From IMG/VR virus record IMGVR_UViG_3300046171_000197: 64,000 bases of DNA; one strand, written 5' to 3'. The position numbers and the translations under genes are program-made. This document shows positions 1 through 64,000 of the stretch, piece by piece. Numbering within the stretch: the first letter of the stretch is position 1; each line of letters opens with the position of its first letter. Below the pieces are notes generated by a model, which saw only the letters and a list, made by a program, of their open reading frames with translations, ran no database searches and had not been told where the DNA came from. The DNA is from a virus.

Positions 1-3000
1 GTTTTTAATTCAAAAACCTGATGGTTCGGTACCTGATGGCACTGATGTAACTTCCGATCAGATTATCCCTCTCGGTGCAGCTCCAACCTCTGGTCTAAAT
101 GATTACTCTGTGTCAATTCCAGATTATGCAAGGGCAGCTGGCACACAATTTATTTTACTACAAGCGTTTTCAAGTGGTCCTACCTTTGATAATTATGGTG
201 TAACTGAAATTAAATTTCAAAGAAAAACACCAATAACTGTTTTTGTTTCTCTTGATAATCCAGAGGCATCATCATTTATTCGTGGTGCAGAACAAGGTTC
301 AACTCCAAAGAAAAGAAAGAAAGATGTAGATGATAAGTTAACAGCATCAGATGAATATACAACATTCAAGTTTGGTAATGAGTTTCCTGGTCAAGAGGTT
401 AGAGTTGGTGGAGAAGATCCATTCAAAGGTACAAAAATTGGAGATGATGTTGAACCATCACCACAAGGTAAAGATGAAGTTAAAAAATCATTTGGAGATT
501 TCAATAATAAAGCATCTGCAACATCTCCCCGTAGTCCTTCCACTGCTCAACCAGAGGCAGAACCAGAACCTGTAGCACCATCAGCTCAAACAACGATGGC
601 ACCAACAACTGATGATGGTGAAGAATTACCTGTGAAAACTGTTGGTGGTAAAAATTCAGGAGTAGTTCAAGGTGCAGACGCAGCAACTTTAGATGCACAA
701 GAACCAGAAACAACTGAACCAGAAACAACTGAACCAGAAACAACTGAACCAGAAACAACTGAACCAGAAGCAATTGAACCAGAACCACCAGACGAAACTA
801 AAACTTCAGACGAAGTAGAAGAAATAGAAAATGAAAAATACAACGCAAAGGCAGATGAAAGTGCTAATGCCATTGATAATCTTATTGACTTTAGATTAGA
901 TCAAGGTCTTAAAAGTTTTAATGCAATAGCACAAGTTACTGGGGTTGTTATTAATACAGCCGTTAATATTGGTGCTTTCGCAGCAAATGTTCTTGGATTT
1001 AAAGAAGCAAATGGATTTGTTTCGATGATTGGAAAAATTCAAAACAGTATTGATATCGCACGAAGTGTTCTTTCAGGTAAAGTTACTAATGCAAATGTTC
1101 TTCCGCAGGAGATAAAATCATTTACTGATAGTATGAAACTAGATGAGTTTCAAGCAAAGAAAATTTTCATTTCTGATGTAAGACATGAGTATGCTGATGA
1201 TAATATCTACGTTAAAGATGGTAAAATATATCAAAATGGTGATGGTAAAAATAAAAAAGGACTATATGCGACACCATTAGCAAACCAAGGATTTGAAACA
1301 TTAGATACTCATGGAAGTGGATATGCACAAATGATTATTCCAAAAGATGGATCTGAACCTTATCTTCATTATTATGATCATAATTATGAAAATTTAAATA
1401 ATGCTGGTGACGTAAACCCCACTGGTGGAATAATACAATCAATAGATGAGATATGGAGCAGTCTATTTGGACCAGAGGATTGGACTGCTCCTGATGGTAG
1501 AGTTTATAAAGGATTAGGAAAGGCAAATCCAGTAGATATTGTTGCTGCAGGATTTAAATCAATATCACACGTAATTCATCAATTAAAGTCTGCTAATACA
1601 AAATTTCTTCCTACAAGACTTAAAGATTCGATGTTAACATATTTTGGATCATTTGATCAGGTATATGAGGGTCTATTAAAGACATCAATCGAAGGATTCC
1701 CACCTGGTATTCATGGTTCAGCATTAACTGATTTTAAAGTTCCTTTATCAAAACTCCCACAGGAAACTCAAGATATGATTGCAGGTCATCCACTCTCTTG
1801 GACTCCAGAAAGAATTGAAAATATGACTCCCGAACAAATTAATGAACAATTATATCCTCTTCTTGAAACAGAAGAACAGTTTCAAAATTACCTTGATTTC
1901 ACCACTGATATAACCAAGATGTCCACAGAACCTGTGAACACAGTGCCATTTGCAGTTGCTATGCAGGAAATGGATGAAATATATTCTGAATTTGAACCAT
2001 TTGATCAGGAATTTAATGAATTATTAGAGAAACCGTATAATGAGAGTCCATTTACACAGGCACAAAGAGCAGCTTATGAAGATATGCAAACTTTAACTGC
2101 ACAGAATGATGAAGATATTAAAGAAAATCAAAATAAATTAGGTCCTAGTGCTCAATCTGCTCTTTGGGATAAATTAGTAAAACCTGCTTATGATGCATTT
2201 GTTAAAGCTACAACCACACCAGGTGGTAGTGTATCAGGTAATAGTCCAATAAAGAAAAGATTAGATAGTCAATACGCAAAATATAAAAAACAAGCAGATA
2301 AGATGGATGAGGATTATTATAGAATTCAACGTGAGATAAACGAGAAATATTATGAGCAATATGATAAATTATCTGAATATCTTAATGCTCAAGCAGTGAG
2401 TAGATCCGTTGAAGGTTATGAAGGTTATCCAACAACTGTGGATGAAAAGGGAAGAGAAAATTACACCACTCTAGATGGTGAAGTTATTACCAGTAGATTT
2501 AATCAAATTAAAGCTCATGTAGATGTTGCAAACCAAGTGTACGATCAAATGAATGCACTATATGAACCAGTGGCAGACTTACAAAAATATGTTGATGGTG
2601 CTTTCGTAAGAGAGGGTATTGGACAACAATTTGAAAAAGATTATGGATTTTCTGGAGATAATTGGTCTCCTGCGAAGAGTGGAGATGGTAAACCAAGAGG
2701 TGGTAGTGGAAAACCAAAATCAGATCCAAATCCAGATCCAAGATTTGCATATGCAGGAACTGGTGCTGACGCATCTACCTTTGCATTTGATGGTGGAGGT
2801 GGAAATGTAGATTCACTTATTGCCAGTGCAAAATCTGATGCACAGGAACTTCGATGGATTTTACAATCAGGTATGCCACTTACAGAGAAACAAAAGAATG
2901 ATATTATTAATAAAATAAATGGTTTGAAAAAAGCAGAACAACAACTTGGAGGTAATACACAAGTTGCTCATTATCAACCAAAAGGTGACAACATACTTGA

Positions 3001-3286
3001 AAAATATGCAAGACCTCAACCAAGAAGAGGACTTTTTGAAAAGGTTAAATCAAAAGGTTTCTTTAATCAAAATGATATTAAACCAATCTTCCCTGAGAAT
3101 CCACCACCAAAATTAGATCCAAAAACTGGTATGCATCCTCAGTATGGTAAGAAGGCAGGTCGTTACAAGAAATTAGATCCAATTAGTGCTAATTCCATGC
3201 CTCCTACAGGTGATCCAGAGATAGATGCAGTAGTCAATAAACAGAAGACAATCAACAAAATAAAGAAGATGGCAAGAAATAAGTAG
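1..3286 (+). CDS. Large hypothetical, probably virion-associated protein; 5' end lies before the window
   Basis: The frame of the 110..3286 ORF is open back to position 2 (FLIQKPDGSVPDG...). It has an acidic EPETT repeat linker and a Pro/Lys-rich C-terminus (FPENPPPKLDPKTGMHPQYGK) of a type I associate with cyanomyophage proteins next to psbA. Confidence 0.6.
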   Translation, partial: FLIQKPDGSVPDGTDVTSDQIIPLGAAPTSGLNDYSVSIPDYARAAGTQFILLQAFSSGPTFDNYGVTEIKFQRKTPITVFVSLDNPEASSFIRGAEQGSTPKKRKKDVDDKLTASDEYTTFKFGNEFPGQEVRVGGEDPFKGTKIGDDVEPSPQGKDEVKKSFGDFNNKASATSPRSPSTAQPEAEPEPVAPSAQTTMAPTTDDGEELPVKTVGGKNSGVVQGADAATLDAQEPETTEPETTEPETTEPETTEPEAIEPEPPDETKTSDEVEEIENEKYNAKADESANAIDNLIDFRLDQGLKSFNAIAQVTGVVINTAVNIGAFAANVLGFKEANGFVSMIGKIQNSIDIARSVLSGKVTNANVLPQEIKSFTDSMKLDEFQAKKIFISDVRHEYADDNIYVKDGKIYQNGDGKNKKGLYATPLANQGFETLDTHGSGYAQMIIPKDGSEPYLHYYDHNYENLNNAGDVNPTGGIIQSIDEIWSSLFGPEDWTAPDGRVYKGLGKANPVDIVAAGFKSISHVIHQLKSANTKFLPTRLKDSMLTYFGSFDQVYEGLLKTSIEGFPPGIHGSALTDFKVPLSKLPQETQDMIAGHPLSWTPERIENMTPEQINEQLYPLLETEEQFQNYLDFTTDITKMSTEPVNTVPFAVAMQEMDEIYSEFEPFDQEFNELLEKPYNESPFTQAQRAAYEDMQTLTAQNDEDIKENQNKLGPSAQSALWDKLVKPAYDAFVKATTTPGGSVSGNSPIKKRLDSQYAKYKKQADKMDEDYYRIQREINEKYYEQYDKLSEYLNAQAVSRSVEGYEGYPTTVDEKGRENYTTLDGEVITSRFNQIKAHVDVANQVYDQMNALYEPVADLQKYVDGAFVREGIGQQFEKDYGFSGDNWSPAKSGDGKPRGGSGKPKSDPNPDPRFAYAGTGADASTFAFDGGGGNVDSLIASAKSDAQELRWILQSGMPLTEKQKNDIINKINGLKKAEQQLGGNTQVAHYQPKGDNILEKYARPQPRRGLFEKVKSKGFFNQNDIKPIFPENPPPKLDPKTGMHPQYGKKAGRYKKLDPISANSMPPTGDPEIDAVVNKQKTINKIKKMARNK
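701..784 (+). repeat. 15-bp tandem repeat GAACCAGAAACAACT (EPETT)n
   Basis: Four perfect copies at 701-760, one imperfect copy at 761-775, and a partial copy to 784. Confidence 0.95.
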
Positions 3287-3295
3287 TTATACTTA

Positions 3296-3329
3296 TTGAC
3301 AATTGTGTAAAGTTTTGTTAATATAAATA
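3296..3329 (+). promoter_or_regulatory. psbA promoter: sigma70 -35 TTGACA, overlapping T4-type late box TATAAATA, HLR1-like repeat in the spacer
   Basis: TTGACA at 3296-3301 and TATAAATA at 3322-3329. Bases 3304-3321 read TTAACAAA-AC-TTTACACA on the minus strand, one mismatch per half-site from the RpaB HLR1 consensus. Confidence 0.7.
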
Positions 3330-3334
3330 CAACA

Positions 3335-3490
3335 GTGAGGGTTTCCTCACCATTAGAAAGGACTCGAAAAAATCGTAACCCTAACTACAAACTGCTCCCA
3401 ACCAAGACCTCTGTAGGCAGTATAATACCTCGTCTTTCATATCCAGTAGTGAGGGATTACTGGAAATAAATATCGCATCTTCCCTGATGC
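3335..3490 (+). ncRNA. Structured psbA 5' leader (PhotoRC-II-like candidate)
   Basis: Hairpins GTGAGG-GTTT-CCTCAC (3335-3350), TCCAGTAGT-GAGGG-ATTACTGGA (3442-3464) and GCATC-TTCCCT-GATGC (3475-3490). The last two loops are complementary. The Rfam family assignment is from memory only. Confidence 0.5.
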
Positions 3491-3511
3491 CCTATTTAAA
3501 ACGTCTTACTA

Positions 3512-4600
3512 ATGACAACTCTTTCAAAACAAGGCAGACAACAAGGTCTGTTAGCAGGCTGGCCACAGTTCTGCGAATGGGTAACATCAACAAACAACAG
3601 AATTTACGTTGGTTGGTTTGGTGTCCTAATGATTCCATGCTTACTCGCAGCAGCAGCATGTTTCATCGTTGCTTTCATAGCAGCACCTCCAGTCGATATC
3701 GACGGAATCAGAGAACCAGTAGCGGGTTCTTTCTTGTATGGTAACAACATCATCTCTGGTGCAGTTGTTCCTTCATCAAACGCTATCGGTCTACACTTCT
3801 ACCCAATCTGGGAAGCAGCAACAGTAGACGAATGGTTATATAACGGTGGTCCTTACCAGTTAGTTATTTTCCACTTCCTAATCGGAATCTCTGCTTACAT
3901 GGGCAGACAGTGGGAACTATCATACAGATTAGGTATGAGACCTTGGATATGTGTAGCATATTCAGCACCTGTATCTGCAGCATTTGCAGTATTCTTAGTA
4001 TACCCATTCGGTCAGGGATCTTTCTCAGACGGAATGCCACTAGGTATCTCAGGTACGTTCAACTTTATGTTCGTGTTCCAAGCAGAACACAACATACTAA
4101 TGCATCCTTTCCACATGGCAGGAGTAGCAGGTATGTTCGGTGGTAGTCTCTTCAGTGCAATGCACGGTTCTTTAGTTACTTCATCTCTAATCAGAGAAAC
4201 TACAGAAACAGAGAGTCAAAACTACGGCTACAAGTTCGGACAAGAAGAAGAAACATACAACATCGTGGCAGCACACGGTTACTTCGGTAGACTTATCTTC
4301 CAGTATGCTTCATTCAACAACTCAAGAAGTCTTCACTTCTTCCTTGCTGTATTCCCAGTAGTTTGTGTATGGTTAACCTCAATGGGTATCTGTACAATGG
4401 CATTTAACCTAAACGGTTTCAACTTCAACCAGTCTGTAGTAGACGCAAATGGTAAGATTGTACCAACATGGGGAGATGTTCTTAACAGAGCAAACTTAGG
4501 AATGGAAGTAATGCATGAGAGAAATGCACACAACTTCCCACTTGACCTTGCTTCAGCAGAGTCAACAACAGTTGCTTTAACAGCACCTGCAATCGGTTAA
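3512..4600 (+). CDS. psbA: Photosystem II reaction centre D1 protein
   Basis: Canonical D1 sequence ([55 protein letters not shown]). Intronless, with Gln130 (PYQL). Confidence 0.99.
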
Positions 4601-4622
4601 TTTCTTAACTGATATTCAATCT

Positions 4623-4645
4623 AGGCACCTTCGGGTGCCTTTTTC
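4623..4645 (+). terminator. Intrinsic terminator between psbA and psbD
   Basis: AGGCACC-TTCG-GGTGCCT followed by a T tract. Confidence 0.85.
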
Positions 4646-4658
4646 ATAGGAAAAATTA

Positions 4659-5735
4659 ATGGTAGCATCTACTTTACAAGCACCTACAAGGGGTTGGTTT
4701 GATGTTCTTGATGACTGGTTAAAGAGAGACCGATTTGTATTCATAGGTTGGTCTGGTCTTATACTTTTACCTTGTGCTTACCTTTCTATCGGAGGTTGGT
4801 TCGTTGGAACTACTTTCGTAACAAGTTGGTATACACATGGTATCGCATCCTCTTACTTAGAGGGAGCAAACTTCTTAACAGCAGCAGTGTCAACACCTGG
4901 TGATGCAATGGGTCATAGTCTTATGTTCCTTTGGGGACCTGAAGCACAAGGTTCATTCGTTCGTTGGTTACAACTCGGTGGACTCTGGAACTTCGTAGCA
5001 CTTCATGGTGTGTTCGGACTCATAGGGTTTATGTTAAGACAGTTTGAAATTGCAGGACTTGTTGGGATTCGTCCTTACAACGCACTCGCATTCTCAGCAG
5101 TTATTGCAGTCTTCACTAGCATCTTTTTGATCTATCCTTTAGGTCAGCATAGTTGGTTCTTCGCACCATCATTTGGTGTCGCAGCAATCTTTAGATATAT
5201 CTTATTCATTCAAGGTTTCCACAATATAACTCTCAATCCATTTCATATGATGGGTGTAGCAGGTATACTTGGTGGAGCATTACTCTGTGCCATTCATGGT
5301 GCAACAGTACAGAACACTTTGTATGAAGATACTTCAGTCTATACTGATGGTAAGGTTCAGAGTTCTACATTCAGAGCATTTGACCCTACACAGGAAGAAG
5401 AAACTTACAGTATGATTACAGCAAACAGATTCTGGTCACAGATATTTGGTATTGCTTTCTCTAACAAAAGATTCTTACACTTCCTTATGTTGTTCGTACC
5501 TGTCATGGGTATGTGGACATCATCAATCGGTATCGTAGGTCTTGCACTTAACTTAAGAGCATACGATTTTGTATCTCAAGAGATAAGAGCAGCAGAAGAT
5601 CCAGAGTTCGAGACTTTCTATACAAAGAACATTCTTTTAAACGAAGGTATGAGAGCATGGATGTCATCTGTGGATCAACCACATGAGAACTTCGTGTTCC
5701 CAGAAGAAGTATTACCTCGTGGTAATGCACTCTAA
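4659..5735 (+). CDS. psbD: Photosystem II reaction centre D2 protein
   Basis: [30 protein letters not shown] and [10 protein letters not shown] motifs. Extended loop [19 protein letters not shown] of the Prochlorococcus type. Confidence 0.99.
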
Positions 5736-5761
5736 ACCAAAAACCACTTTTAATTTACATT

Positions 5762-5792
5762 TACCTCGGAAAAAATTTCGGGGTATTTTTTT
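5762..5792 (+). terminator. Intrinsic terminator after psbD
   Basis: Imperfect stem TACC-T-CGGAA/TTTCG-GGTA followed by T8. Confidence 0.65.
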
Positions 5793-5820
5793 GTCTATTA
5801 GACTTTTTTATAGATAAAAT

Positions 5821-6078
5821 ATGATCTTAGAAGAAGCCTGTCATTCTCTAAAACTTGAATGTGCCCTTAGAGATTTGGGGTTTGTGGATATCGGGTGGAA
5901 ATGTGTAGCACATGCAGGTATATTTTTCGTTCAACCAATTGGAATACCTGATGATCCAGATGGAGACTTATTAGGATTTTCTCTTTCATTACCAAATACA
6001 CATGATATGCGGAGAGTTCGTTTGATGCGAACTGCAAAGCAAGCATTAGATTATGCAGAAGGAAAAAATGGATATTGA
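5821..6078 (+). CDS. Hypothetical protein (85 aa)
   Basis: ORF track; co-directional with its neighbours and overlapping the next start. Confidence 0.6.
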   Translation: MILEEACHSLKLECALRDLGFVDIGWKCVAHAGIFFVQPIGIPDDPDGDLLGFSLSLPNTHDMRRVRLMRTAKQALDYAEGKNGY

Positions 6079-6421
6079 CTTTGAATTAGAAACTCAACAC
6101 TTATTTTTAATTGAAAGAGTTTGTAGAGCATGTGGCAAAGAGAAGAATTTAATTGCAGACTTTTATAAATGTCGTCCTGATGCAACAAAGATATCCTCTT
6201 ATGCATACGAATGTAAAGAGTGTACTCGTGATCGTGTGAGAGAATATGAGAATAAAATTAAGAAGAAATATAATATTGGTGCATGTATAATCTGTAAAGA
6301 AACAAATACAAAAGTGTCAAACAATGTGTGTTCAAACTGTGAAAAAGGTCTAAAAGGATTCAAACATAGTGTTGACACCCTTAAAAATGCCATGCTATAC
6401 TTAGATGAAAATAATAAATAA
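6068..6421 (+). CDS. Endonuclease VII-like Zn-finger protein lacking the catalytic DHxH segment
   Basis: CRAC..CKEC N-terminal finger and CIIC..CSNCEKGLKGF..L.NAMLYL, matching the EndoVII C-terminal pattern, but with no VDHxH..GxVRGLL. ATG at 6068 preferred as start. Confidence 0.55.
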   Translation: MDIDFELETQHLFLIERVCRACGKEKNLIADFYKCRPDATKISSYAYECKECTRDRVREYENKIKKKYNIGACIICKETNTKVSNNVCSNCEKGLKGFKHSVDTLKNAMLYLDENNK

Positions 6422-6443
6422 ATTTTAACTTACAAAGGATTTT

Positions 6444-6584
6444 ATGGCTAACGATCTCTGGCACGATATGAGTGTTCTTAATTCACTATATGAAGAACTC
6501 ATGTGGGACAACCAAGATGATATTCAATTTAGAATTGAAGATGAAAGAATTGTAATAAGAAACGTAACAGTCGAGAATGAATAA
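6444..6584 (+). CDS. Small hypothetical protein (46 aa), not in the ORF track
   Basis: AAGGA RBS then MANDLWHDMSVLNSLYEELMWDNQDDIQFRIEDERIVIRNVTVENE; the stop overlaps the next ORF. Confidence 0.65.
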   Translation: MANDLWHDMSVLNSLYEELMWDNQDDIQFRIEDERIVIRNVTVENE

Positions 6585-6828
6585 ATCTTATGATGATTCC
6601 AACTGGAGAGAGGAATACAAAGCATTTACAACCAATAAAAGACATCTTGAATTACTTGAGAACGGACCTCATAGTCTTTCTCAAGCATGGTTGTTAGGTG
6701 CTTTGCATAATGAATGGAAAAGAATCAAGGGATATAAAGATGAATACCCAGAAGAAAACAAGGGACAATTACAATCCTCTCTTTCAGAATGGGAAGAAAA
6801 TATAAAAAAATATAAAAACGATAAATAA
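6577..6828 (+). CDS. Hypothetical cyanophage protein (83 aa)
   Basis: ORF track; translationally coupled to the upstream ORF. Confidence 0.65.
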   Translation: MNKSYDDSNWREEYKAFTTNKRHLELLENGPHSLSQAWLLGALHNEWKRIKGYKDEYPEENKGQLQSSLSEWEENIKKYKNDK

Positions 6829-6847
6829 TTGCAAGTCGCAAGCACGT

Positions 6848-7219
6848 ATGACAATTTTATCTTCTCCTCAACAGTATTTGTTTAATTTGGAAACCACAAG
6901 TTCACAAGAAGCAAAAAGGTTATGGAGGAAAAAGATAAAAGAAACATGGGATTATGAGTGTGCTTACTGTGGATCAGGCAATAATTTAACAATAGATCAC
7001 ATCGTTCCTCGTTCAAAGGGAGGAACAGACTTTACAAAGAATGTACTATGCTGCTGTCATTCCTGCAATCAAGATAAGTCACATACTCCGTGGGAAGAAT
7101 GGTATTTCTCTCAGGAGTTTTTTAGTAATGAGAGACATGAAAAGATAAAAGAATGGATGGAACCAGACCCTCCAACCAACTTATTTGCTTATCGACCAAG
7201 ACGGAATAATGCAACTTGA
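6848..7219 (+). CDS. HNH endonuclease
   Basis: CAYCG..LTIDHIVPRSKGG..NVLCCCHSCNQDK motif; ATAAATA upstream at 6821. Confidence 0.9.
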   Translation: MTILSSPQQYLFNLETTSSQEAKRLWRKKIKETWDYECAYCGSGNNLTIDHIVPRSKGGTDFTKNVLCCCHSCNQDKSHTPWEEWYFSQEFFSNERHEKIKEWMEPDPPTNLFAYRPRRNNAT

Positions 7220-7278
7220 ATAAATAACTCAATAGGTAGTATATACTGCTTTATTTTGGTAAATACCGAATGAAATAA

Positions 7279-9705
7279 ATGGCAACACCATTCAGGCTGA
7301 AAAGGTCTGCGATTGCAAGTAAGCGTCCAGCGACGACTGATCTTCAATTAGGAGAATTAGCACTCAATACTTATGACGGATATCTTTACACCGAGAGAGA
7401 AGGTGTAGGGTTAGCAACCGTTACAAATCTTACACCTTGGTATGAGAACTATGGTGGTGGATCAATATATTATAGTAATTCAGTTGGTATTGGAACAACA
7501 GTTCCTCAGTATAACTTAGATGTACGCAAGGGTTCCATAGGTGGATACGATACTCTTGTAGCACAACACTCAGATGTAATAAAAGAAATTGCGGTAACAG
7601 TCGCAAGTAAGACAGACGATCATAGATATCAAGGACAGGGAAGTGGAAATGGATATGTACTCGATGGTATTCAATCTCCTGTACTTACATTAACACCAGG
7701 TAGAACATATAAATTTAATCTAAGTTCAAGTGACATGTCTAGTCACCCATTTAGATTCTATCTTGATGAAGCAAAATCAGTTCAATATACAACTAACGTT
7801 ACCACAACATCTACTTCTGCACAGATAACGATAACAGATGATACTCCAAATATTCTGCATTATCAGTGCTCATCACACGGGTATATGGGTAATGCCCTTA
7901 TTATCAATTCAAATGTAATAAACACACCTTATGCTGCAATCATTCGTAATGGATTAGATGTTTTAAGTGGTAATGTTGATATCTCATCTAACTTAAATGT
8001 CACAGGTAACTTAGATGTTGATGGTGATACCACATTAGATATCACTACGATTGATGGTTTACTTGATATTAATGCAGGTGGTCAGGCAAATACATTTAAA
8101 GTCGAAGATTTAACAGCAGGTCGTGTTGTTATTGCTGGAACTGGTGGAGAGATAGAAGACAGTGGAAACTTATTATTTAATGGAACAGATTTATCAGCAG
8201 CATCACTAATTGTATCTGACTTAACATCTGGTCGTGTTGTAATTGCTGGTGGTTCGGGAGCGGTAGAAGATAGTGGTAATTTGACATTCAATGGAACACT
8301 ATTAAATGTAACTGGTAATATAACCGCATCTGGAACTATAACTGCAAATACATTTGTTGGAGATGGATCTTCTTTAACTGGTATCACAACTGCATTTGGT
8401 AATTCAAGTGTAAACAGCACAGGTATCGCAACCTTCTCTAAGTTATCAACTGGTGCAAATGAAGTTGGTATTAATATTACTAACAATACAATTACAGGTC
8501 CAAAAGAAATCTTTATTGATCCTGCAGGTGTTGGAGTTAATACTGGTAGTGTAAGAATTAAAGGTGATTTATATGTAGATGGTTCAACTATATCGGTTAA
8601 TACAGGAGACATTGAGTTTGGTGACTTTGTAGTTGGTATTGCATCAACAGTTCCTACAAATGCACTATTAGATGGTGCAGGTATTGGTATTGGTTCAACA
8701 GGTATAAGGAAGTTTATAAGATATAACAACGCTGCTAATATATTACAATCATCAATTGGTTTTGGTGTAACTGATATTGGTGTTTACAAAGCGGGAACAA
8801 GCACTGTATTGAGTAAAACAACTCTTGGTTCTACTGTTGTTAACTCTTCATTAACAAGTGTTGGAACATTAGGAGCACTTACTGTTTCAGGTCAAACAGT
8901 TGTTGGTTCAGGAGTAACACTAAATGCAAATGGTGTCATTGCAACTGGCATTATTACCGCAAGTAGTTTCAGAGGTGACGGGTCACAGTTAACAGGTATC
9001 GATGCATCCTCACTTAAATTTGGTGGTGCTGTTAAAGTTCAGGCAAACGCAAGTGGTGCAACAGTTACAGGTATCTTAACTGCTTCTGGTGGTTTCTCTG
9101 GTAATGCCACAACAGCAACTGATCTTTCAATCAATGGAACTAATCAGTTATTATATCAGGCAGGTAATAATAACTCAGCAATTCTACCAACAGGTACTTC
9201 AGGTCAAATACTTCAATCAAATGGTTCAGGTTCTGCTCCACAATGGGTGACTTCTGCTCCTGCTGGTGCGATTGAAGGTATCACAATTCGTGATGAGAGT
9301 GCAGTTGTTGGTTCAGCAAATAGTATTTCAACGATTAACTTTGTAGGAAATGGGGTTGTTGCTGATGCAGCTGTTGCCGCTGGTATTGCAACTGTCACAA
9401 TTAATGCTGGTGTTGCAGTATCTGAGGGTAGTGGCACAAAAGCAACTGGTGCTATAGGACTTGACTTTGTAGGTCCTGTGGTAAGTGTTGACGCAGTATC
9501 TAATACTGGTATTGCTACAGTTCGTGTTGAAGGTCTATCAATTAAAGACGAAGGATCAACAGTTGGAACTGCTGGTAGTATCACTACAATCAACTTTGTT
9601 GGTGCTGGTATCGCAGCTGCTGTTTCAGGTGATACTGCGACTGTTACATCTGCTGGTGGTGTTACGAATGCTGACGTTGTTGCTCTGGCGATTGCTTTGG
9701 GATGA
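7279..9705 (+). CDS. Tail fibre / virion structural protein (808 aa)
   Basis: N-terminus RLKRS..LQLGELALNTYDG, Gly/Thr-rich beta repeats, F.GDGS.LTG hinge motifs; late box at 7220. Confidence 0.8.
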   Translation: MATPFRLKRSAIASKRPATTDLQLGELALNTYDGYLYTEREGVGLATVTNLTPWYENYGGGSIYYSNSVGIGTTVPQYNLDVRKGSIGGYDTLVAQHSDVIKEIAVTVASKTDDHRYQGQGSGNGYVLDGIQSPVLTLTPGRTYKFNLSSSDMSSHPFRFYLDEAKSVQYTTNVTTTSTSAQITITDDTPNILHYQCSSHGYMGNALIINSNVINTPYAAIIRNGLDVLSGNVDISSNLNVTGNLDVDGDTTLDITTIDGLLDINAGGQANTFKVEDLTAGRVVIAGTGGEIEDSGNLLFNGTDLSAASLIVSDLTSGRVVIAGGSGAVEDSGNLTFNGTLLNVTGNITASGTITANTFVGDGSSLTGITTAFGNSSVNSTGIATFSKLSTGANEVGINITNNTITGPKEIFIDPAGVGVNTGSVRIKGDLYVDGSTISVNTGDIEFGDFVVGIASTVPTNALLDGAGIGIGSTGIRKFIRYNNAANILQSSIGFGVTDIGVYKAGTSTVLSKTTLGSTVVNSSLTSVGTLGALTVSGQTVVGSGVTLNANGVIATGIITASSFRGDGSQLTGIDASSLKFGGAVKVQANASGATVTGILTASGGFSGNATTATDLSINGTNQLLYQAGNNNSAILPTGTSGQILQSNGSGSAPQWVTSAPAGAIEGITIRDESAVVGSANSISTINFVGNGVVADAAVAAGIATVTINAGVAVSEGSGTKATGAIGLDFVGPVVSVDAVSNTGIATVRVEGLSIKDEGSTVGTAGSITTINFVGAGIAAAVSGDTATVTSAGGVTNADVVALAIALG

Positions 9706-9706
9706 T

Positions 9707-9714
9707 TATAAATA
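9707..9714 (+). promoter_or_regulatory. T4-type late promoter TATAAATA (one of a series)
   Basis: (A/C/T)TAAATA boxes lie just upstream of starts at 6821, 7220, 9707, 10628, 12037, 14115, 16218, 16691, 19905, 21102, 22541, 23139, 36472, 37127, 42252, 47098, 52506 and 55889. Minus-strand boxes occur at 35689-35696 and 36496-36502. Confidence 0.8.
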
Positions 9715-9752
9715 TCTCAACGGGGATATTGCACCTTTTTAAACTATAAAAA

Positions 9753-10082
9753 ATGGCTAATACTTTTAAATTAAAATCGAAAAATAATATTGGTGTATCC
9801 ACAGTTGGAATATACACAGTACCTGGTGCGACAACCACAGTTATAATTGGTGTGACTTGTACAAATGTTTCAGGTCAAGGAATCAATGTAGGAATTGGAA
9901 TATCAAGAGCAACAAATGGAGATGACATAAACATATTAAAGAATGTGCCGATACCACAAGGATCTGCATTGGAAATTATGCAAGGAAATAAGATAGTTGT
10001 AGAAGCAGTTGATACAGTCACAGCATTAAGTGATGTTAATAATAGTTTAGATGTTGCCTTGACGATCATGGAAATAACATAA
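9753..10082 (+). CDS. Small virion structural protein (109 aa)
   Basis: MANTFK..IYTVP..TTVIIG beta-rich sequence in the fibre locus, downstream of a late promoter. Confidence 0.7.
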   Translation: MANTFKLKSKNNIGVSTVGIYTVPGATTTVIIGVTCTNVSGQGINVGIGISRATNGDDINILKNVPIPQGSALEIMQGNKIVVEAVDTVTALSDVNNSLDVALTIMEIT

Positions 10083-10083
10083 G

Positions 10084-10626
10084 ATGGCACTATCCACCTC
10101 TCGAACAGTTGTTACCAATACTGGTTTAAGTACTCACGATCATTTTAGAGTTAGAGATCTTATATCTGTTGGTGTTGCAACCTTTTCTAATTTTAAAACT
10201 GGATCTACAAACGTTCATAGTGTAGGAGTAGAGGCTGCTGGAATAAATGTTTTTGGTGGAGATACTCCTATCGGTGCTGGTGCAACAATATACGATGATG
10301 GTGGTGCAAGATTTAGTGGTGTAGTGACTGCGACATCATTTCATGGTGATATATCACAGGCAACTGGTGCAGCTGCTGGATTAGGAACTGCTTTATCACA
10401 GACACAAACGAGTCCACTAAATAAAATTTACTTCACTGATAATATATTAAGTATTGGTGCAACAGTAACTATTGATCCTCCTCCTTCATCAACTGTGGCT
10501 TACACAAATTATTCTGAGATAAAAATTTCAGGTGCTGATTTAATAATTAAAGATGGTGATGATTTTATTCCTGATATATTAGGATTATCAACTACCTCTT
10601 TGAGAGGAAGATACACCTACAATTAA
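10084..10626 (+). CDS. Tail fibre-related protein
   Basis: GVVTATSFHG fibre motif; located in the fibre array. Confidence 0.7.
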   Translation: MALSTSRTVVTNTGLSTHDHFRVRDLISVGVATFSNFKTGSTNVHSVGVEAAGINVFGGDTPIGAGATIYDDGGARFSGVVTATSFHGDISQATGAAAGLGTALSQTQTSPLNKIYFTDNILSIGATVTIDPPPSSTVAYTNYSEIKISGADLIIKDGDDFIPDILGLSTTSLRGRYTYN

Positions 10627-10650
10627 CCTAAATAACTAAAAAGCATAATC

Positions 10651-11181
10651 ATGTCGAGATTAAGAGCAAATCAAATAACAAATGAGAATGCCAACGGTGC
10701 ACCTAATTTTCCGCATGGTATAACTGTCACTGGTATTGTCACTGCGACTAACAATCAAACAACATTCAGTAATATTGTTGTTGGTTCAGCAGTCACTGCA
10801 AATTCACAAGGTATAGATGTCACTGGTATTGTAACTGCAACATCATTTAAAGGTAGTGGTGCAAACCTAACTGGTATTGATGCAACATCATTAAAGGATG
10901 GAAGTGGTAATGTTATTGTACAAGCATCTGCAAGTGCTGTATCTGTCACTGCTGGTAAGCATTTAAATCCTGCAACAACTAATACAACAGACTTAGGAAC
11001 TTCTTCTTTAAGATGGAGAAACTTATATACTCAAGATTTACAGTTATCTAATGAATCAAGTGGTGGTAATAATGTGGATGGAACTTGGGGTGACTGGACT
11101 TTACAAGAGGGTGAAAATGATATCTTTATGATAAATAATCGTAATGGTAAAAAATACAAAATCAATCTAACGGAGGTATAA
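10651..11181 (+). CDS. Short tail-fibre module
   Basis: GIVTATSFKGSGANLTG hinge; C-terminal WGDWTLQEGENDIFMIN. Confidence 0.75.
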   Translation: MSRLRANQITNENANGAPNFPHGITVTGIVTATNNQTTFSNIVVGSAVTANSQGIDVTGIVTATSFKGSGANLTGIDATSLKDGSGNVIVQASASAVSVTAGKHLNPATTNTTDLGTSSLRWRNLYTQDLQLSNESSGGNNVDGTWGDWTLQEGENDIFMINNRNGKKYKINLTEV

Positions 11182-11183
11182 TC

Positions 11184-11753
11184 ATGGCAATTAATTGGAG
11201 TAACGATTCTACTGTAAATCAGGCAAGACCTGCAGGTCATAAACGACTTGCTATGGTTGATATTGATGGTAGTGGAGCATCCACTCATACTGTGACTGGT
11301 ATTCCATCTGATGCTGCTGAAGTTAACATTCATTTCATAAACTATAGTATGGATTCTAGTGGTACTGGTATAATGAACTTAAGGTGTGGTAATGGATCTC
11401 TTGATTCTGGTAGTAATTATTCTTATGGATGTGATGACGGTGATGCTAATTCACAAGGTAGTAATGGTGAGACTTATTTTAGATGCATAACAACTCATCA
11501 TTCAGGAGCAAGTCACGTTCTGACAGGCGGCATAAACCTCGTTAGAGCTACACATAGTGAGGGAACTGCATATAGTGGTTGGATGATTAAGGCTTTTTTC
11601 GGAGATGTCGTTAATAATATGGTCTTTATGTCAATAGGAAGATGGCATACAATTGGTGTGATGGATAGAATTCAAGTTTATAATGCTGGTGGTCATGGTT
11701 ATGATTCAGGTGGAAGAATGATAGTAACAGTAGCAACAGGGTCTGCTTATTAA
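11184..11753 (+). CDS. Putative fibre tip / receptor-binding domain protein
   Basis: Beta-rich, distantly similar to 23738..24424, and followed by a fibre chaperone. Confidence 0.55.
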   Translation: MAINWSNDSTVNQARPAGHKRLAMVDIDGSGASTHTVTGIPSDAAEVNIHFINYSMDSSGTGIMNLRCGNGSLDSGSNYSYGCDDGDANSQGSNGETYFRCITTHHSGASHVLTGGINLVRATHSEGTAYSGWMIKAFFGDVVNNMVFMSIGRWHTIGVMDRIQVYNAGGHGYDSGGRMIVTVATGSAY

Positions 11754-12040
11754 TGAAACAAACTATTACTGACCTTCAAACAGGTAAAACAGAGATTGTT
11801 GAAATCACAGATACTGAAAGGTTAGAGGTAGAATATTATAATACTCATATTGCTCCAATAGAAGCTATGAAGTCTTTGAGAATAACACGAAATCAACTAC
11901 TAAGAGAATCAGATTGGACACAAAGTAGAGATATACTTTTATCAAATGATGAGGATTGGAAAATCTATCGACAGCAACTGAGAGATCTACCTAAAAATAC
12001 AGATCCTATGAATACTGTGTGGCCAACGAAACCATCCTAA
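11753..12040 (+). CDS. Tail fibre assembly chaperone
   Basis: LR..RNQLLRESDWTQ..W..YRQQLRDLP..WPTKP pattern. Confidence 0.8.
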   Translation: MKQTITDLQTGKTEIVEITDTERLEVEYYNTHIAPIEAMKSLRITRNQLLRESDWTQSRDILLSNDEDWKIYRQQLRDLPKNTDPMNTVWPTKPS

Positions 12041-12058
12041 ATAACTAGAAATAATATA

Positions 12059-12823
12059 ATGCCATACTTAGGTCGAGAACTCACATCAGGAAATTATCTT
12101 AAGCTAGATGATATATCATCTCAGTTTAATGGATCTACTGTTACTTTTCAGTTGAAGAGTGGTGGTAGTGATTTTTTTCCTGGTTCATCATTCTCACTTT
12201 TAGTATCAGTCGCTGGTGTAATACAAGAAGCAGATTCTGCATATCAGATAAACAATAATGAAATAACTTTTGCAACAGCACCTGCGAATGCTGATGATGC
12301 TTTCATCATTGTTCTTGGTCTTGCATTAGGAGTTGGAGTTCCTGCAGATGGTACAGTTGGTCTCACACAACTTAATGACACTGCAAAGTTAGGTATATCA
12401 ACATCTAATTCTAATAACACATCAACTGTAAGAGTTGGTGGTGGAGTCACCTCTCTTAATTTTGCAGGTCCAGGTGTTACAACTGCGTTTGTGACAAATG
12501 GTATTGCTACAGTATTTGTTCAAGGTGGAGGTGGTGGTGGTGTCGGTGCTGCTGGTACTTGGGCATCTGATGCAGTTGGTGTTGCAACCAGTAAGGTAGT
12601 TGGTGTTGGTACAGCACAAGCAGTCGGTACAGCAAACTCCGAAGGTGCATTGCAGTCACTTGGTAATATTGCAATTACTGATGGTGCACTTCTAATAGAT
12701 AATGATATTAGTAGTAGTATTAATGTTCCTTCTGGAAAGAATGGATTATTGATTGGTACAGTCAGTGTTGCAGTCGGAGCAACAATTGATGTTGCAACAG
12801 GTTCAGTTTTAGTGGTGGTATAA
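12059..12823 (+). CDS. Tail fibre / baseplate-proximal fibre protein
   Basis: MPYLG..LDDISSQFNGS..F.L..V.GVIQ..Y.I..ITF..AP repeat unit. Confidence 0.7.
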   Translation: MPYLGRELTSGNYLKLDDISSQFNGSTVTFQLKSGGSDFFPGSSFSLLVSVAGVIQEADSAYQINNNEITFATAPANADDAFIIVLGLALGVGVPADGTVGLTQLNDTAKLGISTSNSNNTSTVRVGGGVTSLNFAGPGVTTAFVTNGIATVFVQGGGGGGVGAAGTWASDAVGVATSKVVGVGTAQAVGTANSEGALQSLGNIAITDGALLIDNDISSSINVPSGKNGLLIGTVSVAVGATIDVATGSVLVVV

Positions 12824-12824
12824 T

Positions 12825-14115
12825 ATGGCATATCTAGGTAATCGTAACGCAACAGGAGAGAAACAATAGTTTTAAGATCTTAGATGATCTTGCATTTACT
12901 ACAACCTTTAATGGTTCTGATGGAAATGTAGTAAATCATTCTGCTGATACAATCACAATTAATAATCATAGATTTTTAACAGGATCAAGAGTCACATATA
13001 CGAATGGTGGTGGTGGAAATATTACGGGACTGACAAATGGGACTGTATATTTTACAATTAAGGTAGATCATAATACAATTAAGTTAGCAACAAATGCATC
13101 AAACGCAAATTCTGGAACTGCAATTAATATCACAGGCACTGGAACTGGAAACGCACATACACTAAGTGTCGCATTTGATGGAGTCAATACAAAGTTTGTA
13201 GCAACATATGACAGTGGTACAAAAGCACAGATGACAAGAGCAGCTCAGTTGTTCTTATCTCATAATGGTGTCATACAAAGACCACATGATTCAACATCTC
13301 CTGCAAATGGATATGGTATCGACTCAAATGGATCTGTAGTTGTATTCTCAGCAGCACCTTCTTCTTCTGATGTAATCTTTGGAAATCTTGTCGCAAATAA
13401 CTTCCCAACATTTGATATCTCAGATAATAAGGTAGATACATTCACTGCTGATGGAAGCACAACAACATTTACTCTATCAAGAGCAGTTGTTAATAACGAT
13501 AATATATTAGTTGCATTAGATGGTGTGATGCAGTATCCATCTGATTCACAGAACACAAGATCATATAATGTATCAGGAACAGGATCTAATTCACTTACAT
13601 TTGCATCAGCTCCTGCACAAGGAACAGTCATTCATGTAAGACACATTGGTTTTGCTGGTGCATCTACAAGTGGTGTCACAGGATTTTTAGGTAGATCAGG
13701 TAATATACAGATAATTGACTCTGATCCAATAGTTGGTATTCAGTCTGGTAGTGTTGCAATTGGAACAGTTCGTACATTAAACTTTGTTGGTGCTGGTAAT
13801 ACATTTAAACAAACTGGTAATACAATCGACATTAGTATCGCAGGTGGTGGGGGAGCAAGTGTTTGGACTACATCAATCACTGGTATTCAAACTGCTTCTG
13901 CAATCGTTGGTGTCGGAACAGAAGACGCAGGTGATGCTGACTTACAAGGAATTGGTAATTCTGCAAGAGGACTTTATATTAGTAATGGTATGATACTATA
14001 TGATAATGCAATCAATGGTAATCATTATATTGGAACCTCAATGAACGGTCTGATGGCAGGTCCTGTGTCAGTCAACGGAGTTCTGAATGTTGATGGTAAT
14101 TTTGTGGTGGTATAA
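12825..14115 (+). CDS. Tail fibre protein, reconstructed across a +1 indel at ~12861
   Basis: MAYLGNRNATGE, then after dropping one A the frame reads NNSFKILDDLAF... continuously into the 13231..14115 ORF. Confidence 0.75.
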
Positions 14116-14126
14116 TAAATAAAGAT

Positions 14127-15506
14127 ATGACTGTAATTAGACCAAATAGTATATCAGGAGTTTCAAGTATCACTGGACAAGGTGGTGATATTTCGATCTT
14201 TCGTGCTGATGGAACTGCTGCTGATGTAACTGTAAATAATATAACCTCTGGTGTTGTAACTGCAACCAAATTTGTTGGTCCGATTGAGGGTAATGTAACT
14301 GGTGGAACTATAAATGCCACAAGTGGAACCATCACAGGTAATCTTGGAGTAGGTGGTGTACTGACTTATGAAGACGTAACAAATATAGATTCAGTTGGTG
14401 TTATTACAGCAAGAGATGGACTTCGTGTAACTGGTATTGCAACTGTTGGTTCCTTAGAAATTACAGATGGTACGACAAAAATTAGTAAACATGCAGTGGG
14501 TGTTGGTACTACAACGACTGCAGGAAGAAATGCTGGTGTTTCAACAGCAACAGGAACTATAATTTTTAATTCAAATTTTAATGCATTACAGGTATATACT
14601 GGAGTGCATGGAATATTATCAGAACTAAATCATCAAACTTTTGCTATAAATTATCTTGTCATCGGTGGAGGAGGTGGCGGTGGTGGTTACTTCCGTGGAG
14701 GAGGTGGCGGTGCAGGAGCACTAAGAACAAACTGGAGCAATGAATCTCAGGGTGGAGGAACATCAGGTGCCGCTGCAAAAACAATTAGTATCGGATCTGC
14801 ATATTCAATTATTCTTGGTGCTGCTGGTACTGGTGTTACTAATGATCCTGGTACTAGTGGTGGCACGACTACTTTCGATGATATAGTATCCAAAGGTGGT
14901 GGTGGCGGTGGTGAATACGCTGATCAAAATGATGGCACCGAAGATGGAAGAGCAAGTGCAGATCCAGGTGGTGGATCTGGTGGTGGTGGAGGTGGAGGAC
15001 CATCTGGAGGTGGAACTGGTGGTGCAAGTGGTACTTATGGATATAATGGTGGAACTGGAGCAAATAGCACTCCTCAATGTGGAGGTGGTGGCGGTGGTGC
15101 TGGTGCTGCTGGAGTGAATGGTGGTTCTGGTGGAACTAATGGAGATGGTGGTTCTTCACTGAATAATACAATCACAGGTGGAACAGTGGCATACGCTGGT
15201 GGAGGTGGTGGAGGAAACTACGGATCTGGAAACGCTACTGTTGGTGGTGGCGCAGGTGCAGGTGCTGGTGGTGGAACTGGAAATAATAATAATGCAACCA
15301 TAGCGAATAGAGGTAGTGGAGGAGGTGGTGCTTCTGGTGCCACAGGTGGTAATGGTAGTGCAGGTGTCATCATACTTAGATTTTCATCAAATTACACTGC
15401 AACCGTTAGTGGTGGAGTTACATCTTCTTCTACATCAGCTGGAAGTGATACAGTTCTTACGATCACTGCAACCTCAGATTCTTCACAGACAGTTTCCTTC
15501 TCATAA
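14127..15506 (+). CDS. Fibre protein with a glycine-rich C-terminal domain
   Basis: LTYEDVTNIDSVG stub, then YLVIGGGGGGG..GGGGAG..SGGGGG..GSAGVIILR Gly-rich domain. Confidence 0.8.
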   Translation: MTVIRPNSISGVSSITGQGGDISIFRADGTAADVTVNNITSGVVTATKFVGPIEGNVTGGTINATSGTITGNLGVGGVLTYEDVTNIDSVGVITARDGLRVTGIATVGSLEITDGTTKISKHAVGVGTTTTAGRNAGVSTATGTIIFNSNFNALQVYTGVHGILSELNHQTFAINYLVIGGGGGGGGYFRGGGGGAGALRTNWSNESQGGGTSGAAAKTISIGSAYSIILGAAGTGVTNDPGTSGGTTTFDDIVSKGGGGGGEYADQNDGTEDGRASADPGGGSGGGGGGGPSGGGTGGASGTYGYNGGTGANSTPQCGGGGGGAGAAGVNGGSGGTNGDGGSSLNNTITGGTVAYAGGGGGGNYGSGNATVGGGAGAGAGGGTGNNNNATIANRGSGGGGASGATGGNGSAGVIILRFSSNYTATVSGGVTSSSTSAGSDTVLTITATSDSSQTVSFS

Positions 15507-15518
15507 TATATAAAAATA

Positions 15519-15527
15519 TGATATAAT
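15519..15527 (+). promoter_or_regulatory. Extended -10 promoter TGaTATAAT
   Basis: Directly upstream of the oxygenase start at 15549; an identical 9-mer precedes the oxygenase at 46024. Confidence 0.55.
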
Positions 15528-15548
15528 AAGAATATTATTTAATAAATT

Positions 15549-16229
15549 ATGAAAAACTTATCTTTGGTAAGATTTAAAAGTGAAGACAGAGAAACACCAT
15601 TTGCACCTAAGTGGGACTATAGATTAATAGAAGGTGAGATAGATGATGTTGACTTTAATTATATCGCAAGATATTTATTGAACAAGAAAAATGAAATATT
15701 AAAAATTAAACCTAGTAAAGGAGATGGATTCACAGGGTTGGGTATAAATTCAACTACTGCAAGACACTCCGATTATAATATTTTTAATTTTGGTGATGAT
15801 GAAATCAATAAACTAAAATCAAATATATTATTTTTACATAGTCAATTAATACAATCAATAGGTCCTGAAGAATTTAATAAGTATCAATTTGATGGTTTGT
15901 ATATACAGTGTTGGTACAATGTAATGGATAAAGGTCAGAAAATTTTACCCCACTTACATGATGTCGCACCAGTATGTTACTTAGGAGGACACATAACAGT
16001 TCAATGTGATGATACCTATACTGGATATATCAATCCAATAAATCAGATAAATAAACCTGATGTGCATAAGAGTAAAAATAAAGTTGGTAAAATAACATTA
16101 TTTCCTAATTACCTTCCACATTTTACAAATAAACATAATGCAGATAAAGAAAGAATTACAATTGCTTTTGATCTAATGACTAGAAAAGATCATATTGATA
16201 ATAACTACGTGAGTTTAATAAATAACTAA
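15549..16229 (+). CDS. Putative 2OG-Fe(II) oxygenase
   Basis: WYNVM..PHLHD..LGG..G.ITLFPNYLPH..ERITIAFD double-stranded beta-helix with H-x-H..H..R residues. Confidence 0.75.
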   Translation: MKNLSLVRFKSEDRETPFAPKWDYRLIEGEIDDVDFNYIARYLLNKKNEILKIKPSKGDGFTGLGINSTTARHSDYNIFNFGDDEINKLKSNILFLHSQLIQSIGPEEFNKYQFDGLYIQCWYNVMDKGQKILPHLHDVAPVCYLGGHITVQCDDTYTGYINPINQINKPDVHKSKNKVGKITLFPNYLPHFTNKHNADKERITIAFDLMTRKDHIDNNYVSLINN

Positions 16230-16236
16230 AAACCTG

Positions 16237-16686
16237 ATGGGAATACAACTAAACGGAATTACAGGAGATATAACCACACCAGGTGACGTTGGTATTGGTG
16301 GTACACTGACCTATGAAGACGTTGCAAACGTAGACTCAATTGGTATTGTAACAGCAAGAAGTGGTATAAATGTAACTGGTGGCAATATAAACGTAAGTAG
16401 TGGTAGTGTTACTGCAACTTCATTCAGTGGAGATGGTGCAAATCTAACTGGAGTCAGTGGGTTTTCAACTGCACTTAGTAATACAGAAGGAACACTTGAA
16501 AATCTGATATTCAAAACAACAGAGTCATTTACTATTGGTGCAGGTCAATCAATTAGGTTAGAGTCAGATAATATGTCTGGTAATACTCTCTTCACAAGAT
16601 TGGGTAGAATCAATGTCTCAACAGGTGCAACCTTCCATGTATCTGCTGGCACTACATTTGTAATGAATGTACTAAGTGTATTCTAA
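16237..16686 (+). CDS. Short tail-fibre module
   Basis: LTYEDVANVDSIG..SFSGDGANLTG. Confidence 0.7.
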   Translation: MGIQLNGITGDITTPGDVGIGGTLTYEDVANVDSIGIVTARSGINVTGGNINVSSGSVTATSFSGDGANLTGVSGFSTALSNTEGTLENLIFKTTESFTIGAGQSIRLESDNMSGNTLFTRLGRINVSTGATFHVSAGTTFVMNVLSVF

Positions 16687-16715
16687 TCACATAAATAACA
16701 AAAAAGCTTTAAAAA

Positions 16716-17345
16716 ATGTCTGAAATTAGAGTTGAAAATATAATAGGAGAGACAGGACTTGATGCTGTTAATTTTACAAAAGGTATTAACGTATCTTCTG
16801 GTGTTGTAACTGCAACGACATTTGTTGGAAACTTAACTGGTAATCCAACTGGTAGTGGTGCAAATCTAACAAGTTTACCTGCTGCAAATTTAACTGGTGC
16901 ATTACCAGCAATTAGTGGTGCAAATTTAACAGGCATAACAGCTAAAGTAGTTCAATGTGTCACTTCATATTATGGTACGCAACATTCAACATCAAGTTCA
17001 AATTTAACAGATACTGGTCATACTTTAGTAATAACACCAACCAGTAATAGTAATAAAATAATTATTATGAATCAAACTAGCGGTGGTAATAATCAAAGTG
17101 GTAGATCATGGAAACATATGCTGACTTATTCTATTGGTGGCAGTGTATCTAACGGAAGATATATGCAACTTGGTGATGATGGAGATAACTCAAGTTTTGC
17201 ATTTAGCCATGTTTTATATTGGTTTCACTCAAGTCCTGGCACTGCTGAGATAACATATCAAACTAGACACGCTACTGATGGTTCTGGGACAGCTTATTAT
17301 GGATATAGTGGTAGTTATATGGTAGCTTGGGAGGTAACACCATGA
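16716..17345 (+). CDS. Fibre stub plus tip domain
   Basis: MSEIRV start, GSGANLT hinge, KVVQ..ITPTSNSNKI..TY tip domain family. Confidence 0.7.
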   Translation: MSEIRVENIIGETGLDAVNFTKGINVSSGVVTATTFVGNLTGNPTGSGANLTSLPAANLTGALPAISGANLTGITAKVVQCVTSYYGTQHSTSSSNLTDTGHTLVITPTSNSNKIIIMNQTSGGNNQSGRSWKHMLTYSIGGSVSNGRYMQLGDDGDNSSFAFSHVLYWFHSSPGTAEITYQTRHATDGSGTAYYGYSGSYMVAWEVTP

Positions 17346-17647
17346 TGATTGATAGAATTACTTGCATTCACAATTTGTATAGTGATGTTGTAAATGTAAC
17401 TAAAAATTTAGAGACAAATACTTACAAGGCATTTGATAAAGATAATAAAGAGATTACTCTTGATATGAATGCTGTTGAAGCAGAATTTACAAAACTGGAT
17501 TATCAAAATAAAAGAATAAAAGAATATCCATCTTTAGGAAATTTAGCAGATGCAATGTACTGGAATAGTAAAGGTGACTCTAGTAAATTAACAGCATATT
17601 ACACAGCCTGTGAAAAGGTAAAAACAGACAATCCAAAACCTAGTTAA
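17342..17647 (+). CDS. Putative fibre chaperone
   Basis: DYQNKRIKEYPSLGNLADAMY..VK..NPKP, a paralogue of 24421..24654. ATG at 17342 preferred. Confidence 0.6.
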   Translation: MMIDRITCIHNLYSDVVNVTKNLETNTYKAFDKDNKEITLDMNAVEAEFTKLDYQNKRIKEYPSLGNLADAMYWNSKGDSSKLTAYYTACEKVKTDNPKPS

Positions 17648-17649
17648 TA

Positions 17650-18306
17650 ATGTCAGAAATTCGTGTTACTAGTGTAGTCGGTGAGAATGGTGGAGATCGT
17701 GTCGGTCTTACCACTGGACTGACTGTGGGACCTCTGACTGGAACGACTGGTATTGGTGCAACAATATCTCATCAAGGTCACGCACAATTTGCTGGTGTTT
17801 GTACTGCAACTTCTTTTGTTGGTAGTGGTGCAAACTTAACAGGTCTCACTTCTGGTATTACTATGGTAGATCAGTGGAGAATAACAAATGATAATAACAA
17901 AACTAATGATCAAGTAATAGATAGTAACTGGGAAAGAAGTGATACTTTTTTTGCACAAATAGGAACTGGAATGAGTCAATCAAGTGGAGTTTTTACTTTT
18001 CCACAAACTGGTATATATTTAGTATTGGCTCAACTCCAAATGAATGGAAGTGCAAGTTATGCTGGAGTTTCAGTTGAAGTAAGTACAGATAGTGGTGGTA
18101 GCTATGGTGGTTTTACATATGGTTATCAAAATATGAGTACTGTGGGTGGGTATCATCATCTAGGTCTTCATGGAATATGTGATATTGCTAATGTAAGCAC
18201 ACATAGATTACGAATGTTAGCTGTAAATAACGCATCTACTCAATACTCTGGTAATACAAATAATTATAGATGTGGTATGACATTTATACGTTTAGGTGAC
18301 ACATAA
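17650..18306 (+). CDS. Fibre stub plus tip domain
   Basis: MSEIRV start; tip ITMVDQWR..FTFPQTGIY..FIRLGDT, a paralogue of 23166..23738. Confidence 0.7.
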   Translation: MSEIRVTSVVGENGGDRVGLTTGLTVGPLTGTTGIGATISHQGHAQFAGVCTATSFVGSGANLTGLTSGITMVDQWRITNDNNKTNDQVIDSNWERSDTFFAQIGTGMSQSSGVFTFPQTGIYLVLAQLQMNGSASYAGVSVEVSTDSGGSYGGFTYGYQNMSTVGGYHHLGLHGICDIANVSTHRLRMLAVNNASTQYSGNTNNYRCGMTFIRLGDT

Positions 18307-19715
18307 TGGCATCAGAAATTAGAGTAAATAAAATAATAAACCGAAGTGGGTTATCAACAGTAACCTTCTCAGATACTGGTGCGATTGTTTCTGGTATTGT
18401 AACTGCAAATAGTTTTAGTGGTAATGTAACTGGTAATGTAACTGGTAGTGGAGCAAACTTGACCAGCATACCTGCTGGTCAATTAACAGGAACAGTTGCC
18501 GACGCAAGATTAACTTCTGTAACTGCATCTAAATTGAGTGGTGCATTACCTGCAATTGATGGATCTTCGTTAACTGGTATCAACACTGCATTTGGATCTG
18601 GCACAAGTGTCAACACTTCTGGTATTATAACTGCAACAGCATTTGTACCGACAACAGGACAACTCTCTCATCGCAACATCATAGTCAACGGAGCCATGAC
18701 TGTGGCCCAACGTGGTACGTCACATGGTTCATCTGGTTTTAGAACAGTTGATAGATTTGCATTTTATGGTTCTGGTTTAAATGCTTCTGTTACAACAGAA
18801 CAAGCTGATGTTGCTTCTGGAACTACACCATATACTTCAGGTTTTAGAAAATCTCATAAGATAACAAACGGAGCACAAACAGGTCCAGATGCAGGTGATT
18901 ACATATATTTTAGTCACAAACTTGAAGCACAGGATATTGCAACAAGTGGGTGGAATTATACTTCTGCATCTAGTTATGTCACTTTATCTTTTTGGGTAAA
19001 ATCAAGTGTTGCACAAAATTTTTATGGTTATTTAAAAACTGGTGATGGTACAGCACAAAACTATCCTTTTGAGACAGGTTCTTTATCTGCTAACACTTGG
19101 ACAAAAGTTACTAAAACAATTCCTGGAAATTCAAATCTACAGTTTGATATTAATACTGATATGGGAATTGAAATAGTTATTGCTCCATTTTTTGGAACAG
19201 ATAAAACTGGAACTTTAAGTTTAAATGCTTGGGGTGCTTGGAGTTCATCAAATAGATTACCAGATAATACCTCTACTTGGTTCACAACAAGTGGTGCTAC
19301 GTTTGAATATACAGGAGTTCAATTAGAAGTTGGTCCTGTAGCGACCCCGTTCGAGCACCGCAGCTATGGAGAGGAACTTTTACGGTGCCAACGCTATTGT
19401 TATGCAGATAGAGGTAGTGACGATTATCATGCAGTAGCACAGGGTCATTTTAATGGAAGTTCTACAGCTATAACCATGCTATATACACCAGTTTGTATGA
19501 GAGCAGCACCGACTCTTTCATATCCAGTTGGAACTTGGATTGTAAGTGGAGATGCTGGTACTTTAAACCAAAGTAACATTTATCCTACTGATAATATTGG
19601 TGGAGTAAATGCTTTTCAAATTAGAGCAGCAGTATCAGGTGCTCAATCAGGAGAAGGATTTTTATTAAGAACTTCTTCTGCTGGACACACTTGGATTTTA
19701 GATGCGGAGTTATAA
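18306..19715 (+). CDS. Tail fibre with a carbohydrate-binding-like jelly-roll domain
   Basis: HRNIIVNGAM.VAQRG..DRF..TLSFWVKS..GVQLEVG.VATPFEHRSYGEELLRCQRY. Confidence 0.75.
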   Translation: MASEIRVNKIINRSGLSTVTFSDTGAIVSGIVTANSFSGNVTGNVTGSGANLTSIPAGQLTGTVADARLTSVTASKLSGALPAIDGSSLTGINTAFGSGTSVNTSGIITATAFVPTTGQLSHRNIIVNGAMTVAQRGTSHGSSGFRTVDRFAFYGSGLNASVTTEQADVASGTTPYTSGFRKSHKITNGAQTGPDAGDYIYFSHKLEAQDIATSGWNYTSASSYVTLSFWVKSSVAQNFYGYLKTGDGTAQNYPFETGSLSANTWTKVTKTIPGNSNLQFDINTDMGIEIVIAPFFGTDKTGTLSLNAWGAWSSSNRLPDNTSTWFTTSGATFEYTGVQLEVGPVATPFEHRSYGEELLRCQRYCYADRGSDDYHAVAQGHFNGSSTAITMLYTPVCMRAAPTLSYPVGTWIVSGDAGTLNQSNIYPTDNIGGVNAFQIRAAVSGAQSGEGFLLRTSSAGHTWILDAEL

Positions 19716-19716
19716 C

Positions 19717-19908
19717 ATGGCATACCCAACAAACCCTATTTACAAATTATTAAAAGATGCCACAGACAACAGGGATGTTTGTGTGATGAAAAAAGATGGT
19801 GACAGAACTATGTACATACCCATCAATAATGGAGCATCTACCAATTCAGATTTTATTGAATATAAAGCATGGCTTGATGCTGGAAACACACCACAAGCAG
19901 CCGACTAA
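19717..19908 (+). CDS. Small fibre-associated chaperone-like protein
   Basis: N.DF.EY.AWL.AGNTP..AD motif; ATG at 19717 preferred. Confidence 0.6.
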   Translation: MAYPTNPIYKLLKDATDNRDVCVMKKDGDRTMYIPINNGASTNSDFIEYKAWLDAGNTPQAAD

Positions 19909-19926
19909 ATAGTTAAAAAATATATA

Positions 19927-20511
19927 ATGTCTGACATCCGATTTAATAACTGGAAACATCAATCGGGCACTGGAGGTGTCTCGCAAAATTCTGGTGGAAA
20001 TGTCGGTATCGGATCTACACTTCCATCATCAAAGCTTGATGTCGGTGGTGATGGTAAGTTCACTGGTGTTGTCACTGCGACTTCTTTTAGTGGTAGTGGT
20101 GCAAACCTAACTGGTATTGATGCTTCTGCAATTAAGTTTAGTGGAGCAGTTAAAGCACAAGCAAACAATAGTGGTGTTGTAATTACTGGTGTTGCGACTG
20201 CGACTAAGTTTGTTGGTGATGGTTCTGATCTAACTGGTCTTCCATCAGGCAGTGAATTTAAGTTTGGTACAGCAGGTATCACAACTGTCAAGAATCTTGG
20301 TATTCAAACCACTACAGTTGATAATTATGAAACAGTAGGTGCTGCAAACTCATTTAGAGGTATCTACATTGGTGATGGTTCACTTGTATTCAACGCAAGA
20401 CTAGATAATATCAATGGTTATTATATTGGAACTGGACGAAATGCATTGAATGCAGGACCAGTTACACTGGGTTCAACCATGACACTTGACGGTGCATGGG
20501 TTATCGTGTAG
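19927..20511 (+). CDS. Short tail-fibre module
   Basis: MSDIRFNNW; SFSGSGANLTG hinge; C-terminal NAGPVT..W.IV. Confidence 0.7.
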   Translation: MSDIRFNNWKHQSGTGGVSQNSGGNVGIGSTLPSSKLDVGGDGKFTGVVTATSFSGSGANLTGIDASAIKFSGAVKAQANNSGVVITGVATATKFVGDGSDLTGLPSGSEFKFGTAGITTVKNLGIQTTTVDNYETVGAANSFRGIYIGDGSLVFNARLDNINGYYIGTGRNALNAGPVTLGSTMTLDGAWVIV

Positions 20512-20523
20512 TATAGGGGAGTT

Positions 20524-21099
20524 ATGGGAACATTAAATTTAGGAAGTACACAAATATCAAGTAGTGGAACTACTATAGTAAGTTCTAATAATCTTAATTT
20601 AACTGGTAATCTTAATTTAACTGGTGATTGGGTTAACGCACCATCTGGAACTATAATTACTACTGCGACTGGAGAATTAGGTACCCAATTTTCTACATCA
20701 AATGATTCAGGACAAGACACTGGACTCCATACCAGTGCACTTGTAAGAAAATTAGCTGGTGGAACTGGAGCTGGAAAAAGTAGAATTATTGTTACTTTGC
20801 AAGGTGGATGTCGTGATGCTGACAGTAGTTCTGGACAAGATGTAACTGAACTTCATAAATCAACAAATGGTGGTTCAGATAGTTTTAGGGATTATATGGA
20901 TTCTCAATATAGAGGTAGTACATTTTGGAACGCACATTCTGGTATGCATATTGATACTGCGCCTGATAGTGCAGGTGCTAGTTTAGTATACAAAATGTAT
21001 CAGAGATCAAGAGGTGGTGGTACTACCATATATTTTAACAAGGTTGTTGGTGGAGTTACAGGTTCGGTTTATCTAATAGCACAAGAAGTTGTTAATTAA
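20524..21099 (+). CDS. Fibre tip domain protein
   Basis: Same tip family as 16716, 21487 and 22008 (SG.II..S.I.V..D.P..YK..EV). Confidence 0.6.
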   Translation: MGTLNLGSTQISSSGTTIVSSNNLNLTGNLNLTGDWVNAPSGTIITTATGELGTQFSTSNDSGQDTGLHTSALVRKLAGGTGAGKSRIIVTLQGGCRDADSSSGQDVTELHKSTNGGSDSFRDYMDSQYRGSTFWNAHSGMHIDTAPDSAGASLVYKMYQRSRGGGTTIYFNKVVGGVTGSVYLIAQEVVN

Positions 21100-21124
21100 C
21101 TTATAAATAACTAAAAATATAATT

Positions 21125-21484
21125 ATGAAATACGACATTGCATCAGCACTAACAGCATTAAAACCAGGAGCAGAGTGGACTCTTCGTGGAACGGAATACT
21201 CTGGTCTTGAATGGCAAGATAGCAGTCAGACAAAACCAACAGAAACAGAAGTCAATAGTAAGATTTCTGTACTTGATGCAGCAGAACCAATGAGATTATT
21301 GCGTATTGAAAGAGATATAAGAATTGCAAAGACAGATTGGAGAGCATCATCAGATGTAACATTAGCAGATGCTTGGAAAACATATCGTCAGGCACTTCGT
21401 GATATCACAACACAAACACCAAAGTTAGGATCTGATTATGAATTAGATTTAACATCCGTAACTTGGCCAACTGAACCTTCATAA
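21125..21484 (+). CDS. Tail fibre assembly chaperone
   Basis: LR.ERD..IAKTDW..W.TYRQALRDI..WPTEP. Confidence 0.8.
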   Translation: MKYDIASALTALKPGAEWTLRGTEYSGLEWQDSSQTKPTETEVNSKISVLDAAEPMRLLRIERDIRIAKTDWRASSDVTLADAWKTYRQALRDITTQTPKLGSDYELDLTSVTWPTEPS

Positions 21485-21486
21485 CT

Positions 21487-22008
21487 ATGTCATCAGAATT
21501 AAGAGTAGATAAAATAATTCCAACCAATGGTGTTCCTACTGGTGGTGGAGGAGGCATTATACAAGTTGTTCATTCATCAGCAACAAACGAAAACTCACAA
21601 GCAAACTCAGGAACAACTCAAACTACTTTAACTGATACTGGTTTATCTGCAACTATTACTCCAAAATTTTCTACTAGTAAGGTATTAGTGCTTGTTCATC
21701 AAACATATAGCATAGATAATGGCAATAATAATGTTCAGTTTCAGATAAATATGTTATTAAGAGATGGATCTAATAATGTCTTGCAAGGTGGAACGGGATT
21801 TGATTCACTTAGATGGAAGAATGGATACGCAGCTGCTGATGTCTATTGTTTAAATTTTTTACATTCACCCAATACGACTAGTGCTTTTACATATAAAATG
21901 ACAATGAATTATTATTACATGTCTGCTGGCAGTGGAACTTTAAAAGCACAACATAATAATCAAGCAAATACTAGAAGTGAAATGACACTTATGGAGGTCT
22001 CAGCATAA
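21487..22008 (+). CDS. Fibre tip domain protein
   Basis: MSSELRVDKI..GGIIQVV..ATITPKFSTSKVLV..SPNTTSAFTYK..LMEVSA. Confidence 0.7.
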   Translation: MSSELRVDKIIPTNGVPTGGGGGIIQVVHSSATNENSQANSGTTQTTLTDTGLSATITPKFSTSKVLVLVHQTYSIDNGNNNVQFQINMLLRDGSNNVLQGGTGFDSLRWKNGYAAADVYCLNFLHSPNTTSAFTYKMTMNYYYMSAGSGTLKAQHNNQANTRSEMTLMEVSA

Positions 22009-22544
22009 TGTCAGAATTAAGAACCAATCGAATCATACCAAGAGATGGATTAACATCTGGAACCTATTCTGGTGGTGGTATTATACAGGTAAAACAAGCA
22101 GTCAAGACTGATAGTTCTTTCTCAACATCTTCTACCAGTTTTACAGATATTACAGGATTAAGTGTCACAATAACACCGACAAGATCTGATAGTAAAATAT
22201 TAGTATTCATGGATGTTAAAATTGGAAGTACAAGTAATGTAAGTGGATTTGTGCGAATGGTAAGAGATAGCACTGCAATTTATATTGGAGATGCTAATGG
22301 TTCAGCACAAAGAGTAACTGCATGTAACTCTGATGATCCTTCTCAAGAATTCCCATATCAAATGACTGGTCAGTTCTTGGATAGCCCAGCAACAACTTCT
22401 GCAACAACATATAAAATACAAATAATGACAGAGCCTAGTGGAAATACTGGTACAGTTTATGTAAATAGATCAGGAAGTCTTGGAAGTGGAAACCAAGATG
22501 GTGTAACTGCCTCTTCTATTCTTGTGATGGAAATATCAGGCTAA
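22008..22544 (+). CDS. Fibre tip domain protein (tandem paralogue of the previous gene)
   Basis: MSELRTNRI..GGIIQVKQ..VTITPTRSDSKILV..DSPATTSATTYK..VMEISG. Confidence 0.7.
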   Translation: MSELRTNRIIPRDGLTSGTYSGGGIIQVKQAVKTDSSFSTSSTSFTDITGLSVTITPTRSDSKILVFMDVKIGSTSNVSGFVRMVRDSTAIYIGDANGSAQRVTACNSDDPSQEFPYQMTGQFLDSPATTSATTYKIQIMTEPSGNTGTVYVNRSGSLGSGNQDGVTASSILVMEISG

Positions 22545-22569
22545 ATAACTAAAAGGATATACTAAAAGA

Positions 22570-23143
22570 ATGAGTACCCTTAGAATTCACGGTATTGAGG
22601 CAAAGTCAGATCCTACTAGTGCATCAGTCAACGAAAAAATAAAAATAACAAATTCTAATGGAGAGTTACTACTTCACTTAGATGGAACTCAGTCGGGTAT
22701 TGGTACTGTTGGAATCACCACGACTGGAACAACTTTTCATGTAGATCGTGCGACAGGGGAAATAACTTTTGTAACTGATGCCAAGTTCAATGGAACTGTT
22801 GGTATTGCAGGAACATTAACATACGAAGACGTAACGAATGTAGATTCGATAGGAATATTAACAGCAAGAAGTGGAGTAAGAATTGGTACAGGTGGAACAG
22901 TCGGACCTTCTGGGTCTGGTATTGTTCACATACTTTGGTGATGGTTCACAATTAACAAACTTACCTGCAGGAGCACCTGTTGGTGGTGCATCAACGAACA
23001 CTGTGTTCTTTGAGAATGACAATTCAGTTGATGTAAATTACTCTATTACATCAGGTAAAAATGCGATGGCAGCAGGTCCTATCGCAATTAAATCAGGCAT
23101 CACGGTCACTGTACCATCAGGTAGTTTTCTGACCATCGTATAA
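22570..23143 (+). CDS. Short fibre module, reconstructed across a +1 indel at ~22925
   Basis: The 22570..22941 ORF continues as GIVTYFGDGSQLTNL into the 22883..23143 frame. Confidence 0.7.
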
Positions 23144-23165
23144 ATATCAGGGAGTAAAGAATCTT

Positions 23166-23738
23166 ATGCCAGTAACAATTAACGGAGATGGAAGTATCAC
23201 AGGACTCTCAGTAGGAGGTCTTCCTAATGGAACTGTGACTGCAAATACATTAGCTAGTGGATTAGCCACTCAAGGTATAACGATGGCTGATACTTTTAGA
23301 TTGACATCTTCATTTCAAGGTGATAAAGATCCATTAACACCTTTAGAAAGATCAGATGATTCTACCTCTGGATTTATTGGCACGGGAATGACATATAATG
23401 GTGGTATATTTACATTTCCAACCACAGGTATTTTTTACATTATTTTTGGTGCAGTTTTTTTCTACTCTGGAACAGATAGAGAAATTATGAATCAAATTCA
23501 TGTCTCCTCAGATAGTGGTAGTAGTTATGATGTTGTATCTATAGGAAGAACAAGCGTATTTGGTGCAGGTGTAAATACACAAGTTAGTTGTATGGCATCA
23601 GCAATGGTTGATGTTACAAATGCAAGCACTTTTCGATGCAAAGGTATAGTTCAAGTTGCAGACAACAGCGTTTATACTAATGCAGATACAAATAGTGATC
23701 AAACCTATTTGAGATTTATTCGTTTAGGAAATACATAA
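23166..23738 (+). CDS. Fibre tip domain protein
   Basis: Paralogue of the 17650 tip (ITMADTFR..FTFPTTGIF..FIRLGNT). Confidence 0.7.
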   Translation: MPVTINGDGSITGLSVGGLPNGTVTANTLASGLATQGITMADTFRLTSSFQGDKDPLTPLERSDDSTSGFIGTGMTYNGGIFTFPTTGIFYIIFGAVFFYSGTDREIMNQIHVSSDSGSSYDVVSIGRTSVFGAGVNTQVSCMASAMVDVTNASTFRCKGIVQVADNSVYTNADTNSDQTYLRFIRLGNT

Positions 23739-24424
23739 TGAGTAACATAAAATTAGTACATTCGGGAGGCAACAGTGTCTCTCTCACAACACCTGATACT
23801 TTGGCTGCAAGTAAAACTTTCAAGTTACCTGATGCCGACGGGAGTTCTGGACAATTTTTGAAAACTGATGGATCGGGTGCATTCTCATTCGCAAGTGAGA
23901 CAGCTGATTTTGTAAAAATAGCTACTGCGTCTTGGTCATCTGCTGTTTCAAGTGTGGCTATTGATAACCTAGATACAACAACTTACAAATATTTTAGATT
24001 ACTTTGGAATCATAAACCAACAGAACAGGGCAGAAGATTAAGTTTTAGATGGAGAAAAGATGGAAGTGATCAAACAACTGCTGCTTACGATTGGAACTTT
24101 GGAGAAACATATGGTTCTTCCACCACCACTCTTGCTGAGAATGCAGACAAAGGAGAAATAACAGATGATATGGGTTCCGATTTAAATGAAGGTTGTCAAC
24201 TTGAATTTGTAATTTATCCAAAAACATCTGCAGAATCTGGTTTTCATGGAAACACTGTATTTTGGCACGGTATTCATCATGAAAATGCTGGTTATGTTAG
24301 AGGTATTAATGGTTCCCTATTTTATGATGGAGGTACATCATATTATCCAAACGGGTTTAAATTGTATATGAATGTAAATAATATGGATAATGGTAATTAT
24401 GCTTTATATGGGGTAAAAAGATGA
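23738..24424 (+). CDS. Fibre stub plus tip domain
   Basis: IKL.HSGGNSVSL..LPDADGSSGQFLKTDGSG stub; ends YALYGVK. Confidence 0.7.
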   Translation: MSNIKLVHSGGNSVSLTTPDTLAASKTFKLPDADGSSGQFLKTDGSGAFSFASETADFVKIATASWSSAVSSVAIDNLDTTTYKYFRLLWNHKPTEQGRRLSFRWRKDGSDQTTAAYDWNFGETYGSSTTTLAENADKGEITDDMGSDLNEGCQLEFVIYPKTSAESGFHGNTVFWHGIHHENAGYVRGINGSLFYDGGTSYYPNGFKLYMNVNNMDNGNYALYGVKR

Positions 24425-24654
24425 ATAAATTAGTAAATGGAAAATTAGTAACCGTTTCCTCTGAAGAAGAATCTCTAATAGCTTCTGAAGAAGCAAAAGT
24501 TCTATCTGATGATGCTATTAATGGTTACAAACGAAAAAGAGCAAAAGAATATCCCTCAACAGAGGAACAATTAGATTACATCTATCATAATGGTATAGAT
24601 AAATGGAAAACTGATATTGTTGATCCAATAAAGAATAAGTATCCAAAACCATGA
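24421..24654 (+). CDS. Putative fibre chaperone
   Basis: YKRKRAKEYPSTEEQLDYIYH..IK.KYPKP. Confidence 0.65.
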   Translation: MNKLVNGKLVTVSSEEESLIASEEAKVLSDDAINGYKRKRAKEYPSTEEQLDYIYHNGIDKWKTDIVDPIKNKYPKP

Positions 24655-25854
24655 GCACATTAAAAGTAGACGCAATAAGACACAATAGTGCAACGAGTGA
24701 TGCAATCACAACAGCAGCAGATGGAACTTGCACTGCAAAATTAACTTCGATAGGAGGAGGTGGACTTTCTCATCGCAATATTTTCATTAACGGAGCCATG
24801 ACTGTGGCCCAACGTGGAACGTCGTCAACTACAAATGGATATGGTAGTGTTGACAGGTATTATATAGGTAATAGTGGTGTAGATGAAGCACCAACACATG
24901 CACAGGCAGACATCTCTGCTGGAACAACACCTTATACATTAGGTTTTAGAAAATCTTTAAAAATAACTAATGGAAATCAAACAAGTGGGGCTGGTGCAGC
25001 AGATTACATTTTTATTAACATGCCACATGAGGCACAGAATTTAGCACAATCTGGTTGGAATTATAAATCAAGTTCTTCTTTTATTACTTTATCTTTCTGG
25101 ATAAAATCAAGTGTTGCACAAAACTTCTTTTTTCAATTTGATGTAAGAGATGGAACACGAACAAAACTATGCAATGGAAACAGGATCTTTAACTGCTGAT
25201 ACTTGGACGAAGATAACAAAAGTGATTCCTGGTAATTCTAATCTCACTATTGATAATAATACTGGAGTTGGTGCATATGTTACTTTTGGTGTTTTTTGGG
25301 AACAAATTACACAGCAAGTATGTCTCTAGAAACTTGGGGTGCGGCTAGTGATGCGAGTAAAACACCAGATAATACTTCAACTTGGTACACAACAAACGAT
25401 GCAACCTTAGAAATTTACTGGTATTCAGTTAGAAGCTGGATCTATAGCCACCTCGTTCGAGCACCGTAGCTTTGGTGAGGAACTCTCGTTGTGTTATCGC
25501 TACTATTACAAACTAGGTAAGTTGGATTATATTAGTCAACATATGTCTGCTGGAGAACAATATTGTATAGGTATGTCTGATAATGATGATGTTAACATAT
25601 ATGGAATGATAAATTTTCCAGTATTCATGAGAACTCCACCAACAGGGATAGATCAAGCAGGAAGTGCTGGTAATTATCGAGTTAGACGAGACACAACACA
25701 AACTTGCACTGGTGTTCCAACTTTTATTGATGCAGCACATCATTATTGTAGAGTCAATTTTCCTAAATCAAGTCATGGTTGGGGAACTGGACAAATGTTA
25801 TGGTGTCAATCTGGTGGTTCAGGTAGTTACTTAGGATTTTCCGCAGAACTATAG
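24651..25854 (+). CDS. Tail fibre with a carbohydrate-binding-like domain, reconstructed across about three indels (~25150, ~25298, ~25415)
   Basis: Colinear with 18306..19715 once frames are switched: QNYAMETGSLTADTWTKITKVIPG..PDNTSTWYTT..TGIQLEAG..FEHRSFGEELSLCYRY. Confidence 0.7.
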
Positions 25855-25855
25855 C

Positions 25856-25884
25856 TTGACAAGTATCAAAAAATACTTTATAAT
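25856..25884 (+). promoter_or_regulatory. Consensus sigma70 promoter with a GTA-N8-TAC (NtcA-type) palindrome in its spacer
   Basis: TTGACA (25856-61), 17-nt spacer, TATAAT (25879-84). The spacer contains AAGTATcaaaaaATACTT. Confidence 0.75.
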
Positions 25885-25889
25885 AGAAA

Positions 25890-25988
25890 AGTCTTTAGCA
25901 TCCTTGTAGATTTGGGACTAGAGATACTTCCCTGTGGTGGGGGAAGTGTGTTGGTGGTAACACAAAGGGAGGGTTTCCTCCCTTTTTT
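25890..25988 (+). ncRNA. Candidate ~100-nt small RNA with two GUGGU-loop hairpins and its own terminator
   Basis: No ORF between promoter and terminator; three hairpins plus the AAGGGAGG-GTTT-CCTCCCTT-T4 terminator. Confidence 0.65.
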
Positions 25989-26024
25989 ATTTTTATAAAT
26001 CATTATTTAAGGCTAACAACAAAC

Positions 26025-26267
26025 ATGAATTTCACTGTGTTTTCTAAGGATGGATGTTCATATTGCGAGAAGGTAAAAAAGGTATTAGAGTTGACAAGTA
26101 GTAAGTTTGTGGTGTATACTTTAGGTGAACACTTTGATGAAAAAGCATTTATTGAAGAATTTGGATATGATACTACATTCCCACAGGTTGTGTGTGATGG
26201 TAAAAAACTAGGAGGTACAGTTGAAACAGTTAAGTTCCTCAGAGAACAAAAAATCATCTCCGTCTGA
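26025..26267 (+). CDS. Glutaredoxin
   Basis: SKDGCSYC CxxC motif and TFPQV cis-Pro motif. Confidence 0.9.
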   Translation: MNFTVFSKDGCSYCEKVKKVLELTSSKFVVYTLGEHFDEKAFIEEFGYDTTFPQVVCDGKKLGGTVETVKFLREQKIISV

Positions 26268-26433
26268 GCTAAATAAATCAAACCTCGAAATTAATCGTGG
26301 TTTTGAATTTATCCTCAACGCAGGTAAAAAGAAACAGGTGAAACCATTTTCATTTGTTTTTGATAAGATATTTAATTTCTTCAATCGAGAGATTGGTATC
26401 TACTTTGAATTTTCTTTGTCGAAAAGAAAATAA
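26221..26433 (+). CDS. Small hypothetical protein; true start uncertain
   Basis: ORF track; the start is probably downstream of 26221. Confidence 0.45.
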   Translation: MKQLSSSENKKSSPSELNKSNLEINRGFEFILNAGKKKQVKPFSFVFDKIFNFFNREIGIYFEFSLSKRK

Positions 26434-26451
26434 CATAACCCAAGGAGTATC

Positions 26452-26679
26452 ATGGATATTCAAGTCCTGACCGCACTTGCCTTACCTATTTCAATAATGT
26501 TTTTCCTACTCGGAATACTTATAGGTTGGGTAGCAAGAGACTATATGATGAATTATCGAGAGATTCCTAGACCTCATCCTGAGATGTTTGACATCAACGG
26601 AAACTTAGTACCAGATGAAATTGTAGCATTTAGATTTGAAAACAATTATGACAACGACAGCGAAGAAGACGACGACTAA
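26452..26679 (+). CDS. Small membrane protein
   Basis: AAGGAG RBS; N-terminal TM helix, then RPHPEMFD.NG..PDE motif. Confidence 0.75.
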   Translation: MDIQVLTALALPISIMFFLLGILIGWVARDYMMNYREIPRPHPEMFDINGNLVPDEIVAFRFENNYDNDSEEDDD

Positions 26680-27223
26680 AAAAGATCCACTTGAACTTCC
26701 ATTAAAACCATTTGCCTTTGAAGTATTTCACCTTGCATCAAAGCAAAGGTCGAAAGCAAAGAAAGTTGAAGTATTGAAAAGATATGAAGATCCATCACTG
26801 AAAGCATTATTCATATGGAACTTTGATGAAACTATAGTATCAGTTCTCCCGCCAGGTGAAGTGCCTTATACAGGATATGATGAACAGACTACGAATAGTG
26901 GAACTCTTTCAACTAAACTTTCACATGAAATTCGTAAGATGCATGAAACTGGATCTTTCTCATTAGGATCAAGTGATAAGCAAGGACATACCACAATTCG
27001 TAGAGAATATAAAAACTTTTATCATTTTCTTAAAGGTGGTAATGATGCACTAAATAATATTCGTCGTGAGACAATGTTTATTAATATTCTTGAGGGTTTA
27101 CATCCATTAGAATCTGAGATTATTGTCCTTGTGAAAGATAAGAATCTTGAATCTAAGTATAAAATTTCAAAAGATATTGTATCGGAAGCATATTCAGATA
27201 TTACATGGGGTGGTAGATCATGA
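26636..27223 (+). CDS. Conserved T4-like phage hypothetical protein
   Basis: LPPGEVPY..RRETMFINILEGLHPLE pattern. Confidence 0.7.
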   Translation: MKTIMTTTAKKTTTKKDPLELPLKPFAFEVFHLASKQRSKAKKVEVLKRYEDPSLKALFIWNFDETIVSVLPPGEVPYTGYDEQTTNSGTLSTKLSHEIRKMHETGSFSLGSSDKQGHTTIRREYKNFYHFLKGGNDALNNIRRETMFINILEGLHPLESEIIVLVKDKNLESKYKISKDIVSEAYSDITWGGRS

Positions 27224-27567
27224 CAACTAAAACTAAAATAGAACCAAAAGAGAAAAAAGAATTGATCTGGACAAGTCAGGAAAAAGAAAATCATAAGAGT
27301 GAATATGGTTGTGAGATTCTCGTAGAGAATGGAACTCTTGAACAAGTATCAGTAACAAATGCTCCGACTGATGCGTGTATCGTTACGTATGAATACAACG
27401 AGAAGGTCTGTCGTGACCTTACAAGAGGTGCAAGAGTGAAGTTGTTTGATATGTATTACGATAAGTTTAAAACTGGTCTGAAGATCATAGACTTTGGTAG
27501 AGGAACAATTAAACCTGCACTCTGGAAATATAATAATACACCGACCAAAACCAAAAAACGGAAGTAA
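27220..27567 (+). CDS. Hypothetical cyanophage protein
   Basis: ORF track; ATGA-coupled to the upstream gene. Confidence 0.65.
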   Translation: MTTKTKIEPKEKKELIWTSQEKENHKSEYGCEILVENGTLEQVSVTNAPTDACIVTYEYNEKVCRDLTRGARVKLFDMYYDKFKTGLKIIDFGRGTIKPALWKYNNTPTKTKKRK

Positions 27568-27692
27568 TTTCAAATATACCGCAAAAAAAACTCCCCAAAA
27601 TTTTTCGTGTGTAGGGTTTTCCCGAAAAGAAAATCAATTATTTAGATTAAAATACGTTTAAAAATGGGTTAAATGTAAAGAAACCCTTAAAA

Positions 27693-27708
27693 TGTAACAC
27701 AAATTACA
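27693..27708. promoter_or_regulatory. NtcA-type box TGTA-N8-TACA
   Basis: TGTAacacaaatTACA, about 8 bp upstream of the -35 element of the next promoter. Confidence 0.6.
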
Positions 27709-27715
27709 ATCTGAC

Positions 27716-27744
27716 TTGCATATATAGTATGAATGTGTTAGTAT
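27716..27744 (+). promoter_or_regulatory. sigma70 promoter; predicted start ~27751, at the first aptamer
   Basis: TTGCAT (27716-21), 17-nt spacer, TG-t-TAGTAT (27736-44). Confidence 0.6.
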
Positions 27745-27752
27745 TAACACAA

Positions 27753-27984
27753 CGTTCATCCAAATGTTAGAAGTTGCATTGCTATCTTCACTACTCACAC
27801 AACATGTTCTTGGACATTGGACAATGACATGTCAAGAGTGGAACCAAAATCGGGCAGAGATTCTCAGTGATGATAATCACATACCTGATGCTAAAGAGTA
27901 TCTTATAGATTACTTTTATAGCAAAGTAGAAGATAAGAATTGTAAACCTTACACATTAGGACGCAAGTAAGCCGACTCGGAACG
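27753..27984 (+). ncRNA. Glutamine-II (Downstream-peptide)-like aptamer 1 with an ORF in its P2 loop; variant 3' core
   Basis: 5' half CGTTCATCC (27753-61); 3' half GGACGCAAGTAAGCCGACTCGGAACG (27959-84). P1 is CGTTC/GAACG; P2 is TCCAAATGT/ACATTAGGA (8 of 9 pairs). Confidence 0.7.
27764..27970 (+). CDS. 68-aa microprotein nested in aptamer 1
   Basis: Hydrophobic N-terminus and two Cys; ATG in the P2 stem, TAA inside the aptamer 3' core. Confidence 0.7.
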   Translation: MLEVALLSSLLTQHVLGHWTMTCQEWNQNRAEILSDDNHIPDAKEYLIDYFYSKVEDKNCKPYTLGRK

Positions 27985-27988
27985 GGTT

Positions 27989-28183
27989 CGTTCATCCTTA
28001 TGTACCAAATTCTTCTTAGTCTAATAGTGATTGGAGCACCACTTGATTGTGAGACTGCTTCTGAACTAATAGATTCTGCAAGTAACAATCCTAATAAATC
28101 TGAGCAATTGGAAATAGTAAGGGTTGTGGTCGCACATACTGATCCAGTATGTTTTAAGGACGCAAAAGCCGACTGAAGGAACG
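27989..28183 (+). ncRNA. Glutamine-II (Downstream-peptide)-like aptamer 2 with an ORF in its P2 loop
   Basis: 5' half CGTTCATCC (27989-97); 3' half GGACGCAAAAGCCGACTGAAGGAACG (28158-83). P2 is TCCTTA/TAAGGA. A DUF4278-like ORF follows. Confidence 0.8.
28000..28176 (+). CDS. 58-aa microprotein nested in aptamer 2, not in the ORF track
   Basis: MYQILLSLIVIGAPLDCETASELIDSASNNPNKSEQLEIVRVVVAHTDPVCFKDAKAD; the TGA is within the conserved GACTGAAG. Confidence 0.7.
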   Translation: MYQILLSLIVIGAPLDCETASELIDSASNNPNKSEQLEIVRVVVAHTDPVCFKDAKAD

Positions 28184-28218
28184 GATGTAAAAAATCCAAC
28201 TACTTTAGGAGCACAACA

Positions 28219-28344
28219 ATGGCACAAGTCACTTACAGAGGAGTACAGTACGATACTGAAACTCGTCTACAAGAACAAAAAATCCAACAGCCTCAGCAAA
28301 AACAACTTGTTTACAGGGGTATTGAGGTTAAAGGAGGAAAGTAA
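28219..28344 (+). CDS. DUF4278-like microprotein (41 aa), not in the ORF track
   Basis: AGGAG RBS; MAQVTYRGVQYDTETRLQEQKIQQPQQKQLVYRGIEVKGGK, with two YRG motifs. Confidence 0.8.
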   Translation: MAQVTYRGVQYDTETRLQEQKIQQPQQKQLVYRGIEVKGGK

Positions 28345-28430
28345 TGCTAGTAACTGCAGAAATCCTCGTAGCAAGCGTAGTTTTTCTGACGATCATCTAC
28401 GCAGAGGCTAAATTCCTTTATTCAAGGTAA
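28344..28430 (+). CDS. 28-aa single-TM peptide
   Basis: TAATG-coupled to the previous ORF; MLVTAEILVASVVFLTIIYAEAKFLYSR. Confidence 0.6.
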   Translation: MLVTAEILVASVVFLTIIYAEAKFLYSR

Positions 28431-28436
28431 AGATCC

Positions 28437-28613
28437 ATGTTGCATATGGGGTGGGAACCACCCGAAGTCCCAGATTTCGACCCAGAAATACATAACCCAG
28501 AAAAAGTTTTTGCTTTTCTGTGTTACCGTGGAATTCATTATGCAAAGTGGGTATACCTAGACATTTTCAATCACCAAGATTGGAAACTTAAAAATCCAAG
28601 AGAAGAGGGTTGA
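28437..28613 (+). CDS. 58-aa microprotein with a DUF4278-like LCYRGIHY motif
   Basis: MLHMGWEPPEVPDFDPEIHNPEKVFAFLCYRGIHYAKWVYLDIFNHQDWKLKNPREEG. Confidence 0.6.
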   Translation: MLHMGWEPPEVPDFDPEIHNPEKVFAFLCYRGIHYAKWVYLDIFNHQDWKLKNPREEG

Positions 28614-28638
28614 CCTTTTCTCTTTTTTTGTGTACAAT
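28599..28638 (+). terminator. Terminator closing the riboswitch operon, overlapping the next sigma70 promoter
   Basis: AGAGAAGAGG-GTTGA-CCTTTTCTCT plus a T tract; TTGACC (28610) with a 17-nt spacer to TACAAT (28633). Confidence 0.65.
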
Positions 28639-28656
28639 ATATAAAAGTCTTATATT

Positions 28657-28815
28657 ATGGAACGCACTAAATTGAAAGACCTTGTTCGCACTCTTGAATT
28701 AACACTTGACGCATTGAAAGCAGAAGTATATTCAGATGTAGATTCTTATAAAAACGAGTCAATCTCAGAACCACCACTTGACTATGATGAAATGTTTGAT
28801 GATGGTTCAGATTAA
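28657..28815 (+). CDS. 52-aa hypothetical protein, not in the ORF track
   Basis: MERTKLKDLVRTLELTLDALKAEVYSDVDSY...; coupled to the next ORF. Confidence 0.65.
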   Translation: MERTKLKDLVRTLELTLDALKAEVYSDVDSYKNESISEPPLDYDEMFDDGSD

Positions 28816-28976
28816 TGAGCAGACAAAAAACATTAATTAAAATGCTAAAAAAATTGATTAAACAAGATCATCTATATACAGATGAAAAACTTAGGGAAAT
28901 GAAACAAACTCTAAAACTCGCAGAGGAAGAGTTTGCAGAACTTGAAGCAAAAGAATCAAAGGGATTTGGTAAATGA
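28815..28976 (+). CDS. 53-aa hypothetical protein, not in the ORF track
   Basis: MSRQKTLIKMLKKL..KGFGK; the stop overlaps the thyX start. Confidence 0.65.
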   Translation: MSRQKTLIKMLKKLIKQDHLYTDEKLREMKQTLKLAEEEFAELEAKESKGFGK

Positions 28977-29605
28977 AAGTAGACTTAATAAGTATCACAC
29001 CTGATGCTGAAAAAACTATGGCTCATATTGCCAGAGTTTCTAATCCTGATAATCAAGATAACCCTAACTATGCAGGATTATTAAAATATTGTATCAAACA
29101 TAATCATTGGTCTGTATTTGAACAGTCATCATTGACACTTGAGATTGAAACTACAAGAGCAATTGCAGCACAGATATTAAGACATCGTTCTTTCACTTTT
29201 CAAGAATTTTCTCAAAGATATGCTGAAAGTAACGCCTTAGGTAAAATTGAATTACCCGATCTAAGAAGACAGGATAAAAAGAATCGTCAGAACTCAACAG
29301 ATGATCTTGATCCTTTTGTAAGACAGAAGTTAGAAGCACAGATGATAACTCTTTTTAGTTCTTGTCAATCATTATACAATCAAATGATTGAAGAAGGAGT
29401 TGCAAAAGAGTGTGCTAGAATGGTATTACCATTGTGTACTCCGACAAGAATTTATATGACAGGTTCTTGTCGTTCTTGGATACATTATATCAATCTAAGA
29501 TCTGCACATGGCACACAAAAAGAACATATGGATATTGCAGAGGAGTGTCGTAAAGTTTTTACTAAACAGTTCCCTACAGTATCAGAAGCCCTTGAATGGG
29601 TCTAA
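28973..29605 (+). CDS. thyX: FAD-dependent thymidylate synthase
   Basis: RHRSFTFQEFSQRY ThyX motif; ARMVLP. Confidence 0.95.
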   Translation: MKVDLISITPDAEKTMAHIARVSNPDNQDNPNYAGLLKYCIKHNHWSVFEQSSLTLEIETTRAIAAQILRHRSFTFQEFSQRYAESNALGKIELPDLRRQDKKNRQNSTDDLDPFVRQKLEAQMITLFSSCQSLYNQMIEEGVAKECARMVLPLCTPTRIYMTGSCRSWIHYINLRSAHGTQKEHMDIAEECRKVFTKQFPTVSEALEWV

Positions 29606-29629
29606 ATAACTATACATTAATCGATTATT

Positions 29630-29881
29630 ATGGCTACATATCCTGTTGTGAATACAAAAACTGGTGAACAAAAAGAAGTTGTGATGAGTGTCATGGATTG
29701 GGATCAATGGACGGAAGACAATCCTGATTGGTCAAGAGATTACTCTGATCCATCTACGATGCCAGGTGTTGGAGAAGTTGGAGAATGGAAACAAAAATTA
29801 GTGAAAAGAAAACCAGGTTGGAATGAAGTTTTAGAAAGAGTACAGAAATATCCAGGTGCTCAAAAACAAAAAATTGATTAA
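29630..29881 (+). CDS. Conserved cyanophage hypothetical protein
   Basis: MATYPV.NTKTGE..GWNEVL; located between thyX and phoH. Confidence 0.75.
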   Translation: MATYPVVNTKTGEQKEVVMSVMDWDQWTEDNPDWSRDYSDPSTMPGVGEVGEWKQKLVKRKPGWNEVLERVQKYPGAQKQKID

Positions 29882-30636
29882 TGGGAAGAAAACGAAGTAA
29901 CGGAGATCAACCTATTGGAGTTGGGTTGACAGCAAAGCAAATGCGTAGAAAAAAACCAGTAAATTCTGAATATTTGGTCAATATTGAACCAATTACAGAA
30001 AATCAAAAAATCTTATTTAATTCTTACAATGAAGGTAAGAATATAATTTCCTATGGTGCAGCAGGTACAGGAAAAACTTTTGTTACCTTATATAATGCTT
30101 TGAAGAATGTTCTTGATGAGAGTACACCCTATGAAAAAATCTATATTGTTCGTTCATTAGTCGCAACTCGTGAGATTGGATTCTTGCCAGGTGATCATGA
30201 AGATAAATCTGACATATATCAGGTTCCATATAAAAATATGGTAAAATATATGTTTCAGATGTCATCTGATGCAGACTTTGAGATGCTTTATGGTAATCTG
30301 AAAGCACAGGACACAATTAAGTTTTGGAGTACCTCATTTTTAAGAGGAACAACACTTGATCGGTCAATTATTATCGTTGATGAATTTCAAAACTTGAATT
30401 TTCATGAATTAGATAGTATAATAACAAGAGTAGGAGAAGACAGTAAAATTTTCTTTTGTGGTGATGCATCTCAAACTGATTTGCAAAAAACTAATGAAAA
30501 AAATGGTATCGTTGACTTTATGAAGATAATTCGTTCCATGCCATCATTTGATGTAATTGAATTTGGTATTGATGATATAGTTCGTTCAGGAATTGTTAAG
30601 GAGTATCTTATTGCAAAATTAGAAATGGGTATGTAA
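29881..30636 (+). CDS. phoH: PhoH-like ATPase
   Basis: GAAGTGKT, RGTTLD..IIVDEFQN, GDASQTDL. Confidence 0.95.
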   Translation: MGRKRSNGDQPIGVGLTAKQMRRKKPVNSEYLVNIEPITENQKILFNSYNEGKNIISYGAAGTGKTFVTLYNALKNVLDESTPYEKIYIVRSLVATREIGFLPGDHEDKSDIYQVPYKNMVKYMFQMSSDADFEMLYGNLKAQDTIKFWSTSFLRGTTLDRSIIIVDEFQNLNFHELDSIITRVGEDSKIFFCGDASQTDLQKTNEKNGIVDFMKIIRSMPSFDVIEFGIDDIVRSGIVKEYLIAKLEMGM

Positions 30637-31316
30637 TGTTTGATCATGTTGATTTAGATCTACCTTCACTTAAACGTGAAACGGTAGACGGAGTTCGTTA
30701 TTATTCAGTTCCCGATGAAGATGAACTAATTAAATTAGTTTCAATCACATCAATTACGAGTCATTACAATAAACAGATTTTTCTTGATTGGAGAAAAAGA
30801 GTTGGTAATGCAAAAGCAGACAAAATTACAAAGGCTGCTACGACTCGTGGAACGGATATGCATACTCTTACGGAGTATTATCTAAAGAACGAGGAACTGC
30901 CTAAAGTCCCTCCTATATCTGACTTTTTGTTTAAAATATCGAAGGGTAAATTAAATAAAATTAGTAAAATACGTACTTTGGAAGGTGCGCTATATAGTAG
31001 GCAATTAGGAATTGCAGGAACTGTTGATTGTATTGCAGAATACAACGATGAGTTAGCAATAATCGATTTTAAAACATCTAAAAAACCTAAACCACGAGAG
31101 TGGATTGAACACTATTTTGTTCAAGCAATGGCATACGGTTGTATGTTGTATGAGATGAAGGGTATATCAGTTAAAAAATTAGTCATTATTATGGCATGTG
31201 AAAACGGAGAATGCGTTGTTTATGAAGAATACGACAAATCAAAATACATCAAACTCCTTGGACAATACATTAGAAAGTTTGTTGGGGATAAATTGGAACT
31301 CTATGGAACCGAATAA
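30636..31316 (+). CDS. PD-(D/E)xK exonuclease (cyanophage exonuclease A type)
   Basis: RGT.MH..IAGTVDCIAE..IIDFKTS..Q..AY. Confidence 0.85.
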   Translation: MFDHVDLDLPSLKRETVDGVRYYSVPDEDELIKLVSITSITSHYNKQIFLDWRKRVGNAKADKITKAATTRGTDMHTLTEYYLKNEELPKVPPISDFLFKISKGKLNKISKIRTLEGALYSRQLGIAGTVDCIAEYNDELAIIDFKTSKKPKPREWIEHYFVQAMAYGCMLYEMKGISVKKLVIIMACENGECVVYEEYDKSKYIKLLGQYIRKFVGDKLELYGTE

Positions 31317-31563
31317 AGAACTAGAAAAAGCTATTGCGAATAAGTTTGTAACTCCACAGAAGTTTGCACTCGATATCGAAAAGATTGTGGTTGATGAACA
31401 ACTCAATTATATTGATGCAATTATACACTATTGCGAAATTAACAATATTGAGGTAGAATCAGTAACGAAACTCATATCAAAACCTTTGAAAGAAAGATTA
31501 AAGTGGGATGCAATTCGTCTTAACTTTATGAAAAAGACTTCAAGGGCAAAATTACCTTTATAA
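31303..31563 (+). CDS. gp33: Late promoter transcription co-activator
   Basis: FA..IE..YIDAI..CE.N.IE.E..KLIS..LKE..A..LN; ATG at 31303 preferred. Confidence 0.85.
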   Translation: MEPNKELEKAIANKFVTPQKFALDIEKIVVDEQLNYIDAIIHYCEINNIEVESVTKLISKPLKERLKWDAIRLNFMKKTSRAKLPL

Positions 31564-31766
31564 TGAAGAAATCAGAGTTAATTCACTGGAGACTACAAGC
31601 AATACTAAGGGAGCATAATATGCCAGATTTACAATATCTTGGTGTAAGACCTGATAGTATTGGTATCAATCAACATTGGTACATGATAGGTAATAATGAG
31701 GTTCCTTGTGACTCAATTACAGAATTAGATAGTGAAGATGTTGAAGAGGAAAGTGACACCGTTTGA
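31563..31766 (+). CDS. Hypothetical protein (67 aa)
   Basis: ORF track; coupled between gp33 and gp59. Confidence 0.6.
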   Translation: MKKSELIHWRLQAILREHNMPDLQYLGVRPDSIGINQHWYMIGNNEVPCDSITELDSEDVEEESDTV

Positions 31767-32349
31767 AACTTATCAAACATATCTTTCTATGAAAAGTCAT
31801 TTTACCAATGGTAAGTATGACTTCTTTAAATATGGTGGCAAATCCCGTGCCACAGTAACTGCTTTCAATCGAAGAAAAGACAAATACTGGTTTGAGAAAA
31901 CTTCCCGTAAGTATTCTGATGGTCAGATCGTTGATTTTCTTCTTGCCAACTTTGTAACATCAACAAACCCAGAAAACTTATGGATTGGAGAAATTATAAA
32001 TTCTGGAGAAAGAAATTACTCAGAGTGGATGAGAACACAACAGAGTTTAACTTACTTGTTCAGAGAACAATCAGAGAGATTGCTATCCGAGAACGACTTA
32101 AACGAAGTGTTCAACTGCTCCAAGGGACACCCAAAAATACTCAAGAAACACTTGGGTGGAGAACTAAACTTAGAAATCTTGGTAATCTACGAAAAGATCT
32201 TTTCTTTCGTAAAAAACCTTGACAAACAACTTGACGACCCAGTGTGGGAATCCGTAAAGATGAAGATTAATAAGTATAGTCCTTTCATAAATATTAATGT
32301 GTTTCAATATAAAAAATTATTAAAGGAGATTATTCGTAATGGCTCTTGA
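31732..32349 (+). CDS. gp59: Loader of the DNA helicase
   Basis: Y..YLSMK.HF..KYDFFKY.GK..F..RKDKYWFEK; the exact start is uncertain. Confidence 0.85.
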   Translation: MKMLKRKVTPFETYQTYLSMKSHFTNGKYDFFKYGGKSRATVTAFNRRKDKYWFEKTSRKYSDGQIVDFLLANFVTSTNPENLWIGEIINSGERNYSEWMRTQQSLTYLFREQSERLLSENDLNEVFNCSKGHPKILKKHLGGELNLEILVIYEKIFSFVKNLDKQLDDPVWESVKMKINKYSPFININVFQYKKLLKEIIRNGS

Positions 32350-32524
32350 CAATGCAACAGTGCTTGAAAATCTTAAATCTCAACTCAAAGAAGTATCGGG
32401 TCAATTAAACAATTTAAATGAAACCCGTGTTAAACTTCTAGGAGCAATTGATGTCCTCGAACAAATCGAGGAAAGTAAAGTTGAACCAGTACAACCAGAA
32501 GTTGTGGAGACTAAGAAAAAATGA
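32339..32524 (+). CDS. Small coiled-coil hypothetical protein
   Basis: ORF track. Confidence 0.65.
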   Translation: MALDNATVLENLKSQLKEVSGQLNNLNETRVKLLGAIDVLEQIEESKVEPVQPEVVETKKK

Positions 32525-32847
32525 GATTTTTTGAATCGGAAATAGTCCGTGAAGAATTATCTGAAATTAATAGATTACAAACTAGCATCTATGGAAAGAT
32601 GTTTGGTTTTGGTTTTCTAAGTCCTACTGATCAAATGGAACATGTAGAAAAATTAGAATCTCTTTTAGAGAAACAAAAATGTATGTGGACTCGGTTATCT
32701 TTATCAGATGACCCAGAAGCAAAAGATATGAAAAATCAATTGCGTAAGTCCCTAGAAGGTATGGGTTTCCCAGAAGGAACTGATATGCCATCTATTTTTA
32801 ATGCAATGGATGAAACCATTGGCAAACTCAAGAAGAGTGTTGACTAA
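32521..32847 (+). CDS. Conserved cyanophage hypothetical protein
   Basis: FFESEIVREEL..LLEKQK..RLSLSDDPEA pattern; located upstream of gp32. Confidence 0.7.
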   Translation: MRFFESEIVREELSEINRLQTSIYGKMFGFGFLSPTDQMEHVEKLESLLEKQKCMWTRLSLSDDPEAKDMKNQLRKSLEGMGFPEGTDMPSIFNAMDETIGKLKKSVD

Positions 32848-32868
32848 TTAATCTTTCTTTGTTATAAT
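32840..32868 (+). promoter_or_regulatory. sigma70 promoter of gp32
   Basis: TTGACT, 17-nt spacer, TG-t-TATAAT. Confidence 0.7.
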
Positions 32869-32906
32869 AAAAACAATCCCCCAATCAAATTATCCGAGGT
32901 AATCTT

Positions 32907-33803
32907 ATGTCTTTTAAAGACTTAAAAAAACAATCTAAGCTTGGCTCTTTGACTGCAAAGTTAGTTAAAGAAGTTGAGAAAATGAATAATAACGGTGCGT
33001 CTGGTGACGAACGCACATGGAAGTTAGATGTAGATAAAAGTGGCAATGGATACGCTGTTATCCGTTTCCTACCTGCACCCGAAAATGAGGATCTACCCTT
33101 TGTAAAACTATACTCCCATGCCTTTCAAGGTCCTGGTGGTTGGTATATTGAAAACTCTCTGACATCACTTGGTCAGAAAGATCCTGTCTCTGAGTACAAC
33201 ACTCAACTCTGGAACAACGGAACCGATGCAGGAAAAGAAACAGCACGGAAACAAAAACGTAAACTTACTTACATGAGTAACATTTACGTTGTGAAAGATC
33301 CAACGAATCCTGAGAACGAAGGTAAGGTATTCTTATTCAAATATGGTAAAAAAATATTTGATAAACTTACTGCTGCAATGCAACCTGAGTTTGAAGATGA
33401 GGAAGCAATTGATCCGTTTGATTTCTGGCAAGGTGCTAACTTCAAGTTAAAGGCAAAAAACGTAGCAGGATACAGAAACTATGATAGTTCTGAGTTTGCT
33501 GCTGTAACTCCATTACTTGATGATGACGATGCACTTGAAGGTCTATGGAAGAAACAATACTCTCTTGCAGAGATTGTAGCTGCCGATCAGTTCAAGTCAT
33601 ATGAAGATCTCAAGAAGAGATTAGAATATGTTCTTGGAAGTAAGAGACCTGCTCAAGACCCAGATGTCTATGAGGAAGATAATGATCGTGGTTCTGCAGA
33701 AGAGTTAGTAACTGCTGCTGTATCCGCACCTCCAACTACCTCAACGGTAGATAAAGATGAGGATGATGCATTATCATACTTTGCGAAACTCGCAGAAGAA
33801 TAA
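32907..33803 (+). CDS. gp32: Single-stranded DNA-binding protein
   Basis: GNGYAVIRFLP, GGWYIENSL, FDFWQGANFKLK; acidic tail DDALSYFAKLAEE. Confidence 0.95.
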   Translation: MSFKDLKKQSKLGSLTAKLVKEVEKMNNNGASGDERTWKLDVDKSGNGYAVIRFLPAPENEDLPFVKLYSHAFQGPGGWYIENSLTSLGQKDPVSEYNTQLWNNGTDAGKETARKQKRKLTYMSNIYVVKDPTNPENEGKVFLFKYGKKIFDKLTAAMQPEFEDEEAIDPFDFWQGANFKLKAKNVAGYRNYDSSEFAAVTPLLDDDDALEGLWKKQYSLAEIVAADQFKSYEDLKKRLEYVLGSKRPAQDPDVYEEDNDRGSAEELVTAAVSAPPTTSTVDKDEDDALSYFAKLAEE

Positions 33804-33810
33804 TTCTACA

Positions 33811-33835
33811 GGAGGTCAAACGACCTCCTTTTTTA
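33811..33835. terminator. Terminator between convergent gp32 and gp53
   Basis: GGAGGTC-AAAC-GACCTCC-T6. Confidence 0.85.
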
Positions 33836-34478
33836 TGGCAATGTTATATTAGTATTTTCTGTTCTTGTATTTTCGTCTATGTAATTCTGATGACTCAGCA
33901 TAAGTCATAATATCTCTATATCATCTAAAAATTTGTGTTATATATTCCTCTCTAACAATGATATATTTCCTTTTTTCCTCATTCAAACGAGTTTCATACA
34001 CGTAATTACTAATCCCAACTACAGGATTTAAAGTTGCAGATGCTACACCTGGTTGTGGTATTGTAAAAATTACTATCAACTACTTTTACCTTTTGTAGTA
34101 TTAATCTACCACTTGAATCTTTTACCTCTGTTGTTTCAAAAAACGATTAGAATTTAATGATTCACCATACTTATTGTTTGCATAATTATATAAATCACGA
34201 TTGCTTAACGGCCATTCATTTTCTTACATTTATTATACCTGCAACTGTTAAAACAATCCAATCTAAATTTGAACTTCCATAAAGTTCCTCTGCTACTGTA
34301 TCTGGTCTAGCACCTTCTGTATTTCATACTTATTAAACACAGTAAAATTATTAAATAAATCATCTCTTAATTTAATTCTACGAAAAATATTTTTACTTCA
34401 ATAAAATCAAGAGAAGATGTCCTTTTCTGGTAGAAAAGATGGATATAGTAAATTTGGTAATTGTCTAAAATATCCCAT
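33833..34478 (-). CDS. gp53: Baseplate wedge protein, broken by several indels
   Basis: Starts MGYFRQLPNLLYPS, overlapping the gp48 stop. Fragments read KNIFRRIKLRDDL..RPDTVAEELYGSSNLDWIVL..WPL. Confidence 0.75.
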
Positions 34479-35670
34479 TAGTATCCTACTGCCTCTGAAC
34501 CTGGTCTTGCATCATAATCAATATCGTAAATTGGTTGAATTTCTTTGAATGATAAATCTAATACTGTTGATACTGGTGTACCATCATCATAAGTTGAATA
34601 AATTCCCTCTCCTGTATAAGTCGTATTTACTGAAGTTAAAAAACATTGCTTAAATCTATTAAGGAATGGATGATTTTTACGACCTGATCTATACCTTAAA
34701 CTAAAAACGTTTGGTGTTTTAAGAAAGAAATTTCCACTATCAAGTGTCCCACCCTGTGCTTGTGGTGCCATATTTCTTTTAAAAGCACGAATGATTAATT
34801 TAACTTGTTGTGATTCTTTTTCATTACGAGGTGTAAACTTAAAGTTAAATCTAAAATTACGAAGACTAGGACCACCGAATAGTAATTCCATGTTTGGGTT
34901 AAGTATTTCACCACTACCTCTTGCAAGTAGTTGATTTGCACTAACTTGAGGTCCGAATAATGATATTGCTTCGGCAGCTAGTCGTTGATTAAAAAATTCT
35001 AATGCTACACCAGTATTACCAACTCCTCCCACTACATCTTGTGCTTTTTGTAGTGCAGCAGCTTGAAAATCACTAAAAAATTGACCTCTTTTTTGACTAT
35101 CAAGCATTTCACCCATTCTTGGAGCAAACACATTCATCACCTCAGTGACAGCTGATGCTCCAACTGCTGTAATCCATTTAGACTTGACGCATCATATTTT
35201 ACATTATTAGTATCTTGTAAATTCGATGGTATGGGTAATAATATTGTTCCATCATTAATTAATGGTTTTGTAGATAAACCTTGAGTTCCTCTTCTACCAG
35301 CACGATTTGTAAAAGTATTTCCAGTTACATATCGATTATCATCACCAGGTGCGTTTATATAGTCTGAACCAATTGCTACATATCTTTCAATGTCAATTTG
35401 CAAGTAATCAGTATGTTCTGTCATTGCTTCAAGAGGATATCTTAAAACTCCACCTCTTATTTTATCATTATATTTTCTTCTATTAAGTCTATTTAAAGCT
35501 ATCAGTGCTTCAAAAGCATTACGACGTTGCTCATTCGTCTTTTCATTTGGTTTTGTTTCTACAGTTTCTGGTCTTTCATTAGATTTTACTCTATCGGCGT
35601 TATTATTTTTAAATTCTTCTTGGAGTTTACGATTCTCTTCTGGATCTTCTCTAAAATCTGCAAATGTCAT
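34478..35670 (-). CDS. gp48: Baseplate tail-tube cap, reconstructed across an indel at ~35170
   Basis: LRYP..ILLPIP.N.QD.N.V.Y, then NPNMELLFGGPSLRNF.F.FKFTPRNEKES..FKQCFL..Y..DGTP..L.F.E. Confidence 0.8.
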
Positions 35671-35683
35671 TATCGACCTATTT

Positions 35684-36039
35684 TTAGTTATTTATACGAA
35701 ATTTCGCAAACGGTAATGTATTTAGATCTCTAAGTTCGTCATTTGTTGCACGATAGAGTCCACCTACTACATCTGAAAAGGTATATTGACGAGATTGACC
35801 CCAATGAAAGTTGATTCCTTTGAACCCCCAAGAGTAAACACTTGTTACTGCGACAAGTGGATGCTCATCATATCTTATGTTAGGTGTTTTAGGTCGATAT
35901 ACAAATACATAAATGTTCCCAGTTTCAGGAGCAGATCCTTCTGTCAATACTCCTAAGACTTCTTGCATAATATCATCAGCAGATTCTCGGCACTTTCACT
36001 ACCAATTAGATTACCTACTAGTGATGCAATACGACTCAT
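35684..36039 (-). CDS. gp2: DNA end protector, with an indel at ~35985
   Basis: MSRIASLVGNLIG..DDIMQEV..YVFVYRPKTPNIRYDEHPLVAV..GFKGINFHW. Confidence 0.7.
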
Positions 36040-36473
36040 TTGATTCCTAGTTCTATTTCAGTCATCACTTTAAATTCCCATAAACGATCTTCACAATACT
36101 CTGTTGCTGCTCTCCACTTTGCTTGATTCTTAGCGTATTCATATACTTCTCTTAAATAACTTTTTGTCTGTCTCTTCGGTTTTTTTGGTTTTGTTGTCTG
36201 TTTGAGTGGTTTAACTTCAATTAAGTATCTTTTTATCTTACCTGTATTCTCTTGAACCTTGATATAGAAGTCTGGAAAGTATCTATGAACCTTATTATCA
36301 ACAGGAGAACGATATGGTAATGCGATTTCTTCACTTCCCCACTCAAGTATTCTCTCATTTCGATCACAATAAACCATGAATTTTCTCTCCCAAAGAGACC
36401 TATAAATGATGTTTGTAGGATCACCTTTGTACTTTTTAGGGTATGATGGATAATATTTTCCTTTATATGACAT
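36036..36473 (-). CDS. gp4: Head completion nuclease
   Basis: MSYKGKY.P..P.KYKGDP..IIYRSLWE..WGSEE..HRYFPDF..IEVKP..NQAKW.AA. Confidence 0.9.
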   Translation of the reverse strand: MSYKGKYYPSYPKKYKGDPTNIIYRSLWERKFMVYCDRNERILEWGSEEIALPYRSPVDNKVHRYFPDFYIKVQENTGKIKRYLIEVKPLKQTTKPKKPKRQTKSYLREVYEYAKNQAKWRAATEYCEDRLWEFKVMTEIELGIK

Positions 36474-36503
36474 AAATAGAAATAACAATCATACTTATTT
36501 AGA

Positions 36504-37118
36504 GTGGCAGAGACAACAATAAAACCATTTAACCTTTCGGTTGCGAAGAATATTATAGGTCCGTTAGCACAAACTAACCATTTTCTTGTAACTTTTTCTT
36601 CTCTAACACCAGCAGTTGAATCTTATCTTGCTGATTATACTGGTATAAAAAATATAAAAAGTTTTTTATCAAGAAATGTTGGAATACTTTGTAATGAAGC
36701 AGTTATACCAACTTCAACTTTAGCAACTGCAGAGGTTAAAGATAACTTCATGGGTGTTCCGCAACAATTTGCTCATACAAGATTCTATACAGATTTTAGT
36801 TATTCATTTTATTGTGATGAGGATTATACGTTACTTAGAATATTTGAAGGTTGGATGGAATATATAACAAGTGGTGCAAATGATGATGTAGAGCAGAATC
36901 ATCGTGCTTACTATAGGAGAATGAGATACCCAGATTCATATAAATGTAATACAATGTATATTAATAAATTTGAGAAGAACTATAAAAGAACAATGAGATA
37001 CCGATTTGTAAACGTATTTCCAAAGAGCATGTCAACTATTCCAGTAACCTATGGTCCTGCTGATATATTAAAGGTATCTGTTTCGTTCAATTATGACCGC
37101 TATATAGTAAACGGTTAG
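36504..37118 (+). CDS. Tail tube / tube-initiator (gp19/gp54-like) protein
   Basis: LC.EA.IP..R.Y..F.F..D..FE.W..YP..Y..FP..Y..V.F.YD tube-fold pattern. Confidence 0.7.
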   Translation: MAETTIKPFNLSVAKNIIGPLAQTNHFLVTFSSLTPAVESYLADYTGIKNIKSFLSRNVGILCNEAVIPTSTLATAEVKDNFMGVPQQFAHTRFYTDFSYSFYCDEDYTLLRIFEGWMEYITSGANDDVEQNHRAYYRRMRYPDSYKCNTMYINKFEKNYKRTMRYRFVNVFPKSMSTIPVTYGPADILKVSVSFNYDRYIVNG

Positions 37119-37158
37119 AAAACCCATATAAATAATTTTACTGAGTTGATAGTACATT

Positions 37159-37882
37159 ATGCCTTTACCAAAAGTTAATACACCGACTTATGAGTTGGTG
37201 TTGCCTTCTAACAATAAAAAGATAAAATATAGACCTTTTTTGGTTAGGGAGGAAAAGATTCTAATTATGGCATTAGAGTCTGAAGATATGAAACAGATTA
37301 CTAATTCTGTTGTTGAAATACTAAATGCTTGTATTCTTACAAAAGGAATTAGAATTAATACTTTGTCAACATTTGACATTGAATACTTATTTTTAAATGT
37401 AAGAGCAAAGTCTGTTGGTGAGAGTGTTGAAGTGAACGTTACATGTCCTGATGATAATAAAACATCAGTTCAGGTTGCGATTGATCTTGATTCAATCAAG
37501 GTTAATAAGAATAAAAAACATTCCAATATTATTAAATTAGATGATGTTTTATCATTGAAAATGAAATATCCATCAATGGATCAATTCATTGAAAATAATT
37601 TTGAAGCAAACGAAGAGTCAAGTGATATTAAAACGACTCTTAGTATGATTACATCATGTATTGATATGATTTATAATGATGAAGAGAGTTGGAGTGGATC
37701 TGAATCTACAAAAAAAGAACTTGAAGAGTTTATTGAACAATTAAATTCAAAGCAATTTAAGTTAATTGAAGATTTCTTTACTACGATGCCTAAATTGACG
37801 CATACAGTTAAGGTGAAGAATCCTCAAACAGAAGTAGAGTCTGAATGTTGTATTGGAGGGATTAGCTGCTTTTTTCAGCTAA
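37159..37882 (+). CDS. gp26: Baseplate hub subunit; an extra base at ~37846 fuses it to gp51 in the ORF track
   Basis: MPLPK..TPTYEL.LPS..KYRPFLVREEKIL; removing one base gives the ending EVVLEGLAAFFS-stop at 37880-82. Confidence 0.8.
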
Positions 37883-37884
37883 GT

Positions 37885-38061
37885 ATGGCTCATACGAATC
37901 TGGAGTCATACTATAAAATCAATTTTGCCCTGATTCAGCATCATAAATATTCATTAACAGAAATTGAGAATATGATTCCTTGGGAAAAGGATATCTATGT
38001 ATCATTACTTCAAGAATATATTGAAGAAGAAAACCTAAAAGCACAACAACGTGGAACCTGA
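37885..38061 (+). CDS. gp51: Baseplate hub assembly catalyst
   Basis: LESYYKINFALIQHHKYSLTEIENMIPWEKDIY. Confidence 0.8.
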   Translation: MAHTNLESYYKINFALIQHHKYSLTEIENMIPWEKDIYVSLLQEYIEEENLKAQQRGT

Positions 38062-39223
38062 TACAGTAAACACACCTAAGATTAATAAAAGCACTTTCTC
38101 ATTTGGTGGTTCTCTTATGAAGAGAGTATCAAATAATGAGAGAAAAATTACTGTACTTAAAAATATAATACGAACACAAAGAAATAATATTGGTGAAAAA
38201 ATTACACCAAAAATGAGTAGTCTTCAAGAATCTTTGATGGTTACTAATGAAGTATTAGTAGATATTGCAAGACAATTAGAACAGGATTTTGATTCAAGAG
38301 TAGTAGAAAAAAAATCATTATTGCAAAAAAACAGGGCGGAGAAGTTAGAAATAAGAAGACAACAAGTGCTTGAAGAAAAAGCAGAAAATAAACAGACAGA
38401 AAAAACTGTTAAAACAGCAGCAAGAAAAACTATAAAACCTTTAGGTAATATATTTGGTAAAGTATTTGAACTTATCAAAATTTTAGGTACAGGTTTACTA
38501 ATCAATGCTGTAGTGGGAAATTTTGATAAAATTATTGGATTTTTCTCAGGAGATACTTTTAAAAATATTCAGGCTAAACTTACACAAGCATATCAATTAA
38601 TTAATAAACATATGGGATTGATTGTTGCAGTTGGAGCTGGACTAGTTGCATTGAGTCTTGCAGGAACAATAGCAAATATTGTATCAGTTGGATCTGGGTT
38701 GATTGGTATACTAACAAATCCAGTAGTCTTAGCAGGTCTTGGCATTCTAGTAAGTTTCGCCGCATTATCAAAAATAGGTAAAGAAGTTTTTGATGCAAAA
38801 GTTGAAGGTGCTGAAAACTCAGTAGATGAATTAAAAAAAGAGGGTTTAGATCAAGGAACTGCGGAAATACTTACTGACTTGGCATCACCTAAAGATCTTG
38901 ATGGTAATCGTATATTAGAGGGTTATGGTCCTCCAACCACGACAAATATAGACGGTGACATAGGTGGAAATTCTTTTCTTCCATTCATGTTGAATCAAGA
39001 TTTAAATAAAAATTTAAAATTAGATGATAATGATGTAAGTAGTGTTGAATTTCAAGACATGCCTCCGATTGATATGAGAGAAGAGAAGAAAGCAGACCGA
39101 TACCTAGAACCAGGTGGAAATACTGGAACTAAAGTTGTAATGGTATCTTCATTTAATAGTATGAATAATTATATGAAAGAGACACCATCTCTATTTGGAT
39201 TTTCGGATTTAGTATATACATAA
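38051..39223 (+). CDS. Putative tail / tape-measure-region structural protein
   Basis: Coiled-coil N-terminus and hydrophobic helices; located after gp51. Confidence 0.5.
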   Translation: MEPDTVNTPKINKSTFSFGGSLMKRVSNNERKITVLKNIIRTQRNNIGEKITPKMSSLQESLMVTNEVLVDIARQLEQDFDSRVVEKKSLLQKNRAEKLEIRRQQVLEEKAENKQTEKTVKTAARKTIKPLGNIFGKVFELIKILGTGLLINAVVGNFDKIIGFFSGDTFKNIQAKLTQAYQLINKHMGLIVAVGAGLVALSLAGTIANIVSVGSGLIGILTNPVVLAGLGILVSFAALSKIGKEVFDAKVEGAENSVDELKKEGLDQGTAEILTDLASPKDLDGNRILEGYGPPTTTNIDGDIGGNSFLPFMLNQDLNKNLKLDDNDVSSVEFQDMPPIDMREEKKADRYLEPGGNTGTKVVMVSSFNSMNNYMKETPSLFGFSDLVYT

Positions 39224-39224
39224 T

Positions 39225-40058
39225 ATGGAAAAAGAAGCAGAACAACTGAAGTTAAATGCTCTTAACATAAGGAGTATATTAAAAGGTGGTAAGAAAAAAC
39301 TTAAAAAAATAACATTTAAAAGAAGAAATCTGGATAGAGTTACAGTTGCAAGAAAAAGAAGAAGAACAAAAGAAAAAATATTAGAAAATTCAAAAAGAAT
39401 GACAAAAAATATTGGAGCATCTGCTAAAAATATAGCAAGTAAAGTAGTTGCATCTAAACCAGGTAATTTTTTAGGTTTATTACTTGTGGGTATTGCAGTT
39501 AATAATGTTGAAAATATAGTAAAATTTTTTAGAGGTGATACTTTTGAAAAATTTATGAATGGTTTGAAGGGTATAGGTAAATTCTTTACAGGTATGTTTG
39601 ATGGTTTTATGGGATTCTTTAAACCTAAAAAAGATATAGAAATACCAAAAGAATTAAATGATAGTAATGCAGAAAAATTAAATGAGGTTAATAAAGAACT
39701 TGAAGGTATAAAAACCGAAACTGATAAGTTAAATGAATTTGCTAAGTCTGCTAAAAGTCGGTATGATGAATTTAAAGGGAAAATAAAAAATGAAAATCAA
39801 AATTTAGAAAAAAATTTAAATGTAATAAAATCTAAATCACCAAATTCTGAATTAGGTTCCTCTATAGTTACTGGTGAATTATTTAAAGATAATCCTTTTG
39901 GTGGAAAAACATTCGCAGAAAGTATGAATGTGTTAGGTGGAGGCAATAATATTAATATTGAACCATTGAATAAAGAAGTTACAGATCTTAGTATGAAAAA
40001 GAAAACTAAAACTAAAACAGTATTCATTAGACAACCAGTTATTGTGGGTGAGAAATAA
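39225..40058 (+). CDS. Putative tail structural protein
   Basis: Basic, helical; shares FF.GDTF with the previous ORF; coupled to the hub gene. Confidence 0.5.
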   Translation: MEKEAEQLKLNALNIRSILKGGKKKLKKITFKRRNLDRVTVARKRRRTKEKILENSKRMTKNIGASAKNIASKVVASKPGNFLGLLLVGIAVNNVENIVKFFRGDTFEKFMNGLKGIGKFFTGMFDGFMGFFKPKKDIEIPKELNDSNAEKLNEVNKELEGIKTETDKLNEFAKSAKSRYDEFKGKIKNENQNLEKNLNVIKSKSPNSELGSSIVTGELFKDNPFGGKTFAESMNVLGGGNNINIEPLNKEVTDLSMKKKTKTKTVFIRQPVIVGEK

Positions 40059-41353
40059 TGTCAGCAGCAGGACCATCGAATTATACTTTCTTACAGATAA
40101 CTAAACCTAGTCGAGGTACATCTGTTCGTTTAGAAGGTAAAATACTTGGATTTGAATATTTTGAAAGTGTTTATTCACCTATGATTACAGCAAGTATGGT
40201 GCAGGCGGATGTTGGTGGAAGTGTAACTGATGCAAGAACTGGTTTAAGGGGTACACTGAAAGATGCATTACCAATAGAAGGGTTTGAAGAGGTCGCATTT
40301 AATATTACGACAAGATATGGTGAATTAAATTTTACAAAAAATCCAATGATTGTTACTGGTAGTCCAATGAATGTTGATGATGCTCAGAAAGCAATCAGTT
40401 TTGATACCTATGGTTTCAAAGTATTCAATCGATAGTAGTAAAAAACCGTTAGAGAAAGTTTATCAGGAATCAAGAATAAGTGACATAATTGATAAAATAC
40501 TAGATTCTCTAAAGGTTCCAAAAAATAAAAGAAATATTGAAAAGACAAGTAATGTTGATAAAGTGTTTGGAAATCATGAACCACCACTTAGACGTTTGTT
40601 TAGAGTTATGTAAAAAATCCATACCAGAAACAGGTAAAGATCCTGGTTATTTTTTCTTTGAAACACAAGATGGATTTCAATTTAGATCAATCGAGGGTTT
40701 GATAAACGAAGGTATTGATAGATTTTCCAATACTGGTTATGAAGATACTCACACCTATAATTATTTTGGAGCATTAGATGCGAATCTTGATAACGATGAA
40801 AACAACTTTAAAGTATTATTACCACCAGTTGTAAAGAGAGATCAAAATCAATTGAATGCTTTGAAAGCATGGTTTATACAACGTTCGTGTCAGCACAATG
40901 AACACACTTACAGGAGAGTATCGGGAAAAGGTAGAGAATTTATTAAGTTCATCTAATCTAGGTGACAAACAAAAAAGTCCAGTAGATTCTAAAAACTTTT
41001 CTAAATCTTATTCTTATATAATAAATCCTGGCGCAGATGAACAAGGTGTTAGTGAGGAAGTTTTAAATAGTCCATCTAAATATGAACCAAGAGCTCATAT
41101 GAGATATGGATTACTACATTCTCAGTTAGTTGATATTCAAGTTCCTTGTAATGTTCAACTAAGAGCAGGTGAAGTTATTAAATTAAAATTAGAAAACATC
41201 ACTCAAGATGAGAAACTATTATCAATTTATAATCAACACCGAAGTGGATACTATTTAATTCTACATCTTTGTCATCACTTTGATCCTGCTAATTCCTATA
41301 CATCATTAACTCTTGCCCGTGATACATACGGATTATACACTAGTAAAAAATGA
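40058..41353 (+). CDS. Baseplate hub (gp27-like) protein, split into four fragments by indels
   Basis: FEYFESVYSP.ITA..YFFFETQDGFQFRSI..IQVPCN..L.AG..I..SG.YLI..L.H.F..T.L.L.RD. Confidence 0.65.
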
Positions 41354-42255
41354 GCGAACATAATACTTCAAAGACTCCATCTATAAAATCAAGCAGTCAA
41401 GATCAGTATGGTAAGAAACCATTACAATCTTGGTCAGGAAAAGTTGTGTCTTTTGATTCTCAGAAAGATCAAATTGATAGTGGATGGGGTTGGAGATATA
41501 AAGTCAGAATATTAGGTGATAATTCAAATGTAGATAATGTAACTGATGGTGAGTTGAGTTATGCTTTTGCATTACTTCCAACTACTGCTGGTTCGGGTGG
41601 TGCATATAAATTAAGATCAGCAAGAATAAGTCAAGGAGATATGGTGTATGGAATTCGTGGTGGTGGAGGTCCGACATTAATACTAGGTGTGTTTCCGAGA
41701 ACAAGAAAAACAACATTGAGTGATACTCCTTTTGGCACATTGTCTGGTTTTTATGGGACACTATCAAAGAATGGAACTATAAGTGGAGAGTTTAATGAAC
41801 AAGTAGGACCTGCAACACCAGGTGGTGTATCAGATGCAAATAGATCCAATCGACCTGATCCAAGTAGTAATGTTGAAAAGATAGGAATTGATCCAAATAA
41901 AGATGAAGTAGTTTCTGGTAGTCAGGAGAAAACAACTCCTAAAAAAAGAATTATTGAACCTGAAGATTGGACATTAGGTATGCCTTTAAATAAAGAAACA
42001 TTTGAGAAGTTAGAAAAAGCAGTCGAAAAACTAGAGATAGATCCTATTTTGTTTAGTGGAGCAATAAGACAGGCAGTAATTCAAGGAATAGTAGATGGAG
42101 ACACAGCTCTTGCAAAACAAAAAATGAATGAATTAAAAATACAAATGTATAGTATTAAAGATGTTGTCATACAAGAGTTTGATGGATTTGATCCACGAGA
42201 AATGCTTAGTCCACCAAATCTTGAAGATTTTTTTCAATTTCCAACTGATGAATAA
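41350..42255 (+). CDS. gp5: gp5-like baseplate hub, N-terminal OB-fold part
   Basis: W.G.V..RYKVRI.G..L..A..LLPTTAGSG..GD.V.G..G..P.ILGV. Confidence 0.7.
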   Translation: MSEHNTSKTPSIKSSSQDQYGKKPLQSWSGKVVSFDSQKDQIDSGWGWRYKVRILGDNSNVDNVTDGELSYAFALLPTTAGSGGAYKLRSARISQGDMVYGIRGGGGPTLILGVFPRTRKTTLSDTPFGTLSGFYGTLSKNGTISGEFNEQVGPATPGGVSDANRSNRPDPSSNVEKIGIDPNKDEVVSGSQEKTTPKKRIIEPEDWTLGMPLNKETFEKLEKAVEKLEIDPILFSGAIRQAVIQGIVDGDTALAKQKMNELKIQMYSIKDVVIQEFDGFDPREMLSPPNLEDFFQFPTDE

Positions 42256-42263
42256 ATAATACT

Positions 42264-44162
42264 ATGACTGAACAAAAACTATTATTAGCATTCCCCTCAA
42301 CTTGTGGCAATTCATTTGTCAGTGAGTTAAGTACAACCTTAGATAATTTCTTCGGTAAAGTAAGTGGTAGTATTGGTAGTGTTACTGATTTTACTGATGA
42401 ATTAAATTCAACTGTTGGTTTGGTTGGAGATATGATGCAAGGTCTTACAGGTCAAATTGGTGGATTTTTAGAAGATAAACTTGTAGGATTCATACAAAGT
42501 GGACTAGCAGGAGTACAATCATTCTTTTTCTCAATATATGCTACAAATCCTTTAGTGGCATTAGCACAAACAAAAGCATTTAACGCAGCAGCACTTAAAC
42601 CAGTTCAAAGATTGTTCAATACTTTTGAGTGTCTTGGTGCATCAGTGGCAAAAGCCATGATTGGTACTATTAAAGATTTATTAGTCAATACAATTAAAAA
42701 GGGAATAATAAATCCATTAACTTGTATGGTCGAAGATGTTATTGGTGGTTTGACCAATAAAATGACAAATATGATTGATTCTATTGTAGGTCCTATTCTT
42801 AATCCAATTAATAGTCTCTTCAGTATAATTGGACAAGGATTTAATATTAAGAATATGATCTTTAAAGGATTAGGAGAAAATATATTTGCAAGAGCAGGTA
42901 ATCTTTTAAAATGTGTTGGAAATGGTGGAATACCAAAATGCCCAGAGCAAAAGGTTTACGGTAAAAATAATGGATCACAAAAACCAAAGTCAGAGGAACA
43001 AGAGAAAACTATAATAAGTAGAGCATTTGATAAAGGAACTAAAGCATTACAGAATGTTCAAGAGGGAATGTCAGATTTTGAAACTGATGTAGGTGCTTTT
43101 GAATTGTTTGGATCAAAAATAGGAGATAGTGATCCAGTTGAATGTAACACTGGTAATATTACCGAGTGTGGTCCTCCAAGACTAGAAATATATGGTGGAG
43201 ATGGTGAAGGTGCAGCTGGAGATATTATATTAGGGAACTTTATAGAGAAATTAGTGCCAGAATTGATAGATCAAGATGCTGTTAGAGCAGAAACTGGTGG
43301 ACTTATACAAGAGGTTGGTGCTCCAGAGATCAAAAAAATTGCGAGTATCATTGGTGTGGACATTACATATCCTGGTGAAGGGTATACTCAAGAACCATTA
43401 GTGTCATTTGTAGATAATTGTGATCAGGGTTATGGTGCATATGGTAGAGCAGTGATTGACAAAGACCCAAATTCACCTACATTTGGTCAATTAACTGATA
43501 TAATTATCATATCTGAGGGTGAAAACTACCCTGCTAGTAATGAAGAAGGTGAATCCTTTGTAGAAAAAGTTATAGTTGATGATGGTGGTTCAGGATACGA
43601 TGATAATGATTCAATAGATGGATTTAACGTAACAGTTAAAGATGGATCAATATCAGAAGTAGAACCAAATAATGTTCCATATAGAACATTACCAAGAATT
43701 ACAGTAAAAAGTAATACAGGAAGTGGTGCTAGGTTAATTCCAATAATGACTAAGACTCCCAGACAAACATTATCACAGCAGCAAATTGATTGTATCACTC
43801 CAAAATCTAAAATTGTTGGATATATTGATGGTAAACCTTACACAGGACCTTTCCATGTAATGCCTAATGGTAATAAAATGACTGGAGATACACATTCAGA
43901 TAATGATAAAATCATTTACAATACTCCACAGGAAAGTTTAAGATCGAGTCAATCAACAAATGTGAGGTCTACAAGAATTAATCTTCGATCAATTAAAGAT
44001 TTAGTAAATGAAAGTGAAACTACACAGTCAACAGAATCCACTACTTATAGTGATCCAGTAGATGAAGCAACTGATTCTGGTAGTGATCCAATGCCACCAA
44101 GTTCACCACCACCAAGTTCACCACCAAGTAGTGGGTCATCAGGTGGAGGATATGGATACTAA
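42264..44162 (+). CDS. gp5-associated baseplate hub protein
   Basis: Own late box at 42252; CGPP..I.GGDG.GA..G.GY..P.V repeats; Pro/Ser tail. Confidence 0.6.
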   Translation: MTEQKLLLAFPSTCGNSFVSELSTTLDNFFGKVSGSIGSVTDFTDELNSTVGLVGDMMQGLTGQIGGFLEDKLVGFIQSGLAGVQSFFFSIYATNPLVALAQTKAFNAAALKPVQRLFNTFECLGASVAKAMIGTIKDLLVNTIKKGIINPLTCMVEDVIGGLTNKMTNMIDSIVGPILNPINSLFSIIGQGFNIKNMIFKGLGENIFARAGNLLKCVGNGGIPKCPEQKVYGKNNGSQKPKSEEQEKTIISRAFDKGTKALQNVQEGMSDFETDVGAFELFGSKIGDSDPVECNTGNITECGPPRLEIYGGDGEGAAGDIILGNFIEKLVPELIDQDAVRAETGGLIQEVGAPEIKKIASIIGVDITYPGEGYTQEPLVSFVDNCDQGYGAYGRAVIDKDPNSPTFGQLTDIIIISEGENYPASNEEGESFVEKVIVDDGGSGYDDNDSIDGFNVTVKDGSISEVEPNNVPYRTLPRITVKSNTGSGARLIPIMTKTPRQTLSQQQIDCITPKSKIVGYIDGKPYTGPFHVMPNGNKMTGDTHSDNDKIIYNTPQESLRSSQSTNVRSTRINLRSIKDLVNESETTQSTESTTYSDPVDEATDSGSDPMPPSSPPPSSPPSSGSSGGGYGY

Positions 44163-44692
44163 TGGCAAATAATGAAAGTAGAGTACTTGATGTATTCGGT
44201 CCTAATTTTCTCATAGAAACTAATGGTGCAGTTGGTGTAGCTGGTCAATTAAAATATCAATTATACTCTGTCACTGATGGTGGTGTTAAATATCAACAAG
44301 CATTATATGGCAATGGACTTTCAACTATTGATGCTGAAGGTACACTAGAAATCACATCAGGTTTTAAAAATAAACCTGGTCGTGCAAGTCTTGTTGCTGC
44401 TGCTTTAGAGGGAGATGCTGCTATCAATGCAGAGAAAGGTTGGGTAAGAATAAAAGGACAAAACGTAGTCATAGACGCAACAAATCAGTTGGTATTACAA
44501 GCAACTAGAATACAAATAGGTCATGTTCAAAAAGGAAAGACTCAAGATTTTCAAGTTACATCAACTAGAGTTGATTTAGGTAGACCAAAGAGAGGTAATA
44601 TGTGTAAGATACTTAAAACTTGTGGTCCTGATTTATCATTTGCTAAATCATTAAGTCCTTTAAGTGGTCTATCTGTTGGTGGTTTATTTTGA
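44162..44692 (+). CDS. Putative spike / gp5 C-terminal-like beta-helix protein
   Basis: I.A..G...I.G.NV.I.A..L.L.A..I repeat pattern. Confidence 0.45.
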   Translation: MANNESRVLDVFGPNFLIETNGAVGVAGQLKYQLYSVTDGGVKYQQALYGNGLSTIDAEGTLEITSGFKNKPGRASLVAAALEGDAAINAEKGWVRIKGQNVVIDATNQLVLQATRIQIGHVQKGKTQDFQVTSTRVDLGRPKRGNMCKILKTCGPDLSFAKSLSPLSGLSVGGLF

Positions 44693-45999
44693 CAAGAACA
44701 CCTGATAGTAGTATATTTAATCAAAATCAAACTGGTGACTCTGGTTTTGAGAATGTTTATGTATATGGTAAATTTAATTATGATTTTAGTGGAGAGAATT
44801 TAAATGTCAAATCCCTTAATGTCACTGGTATTTCATCATTTACAAGTGATGTTACTTTTACTGGTGATATAACACTGGATGAAATCACTGCAAGAAATGC
44901 AAACGTAACAGGAGTCGCAACAGTTGGCACGGGTTTATATTTAAATGGTAAGTTATTTGATGGTGATGGTGACTTTGGAACAGCAGGTCAACTACTATCA
45001 TCAGATGGAACAGATTTAAACTGGATAGATGCCAGCACAACCAGTGTGGCAAATGCAAACAATGTTGGAACAAATGCAAACTCTACAAATGCAGATCAAT
45101 TCATAACATTTGTTAGTGCAAGTAGTGGTAATAATCCAATTAGAGTTAACAGTAATATAAAGTATAATCCATCCACGAACACTCTCTCAGCAATTAATAT
45201 CGCAGGTAGTTCAACAGCAGTTAATTTAAATGTAACTGGCAATCTAACAGTTGGTGGACAATTTAAAGATGGTGATGGAAACTTTGGAACATCAGGTCAA
45301 GTATTATCATCAGATGGTACTGACACTGCTTGGATAAATGCAGGTTCACTCACAGCAGGTGCAGCTGCAGAGGTTGGAGTATCAGCAGCAACAGTAAATG
45401 CAGATCATTTTGTTACGATGGTAGACACTGCATCTGGTAATGAGAATGTAAGAGTAGATACTGATTTAAAATATAATCCAGTAACAAATACATTGACTGC
45501 AACTAATTTTGCTGGTAGTGGAACAGGACTTACTGGTATTGAATCATTTGTAACTGGTATGATTATATTATGGTCTGGTGCAGCAAATGCAATTCCGTCA
45601 GGTTTTGTATTATGTAATGGTAGTAATAGCACACCAGATTTGAGGGGGAGATTTGTTGTTGGTTATAGTAATACTGATGGTGATTATGATGTGGGTGATG
45701 CAGGAGGAAGTAAACAAGTAACTCTATCTGAATCACAATTACCATCCCATAACCACTCAGCATCATCATCTGTCAATGATCCAGGCCATTTTCACTCTTA
45801 TATTGATCAGTATGTTGTAATTAATAATGGATATAGACCATGGCCAGCAAACAATAATGATTGTGCTCAGAGAAATATAAACACTGGGAGTCAAACTACA
45901 GGTATCTCTGTTAGTACAACCATCGGTAACACTGGATCAGGATCAGCAATAGAAAATAGACCACCATACTATGCACTTTGCTATATTATGAAAACATGA
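44689..45999 (+). CDS. Short tail fibre with a collar domain
   Basis: GMIILWSG..IPSGF.LCNG..TPDLRGRFVVG..LPSH.H..ENRPPYYALCYIMK. Confidence 0.85.
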   Translation: MTRTPDSSIFNQNQTGDSGFENVYVYGKFNYDFSGENLNVKSLNVTGISSFTSDVTFTGDITLDEITARNANVTGVATVGTGLYLNGKLFDGDGDFGTAGQLLSSDGTDLNWIDASTTSVANANNVGTNANSTNADQFITFVSASSGNNPIRVNSNIKYNPSTNTLSAINIAGSSTAVNLNVTGNLTVGGQFKDGDGNFGTSGQVLSSDGTDTAWINAGSLTAGAAAEVGVSAATVNADHFVTMVDTASGNENVRVDTDLKYNPVTNTLTATNFAGSGTGLTGIESFVTGMIILWSGAANAIPSGFVLCNGSNSTPDLRGRFVVGYSNTDGDYDVGDAGGSKQVTLSESQLPSHNHSASSSVNDPGHFHSYIDQYVVINNGYRPWPANNNDCAQRNINTGSQTTGISVSTTIGNTGSGSAIENRPPYYALCYIMKT

Positions 46000-46023
46000 T
46001 ATAATATAAAAAAATGTTATATT

Positions 46024-46587
46024 ATGGAATTAGAAAAATATATCCATACATATTCTAATACGATTCCATTTGAATTTTGTGATCAAATTATTGAAGAGTA
46101 TGAAAATTCAGATGATTGGGTGCCAGGCACAGTAAATGATTATAATGTAGCACAAAGTAGAAAATGTGAAGCAATTTACCTTTCTTATAATGAAGTAATA
46201 CAAAAAAAACTTGATGTTAGAAAGAGTATAGATGATAATATTTTCAAAATAGTTAATGGATCACTAGAAAAATATATGAAAAAGTGTAATGCTTTAGATT
46301 ATATTAATGTCAAAGGAGACACAGGATATATTCTTTTGAAATATAATACAGGAGATTATGTTCGTGAACATGTTGATACTTGGTCAGGTGAAAATAGGAC
46401 TTTAAGTTGTTCTATGATCCTAAATAATGATTATGAGGGTGGTGAGTTGGCATTTTTTGATGGTAAATATAAACTAAATCCAAAAAAAGGTGATATTGTA
46501 ATATTTCCATCAAGTTTTACATATCCACATCAAGTTCTACCAGTTACATCTGGAACTAGATATGCAGTCATTACATGGATTAGATAG
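46024..46587 (+). CDS. 2OG-Fe(II) oxygenase (prolyl-4-hydroxylase-like)
   Basis: LKY..G..EHVD..RTLS..LNNDYEGGEL.F..G..V.FPS..YPHQV.PVTSGTRYAVITW; TGaTATAAT at 45997. Confidence 0.9.
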   Translation: MELEKYIHTYSNTIPFEFCDQIIEEYENSDDWVPGTVNDYNVAQSRKCEAIYLSYNEVIQKKLDVRKSIDDNIFKIVNGSLEKYMKKCNALDYINVKGDTGYILLKYNTGDYVREHVDTWSGENRTLSCSMILNNDYEGGELAFFDGKYKLNPKKGDIVIFPSSFTYPHQVLPVTSGTRYAVITWIR

Positions 46588-46645
46588 TTGACACAATTGG
46601 TGTTCTAGTATTATAATATAAATATTATGGTTCTAAAAAGAAAAA

Positions 46646-46774
46646 ATGGACAAAGAAAAAAGTCCTGTAGAAAGATTGCATGATGATATTCGTCAAGCAG
46701 TTAAAAAAATAGAAGATGGCATGGATGATGAAATGATACGCATCCATACAACCGAGAATGATGACGCAGGCTAA
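46646..46774 (+). CDS. 42-aa hypothetical protein, not in the ORF track
   Basis: MDKEKSPVERLHDDIRQAVKKIEDGMDDEMIRIHTTENDDAG; TTGACA (46588) and TATAAT/TATAAATA (46612-24) upstream. Confidence 0.5.
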   Translation: MDKEKSPVERLHDDIRQAVKKIEDGMDDEMIRIHTTENDDAG

Positions 46775-46797
46775 ATAATTTACCTGCGTAAAAATCT

Positions 46798-47097
46798 GTG
46801 TACAAACTCTCTACTAAATTTTGCTGGTTTGATGACAGTAAAATCATCGTAAAGATGTTTTTCATTAATGGACTACCATTTACTTTTGATGAATTACCAT
46901 TTGGACACACATGGGATGAAGAACTCTGTAGTGTAGCAGACGAAAACCCTTGTTATGACCCAGAATACATGTATAAAGCATATGGGTATTTGATGTTAGA
47001 AGAATTACACCCTCTTTATTTTCCAGTTGAGTTGGAAAATCCAGAACTCTTGCCTGATGATTTAGAGTATCTCTACGAACAGGAAGAATCTACCTAA
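46798..47097 (+). CDS. Conserved cyanophage hypothetical protein
   Basis: MFFING.PFTFDE..HPL.F..ENPE.LPDD. Confidence 0.65.
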   Translation: MYKLSTKFCWFDDSKIIVKMFFINGLPFTFDELPFGHTWDEELCSVADENPCYDPEYMYKAYGYLMLEELHPLYFPVELENPELLPDDLEYLYEQEEST

Positions 47098-47136
47098 CTA
47101 AATAGATCATAGGAATATTTTGTCAAAAATAAAGCG

Positions 47137-50100
47137 ATGCCTCTTAATAAACTAGAGAATTTTATAAAGAATACCGAAGGTCGTATTCTTTATGTGAATC
47201 CAAATGATATTGACTCGACTGATGCGATCACGAATCAGGGTAATTCACTGGCGCAACCATTTAAAACAATACAAAGGGCTTTACTAGAGTCTGCTAGATT
47301 TTCATATGTAAAGGGGGAAAATAACGATTTAATAGAAAGAACAACAATATTAATATATCCTGGTGAGCATGAAGTAGATAATAGACCTGGTTTTGGAATC
47401 AAAGATGTAAGTGGAACAGCAACAGCAGTGTCACCCTCTGGTGCAGAAACAAACGCAACAACCACACTTACACTAAATTTAACTTCAAATTTTGATTTAG
47501 ATCAAGAAGATAATATACTTTACAAATTTAATAGTATTAACGGTGGTATTATAGTTCCTCGTGGTACATCTATCGTTGGACTAGATTTAAGAAAGACAAA
47601 GGTAAAACCTAAGTATGTTCCAAACCCAACTGATTTGTCAGCACCTGCAACAGCATTGTTCAGAGTTACTGGTACTTGTTACTTCTGGCAGTTCTCTATC
47701 TTTGATGGTGATGAAAGTAAGAAAGTATATACAGATCCAGTTGATTTCTCAGAAAATAATAAATCAATTCCAAGTTTCTCACACCATAAATTAACTTGTT
47801 TTGAATATGCTGATGGTGTTAATAAAGTTGATAGATTTAATTTAACAGACCTTGATATTTACTACAGTAAATTATCAAACGCATTTAATATTGCATCTAC
47901 AAGAGATATTGAAGAAAAATATCCTGATAAACCACTTGGATTTAAAGCTCAAAGACCTGAATTTGAAATTGTTGGTGCATTTGCCTCAGATCCAATTGCA
48001 ATTTCACTAATTAAATCTGGTGATGGTAGCACTGCAGGTAATGTGGTTACAGTTACAACTTCAACTGCACATGGATTTAGTAGTGGAACACCTATTAAGA
48101 TAAACGGTGTTTCTTCTCCAGAATATAATATCTCAACAAAAGTTGCAAGTATTCTTACAGAAACTGAATTTACATATCTACTACCAGCAGTTCCAACAAA
48201 CTTACAAGCAACACCAGTTCCAACAACTAATCAAACGATTACAATTGAAACTGATACAGTTACAGGTGCATCACCTTATATCTTTAACGTATCATTACGA
48301 TCTGTATTTGGTATGAATGGTGTTCTTGCTGACGGTGCAAAAGCAACTGGATTTAAGAGTATCGTTGTTGCACAGTTTACTGGTGTATCACTACAGAAAG
48401 ACGATAGAGCATTTGTAAAATATAATCCAACATCCAGAAAATTTGAAAGTATAACAGTAAATTTAGCTAAAGGTGCATTACTATCTAAAGAATCTTCATC
48501 ATTAGATGTAAATAAGGTTTATCACTTAGATACCAATGCAGTTTACAGAACTGGTTGGAAGACTGCACATATTGCAATGAAAAATGATGCAATTATGCAG
48601 ATTGTGTCAGTGTTTGCGATTGGATTTAATCGACACTTCTCTGCTGAAAGTGGTAGTGATGCATCAGTTACAAACTCAAACTCAAACTTTGGTCAGATAT
48701 CACTATCATCTGATGGATTTAAGAAAAATGCATTTAGTAAAGATGACGCAGCATATATTAGTAATATTATTACACCAAAAGCAATTACTGGCACACCAGT
48801 TAATGTAGATTGGCAAGCATTTGATGTTGGTCTTACAACATCTGTAGGTATATCAAGTCATCTATACTTATTTGGATTTAATGATGCTGATGACAAACCA
48901 CCTGTTGTTATTCAAGGTTATCGTGTTGGTGCAAAGGAGACTGATATAATTTCAGTCAATACTGGAACTGTTAAGACTGCATCTATCAATATGACTGATA
49001 GTGTTGTAAGTTCAGGATCATCAGTAGTTACAGGAACAAGTATAAGTAAAAAATTATTCCGAGTTGAAACAGGACCCTCATTTGTACAGAACAATACCGC
49101 AACATCAAATATATTTACAATTGGAACTCACACTATACAAACAGGTGAGAAGGTAAGATTATTCAGTGACGATGGAGATTTACCAGAGAACATTGAAACT
49201 AATAAAGTTTATTTTGCTATAAAAGTATCAGCAACAGAAATTAAGTTAGCATCATCTGTAACTAATGCACAAAATAATGTAGCTATTACTGTTTATGGTG
49301 GTACAAAATTATTTGTAGAAAGTAGAGTATCAGATAAAACATCAGGTGATATTGGATCACCAATACAATTTGATACTATTAATAAGAATTGGTTTGTACA
49401 TGTTCCAACAACAAATGATATTTACACAGATTTAAATACTCAAGGTGTAGCAACACTAGGAGAAAAAACAAATGTATCCTTTATATCAAGAACTGTAGAT
49501 CCTAGATCATTAGATGAAAGATTATATACTGTTCGTGTTGTAGTGCCAAAAGAATCAGCAAATGCAAAAGATCCTAATGATGGATTTGTTCTTCAAGAGT
49601 CTAGTACAACAGGTGTAAGAGCTAATACAGATTTTTCAATAAGTACAATAGATGCAGATGATGTTTTCTTTGAAAGAAATCCAAGATTTATAAGTACATG
49701 CTCTGCATCAGGAAGCACAGTATCAGTTAGAACTGAGGTACCTCATAACTTAAATGTAAGTGATAGAGTTAATATTTTAAATGTTAAGAGTTCTGCAAAT
49801 ACTACAGGTGTTGGAAATTCAGCATATAATGGCACATTTACAATTACAGCTATATCAAATGATAAAGAGTTTCAATATTCAACAACTGATGTGGATGGTA
49901 AGACACATACAACAGGTGATTTTACGAGTGATACTGCAACAAGAACAATTGATTTACCAAGATTCCAAAGAAATGATTTACAATCTAATCATTACATTTA
50001 CCGTAGTGAAGTAATTAGTGAATATATTAAAGATGTTCAAGATGGTATCTATCATTTATTTGTTTTAAAAGCAGATAATACTATTGTTGAGGAGTTTACA

Positions 50101-52506
50101 GATCAAAAATACAGTCAAAATGTTACTGATCTTTATCCACAACAAGATAAAGATAATGAAAATGATAATCCACCATCATCAGTCTCATTTGCAAGAAGAC
50201 AACCAATTGGTGATGTTGTAACTAATAGTCTTAAGAATAGTATCACAAGAGAATCTACTGATAAGTTATTGCAAGATTTTGGTAAAGGATTAAAAATTAC
50301 AAGTATTGATTCCACAACTGGTGTTTCTACAATAACATTTGACAGAGAGCATGGATTAAGTGGTATTGTAACTTATAGTGACTTTACTGGTGGTACAGGA
50401 TATACAAACGGAACATATCAAAACGTCAAGTTATTCAATACAGGAACTACTACATGGGATGGAGCAACAGCAAGAGTTGTAATTGCTGGTGGTTCTATTG
50501 CTAACTTTGATGTAATAGATGGTGGATCTGGATATGGTGCAGAAAAATTAGAATTTGATCCTACATTTATAGGTTCTCCTACTATTGGTGCTGCAGCTAC
50601 ATTCACAACAGTTGGTTTAACTACAAATATTGGTGATGTTCTTCAAGTTACTGGTGTTGGAACTCTCACTGATGGATACTATAAGATTTCAACAATCCCA
50701 TCAACTAAAACAGTCTCTGTTGCAACCACAACTGGTGATCCATCATTCTTAGCAGGACAATATGCACTTAATTTAGGACCTGCTGTTGCTGTTGCCTCTG
50801 ATGATTTTGAATCTGTGAGTGGAGTGTCAACATACACTTGTAGTTCTGCACATGGTTTAGTTGTAGGAAGTCCATTCAGAATTATAGACAGTTCAAATAA
50901 TAAACTTGGTGACTTTACAGTCAAGGAAAGAGTTGGTGTTAATACATTCTCTGCAATTACAAATGAAAACTTTACTGCAGCATTTGTTTTACGTCATGGC
51001 ATGAGTGCTGCTGATGCAACTTCTGATGTAGATGGAGAAAATCTTGGAACTAGAGGATTGTCATTCTATGATAATGAAACACTTACACTACAAGCAAATC
51101 TTACAACTGGAACTGCACTAGAAGTTCTTACTCCAAAGCTGGAATTGGAACTGCACTTAGATTCCCACTCGGATCTTATTTACAAATTGATGGTGAGATA
51201 ATGAGAGTAACCACATCTCAATTATCTGGTAGTGGATTAAATGAGATAGGTGTTGTTCGTGGTGCATTAGGAAGTACAAAACAAGATCATGAATCTGGAT
51301 CACTGATCCGAAAAATCAAACCAATACCAATCGAGTTTAGAAGACCATCTATTATTCGTGCTTCTGGACACACATTTGAATATATTGGTTATGGTCCTGG
51401 TAACTACTCAACTGGTTTACCACAGGTTCAGACTAAAACATTATCAGAAAGAGAGGAGTTCTTAGTTCAGTCACAAGAAAGATCTTGTGGACAGGTTGTT
51501 TATACTGGTATGAACAATGAGGGTGACTTCTTTATTGGTAATAAGAGAGTTAGTTCCGCAACGGGTCAGGAGAAAACATTTGACGCTCCAGTTCCAACAG
51601 TCACAGGTGAAGATCCATCAAGACTAAGTGTTGTATTTGATGAAGTTGTTATCAAAGAAAGACTCAAAGTTGAGGGTGGAACATCAAGAACTATCTTATC
51701 ACAGTTTGATGGTCCTGTTGCCTTCAGTCAAGACGTTAGATTTGATGCTGTTACATCATTCTCTAAAACAATTAATATTACACAAGGAACACAATCAACA
51801 TCTACAACTACAGGTGATTTGGTTATTACAGGTGGTGTGGGTATTGCAAAGAGTGTATTTATTGGTGGTAACTTAACTGTATCTGGTACATTCAACGGTG
51901 GTTCTGTTGAGTTTGGTAATGTTAAGATTGCACAAACAACTACTAATACTATTGATACTAAATCTGGAAATCTTGTACTAGATTCTGCAGGTGGATTAAT
52001 TGATATTAATGATAATGTTGATGTTAGTGGAACTCTAGATGTTGATGGTAACGTAACTCTAGGTAATGCCACAAGTGATGCAACCACAGTATCTGGAACT
52101 CTTGCAGTTCAGTCAACTACAAACTCAACTAGTAAAACAACTGGTGCATTAACAGTTAGTGGTGGTGTTGGAATCAATAATGATCTTCATGTTGGTGGAG
52201 ACATTACTGCGTTCTCCTCATCAGATCAAAATTTAAAGAGAACATAACTATTATACCAAATGCACTAGACAAAGTGAAAGCACTTACTGGTAATACATTT
52301 ACTTGGAAATCAGAAACTTCACAATATGATCATTTTGCAGGTAAGGATGACACTGGTGTGATTGCACAAGAGGTTGAAGCACTTGGATTGCCAGGTATCA
52401 CAACAACAAGAGATGATGGTACAAAGGAGTTCGTTATGAGAGATTAGTTCCTGTATTAATACAGGCAATTAAAGAACTATCTGCGAAAGTAGATGCACTA
52501 TCCTAA
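47137..52506 (+). CDS. Giant virion fibre (~1790 aa) with a C-terminal peptidase S74-type intramolecular chaperone, reconstructed across about three indels
   Basis: Joins 47137..51201, 51201..52247 and an uncalled tail reading SSSDQNLKENI..ALDKV..LTGNTFTW..DTGVIAQEVE..GLP..RDDG..V.YERLVPVLIQAIKEL. Confidence 0.75.
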
Positions 52507-52529
52507 TAAATAACTAAAAATACTACAAG

Positions 52530-54426
52530 ATGGCGAGTATAAGAAAATCATTTAGTTTCCGAAACGGAGTCCAAGTTGACGAAGATAATTTTATCGTCAA
52601 TGCTAATGGCTTGGTTGGTATTGGAACTTCAGTACCAGGTGAAGCTCTTGATGTTCGTGGTACAGCAAAGGTAGTTGGTTTAGTCACAGCATCAGATGTA
52701 TTTGTATCTGGTGTTGCAACGATCACAGAGATTCAAGTTGGAAGTGCAATAACAATAGGTAATAGTGGAGTTATAAGCTGCTACATCATTCTTTGGTGAT
52801 GGTGCAACATTATCTAACTTACCTACATCACAATGGAAAGACGTTGATGTTGGATTAGGATTTACTTCAATACATGCAGCTGGTAATGTTGGTATCGCTA
52901 CCACAGATCCAAGAAGTAGTTTCCAAGTTGGTGGAACACCAGGTGTTGCAGGTAAAGTAGGAGTCGGAATAAATTCAATTGGTAATATTCATGCAACAGG
53001 TATTACAACCTCTGCGAGTTTTGTAGGTCCTCTTACTGGTAATGTGACTGGTAATGTGACTGGAAACGTAACGGGAGCAGTCACGGGTAATGTTACAGGA
53101 AATATAACAGGTAATGTTGATGGAGATATAAATTCAACTGGTCTTTCTACATTTGCAACTCTATCAGTCACAGGTTTAGTTAATGTTGGAACTGCTGCAA
53201 CATTTAATACAGCAGGTCTTGATGTAACTGGAGTTACTTCATCTACGAGTTTTGTTGGTGCTTTAACTGGGGATGTCACAGGTAATGTCACAGGAAATAT
53301 AACAGGTGATATCACTGGTGATGTAAGTTCTGGCATCACTACCGCAACCACAGAGTTGAATGTTGGTACGGGTGGAACTTCATTAACTTCATTAAATACA
53401 GGTAAACTTGGAATCGGAACTGCAATTCCTAGCAAAGATGTTACTATAAAGAAAGAAGCAAACACCTCTGTTGAAGTTGTATCTGAGAGTGGAGTATCAA
53501 ATATAAGTATCGGATTGACAGGTGAAACTAAAAATAAAGGTATTCTAAGATTTAACAATGATGTCAATACATTTGATATTGTTAATAATGACACAGGTGA
53601 TCTTAACTTTATTCTAGATGCAGATAGCAATAGTGGAACTGGTGATATAAGATTTTTAAAGACAACTTCCGAAAAAATGAGGTTAACAAATGATGGAAAG
53701 CTGGGTATCGCTATTACAAATCCATCACATCAACTTCATGTGGTTGGTACATCTACTGTCACAGGAAATGCATTTGTTGGTGGTAATTTATCAATTGGTG
53801 GTACAATATCTGGACAGTTAGCATTAGGACAAACTTTACAGGCAAATATCTTTACTACTTCTGGTGTATCTACATTTGGTCAAGTTAATATATCTGGACC
53901 AATTGGATTTAGTTCAGAAATACCAAATTGTGACATTGATTTTCAACAGGCAACTGCTTCATTTGGTTCGATTGGTATTGGAACTACAAATCCTGTTGCT
54001 AAACTTAAAATAATTGGTGGTGCTTTGTTAGATGATGTTGGATTTAATACCTCATCTATAAAAACTGATCCTGGTTATAATTGTGGAAACATACAATTCT
54101 ATAATCAAAGATTTGGAATGTATAGTAGTGATATGATATTTGACTCTGCAAGAGATTCACAGATTGGTTTTGGTACAGTAGGAGATAATTTTGCTGGTAT
54201 GATTGATATGAGATTGGGTGGTGAAAATCACGTTTCACCTTGGCTATATCTTCCTCAGATGACCACTGCGAGAAGAAATACTGCCACTGGAAATTCTAAT
54301 CTCACAGGTATATCAACTGGTGCAGTAATATATAATACAACTGTGAATAGAGTCGAGATATTTTTACCAGGTGGTGCTTCAAGTCCACAAACAGGAGATT
54401 GGGTTGGTATCGCAACTGTTGCTTAA
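52530..54426 (+). CDS. Tail fibre protein, reconstructed across a +1 indel at ~52776
   Basis: GLVGIGTSVP, FFGDGATLSNL, VTGN repeats, YNTT.NRVE ending. Confidence 0.75.
53035..53120 (+). repeat. 12-bp imperfect tandem repeat encoding (V/I)TGN; a second block lies at ~53265-53325
   Basis: ACTGGTAATGTG ACTGGTAATGTG ACTGGAAACGTA ACGGGAGCAGTC ACGGGTAATGTT ACAGGAAATATA ACAGGTAATGTT. Confidence 0.85.
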
Positions 54427-54429
54427 TTT

Positions 54430-55896
54430 ATGAAAAAAATTGTTATTGTAGGAGCGGGGACTGCTGGATTAGCAACTGCCGCTATGATGAAAAATTATTG
54501 GAAAGAAAAGGTAGATATAACATTAATATATGATAAAAGTAAAGGTAATATCTCTGTAGGAGAAAGCACAACCCCTATCTTTAGATTATTGTTGGCACAT
54601 TTAGGTGTATCTACTAAACAATTAATTAAAGATATTGGTGGTAAGGCAACTATAAAACTTGGCATTAACTTTAAAAATTGGATACCAAACACAGAGTATT
54701 TTCATGGATTTGCTGAAATTGATGAGCAACCAAGTACAAACACAAGTGCAATATATTCAATTCCAATGAAGATTTTTAATGGTGGAGTTAATTATAATAA
54801 ACCAATATGCACAATACCAAATAAACCTTTTGAAGAATATGGATATGCGATGCACATTGATACTAAAGTATTTTGTGAATATATCACAGACAAGTTAAAA
54901 GATAGTATTAAATTTGTAGATGATACTGTCACAAGAGTTAGAGTTAACTCAGAATGTAATAAGATAGAAAATATTGAATGTAGATATAGTGGTCTTGTAG
55001 AAGCAGATTTATTTGTCGATGCCTCTGGTTTTAACGCAGTATTATTTAAACATTTGAATCCTACTTGGCACGATACATCTAATATCTTACCTATAGATCG
55101 TGCGATACCACAACAAGTGCCTCACGATTTTAAAGACACACCTGCATATACAACTTGTGAAGCAACAAAGAATGGTTGGATATGGCAAATACCGATAGGA
55201 GATAGATTTGGTACAGGATATTTGTATTCATCTAAATTTACTACAGATGAAGAAGCACAAAAACAGTATGATAAATGGCTACGAGAAAAGTTTAATGTAG
55301 GATTAGAAACTGATCGAATTATAAGATATAAACCTGGTTATTACGAGGATTATTGGATGGGTAATTGTCTTGCAGTTGGATTGTCAAGTGGATTTATTGA
55401 ACCATTAGAAGCAACTGGTATTCAGATTATTATTCAGCAGATACAAGAGTTTATGATTATTAATTCAACTCTTAAGGATTTAGAATATAATCGAACAATA
55501 ATAAACAAAGGTAATCGCACATTGTATAAAGATATAATTGATTTTGTTGCATTACATTATTGTACAAATCGAACTGACTCAGCATTTTGGAATTACATGA
55601 CATATAATAAAATTGATTGGGTACGAGATTTTGAGGAGAAATGTAAAGAGGAATTTTTAGATAGTCGAACTTGTTTTAAGGAAAAAACATTCTGGGGACT
55701 CGATAGTTTTATACAGGTATGCTATGGTTTAAAAATGTTTGATGAAGATTCGATTCATAATTTTATTAAGTCTAAAGTAGATGGTAGAGACATAGTTATT
55801 AATGCCAAAGGTGATCATGAATTTATCACAAATGAAAAGAAAAAGATTAAACAAATATCTCATAAGAAAGTTTTAGACCTCATTATGAATAAATAA
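54430..55896 (+). CDS. Tryptophan halogenase-like flavin-dependent halogenase
   Basis: VGAGTAG FAD motif, VGEST.P, ATIKLGI.F (catalytic Lys), GWIWQIP, GFIEPLEATG. Confidence 0.9.
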   Translation: MKKIVIVGAGTAGLATAAMMKNYWKEKVDITLIYDKSKGNISVGESTTPIFRLLLAHLGVSTKQLIKDIGGKATIKLGINFKNWIPNTEYFHGFAEIDEQPSTNTSAIYSIPMKIFNGGVNYNKPICTIPNKPFEEYGYAMHIDTKVFCEYITDKLKDSIKFVDDTVTRVRVNSECNKIENIECRYSGLVEADLFVDASGFNAVLFKHLNPTWHDTSNILPIDRAIPQQVPHDFKDTPAYTTCEATKNGWIWQIPIGDRFGTGYLYSSKFTTDEEAQKQYDKWLREKFNVGLETDRIIRYKPGYYEDYWMGNCLAVGLSSGFIEPLEATGIQIIIQQIQEFMIINSTLKDLEYNRTIINKGNRTLYKDIIDFVALHYCTNRTDSAFWNYMTYNKIDWVRDFEEKCKEEFLDSRTCFKEKTFWGLDSFIQVCYGLKMFDEDSIHNFIKSKVDGRDIVINAKGDHEFITNEKKKIKQISHKKVLDLIMNK

Positions 55897-55910
55897 AAGA
55901 AAAAAGTAAA

Positions 55911-56096
55911 ATGGGTTATTACATTACAAAGACAGGATTATCTGGTAAGACAGTTTACTGGACAGGTGGAGTTCATTGGTCTGATGATAGTTCTAGTAAA
56001 AAAGTTTATGCAACTAAGTCAACAGCAGACTCAAAGATTGTAAACACCGATGGTAAGAATGGTGGTTGGACAGGTGCTACAGTCGTAAGTGAATAA
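55911..56096 (+). CDS. Small virion-type hypothetical protein (61 aa)
   Basis: Late box at 55889; coupled to the next gene. Confidence 0.65.
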   Translation: MGYYITKTGLSGKTVYWTGGVHWSDDSSSKKVYATKSTADSKIVNTDGKNGGWTGATVVSE

Positions 56097-57228
56097 TGGC
56101 AATACAAATCTCTGCAACTCAATATTTTGGTAGTGGTGCTATAAGTTTTAGTGCGATGAGAAGCACGTTTCGGTTGAATAGTCCAACTGGAACTATATCA
56201 GCGTCTGAACTTTAAGAAATACTGATGTAACAAATACAGATCCAATATTACCTGATGCAACAGAGAATAGTGATGTTGCAACTTCAACTGATTGGAAGAC
56301 ATCACAGATAAGAGATAGTATTAAATTTTATAATGTAACTCAACCAAGTGGAGATACAAACGTAAATCTAGATATTGATGGACTCTCTTGGAATAGTAAT
56401 TTAAATAAGAATGTTGTCAAGAAAATCAATATTCAAGGTACTTGTGGTTCTAATACTACAGGTACAGCAGCTGCATTGATGGATGATACTGCACATAATT
56501 TAACCATAGACGTAAGTGGAGATATATTTGGGTGTGGTGCATTATCGGTAACTGATGATAATAATCCTGATGGTTTAGATGGTGGAGATGCACTCGATGT
56601 CATTACTTCTGGTAATAATGTTAAAGTCAATGTTCAATCGACTGCGAGAATTTATGCAGGTGGTGGAGGAGGAGAACATGGAACTGAAGGGTCTCAAGGA
56701 CAAAATGGAACTTGTTTTGATTATATTTTTGGTACAGTAGGAAGTGGTTGTGGATTTTGTGGAGACTGTAGTAATTTAGGTGCAGGATACGAGAGATATG
56801 CAGGTTGTAATGATGCAGGTGGATGTAACTGTTATAGTTGGTGGGGATGGGGTGGTTGTCGCCAAAGAATTTTAAGTACAGCAGAATGTCGTAAACAAGA
56901 TCCACAAACTGTTGCAGGTGGGACAGGTGGTGCAGGTGGAGATGGTGGTCGTGGTCGTGGATATAATTATCAATCAGGTTCATTAGCAGGTTCAGGTGGT
57001 TCATCAGGTGGAGCATTTCAGGGTTGTAGTGGATTTGTTGGCACAATATCAAATGGTGGTCAAGGTGGTATAGGAGAAACTGGTGGGTCAGGTGGAGATT
57101 GGGGTCAAAATGGTTCAAATACAGCAGATTCAGGTGATGGTGGAACAGCAGGTAAAGCGATAGATAGATCGTCAGGTGTATCCGTCACAGGAACATTAAA
57201 TTCAAATACTATTAAAGGTTCTTATTAG
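56096..57228 (+). CDS. Gly-rich fibre-like protein with a Cys/Trp-rich insert, reconstructed across an indel at ~56212
   Basis: MAIQISATQYF.SGAISFS..SEL-RNTD continues into 56476..57228; IYAGGGGG..GGAGGDGG..GGDWG. Confidence 0.7.
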
Positions 57229-57243
57229 CTACGAGATTTTTTT

Positions 57244-57537
57244 ATGAAAAAATTGAGTGATCTTGAAAATAAAAAATACCCCCCAATACTAGAGCAAGGA
57301 AAGAATCTACTCTTGACAATCGGGAGAATTTATAATACAATAACAGATAAGAACTCTGATCTAGTAACCCCTAGAAAAATTTATTGGCAGAGGATCGAGA
57401 TTTGTAAGGCTTGCCCTAGATGCGATCAAACACAAAAAAGATGTTTAGAGTGTGGATGTTTTATTCCAATGAAAGCAAAATTAGTAGTAGAAGCTTGCCC
57501 ATTAGGAAAATGGGAAGAAAATGAACTTGTTGATTAA
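57244..57537 (+). CDS. Small Cys-cluster (metal-binding) protein
   Basis: R..ICKAC..C..CLECGCF..K..CPLGKW. Confidence 0.75.
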   Translation: MKKLSDLENKKYPPILEQGKNLLLTIGRIYNTITDKNSDLVTPRKIYWQRIEICKACPRCDQTQKRCLECGCFIPMKAKLVVEACPLGKWEENELVD

Positions 57538-58057
57538 AGACAATTTTTTTACTAATCCTGATGTATTGCGTAGGATGGCACTAGATTGTAATTATATTAA
57601 TGCTGAAGATGTTTCAGTTGATGTAGGATGGAGAGGTCATAGAACAGATGAATTTGAACAGGTAGATAATGAGCATTTAATTCTTGCTAGTCAAAAAGTT
57701 AGTCAAGCAGTTTGTGAACATTTTAATTTAAATGGATATTCAATTAAGTCATATTTTCATCTATCACACTCAGGAACTAAAAAAACTCTAGATGATTTTG
57801 AAAATAAAAAATATCATAAAGATGACTTTGATTATGCAGGTGTTGTATATTTAAAACCGAGTCCACCGAGAGGAACTGGAACATCAATTTTAGATGGTGC
57901 TAAAAATAGTATTCGTACTATTAGAAACAGATATAATCGTTTACTTGCTTACCCTGCACATCATATTCATGCACCCACAGACTTATTTGGAGAAGACTTT
58001 TATACAGGTCGAATGACACTTACTTTCTTTATGGCAAAAGATTGGAGTTGGGATTGA
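57521..58057 (+). CDS. Putative 2OG-Fe(II) oxygenase-like protein
   Basis: DNFF.NPD.LR..A..YHKD..YAGVVYL..P..GT..NRLL.Y..H.P..F..R.TLTFF. Confidence 0.7.
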   Translation: MNLLIKDNFFTNPDVLRRMALDCNYINAEDVSVDVGWRGHRTDEFEQVDNEHLILASQKVSQAVCEHFNLNGYSIKSYFHLSHSGTKKTLDDFENKKYHKDDFDYAGVVYLKPSPPRGTGTSILDGAKNSIRTIRNRYNRLLAYPAHHIHAPTDLFGEDFYTGRMTLTFFMAKDWSWD

Positions 58058-58123
58058 AATATAAAATACCATACATACTCTGTATGGTTTGTTCCGAAGG
58101 CTATAGGTTTTTTTAAAGGCAAG

Positions 58124-58152
58124 TTGCAAATACGAGATTTTTTTGTTATAAT
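58124..58152 (+). promoter_or_regulatory. sigma70 early-type promoter
   Basis: TTGCAA, 17-nt spacer, TG-t-TATAAT. Similar elements occur at 58831-58859 (TTGACA-17-TAGATT), 59981-59989 (TGcTATAAT) and 62778-62806 (TTGCAT-17-TATAAT). Confidence 0.65.
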
Positions 58153-58158
58153 GTTGGA

Positions 58159-58830
58159 ATGAGTGAATTAAAGTTATATAATGATAATTGTATGAATGTC
58201 TTGAAGACACTAGAGAATGATAGTGTTCATATGACATTGACAGATATACCTTATGATGAAGTCAATCGTTCAAGTGGTGGACTTAGAAATCTTGATAAGA
58301 GTCATGCAGATATAATTACATTTCCACTAGACGAATTTATAGATGAAGTTGTCAGAGTTACTTCTGGTAGCATCTATATTTTTTGTGGTTCAATACAAGT
58401 ATCACATATTCGCAATAGATTGATTGAACATAAACTGTCAGTAAGACATTGTATATGGGAGAAGACAAACCCATCACCGATGAATGGTCAACATATATGG
58501 TTATCGAGTATTGAGAATTGTGTGTTCGGAAAGAAGTCGGGTGCAACATTTAATGAGCATTGTAAGTCAGCAGTATGGAGAAATGCAATAGAGCATTACA
58601 AAGACCACCCAACACCAAAACCAGTAAAATTAATGTCGAGATTGATTGAAGCAAGTTCTAATATTGGAGATACTGTACTGGACACTTGTATGGGTAGTGG
58701 AGCAATCGGTGTAGCAGCAAAGCAATGTGGTAGAAGTTTTATAGGGATAGAATTAAATAAAGAGTATTATGATATGACAGAGGAGAGATTACAGAGTCAA
58801 ACTGCAAGTGTTCTTGATTTCCTGACATAG
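58159..58830 (+). CDS. Beta-class N6-A/N4-C DNA methyltransferase
   Basis: Motif IV TDIPY precedes HPTPKP and motif I DTCMGSG..GIE. Confidence 0.85.
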   Translation: MSELKLYNDNCMNVLKTLENDSVHMTLTDIPYDEVNRSSGGLRNLDKSHADIITFPLDEFIDEVVRVTSGSIYIFCGSIQVSHIRNRLIEHKLSVRHCIWEKTNPSPMNGQHIWLSSIENCVFGKKSGATFNEHCKSAVWRNAIEHYKDHPTPKPVKLMSRLIEASSNIGDTVLDTCMGSGAIGVAAKQCGRSFIGIELNKEYYDMTEERLQSQTASVLDFLT

Positions 58831-58920
58831 TTGACAAAGATATAAAGGTGTGTTAGATTAAGTTCAACTTGAAGCAACAGTAGTTGTGACGAGGGTTTAG
58901 AAAAACTTACTATTAAAATA

Positions 58921-59943
58921 ATGACTAAATGTTATTTGGGTAAATGCGACGCCCCTGATTTGAATTTATTGCCATCGGCAGATTCAAGAAGAAAGTTCCG
59001 CACAGGAACATACGTTGAAACTGTTTTAGAATTTGTAGACAGAATCGACATCGGTGGAGGAACCGAAAAAAACAGAGCAAGATCAGAAGGTACAGATACC
59101 GATCATGCAACAGCACTATACAACGAATTGTGTTCTGGTATAAGATATGACCAGTTACCACCTATTGTTGTTAAAATAGGAACATCATATTGTTTAATTG
59201 ATGGATTTACAAGAGTCAAGGCACTCAAAAAAAGAGGTCAAGAGAGATGGTGTTTCGATGTTTACGAGATAAATGAAGGTTTCACATTATCTGAATTAAG
59301 AGATGAAATAGGACTCGGAGCAAACAACCACGTTGTTGCAAAGAGAGCGACTAAAGCAGATTTCATCATCTCAGGTATCCAATGGGTCAAATTAAATGAT
59401 AAGGAAGGAAAAACAATATCTAAAAAAGATATAAAGAACTGGTTAGAGAGTATTCCTAATTCATTTTCTTCTGCACAAAAAACAGACATTGTTAACAAGA
59501 TATTTGACAAAGCATATCCAGATTGTTCAGTAGCAACATTTACTGAGTCTGAAGCATCACAATACTTAGAACCATTTGGTTACGCATCAAAGGGTAAAGA
59601 TGATGGAGATGGATTTGTTGGTCGCACATTTGCAGCAACAATAAATGCAACTCACGCACCACGAAACTTTTGTCATGCCTTAAATGATTTCTTTCAACAT
59701 GGTAAGAGAACAAGAATCAATTTGTTTGCTCCAAATGGTACAAAGAGTAAAGATGTTCAAAAAGTTATTCAATCTCAAAAGGAGGAGATTGAAAAATGGG
59801 AAAAAGCTCTTGATAAGTATTATTGTGTGAAACAAACTTTAATTGCACAAGGTCAAGATTTCAGATTGATAGAGTTCGGTGTAAGACCATCTCAATTAGT
59901 TGACGTAGATCCCGATGGTGGAGTAGTACCATTAGACGATTAA
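58921..59943 (+). CDS. ParB/sulfiredoxin-like N-terminal domain protein
   Basis: LPPIVV..LIDGFTRVKAL. Confidence 0.55.
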   Translation: MTKCYLGKCDAPDLNLLPSADSRRKFRTGTYVETVLEFVDRIDIGGGTEKNRARSEGTDTDHATALYNELCSGIRYDQLPPIVVKIGTSYCLIDGFTRVKALKKRGQERWCFDVYEINEGFTLSELRDEIGLGANNHVVAKRATKADFIISGIQWVKLNDKEGKTISKKDIKNWLESIPNSFSSAQKTDIVNKIFDKAYPDCSVATFTESEASQYLEPFGYASKGKDDGDGFVGRTFAATINATHAPRNFCHALNDFFQHGKRTRINLFAPNGTKSKDVQKVIQSQKEEIEKWEKALDKYYCVKQTLIAQGQDFRLIEFGVRPSQLVDVDPDGGVVPLDD

Positions 59944-59954
59944 TTAAGTGTCAC

Positions 59955-59979
59955 AAACCCCCATACAGGGGGTTTTTTT
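59955..59979 (+). terminator. Terminator-like hairpin upstream of the helicase
   Basis: AAACCCCC-ATACA-GGGGGTTT followed by a T tract. Confidence 0.6.
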
Positions 59980-60010
59980 ATGCTATAATAAGTATATCAA
60001 CAGGAAATCT

Positions 60011-61180
60011 ATGCAACTAAGACCACACCAACTTGAAGCACTTGATAAAATGAACACCAAAAGATTAGGACAGGTTATTGTCCCTACTGGTGGTGGTAAG
60101 ACAATGTGCATGATTGAAGATGCCAAGAAAAGATTTACACAGAGTAGTTTACCACAGACTATTGTTGTAGTTGCACCTCGTATCCTACTAGCAAGTCAGT
60201 TATCAGCAGAGTTCTTAGAGTTCATCACAGATGTAGATGTCATTCATGTTCATAGTGGAGAGACACATCACAAGAGTACAACAAAGGCAGATGAGTTAGA
60301 GTATTGGGTTAACAATAGCACAGAGAACTTACTTATATTCACTACATATCATTCACTACACAGAGTCGAAGAGACAGGTATTGAAGTTGATACTATCTAC
60401 TTTGACGAAGCACACAATTCAGTACAGAAGAACTTTTACCCTGCTACTGATTACTTCTCAAGAAATGCAGATAGATGCTACTTCTTTACAGCAACACCAA
60501 AGCACTCTCGCACCACAGAGAAAGCAGGTATGAACCATACTAAAACTTATGGTAATGTGATATGCCAAATCCCTGCACCTAAGTTAGTCAAGCAAGGTTA
60601 CATTCTACCACCAAAGGTAGAAGTTTATAAGTCAAGAATACTCAAGAAAGATGAGTTAGTTGCTGATAGAGATAATGAGCAAATGATCGGTGCGATTGAT
60701 AACCTTGACAAAGACAAAGTATTAATATGTGCTAAGTCAACCAGACAGATTGTTGCACTTACATCACAGACAGATTTTGTTAAGCAACTTGCAGTTCGTG
60801 GTTACTCTTATATGTACATCACAGCAAAGACAGGTGCGGTTATTGATGGAGAGAAGGTTGACAGAGAGAGTTTCTTTGATACTCTTAATGAGTGGGGTAG
60901 AAATGGCAAAAGGTTTGTTGTACTACACCACAGCATACTCTCAGAGGGTATCAATGTCAATGGTCTTGAAGCAGTATTGTTCATGAGATCAATGGATTAC
61001 ATAGGCATCTCACAGACAATCGGTAGAGTTATTCGTAAGGGTAATGCAGACAAAGTATTCGGACTTGTATGTATTCCAGTTTACTCTAATGTAGGTATCT
61101 CTACAGCAAGAAAGGTCGAAGCAGTTGTTGACACTATATTCAACAAAGGTGAAGCAGCAACATCAATCGTAAACTCATGA
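60011..61180 (+). CDS. Superfamily 2 helicase (type III restriction Res-like)
   Basis: LRPHQ, PTGGGKT, DEAH, FTATP, ILSEGI, QTIGR.IR; ATG at 60011 preferred. Confidence 0.9.
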   Translation: MQLRPHQLEALDKMNTKRLGQVIVPTGGGKTMCMIEDAKKRFTQSSLPQTIVVVAPRILLASQLSAEFLEFITDVDVIHVHSGETHHKSTTKADELEYWVNNSTENLLIFTTYHSLHRVEETGIEVDTIYFDEAHNSVQKNFYPATDYFSRNADRCYFFTATPKHSRTTEKAGMNHTKTYGNVICQIPAPKLVKQGYILPPKVEVYKSRILKKDELVADRDNEQMIGAIDNLDKDKVLICAKSTRQIVALTSQTDFVKQLAVRGYSYMYITAKTGAVIDGEKVDRESFFDTLNEWGRNGKRFVVLHHSILSEGINVNGLEAVLFMRSMDYIGISQTIGRVIRKGNADKVFGLVCIPVYSNVGISTARKVEAVVDTIFNKGEAATSIVNS

Positions 61181-61729
61181 ATTTTATTGAACAACTAGAA
61201 ACAAAAGTGAAATTGGAATAGAGTATTTGGAGTCGTTGATTCTTTATACTCTGACAAAGGATTTACATCTAATGCAGACAACTTTGCAAGGGCAACTATG
61301 GTAGAGAAAGCTTTAGATAAGTTTTCAGATATTAATAGAGTTGACCAAAATGGTTATGACTTTGAGTGGGAAGATAAAAAGATTGAACTTAAGATGGGTA
61401 AGAATCTTTTTTACAAAGTTAAAGACCCAAAAGCAACTAAGAAGTTTAAAGTCAAATCATTTCTAAGTGAAACAAAAACTGTAGAAGATTTTAGACAGAT
61501 AAGTACCTTTGATTGGTTACTTGTTATTGATCTTACAGCAAGAAGAGTTGTAGTTGTTGAAGATGAACACGCAAGAAGTTTATATCAAGAAGGTGCTGAT
61601 GGTGCTATGATAGCATTAAAGGATGGAGATTATTATGAGTGTAATATTGGAGAGATTAATCCAATACTACCACCTATCAATCTATCATATTTGTATCAGC
61701 AAGCAGACCAACAGTTTCTAAATTTCTAA
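61177..61729 (+). CDS. PD-(D/E)xK restriction-endonuclease-like protein, reconstructed across a +1 indel at ~61210
   Basis: MNFIEQLETKVNWNRVF..FARATMVEKAL..NGYDF..KIELK. Confidence 0.55.
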
Positions 61730-61837
61730 ATCTATGCTAAAATCAGATCAACTACTCAGAATATACAAAGTGGTTAAGGTAAAACCTACACCCAAGTATA
61801 AACCAGTTCGTAAACATTATAACATTCACACATACGG

Positions 61838-62805
61838 ATGAAGGACACAATACTATTTGGAGATTGTCGAGAGACATTATCAGCATTTCTACCACAGAGT
61901 GCAAGAATGTGTGTGACATCCCCACCCTATTACGGACTTAGGGATTATGGTGGAGAGGAGCAACAAATAGGACAGGAACAAACACCCGAAGAGTTTGTAG
62001 ATCAACTTGTATCTGTATTCAGAGAGGTACGAAATGTATTAACTGATGATGGAACTTGTTGGGTAAACATAGGGGATAGTTATTACAATTATAGACCTGG
62101 TAAAGGTCAATCATATCCGAAACAATCTGTATCTAAAACAAAACAAGACCTACCAGATAAATGTAACAAACGTGGGAATAAATTACAGGGATTAAAGGAA
62201 AAAGATTTAATCGGTATTCCTTGGTTATTTGCTTTTGCTATGCGAAAAGACGGATGGTATTTAAGACAAGATATTATATGGCATAAACCAAATCCAATGC
62301 CAGAAAGTGTAAAGATAGATGTACAAAGGCACATGAGTATATCTTTCTATTCAGTAAGAAACAAGAAGTACTTTTACTGATAATGAAGCAATTAAAGAAC
62401 CCGCAAAAGATTGGGGGACAAGAGACCGCACAAAAGGTAAGTACCATAATACTGGTACTGGGTTGGTCTCCTCATAGTGGGTTATCCAAGTCTTATGACA
62501 GGAAGAATAAAAGATCTGTTTGGTCAGTAACAAATAAACCATATCGTGAAGCACACTTTGCCACATATCCACCTGACTTAATCGAACCTTGCATCAAAGC
62601 AGGGAGTGAAGTAGGAGATACAATCATTGACCCATTTATGGGTAGTGGCACAAGTGCGATGGTTGCAAAGTCACTAGGTAGATATTATCTCGGATGTGAA
62701 CTACACGAAGACTATGGTAACTTAATTCAGAAAAGAATACAAGATTATCATCCAGTTCAAGAAGTGTCACAAGAACCTTGCATAAACATCTTAGATATTA
62801 TATAA
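61838..62805 (+). CDS. Beta-class N4-C/N6-A DNA methyltransferase, reconstructed across about four indels
   Basis: TSPPYY, W.KPNPMPES..DRCT.AHEY.FL, HFATYP..LIEPCI, DPFMGSGT..G.EL. Confidence 0.85.
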
Positions 62806-62833
62806 TAATAGTATAAACAAAGGAGAACCACCA

Positions 62834-62974
62834 ATGAGAGTCAAAGTAGAACTTTATGTTGCAGGTCAAACTTTTACTGAAGAAGTAAGAGCAGTTGACT
62901 ATCAAGAAGCAAGACAAGTCGCACTTGCAAGAAATCCAAATGCCAGAATTATTAGTGTAAATGCTGTTTTTTAA
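62834..62974 (+). CDS. 46-aa conserved cyanophage protein, not in the ORF track
   Basis: AAGGAG RBS; MRVKVELYVAGQTFTEEVRAVDYQEARQVALARNPNARIISVNAVF. Confidence 0.75.
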   Translation: MRVKVELYVAGQTFTEEVRAVDYQEARQVALARNPNARIISVNAVF

Positions 62975-63237
62975 TGGCAAGAAAAGTTAATTATCAAACT
63001 GCTTGCCCTACTACATTTCCATCTTTATTAGACCCTAAAGTCGGACAACCGAGTGGGTATGTCACTAAAGATGGTGTATGGGCAGCAGTTCCGTCAAATG
63101 GAAGAAAGTTTGCCATTGTTCATAATGGTATCATCGAACACTTCTCAAAGAATTTTGAATGTGCTATGATATACATAAAAAAAGGTATTCAAAAGGAGAA
63201 GAAAGATGCACGATCAAAACTCAATCGACAAAAATGA
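62974..63237 (+). CDS. Hypothetical protein (87 aa)
   Basis: ORF track; TAATG-coupled. Confidence 0.65.
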   Translation: MARKVNYQTACPTTFPSLLDPKVGQPSGYVTKDGVWAAVPSNGRKFAIVHNGIIEHFSKNFECAMIYIKKGIQKEKKDARSKLNRQK

Positions 63238-63484
63238 GACACCCTCTATGAAATATGATAGAGCATTGTCTTTATTTACAGAGTCGGTAATGAAACCAGA
63301 CCACGATTTGCGTGGATGCGCCCATAATCAGGGGTGCTATGATGAGTTACTGGAAATTAGAGAACACGTTTTAAAATATCTTAAAACATTAAAGGAAGTC
63401 ACACATCATACAAATGCAGACGAAAGTGACGAAATTGAAACAGAAAAACTAGCAGAAACAAAAGCATTATCAAAGTGGCGTTAA
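63206..63484 (+). CDS. Hypothetical protein (92 aa)
   Basis: ORF track; PDH.LR.CAHNQ.CY.EL motif. Confidence 0.65.
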   Translation: MHDQNSIDKNETPSMKYDRALSLFTESVMKPDHDLRGCAHNQGCYDELLEIREHVLKYLKTLKEVTHHTNADESDEIETEKLAETKALSKWR

Positions 63485-63958
63485 ATGAGTGATGTACATT
63501 ATGTAAAACATAGAGTATTCAGAGAAACAAATGATGTAATATTCTATGACATATCGGTTGAAGATTCTAATGCTTCAGACCTCGTAGTTCATACTGGTGC
63601 AGCAATATCCCCACCAGATGATATAGTTGGTGCAAAGCAGTTTTATATTCACAAATACCAGATAGATCATAATAGAGTTGTATCAGGAGAGAGGACATTT
63701 GAACTGGTAAACTTTGATTGGAAATATCCATATCATATCGTACACTTGAGCAGACAGAGTGGTGCTTTGATGATTCCAACACATACTTATCATAGATCAG
63801 TATCAGGAGATACAGGTTCAATCGTAATCAATCAGGCAGTAAGAAAAGAGGGATTTGATGCTAAGTATGAATTTATACCAGTATCAGCAGCAAGTGATAA
63901 CAGACTGTATGAAACACTACTAAATGAGAAACCAGTTATCCATAAGTTAGGGGACTAG
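63485..63958 (+). CDS. Cupin-fold protein
   Basis: FYIH..Q.D.N.V.SG.R.F.L..G.L.IP..TYHRS.S. Confidence 0.55.
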   Translation: MSDVHYVKHRVFRETNDVIFYDISVEDSNASDLVVHTGAAISPPDDIVGAKQFYIHKYQIDHNRVVSGERTFELVNFDWKYPYHIVHLSRQSGALMIPTHTYHRSVSGDTGSIVINQAVRKEGFDAKYEFIPVSAASDNRLYETLLNEKPVIHKLGD

Positions 63959-64000
63959 GCATAAATTTTTGTTACTAAGTATCATCAAATACAGACCTTA

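Follow-up and report, generated by a model that had tools for sequence, protein, structure and literature searches.

Between tail-fibre-like genes and the glutaredoxin gene nrdC, a T4-like cyanophage genome carries a short unit with a promoter and a terminator of its own that appears to encode no protein. Is this unit a stand-alone small RNA gene, and what would its RNA bind? We addressed both questions in a window of 64,000 nucleotides (the whole stretch of DNA analysed, which is part of that genome) and in related loci of other phages. Downstream of the unit lie nrdC and genes for thymidylate synthase, phoH and an exonuclease. The tail-fibre-like region upstream (24651-25854) contains three open reading frames (24651-25199, 25150-25329 and 25489-25854), which may represent fragments of a single gene broken by frameshifts, or an assembly error. 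A PhotoRC-II RNA (3382-3477, 63 bits) is located upstream of psbA, both near 3.4-4.6 kb, and the psbA of the window is closest to that of high-light Prochlorococcus (97%), which suggests, without proving it, that the phage infects a high-light Prochlorococcus.

Promoter, fold and terminator of the unit

The unit consists of a promoter (25856-25884) and an RNA on the plus strand from about 25891 to 25988, that is, some 98 nt of transcript, or roughly 100 nt. The promoter, described as perfect in the initial annotation, matches the sigma-70-type (early) consensus TTGACA-N17-TATAAT at 12 of 12 positions with a spacer of 17 nt, and is the single such occurrence on both strands of the 64 kb (0.07 expected). 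An intrinsic terminator hairpin with a U tract occupies 25964-25988, in agreement with the strong terminator noted before. The GC content of the unit is 46%, compared with 39% upstream, 19% downstream and 35% in the window, so the unit is indeed richer in GC than its flanks. No open reading frame of at least 45 amino acids overlaps the unit; a 41-codon frame on the minus strand and a 28-codon frame starting with TTG cross it, and both are unlikely to be coding because the homologues carry single-base insertions and deletions throughout.

The enclosed strand folds at z = -4.3 relative to shuffled sequences. The 5' stem that had been drawn at 25890-25919 does fold, but runs over 25891-25925: this hairpin, P1, begins at the inferred transcription start, contains a small internal loop and an apical loop at 25903-25913 with the family consensus Y-G-Y-R-N-N-U-Y-Y, and abuts a second hairpin, P2, at 25926-25947. 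P2 displays the hexaloop GUGGUG (site 1, 25934-25939; predicted probability of being unpaired 0.995), of which UGGUG (25935-25939) is the complement of the tRNA end CACCA-3'. A second UGGUG (site 2) follows at 25952-25956. The two hairpins initially placed at 25925-25948 and 25947-25964 fold in the window phage, but as drawn they overlap at 25947-25948, and the second of them, P3 (25948-25963), which encloses site 2, is found in the clade of the window phage only.

Conservation of the RNA among cyanomyoviruses

A homologue search with covariation analysis yielded 117 distinct marine and freshwater elements, collected from loci fetched via nrdC and from pattern scans of viral and metagenome contigs; the loci fetched via nrdC alone are unbiased towards the motif. 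The unit is found upstream of nrdC in 50 of 123 distinct nrdC loci. Among cultured phages, S-SRM01, which infects the freshwater Synechococcus KCZYC6, is the only carrier, with the unit at about 10975-11077 of MW015081. A blastn search of cultured phages with the window unit returned nothing, and a freshwater variant as query returned S-SRM01 only. No homologue was detected in the 151 picocyanobacterial genomes searched, where one 28-bit match lacked the motifs and looked like chance. The homologues are 91-119 nt long (mean 100). The promoter is kept in 108/114, with a variable spacer and 4-6 nt from the -10 box to the first paired base, and the terminator in 107/112, the exceptions being mostly partial duplicates.

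Helix pairing was scored on an alignment of 49 sequences. Paired cells amounted to 90.8% and 99.5% in P1, 98.3% in P2 and 91.5% in the terminator, and all three helices showed many two-sided changes (at 5 of the 7 pairs in P2), with compensatory and G-U changes on the plus strand. Shuffled and slid control alignments scored well below the real helices, with the shuffle test inflated by the relatedness of the sequences. In contrast to the 91-99.5% of the other helices, only 58.5% of the P3 cells were paired. From these alignments, P3 is a clade-specific hairpin and no feature of the family.

The loop of P2 reads GUGGUG in every intact copy, including the intact homologues found via nrdC alone, and its closing pair varies among U-G, G-U, A-U and U-A. 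Site 2 reads UGGU in 116/117 homologues, UGGUG in 111/117 and GUGGU in 97/117, and is mostly single-stranded in the predicted folds of the family. The earlier picture of twin GUGGU loops is therefore retained for the hexaloop of P2 but not for site 2, whose hairpin is not conserved. Judged by the alignment, the motifs common to the family are the GUGGUG hexaloop and a second UGGU(G), and UGGU is the common denominator of the two sites. The triplet in the P1 loop is GUA in 108, GUG in 7 and GCA in 2 of the 117; two relaxed scans for other triplets gave one chance match, with patterns strict enough to miss P2 of the S-SRM01 type. The spacing from loop 1 to loop 2 is 28-30 nt in 113/117, the linker between P1 and P2 is 0-1 nt in 94/98, and P1 and P2 together have 18-20 bp in 84/98, which suggests that the two hairpins form a stacked rod of fixed length.

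Several loci depart from this pattern. A short variant (L628:385-466 and L630) consists of P1, a single UGGU and the terminator behind an intact promoter, and apparently arose by deletion between two GGUGG repeats. Upstream of nrdC at one locus (L590), the terminator comes directly after the promoter, which looks like a loss of the RNA between two TATAAT repeats. Decayed or partial second copies that lack the promoter, site 2 or the terminator occur at L610:99-200, L499, L552 and L522; in the L610 copy, both the GUGGUG loop and the -35 box are gone. An internal GAGGUGA resembling an anti-Shine-Dalgarno sequence was dismissed as a family feature, being confined to the freshwater majority of the homologues.

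Could the unit work as DNA, with a promoter, sites of the Chi or operator type, and a terminator shielding nrdC from the variable tail-fibre region? The sequence GNTGGTGG resembles a Chi site, and in 58/117 homologues an extended -10 element (TGnTATAAT) overlaps site 2 in the 3' linker, an overlap that could be a partial cause of the conservation of site 2. However, the compensatory, strand-specific changes from C-G to U-G in P1 and P2 need a folded RNA of the plus strand, and an NtcA-like box in the promoter spacer is present in 11/108 promoters only. We consider a unit without RNA function very improbable. Taken together, the comparisons show, at the level of sequence and predicted structure, a family of conserved, structured RNA genes in cyanomyoviruses, equipped with their own promoter and terminator and absent from Rfam.

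Relation of the RNA to nrdC

The usual downstream neighbour of the unit is nrdC (26025-26267, plus strand), and the RNA could instead act in cis, as an attenuator or as a T-box-like leader governing read-through into this gene. nrdC is found downstream in the great majority of cases, even for units found by sequence pattern alone, and among the 75 loci without the RNA, 20 have a sigma-70 promoter immediately ahead of nrdC. In addition, the 5' arm of P2 can pair with the 5' arm of the terminator, one possible antiterminator. This pairing, however, showed no covariation (-7.5 kcal/mol for own versus -7.3 kcal/mol for crossed arms, permutation p = 0.17); P2 is the stronger helix (-11 kcal/mol), and truncated transcripts still fold P1 and P2, with no switch in the predicted folds. 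Glutaredoxin is also no amino-acid gene.

Furthermore, nrdC has promoters of its own. A T4-type late promoter (TATAAAT, 25994-26000, plus strand) lies 3' of the terminator and outside the RNA; such a promoter precedes nrdC in 48/48 RNA-bearing versus 45/75 RNA-less loci. A sigma-70 promoter lies inside the nrdC coding sequence (26091-26120, plus strand) in 108/123 loci, namely 48/48 with and 60/75 without the RNA; at this position the protein alternates between Tyr-Thr and Tyr-Asn, each of which gives a valid -10 box. The RNA is patchily distributed over the nrdC tree (14 changes, with at least 7 gains or losses forced), and the unit is intact before other, unrelated genes that have their own promoters at L100, L126, L537 and L542. 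Because of the promoters of nrdC, the patchy distribution, the persistence before unrelated genes and the lack of antiterminator covariation, the best reading is an early RNA that stands alone, as first proposed, and sequence comparison supports it: the unit is very probably transcribed as a discrete early RNA. A role in cis is possible given the tight link to nrdC, and we regard the attenuator as improbable.

Comparison with known RNA families

Rfam searches (gathering and E-value thresholds) with the window and five divergent homologues returned chance matches only, and the initial annotation had likewise failed to place the RNA in a family. The best match, SraC/RyeA, was rejected (26 bits against a cut-off of 37, resting mainly on the terminator). 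Two tandem elements further downstream in the window (27754-27984 and 27986-28181), with a small open reading frame (27764-27970 and 28000-28176) between the halves of each, also gave nothing in Rfam; they resemble split glutamine riboswitches, with CGTTCATCC on the 5' side and GCCGAC..GGAACG on the 3' side. The non-coding RNAs PhotoRC-II, manA, glnA, abiF-like and CfrI have been described in cyanomyoviruses (PMC9964418). The new RNA had no Rfam match to those of them that Rfam contains; CfrI adjoins psbA, and the new RNA is set apart from it by location only. Fremin et al. 2023 list 10,006 viral candidate RNAs (PMC10690425), and the new RNA may already be among these computational candidates. 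A literature search that left most subscription papers outside its reach turned up neither an account of this RNA nor one of pairing between wcaG and tRNA.

The new RNA shares with CsrB, RsmY and RsmZ that it stands alone and repeats short motifs on hairpins. Unlike them, it has two sites only, and its loops (GUGGUG and YGYRNNUYY) carry GGU, not GGA. CsrA (PF02599) was found in none of the five genomes searched (3 host and 2 phage), in which controls were detected. Membership of the Csr/Rsm class, whose logic the initial annotation had offered as one of two options, was thus rejected, and what is left of that suggestion is a generic protein sponge.

Many homologues read GGUGGUA, like the T-box core. 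As in T-boxes, a UGGN that can pair with the NCCA of a tRNA, here by sequence complement only, precedes an intrinsic terminator, and the upstream loop possibly holds a codon-like triplet. Nevertheless, a T-box (RF00230) was rejected: no covariance-model match was obtained, and P1 has 35 nt, without a long Stem I or specifier loop. The K-turn and elbow platform of T-boxes are absent as well. While the T-box antiterminator competes with the terminator and the T-box specifier matches the regulated amino-acid gene, the new RNA gave no antiterminator signal, appears to act in trans and carries a GUA, GUG or GCA triplet before a glutaredoxin gene. No T-box was found in the hosts searched.

The reminiscence of the cyanophage wcaG motif noted earlier holds at the level of the motif but not for the covariance model or the hairpins. 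Both RNAs occur in T4-like cyanophages and in marine and freshwater metagenomes, have about 100 nt, are followed by a terminator and contain two UGGYG motifs (UGGUG at 25935-25939 and 25952-25956 in the new RNA). For membership of wcaG (RF01761) we set a threshold of at least 42 bits with the wcaG covariance model. Positions 25700-26100 gave no match to this model at E<=10, and neither the matching IMG/VR contig (95 kb, about half complete) nor the five divergent homologues gave one; conversely, the new-RNA model R1 had no match in wcaG arrays. The layout of wcaG, with three hairpins and a GUUUC-led hairpin immediately 5' of each UGGYG, is absent from the new RNA. The wcaG motifs lie 3' of the hairpins and extend into tRNA-specific complements, whereas the new RNA presents one motif in a hexaloop and has a generic match. 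Finally, wcaG lies upstream of sugar-nucleotide/exopolysaccharide or high-light-inducible genes, and the new RNA lies upstream of nrdC in most loci. Identity with wcaG was rejected, as the model fails in both directions and hairpins and neighbours differ.

wcaG arrays and the 3' ends of host tRNAs

The resemblance to wcaG is nonetheless the most useful clue, because the UGGYG motifs of wcaG complement tRNA 3' ends. Pairing of UGGN with NCCA is established for T-box riboswitches (PMC4695836). We extracted the tRNAs of Prochlorococcus MIT9302 (n=37) and Synechococcus RCC307 (n=41), added CCA, and compared 106 wcaG arrays with them. ACCA ends 21/37 tRNAs in MIT9302 and 21/41 in RCC307, and CACCA ends 18/37 in the Prochlorococcus. 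In wcaG, the complementarity of the UGGYG motifs to host tRNA ends extends to 8-15 nt: 12-15 nt for Leu(CAG), up to 11-12 for Pro(CGG), 8-9 for Ala and 8 for Arg(CCG). The N of the wcaG motif follows the discriminator base (U for A73, C for G73), and wherever the acceptor stem contains a G-U pair, the complement tracks the 3' strand rather than the 5' strand (Ala 8 versus 6, Arg 8 versus 5). The match is to mature tRNA, because CCA is not encoded in the majority of these host tRNA genes.

The summed match of four wcaG units, chosen post hoc, was 40, versus 29.5 +/- 2.3 for column-shuffled decoys of tRNA ends (p = 0.00025); the Leu unit was in the search pattern and also equals the Rfam consensus. 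When all UGG types of the wcaG arrays were pooled, the test was not significant (p = 0.26). When the wcaG RNA of S-SRM01 was co-folded with the 41 host tRNAs, Ala(GGC), Leu(CAG) and Arg(CCG) ranked as the top three. The target tRNAs read GC-rich codons (CUG, CCG, CGG), and the phage-encoded Leu, Pro and Arg tRNAs escape long wcaG matches. The wcaG RNAs are modular arrays (L374:2405-2525 in S-SRM01, L375 and L377-L496) that reach upstream of the Rfam model, often neighbour tRNA genes of the phage and in most cases finish with a terminator. Four complete phage genomes were examined, all of them carriers of the new RNA, and each has tRNA genes together with a unit that is wcaG or wcaG-like.

A tRNA-end model for the new RNA

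Since UGGUG complements CACCA, tRNA 3' ends are our best guess for the ligand of the new RNA, a tentative identification that we hold at slightly less than an even chance. In this model, host sigma-70 polymerase would produce a discrete early RNA of about 98 nt with stacked P1 and P2, a short linker and the terminator. UGGU(G), exposed twice, would pair with the ACCA-3' end that is free in uncharged tRNAs, much as T-boxes do through their UGGN bulge, and the RNA would act in trans by sequestering or shielding tRNA ends during infection. Less firmly, host sensing of uncharged tRNA might be blunted or the tRNA pool rebalanced, and the P1 loop might in addition engage the anticodon of tRNA-Val(UAC).

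The complement in the new RNA is 4-5 nt per site, or 7 nt with UGGUGGG if P2 opens; the last two bases of UGGUGGG, which differ in 8/117 homologues, belong to the P2 stem. A motif this short cannot by itself identify the ligand. The N of UGGN is invariant in the new family, and the transfer from wcaG is by analogy only, because the architectures differ. Co-folding of two freshwater homologues with tRNA gave about -5 kcal/mol, compared with about -1 to 0 without CCA, and placed the tRNA ACCA on site 2 of one of them; the predicted preference for tRNAs ending in ACCA is small (about 0.8 kcal/mol). For the window variant, predicted tRNA binding is about zero in a calculation that excludes loop pairing, because P3 hides site 2.

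With a match of 4-7 nt, a protein-sequestering RNA stays a serious rival. With two (G)UGGU(G) sites held by a rigid scaffold, it would titrate a dimeric RNA-binding protein of the host or phage, following Csr-like logic with another protein. Short repeated motifs exposed on covarying stems fit this reading, and Weinberg et al. 2010 tentatively proposed that a dimeric protein recognises the twin UGGYG of wcaG (PMC2864571). The invariant first G of the hexaloop, which would lie beyond the tRNA 3' end, is also unexplained by tRNA pairing. Yet no candidate protein emerged (CsrA was found in none of the five genomes searched), the two sites stand in different structural contexts, the short L628/L630 variant keeps a single site, and the motif shared with wcaG extends there into tRNA-specific complements. 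On balance, we consider the sponge possible but rather doubtful.

The sites might also pair with host mRNAs containing ACCAC or CACCA. A promoter, a terminator and an exposed linker of its own are typical of antisense small RNAs, and ACCAC occurs at the psbA start in several Cyanobium, Synechococcus and low-light Prochlorococcus genes. However, the stretch that is invariant across the family is 4-6 nt, short for a seed, and the psbA of high-light Prochlorococcus, closest to the phage psbA, does not have ACCAC at its start. The earlier proposal of a seed against ACCAC gained no positive support, and an antisense role is quite unlikely.

A more specific form of pairing with tRNA ends is a clamp on tRNA-Val(UAC), in which the P1 loop would sit on the anticodon and the GUGGUG loop on the CACCA end, held apart by the P1+P2 rod. 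The loop-1 sequence CUUGUA complements 6 nt of the anticodon arm of tRNA-Val(UAC), the best of 37 tRNAs, and this tRNA ends in CCCACCA; GUA to GUG is a wobble change. The span from anticodon to CCA in a tRNA is about 75 angstrom, and a rod of 18-20 bp plus loops is near that. GCA variants would then read Ala(UGC). As a match of 5-6 nt to some anticodon loop is likely by chance, we regard the clamp as an unlikely, if concrete, model.

Implications for cyanophage biology

With this RNA, a widespread group of aquatic viruses gains a further conserved non-coding gene, for which S-SRM01 is a cultured carrier. It may be, at a chance somewhat below even, that cyanophages have a class of RNAs that base-pair with host tRNA 3' ends and that the new RNA belongs to it. 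In such a class, the new RNA would be a minimal two-point clamp, and the wcaG arrays would be the multi-unit version directed at tRNAs for GC-rich host codons. If tRNA ends are the ligand, phages would manipulate the host tRNA pool via RNA, rather than by nucleases or spare tRNA genes, a strategy for which our literature search found no report. The same search found no reported ligand for wcaG, a riboswitch candidate since 2010; that motif would gain a specific test, with named tRNAs and base pairs. Since the wcaG targets are tRNAs for GC-rich codons and the Leu, Pro and Arg tRNAs of the phages escape the long matches, this pattern suggests a route to host shut-off.

Follow-up and report, generated by a model that had tools for sequence, protein, structure and literature searches.

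Two tandem glutamine-riboswitch-type aptamers with a complete protein-coding gene inside each P2 hairpin in phage DNA

Known glutamine riboswitches and genes within structured RNA

Glutamine riboswitches are ON switches for DUF4278/IF17 genes, and DUF4278 (IF17/GifB-like) genes are their conventional target (PMC6698751, PMC6212724). Their hairpin loop is dispensable for binding, and an aptamer in two pieces assembles on glutamine (PMC6698751, PMC6212724). Tandem, pseudo-cooperative glutamine riboswitches have been reported as 157 doublets and 4 triplets (PMC9481103). The phage locus described here resembles those tandems in that two, sometimes three, aptamers stand head to tail 5' of one gene, but the reported tandems are compact, whereas here P2 of either or both units carries a gene and the units are non-identical (GUA/C type, then A/GAA type) and separated by a fixed linker of 3-5 nt.

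Aptamers are usually viewed as compact, non-coding and co-transcriptionally folding, whereas here a validated class appears to retain its ability to fold around 150-230 nt that are translated. Group I and group II introns carry ORFs in peripheral loops, with helices that close around a whole gene; these introns are self-splicing ribozymes, and their ORFs encode proteins that act for the intron (homing endonucleases, maturases, reverse transcriptases). The likeness to our locus is that a structured RNA tolerates a complete protein gene within a terminal loop, but here the RNA is of a small-molecule sensor type, and both ends of the ORF reach into helices and core of the sensor itself. In mycobacterial B12 riboswitches the ORFs lie in the expression platform and are not known to lie in the loop of an aptamer helix, unlike the ORFs in the aptamer loops here. 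The combination of short-ORF translation with a riboswitch is common to both. In two reports on the B12 riboswitches, translation of the short ORFs interacts with the controlled expression (10.1101/2024.07.19.603033, 10.1101/2022.06.01.494293). The sequence-only reading that preceded this analysis knew of no account of a gene-in-aptamer architecture, and our search of the accessible literature likewise found no description of a gene within an aptamer loop.

Layout of the locus and class of the aptamers

The window, which is the whole 64 kb stretch of marine cyanophage DNA analysed, contains two tandem glutamine-riboswitch-type aptamers at 27753-27984 and 27989-28183, and the P2 hairpin of each encloses a complete protein-coding gene of 68 codons (unit 1) or 58 codons (unit 2). 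The 5' halves, CGTTCATCC, occur in the 64 kb only at 27753 and 27989 (chance expectation 0.17), and the 3' cores, GGACGC..AGCCGACT..GGAACG, only at 27959-27984 and 28158-28183 (chance expectation 0.00); the four positions at which the earlier reading had placed the halves are thus confirmed as unique. The features of the locus are as follows.

27716..27744, plus strand: candidate early promoter read from the sequence, TTGCAT, 17-nt spacer, TAGTAT
27753..27767, plus strand: aptamer 1, 5' half (P1 5' strand CGUUC 27753-27757, A27758, P2 5' strand 27759-27767), from sequence and fold
27764..27970, plus strand: nested gene 1 (ORF1), 68 aa, phrog_6471, profile match E 3.7e-26
27953..27985, plus strand: aptamer 1, 3' half (P2 3' strand 27953-27961, linking strand GACGC, AAGUAAG, mini-P3 AG-CCGA-CU, P1 3' strand GGAACG 27979-27984, then G27985), a letter-for-letter match to compact aptamer 1 of phage S-PM2 (L004 530-570)
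27985..27988, plus strand: 4-nt linker GGUU between the aptamers, from sequence
27989..28000, plus strand: aptamer 2, 5' half (P1 5' strand CGUUC 27989-27993, A27994, P2 5' strand UCCUUA 27995-28000), from sequence and fold
28000..28176, plus strand: nested gene 2 (ORF2), 58 aa, phrog_504, from sequence, profile match and third-position bias
28155..28184, plus strand: aptamer 2, 3' half (P2 3' strand UAAGGA 28155-28160, GACGC, AAAAG, mini-P3 AG-CCGA-CU, E-loop 3' strand CUGAAG 28173-28178, P1 3' strand GGAACG 28178-28183, then G28184), identical to the S-PM2 aptamer 2 core
28173..28211, plus strand: candidate expression platform, from local MFE and conservation
28219..28344, plus strand: DUF4278 (IF17/GifB-like) gene, 41 aa, two YRG motifs, phrog_5049; Pfam PF14105, 25.5 bits, cutoff 25.3, E 1.7e-5
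28344..28632, plus strand: rest of the transcription unit, from the ORF list, phrog match and terminator
28344-28430, plus strand: hydrophobic ORF, 28 aa
28437-28613, plus strand: 58-aa ORF with CYRG, phrog_6192
28598-28624, plus strand: intrinsic terminator and T run

P1 (CGTTC/GAACG) pairs 27753-27757 with 27980-27984 in unit 1 and 27989-27993 with 28179-28183 in unit 2. P2 of aptamer 1 pairs 27759-27767 with 27953-27961 (8/9 pairs) around a loop of 185 nt, and P2 of aptamer 2 pairs 27995-28000 with 28155-28160 (6/6 pairs) around 154 nt; these are the stems and loop lengths proposed earlier, and the sequence bears them out. The MFE fold of 27751-27988 is the proposed aptamer-1 fold, with pair probabilities of 0.85-0.99 for P2 and 0.40 for P1, and the aptamer-2 fold lies 0.5 kcal/mol above the MFE. 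Each start codon follows directly on the P1 5' strand. Each is found in or at the P2 5' strand, and each stop codon inside the 3' core, an arrangement that had been claimed beforehand and holds for both units: the P2 5' strand of aptamer 1 contains the ORF1 start codon (27764-27766), whose ATG pairs with CAT 27954-27956, and the TAA stop is at 27968-27970, while A28000 is both the last P2 pair of aptamer 2 and the first base of the ORF2 start codon, and the TGA stop (28174-28176) falls within the E-loop 3' strand CUGAAG. RNA initiated at the candidate promoter would start at about 27751, 1-2 nt 5' of aptamer 1; the promoter itself is below threshold in a consensus promoter scan, and an equivalent TTGAC/TTGCA-N17-TAnnAT at equal distance to CGTTCA is found in most of about 70 distinct upstream regions.

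The sequence-only reading had assigned both aptamers to the glutamine-II (Downstream-peptide) class. Searching the intact window against Rfam at the gathering threshold and at E 10 gave no glutamine match, only chance snoRNA and miRNA rows, and for the score test on RF01739 natural compact alleles served as the loop-free form. Compact copies carrying the aptamer-2 core scored 35.0-39.4 bits on RF01739 in 7 loci (GA 35), and compact aptamer-1 copies scored 26-34.5 bits, below that threshold, which justifies the earlier caution that aptamer 1 may be a variant. On RF01704 compact copies scored 23-26 bits (GA 33), and the type II P2/pseudoknot hairpin is absent. Glutamine-II (structure 6QN3, PMC6698751) and the window units share the CGUUCAUCC start, GGACGCA, GGAACGG, a C:G long-range pair, a DUF4278 target in marine picocyanobacteria, a dispensable hairpin loop and possible two-piece assembly. 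Unlike glutamine-II, the window units lack the second hairpin enclosing GGAACG and therefore the H-type pseudoknot topology, and the assignment fails on this defining feature; no strand complementary for the RF01704 second hairpin exists 3' of GGAACGG in the window, and the cmscan alignment of the compact S-PM2 unit to RF01704 fills that hairpin with non-canonical pairs.

Judged by sequence, the cores are a phage variant that comes nearest to type I / glnA RNA and has a reduced E-loop and a P3 of 2 bp capped by a tetraloop. Type I RNAs (RF01739, e.g. the Synechocystis gifB leader, PMC6212724) have the same P1 CGUUC/GAACG, an unpaired A followed by the P2 hairpin, the linking strand GACG(C/G), P3 between linking strand and P1, and a DUF4278/IF17-type gene downstream, and the compact phage aptamer-2 cores reach the curated score. 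They differ in that P2 closes a loop of 4-10 nt in type I but 154-185 nt with a translated gene in the window, where P3 has just 2 bp and a tetraloop, a single E-loop strand is present per unit, the long-range pair is of the type II kind, C:G, and the Rfam model does not detect the intact sequences. The type I E-loop, GAAGUAA opposite UGAAG, together with P3, is thus incomplete in both units, each retaining one strand: the E-loop 3' strand of aptamer 1 lacks GAA, so that AAGUAAG faces CUC, and the 5' strand of aptamer 2 lacks GU, so that AAAAG faces CUGAAG. P3 consists of AG/CU with a variable tetraloop (CCGA, UUGA, ACGA, AAGA or UUCG).

By comparison with the ligand-contact list of PMC6698751, the glutamine-contacting nucleotides (C1, G2, the G of GACGC and C39/G40 of GGAACG) are present in both units, as is the long-range C:G pair, also among the ligand contacts of both solved classes. 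Glutamine is probably the ligand of at least aptamer 2. That the fold is real but the reduced cores sense a ligand other than glutamine, or a protein, or constitutively throttle translation of the nested genes, seems to us quite improbable: each core is missing part of the type I E-loop and the whole type II pseudoknot hairpin, and the aptamer-1 copies fall short of the RF01739 threshold, but every residue in contact with glutamine in the two solved classes is in place, the downstream gene is the canonical DUF4278 target, and compact copies of the aptamer-2 type pass the curated threshold. Covariance-model annotation misses the expanded layout, so phage glutamine riboswitches are under-counted, and the nested small genes are currently annotated as unrelated hypothetical proteins.

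Pairing and nested genes in homologous loci

Homologous loci, an arbitrary sample of 120 from IMG/VR, were collected by the exact 3'-core pattern, so that conservation of the core in this set is ascertained and not a result. Loop length among the 120 loci is bimodal, 17-28 nt or 143-229 nt, and in tandem loci the states of units 1 and 2 were expanded/expanded in 22, compact/expanded in 20, compact/compact in 7 and expanded/compact in 3. The layout is common, with at least one nested gene in 45 of the 52 tandem loci of this arbitrary sample; doublets were found in 86 of 103 loci and triplets also occur. In phage S-PM2 the 3' cores of both units recur without a single difference, in compact tandem aptamers with 4-13 nt loops that match RF01739 and RF01704. 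In metatranscriptome contigs of other phages, with compact alleles, 27752/27761 is linked to 27959, and 27996/27997 to 28158/28159, each time through a tetraloop. The window aptamers are homologous to the compact tandem aptamers, with the insertions exactly in the P2 loop. Among 185,579 prokaryote genomes, the core pattern was found in two phage-like contigs from Prochlorococcus assemblies of single-cell or uncultured origin, one small contig in the bin of an Acetobacteraceae MAG and, as a chance match, inside one Flavobacterium gene.

The P2 helix of expanded aptamers covaries. At position 4 of expanded aptamer 2 we counted 8 TA, 19 CG, 18 AT and 5 TG pairs with 1 mismatch, and at position 5 there were 21 AT, 21 TA, 5 TG and 2 CG with 2 mismatches; the contiguous helix has a mean length of 6.6, against 4.1 with shuffled partners (0/2000 shuffles). 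On a tree of the ORF interior there were at least 16 state changes at position 4 and at least 15 at position 5, with 75/76 and 74/76 units still paired, although these trees rest on about 110 nt, which may inflate the counts. Pairs are therefore intact in 97-99% despite at least 15 independent changes per position, and the long-range pairing is conserved, as the sequence-only reading requires. P2 of the compact units is also supported by covariation. Native interiors close the aptamer at a cost of 0.56-0.70 kcal/mol, compared with 1.45-1.87 kcal/mol for codon-shuffled interiors, and the native cost was lower in 51 of 54 units. Selection keeps P2 paired across 150-230 nt, and it is very likely that the split aptamers are foldable and under selection.

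The inserts in the P2 loops are real coding genes. An ORF is present in 109/109 expanded loops, with third-position bias and closed alternative frames, and every expanded loop has an ATG 3-7 nt 3' of CGUUCA and a stop codon within the 3' core; in the window these are the complete ORFs of 68 and 58 aa that had been read from the loops before, here shown to be coding by the bias. Differences among ORF1 homologues fall 547/443/1782 by codon position, a third-position excess, the other frames being closed; counterparts in P-HM1, P-HM2 and P-SSM4, isolates that share this layout, are annotated as hypothetical protein, T4-GC 429. The ORF1 protein has two Cys and a hydrophobic N-terminus, and its final codons, G-R-K-stop, come from the aptamer core. 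The ORF2 protein has two invariant Cys (C17, C51) and a tail, D-A-K-A-D-stop, supplied by the aptamer core; its family comprises 688 protein clusters in public data, and a D-A-x-A-D ending is present in 118 of the best 120. The two proteins are related by hhalign (93% probability, E 3e-7). AlphaFold models ORF2 as a helical hairpin whose tail is disordered (pLDDT 76), and fold searches with this model in BFVD and PDB matched solely uncharacterised cyanophage proteins, which therefore suggest no function. We also considered that the two-Cys family is confined to aptamers and rejected it, as free-standing members adjoin radical SAM, 2OG-Fe(II) oxygenase and psbA genes. These members have no CGTTC/GAACG nearby and their tails are unrelated to the nested ones; this and the modelled disorder suggest that the protein does not need the core-encoded tail codons.

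The same conserved halves could in principle be relics, if insertion destroyed the aptamers and the halves persist as start region, C-terminal codons and recombination flanks with no long-range fold. The intact locus gives no covariance-model match, the 3' core is partly coding, and the presence of all four compact/expanded combinations is what recombination of alleles at the conserved halves would produce; T4-type phages shuffle cassettes at conserved regulatory elements. We nevertheless regard this as very improbable, because P2 pairing survives the repeated changes on both strands, which include U-A, U.G and C-G series within one ORF subfamily, the covarying 5' strand bases are non-coding, 7-15 nt of core 3' of the stop are non-coding yet kept, and the native interiors reduce the closure cost. 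The predicted disorder of the core-encoded tail, with the unrelated tails of free-standing members, also argues against retention for the protein.

Each 5' half had further been claimed to be specific for its own 3' half. This stands across homologues, where own-partner P2 duplexes average -7.1 and -8.4 kcal/mol and swapped partners -3.9 and -4.3 kcal/mol, but not in the window alone, where the aptamer-2 5' strand pairs with the aptamer-1 3' strand at -7.2 kcal/mol versus -6.3 kcal/mol for aptamer 1's own strands. The latter pairing, with 8/9 pairs and as good as aptamer 1's own P2, would permit a circularly permuted junction aptamer at 27953-28003, with P1 capped by GGUU and P2 built from the last part of ORF1 and the first part of ORF2, exerting local control of ORF2 initiation. 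The resemblance arises because both 5' strands carry UCC-N-AUG; in 20 distinct double-expanded loci the cross-pairing is worth on average -4.3 kcal/mol with 3.1 contiguous pairs, well short of the own-partner duplexes, and it is inapplicable to the 23 loci with one expanded unit only. The permuted junction and swapped P2 partners, not conserved across homologues, were rejected, and we find this arrangement scarcely credible.

P1 is invariant in all loci, as are the cores, so neither yields covariation and the choice of P1 partner is unreadable either way. An interlaced, domain-swapped double aptamer would pair the first CGUUC with the last GAACG around an inner GAACG-GNNN-CGUUC hairpin, with cores built from both units and the genes in two loops. 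In its favour, CGUUC of unit 1 is paired with GAACG of unit 2 in the MFE fold of the compact tandem of S-PM2, the linker is 3-5 nt in 52/52 tandem loci, 101/102 aptamer-2 units sit directly behind aptamer 1 (within 12 nt 3' of its GGAACG), the type I E-loop is divided into complementary halves, AAGUAAG in unit 1 and CUGAAG in unit 2, and glutamine-II, which is functional in two pieces, formed a domain-swapped dimer in crystals (PMC6698751). However, the S-PM2 MFE is no better than shuffles (z = -0.97), one locus (L096) is an exception with a 21-nt linker, and triplets exist. The inter-aptamer helix UCGG/CCGA of the S-PM2 MFE was rejected for want of compensating changes: CCGA of unit 2 becomes UUGA, ACGA, AAGA or UUCG against an unchanging UCGG in unit 1, a pattern that agrees instead with a local mini-P3 capped by a tetraloop. 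We consider the interlaced form unlikely and favour two separate aptamers. GAACG and CGUUC being complementary, GAACG, linker and CGUUC (27980-27993) could also form a competing junction hairpin, possibly with a function.

Expression platform and proposed control

A DUF4278 gene follows the aptamers, as the earlier reading had it, and virtually every locus, whether compact or expanded, has a YRG-motif gene 3' of aptamer 2. An alternative partner for the E-loop strand CUGAAG (28173-28178) is CUUUAG (28203-28208), which shares bases with the Shine-Dalgarno (SD) sequence AGGAG (28207-28211); a small hairpin, GGAU/AUCC (28183-28197), lies between the two strands. This helix has 6/6 pairing in 66 of about 72 distinct loci with GGAACGG, as CUUUAG, CUUUGG or CUUCAG with CU(G/A)AAG; the CU(G/A)AAG strand contains the ORF2 stop, and the partner 6-mer abuts the DUF4278 SD. 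The helix may thus have a switching role, which would make it a concrete expression platform and offer a second route to unmask the DUF4278 SD, by ribosome termination.

Our reading, which we hold to be likely, is that the locus is a cyanophage early mRNA leader with two tandem glutamine-type aptamers, the dispensable P2 loop of each replaced by a gene of the two-cysteine family. Because matching mutations preserve the pairing of the long-range hairpin in relatives, one RNA probably couples nitrogen sensing to translation, and because the sensor itself contains the start and stop codons, sensing of the ligand and passage of ribosomes must compete for the same nucleotides. A 30S subunit on a nested start codon would cover CGUUC-A-P2, and a ribosome terminating in the core would unwind P1 together with the linking and E-loop strands; we therefore propose that aptamer closure and nested-gene translation are mutually exclusive. 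High glutamine would stabilise P1, the linking strand and P2 and so mask the start codons of the nested genes, which would be switched off; it would also pull CUGAAG out of the alternative helix and free the DUF4278 SD, turning DUF4278 on as in the known ON switches. At low glutamine the nested genes would be translated, and a ribosome at the ORF2 stop would also melt the anti-SD helix transiently. For this reciprocal logic, with nested genes off and DUF4278 on at high glutamine, we put the chances at somewhat under even. At least a first round of translation should escape control, because co-transcriptional ribosome loading precedes the 3' half by about 200 nt.

Taken jointly, these steps would make a translation-coupled nitrogen toggle, which we offer tentatively: ribosomes would unfold the sensors at low glutamine, closed sensors would silence the nested genes and activate DUF4278 at high glutamine, termination would reset the switch and unmask the SD, and the cargo genes would have been repeatedly recruited from the free-standing family. 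Were it true, this would be the first case in nature of a riboswitch with an aptamer helix that surrounds its own cargo gene and is gated by the translation of that gene, and the DUF4278 product would be a GS-inhibitor-like peptide switched on at high glutamine. Competition within the sensor would give two outputs of opposite sign from one small RNA, in which the interplay of translation and long-range folding is directly testable. The locus points to nitrogen-status control of a phage early operon with an IF17-like peptide and may bear on how cyanophages handle host nitrogen metabolism. The region is present in metatranscriptome data of four RNA studies, as contigs only.

Tandem aptamers with and without nested genes

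The window derives from a T4-like cyanomyophage and its DNA is best matched by P-HM1, P-HM2 and P-SSM4, at 77-82% identity. The whole window has just two copies of the 5' half of the aptamer, CGTTCATCC, at 27753 and 27989 (chance expectation 0.17), and two of the 26-nt core GGACGC..AGCCGACT..GGAACG, at 27959-27984 and 28158-28183 (expectation 0.00), with one ORF filling each interval between 5' half and 3' core. The coordinates, pair counts and loop lengths of the sequence-only reading were all right on re-reading the sequence.

Features of the locus
27753-27984: aptamer 1, P2 loop of 185 nt
27764-27970: ORF1, 68 aa, nested in aptamer 1
27989-28183: aptamer 2, P2 loop of 154 nt
28000-28176: ORF2, 58 aa, nested in aptamer 2
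28219 (start): DUF4278 gene, 41 aa (Pfam 25.5 bits, cutoff 25.3)
Downstream of the DUF4278 gene: two further small ORFs and a terminator at 28598-28624

The start codons of ORF1 and ORF2 both lie 5 nt past CGUUCA, within or ending the 5' strand of the long-range helix P2, and the stop codons fall within the conserved core, TAA in CGCAAGTAAGCC for ORF1 and TGA in GACTGAAGG for ORF2. The 58-aa ORF at 28437-28613 (phrog_6192) gave no match in a Pfam search; it carries a CYRG motif as in DUF4278-type peptides and therefore the operon may encode two YRG peptides. Elsewhere, a PhotoRC-II RNA (RF01717, 63.3 bits) is found at 3382-3477.

A pattern scan of IMG/VR with the 3' core yielded at least 120 loci, in which CGTTCA and the core are either 17-28 nt apart (compact units) or 143-229 nt apart (expanded units, with the ORF in the loop), a bimodal distribution. 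Among the matches listed, both units were matched in 52 loci: 22 expanded/expanded, 20 compact/expanded, 7 compact/compact and 3 expanded/compact. The gene insertion is a natural presence/absence polymorphism. Apparent single-unit loci do have a second unit, with a variant core, and the GGAACG of aptamer 1 lies no more than 12 nt ahead of 101 of the 102 aptamer-2 units. Triplets also occur, as in L052 and L061; L052 opens with a compact unit, continues with an expanded one that carries an ORF1-type gene and has a shorter core, AAGTAAGTCAC, and closes with a second compact unit, whose core is ACGCAAATGACTAAAGGAACG. Among contigs of four metatranscriptome studies there were relatives in which a tetraloop is all that separates 27752/27761 from 27959, and 27996/27997 from 28158/28159; they place the borders of the insertion at the P2 stem and are no proof of expression. 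A search of 185,579 prokaryote genomes with the core pattern gave four matches: two contigs from Prochlorococcus single-cell or uncultured assemblies, phage-derived by appearance, one small contig from the bin of an Acetobacteraceae MAG, and one Flavobacterium gene, which matches by chance.

Aptamer class

An Rfam scan of the intact aptamer region gave no match, even at an E-value of 10. The decisive comparison is that with phage S-PM2, which has two compact hairpin-type units immediately upstream of its DUF4278 gene, with 3' cores identical letter for letter to both window cores and in the same order. In cmscan these units scored 33.3 and 24.4 bits with the Glutamine model RF01739 and 24.6 bits with Glutamine-II, RF01704. 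In the IMG/VR loci, RF01739 gave 35.0-39.4 bits for compact units carrying the core of aptamer 2, scores that reach or exceed the curated threshold of 35, and 26-34.5 bits for aptamer-1-type units, whereas RF01704 gave compact units 23-26 bits against the 33 required. The cores therefore belong with type I (glnA RNA), and the earlier assignment to the glutamine-II or Downstream-peptide class had to be abandoned.

The window cores are nonetheless a distinct phage variant of type I, in which P3 is reduced to two base pairs (AG/CU) and a tetraloop that varies freely across loci (CCGA, UUGA, ACGA, AAGA, UUCG). Of the type I E-loop strands (PMC5393176), unit 1 keeps AAGUAAG, with CUC as the opposite strand, and unit 2 keeps CUGAAG, with AAAAG opposite. 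By sequence comparison, every nucleotide that contacts glutamine in both solved classes (PMC6698751) is present: C1, G2, the closing C:G pair, the G of GACGC, and from GGAACG a C and a G. It is possible that these reduced cores, and unit 1 especially, respond to some other ligand. Compact glutamine aptamers and their tandems (157 doublets, PMC9481103), their occurrence in T4-like cyanophages (PMC9964418) and a two-piece form in vitro (PMC6698751) have been described; as the sequence-only reading supposed, no report of a gene within an aptamer loop was found in the searchable literature.

Selection on the long-range helix and its cargo

The 5' half and P2 were absent from the search pattern, so the P2 pairing statistics are unbiased. 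For aptamer 2, all 51 distinct expanded units have P2 paired at positions 1-3; at position 4 there are 8 TA, 19 CG, 18 AT and 5 TG pairs and one mismatch, and at position 5 there are 21 AT, 21 TA, 5 TG and 2 CG pairs and two mismatches. The mean length of the contiguous helix is 6.6 pairs, compared to 4.1 with shuffled partners, and in 25 expanded aptamer-1 units 5.2 compared to 4.0; none of 2000 shuffles equalled the native value in either case. On a tree built from the ORF2 interior, leaving out the P2-overlapping codons, we counted at least 16 and 15 state changes at positions 4 and 5, respectively, on both strands, with pairing retained in 75 and 74 of 76 units, although the change counts may be inflated because the tree rests on ~110 nt. 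One ORF subfamily displays UCCUUA/UAAGGA, UCCUUA/UAGGGA and UCCCUA/UAGGGA, the classical path through a G.U pair. The covarying bases are non-coding on the 5' side and on the 3' side determine the residue preceding the tail (K, R, W, I or E). The cost of closing P1 and P2 is 0.56-0.70 kcal/mol in native units and 1.45-1.87 kcal/mol with interior codons shuffled, being below the shuffled value in 51 of 54 units. The data show that long-range P2 is under selection, and the complementarity proposed from the window is conserved in homologues.

Each 5' half had also been considered specific for its own 3' half. This holds across homologues, where mean duplex energies are −7.1 and −8.4 kcal/mol with the own partner and −3.9 and −4.3 kcal/mol with swapped partners, but not in the window alone, where pairing across the aptamer 1/aptamer 2 junction is equally good. 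A permuted aptamer built across that junction is nevertheless very improbable, since the junction pairing is not conserved across loci. An interlaced fold, pairing the first CGUUC with the last GAACG, is the minimum free energy (MFE) structure of the compact S-PM2 tandem and suits the fixed linker and complementary half E-loops; we consider it unlikely, as that MFE is no better than for shuffles and the UCGG/CCGA helix is not kept across loci, although a swap of P1 partners is possible because P1 is invariant. For the fold with each aptamer closed on itself, the MFE structure of window aptamer 1 is exactly the proposed one, and the proposed fold of aptamer 2 is 0.5 kcal/mol less stable than its own MFE structure.

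A loop-spanning ORF was found in 109 of 109 expanded loops, of which 1 and 0 are open in the remaining two forward frames; lengths differ by whole codons and substitutions concentrate at third positions (e.g. 547/443/1782). The inserts are thus genes, complete ORFs as first read. That insertion merely destroyed the aptamers, leaving broken relics, is contradicted by the P2 selection data and by the coding and family evidence on the inserts. The nested products match phrog_6471 and phrog_504; annotations of isolates list them as hypothetical proteins. Clustered at 90% identity, the relatives of ORF2 fall into 688 groups, and the tail D-A-(K/N/V)-A-D closes 118 of the best 120. The two nested families are related to each other, hhalign giving 93% probability (E 3e-7) with a Cys to Cys alignment. 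In one locus (L094) an ORF1-type protein within an aptamer-2-type core ends in DAKAD, not GRK, so the tail follows the RNA and not the protein. An AlphaFold model of the ORF2 product (pLDDT 76) predicts a helical hairpin between two Cys and a disordered tail, and fold searches with it indicated no function.

A tail-less profile retrieved 288 representatives, some with tails from variant cores (WDAND, WDAHD, DAQVD), some with the core read in another frame and some with unrelated tails; context look-ups confirmed truly free-standing two-Cys members lacking aptamer halves. Four of these (L126, L128, L131 and L132; gene at 401-580 in each) adjoin radical SAM, 2OG-Fe(II) oxygenase, DUF6445 and psbA genes. 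A further locus (L125:120-574) is a different wiring of the same parts, with compact tandem aptamers, a DUF4278-like ORF ending CYRGRIYTRS and a two-Cys gene overlapping its stop codon (ATGA). From the free-standing members and this locus, the cargo was recruited from a wider phage family and tied to the regulon in more than one way. In public calls (P0010-P0119) ORF2 is often extended upstream across a compact aptamer 1, giving spurious N-termini (...ASKPTRNG..., ...SQVSRLGT...) that are translated aptamer core, and a few calls read through the TGA.

Proposed regulation and upstream region

Across the loci, nested start codons lie 3-7 nt past CGUUCA and lack a Shine-Dalgarno sequence. A 30S subunit on the nested start would cover the 5' strands of P1 and P2, and a ribosome on the nested stop the linking strand, the E-loop strand and GGAACG; aptamer folding and nested-gene translation should therefore exclude each other. 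Within the aptamer-2 core, CU(G/A)AAG (28173-28178) pairs at six of six positions with a hexamer (28203-28208) abutting the Shine-Dalgarno sequence of the downstream gene at 28207-28211. This alternative helix is complete in 66 of ~72 distinct loci of the GGAACGG group (variants CUUUAG, CUUUGG and CUUCAG) and is replaced by a local CUCUUUA/UAAGGAG hairpin in a second group (GGAACGC). Closure stabilised by glutamine would take CUGAAG out of this helix and expose the DUF4278 ribosome site, in agreement with the ON behaviour of DUF4278/IF17 glutamine leaders (PMC6212724), and the same closure would conceal the nested start codons. A terminating ribosome would also open the CUGAAG helix, because the ORF2 stop lies in it, and a junction hairpin, GAACG-GNNN-CGUUC, would form at the expense of either P1 helix and may thereby link one sensor to the other. 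Ribosomes would load co-transcriptionally ~200 nt before the 3' half exists, which argues for control only after the first round of translation. We propose this scheme as the most likely working mode. In five loci (L019, L032, L099, L112 and L124) an extra ~27 nt with a hairpin (GGAUCACUCGAAAGAGU...) lies between aptamer 2 and the conserved ACUACUUUAGGAG, shifting the DUF4278 start from ~35 to ~62 nt downstream of aptamer 2.

An NtcA-type palindrome, GTA-N8-TAC, is located at 27694-27707 and precedes aptamer 1 by ~52 nt. Of 113 distinct upstream regions, 58 have one or more boxes of this kind within 90 nt, compared to 2 in shuffled controls, and the boxes mostly cluster at −50 to −55. An inverted repeat surrounds the −10 box at 27735-27750, just ahead of CGTTCA. 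It covaries among loci (GTGTTA..TAACAC, GGTATG..CATACC, GGTCTA..TAGACC, GAGG..CCTC), is itself a GTA-N8-TAC box in one group, has an MFE of −5.6 compared to −3.3 for shuffles, and looks like a promoter stem-loop or operator. The riboswitch cluster is closely preceded by a manA RNA (RF01745) in P-SSM4 (L002:326-511, 184 bits) and in an IMG/VR contig (L053:1071-1268, 175 bits).
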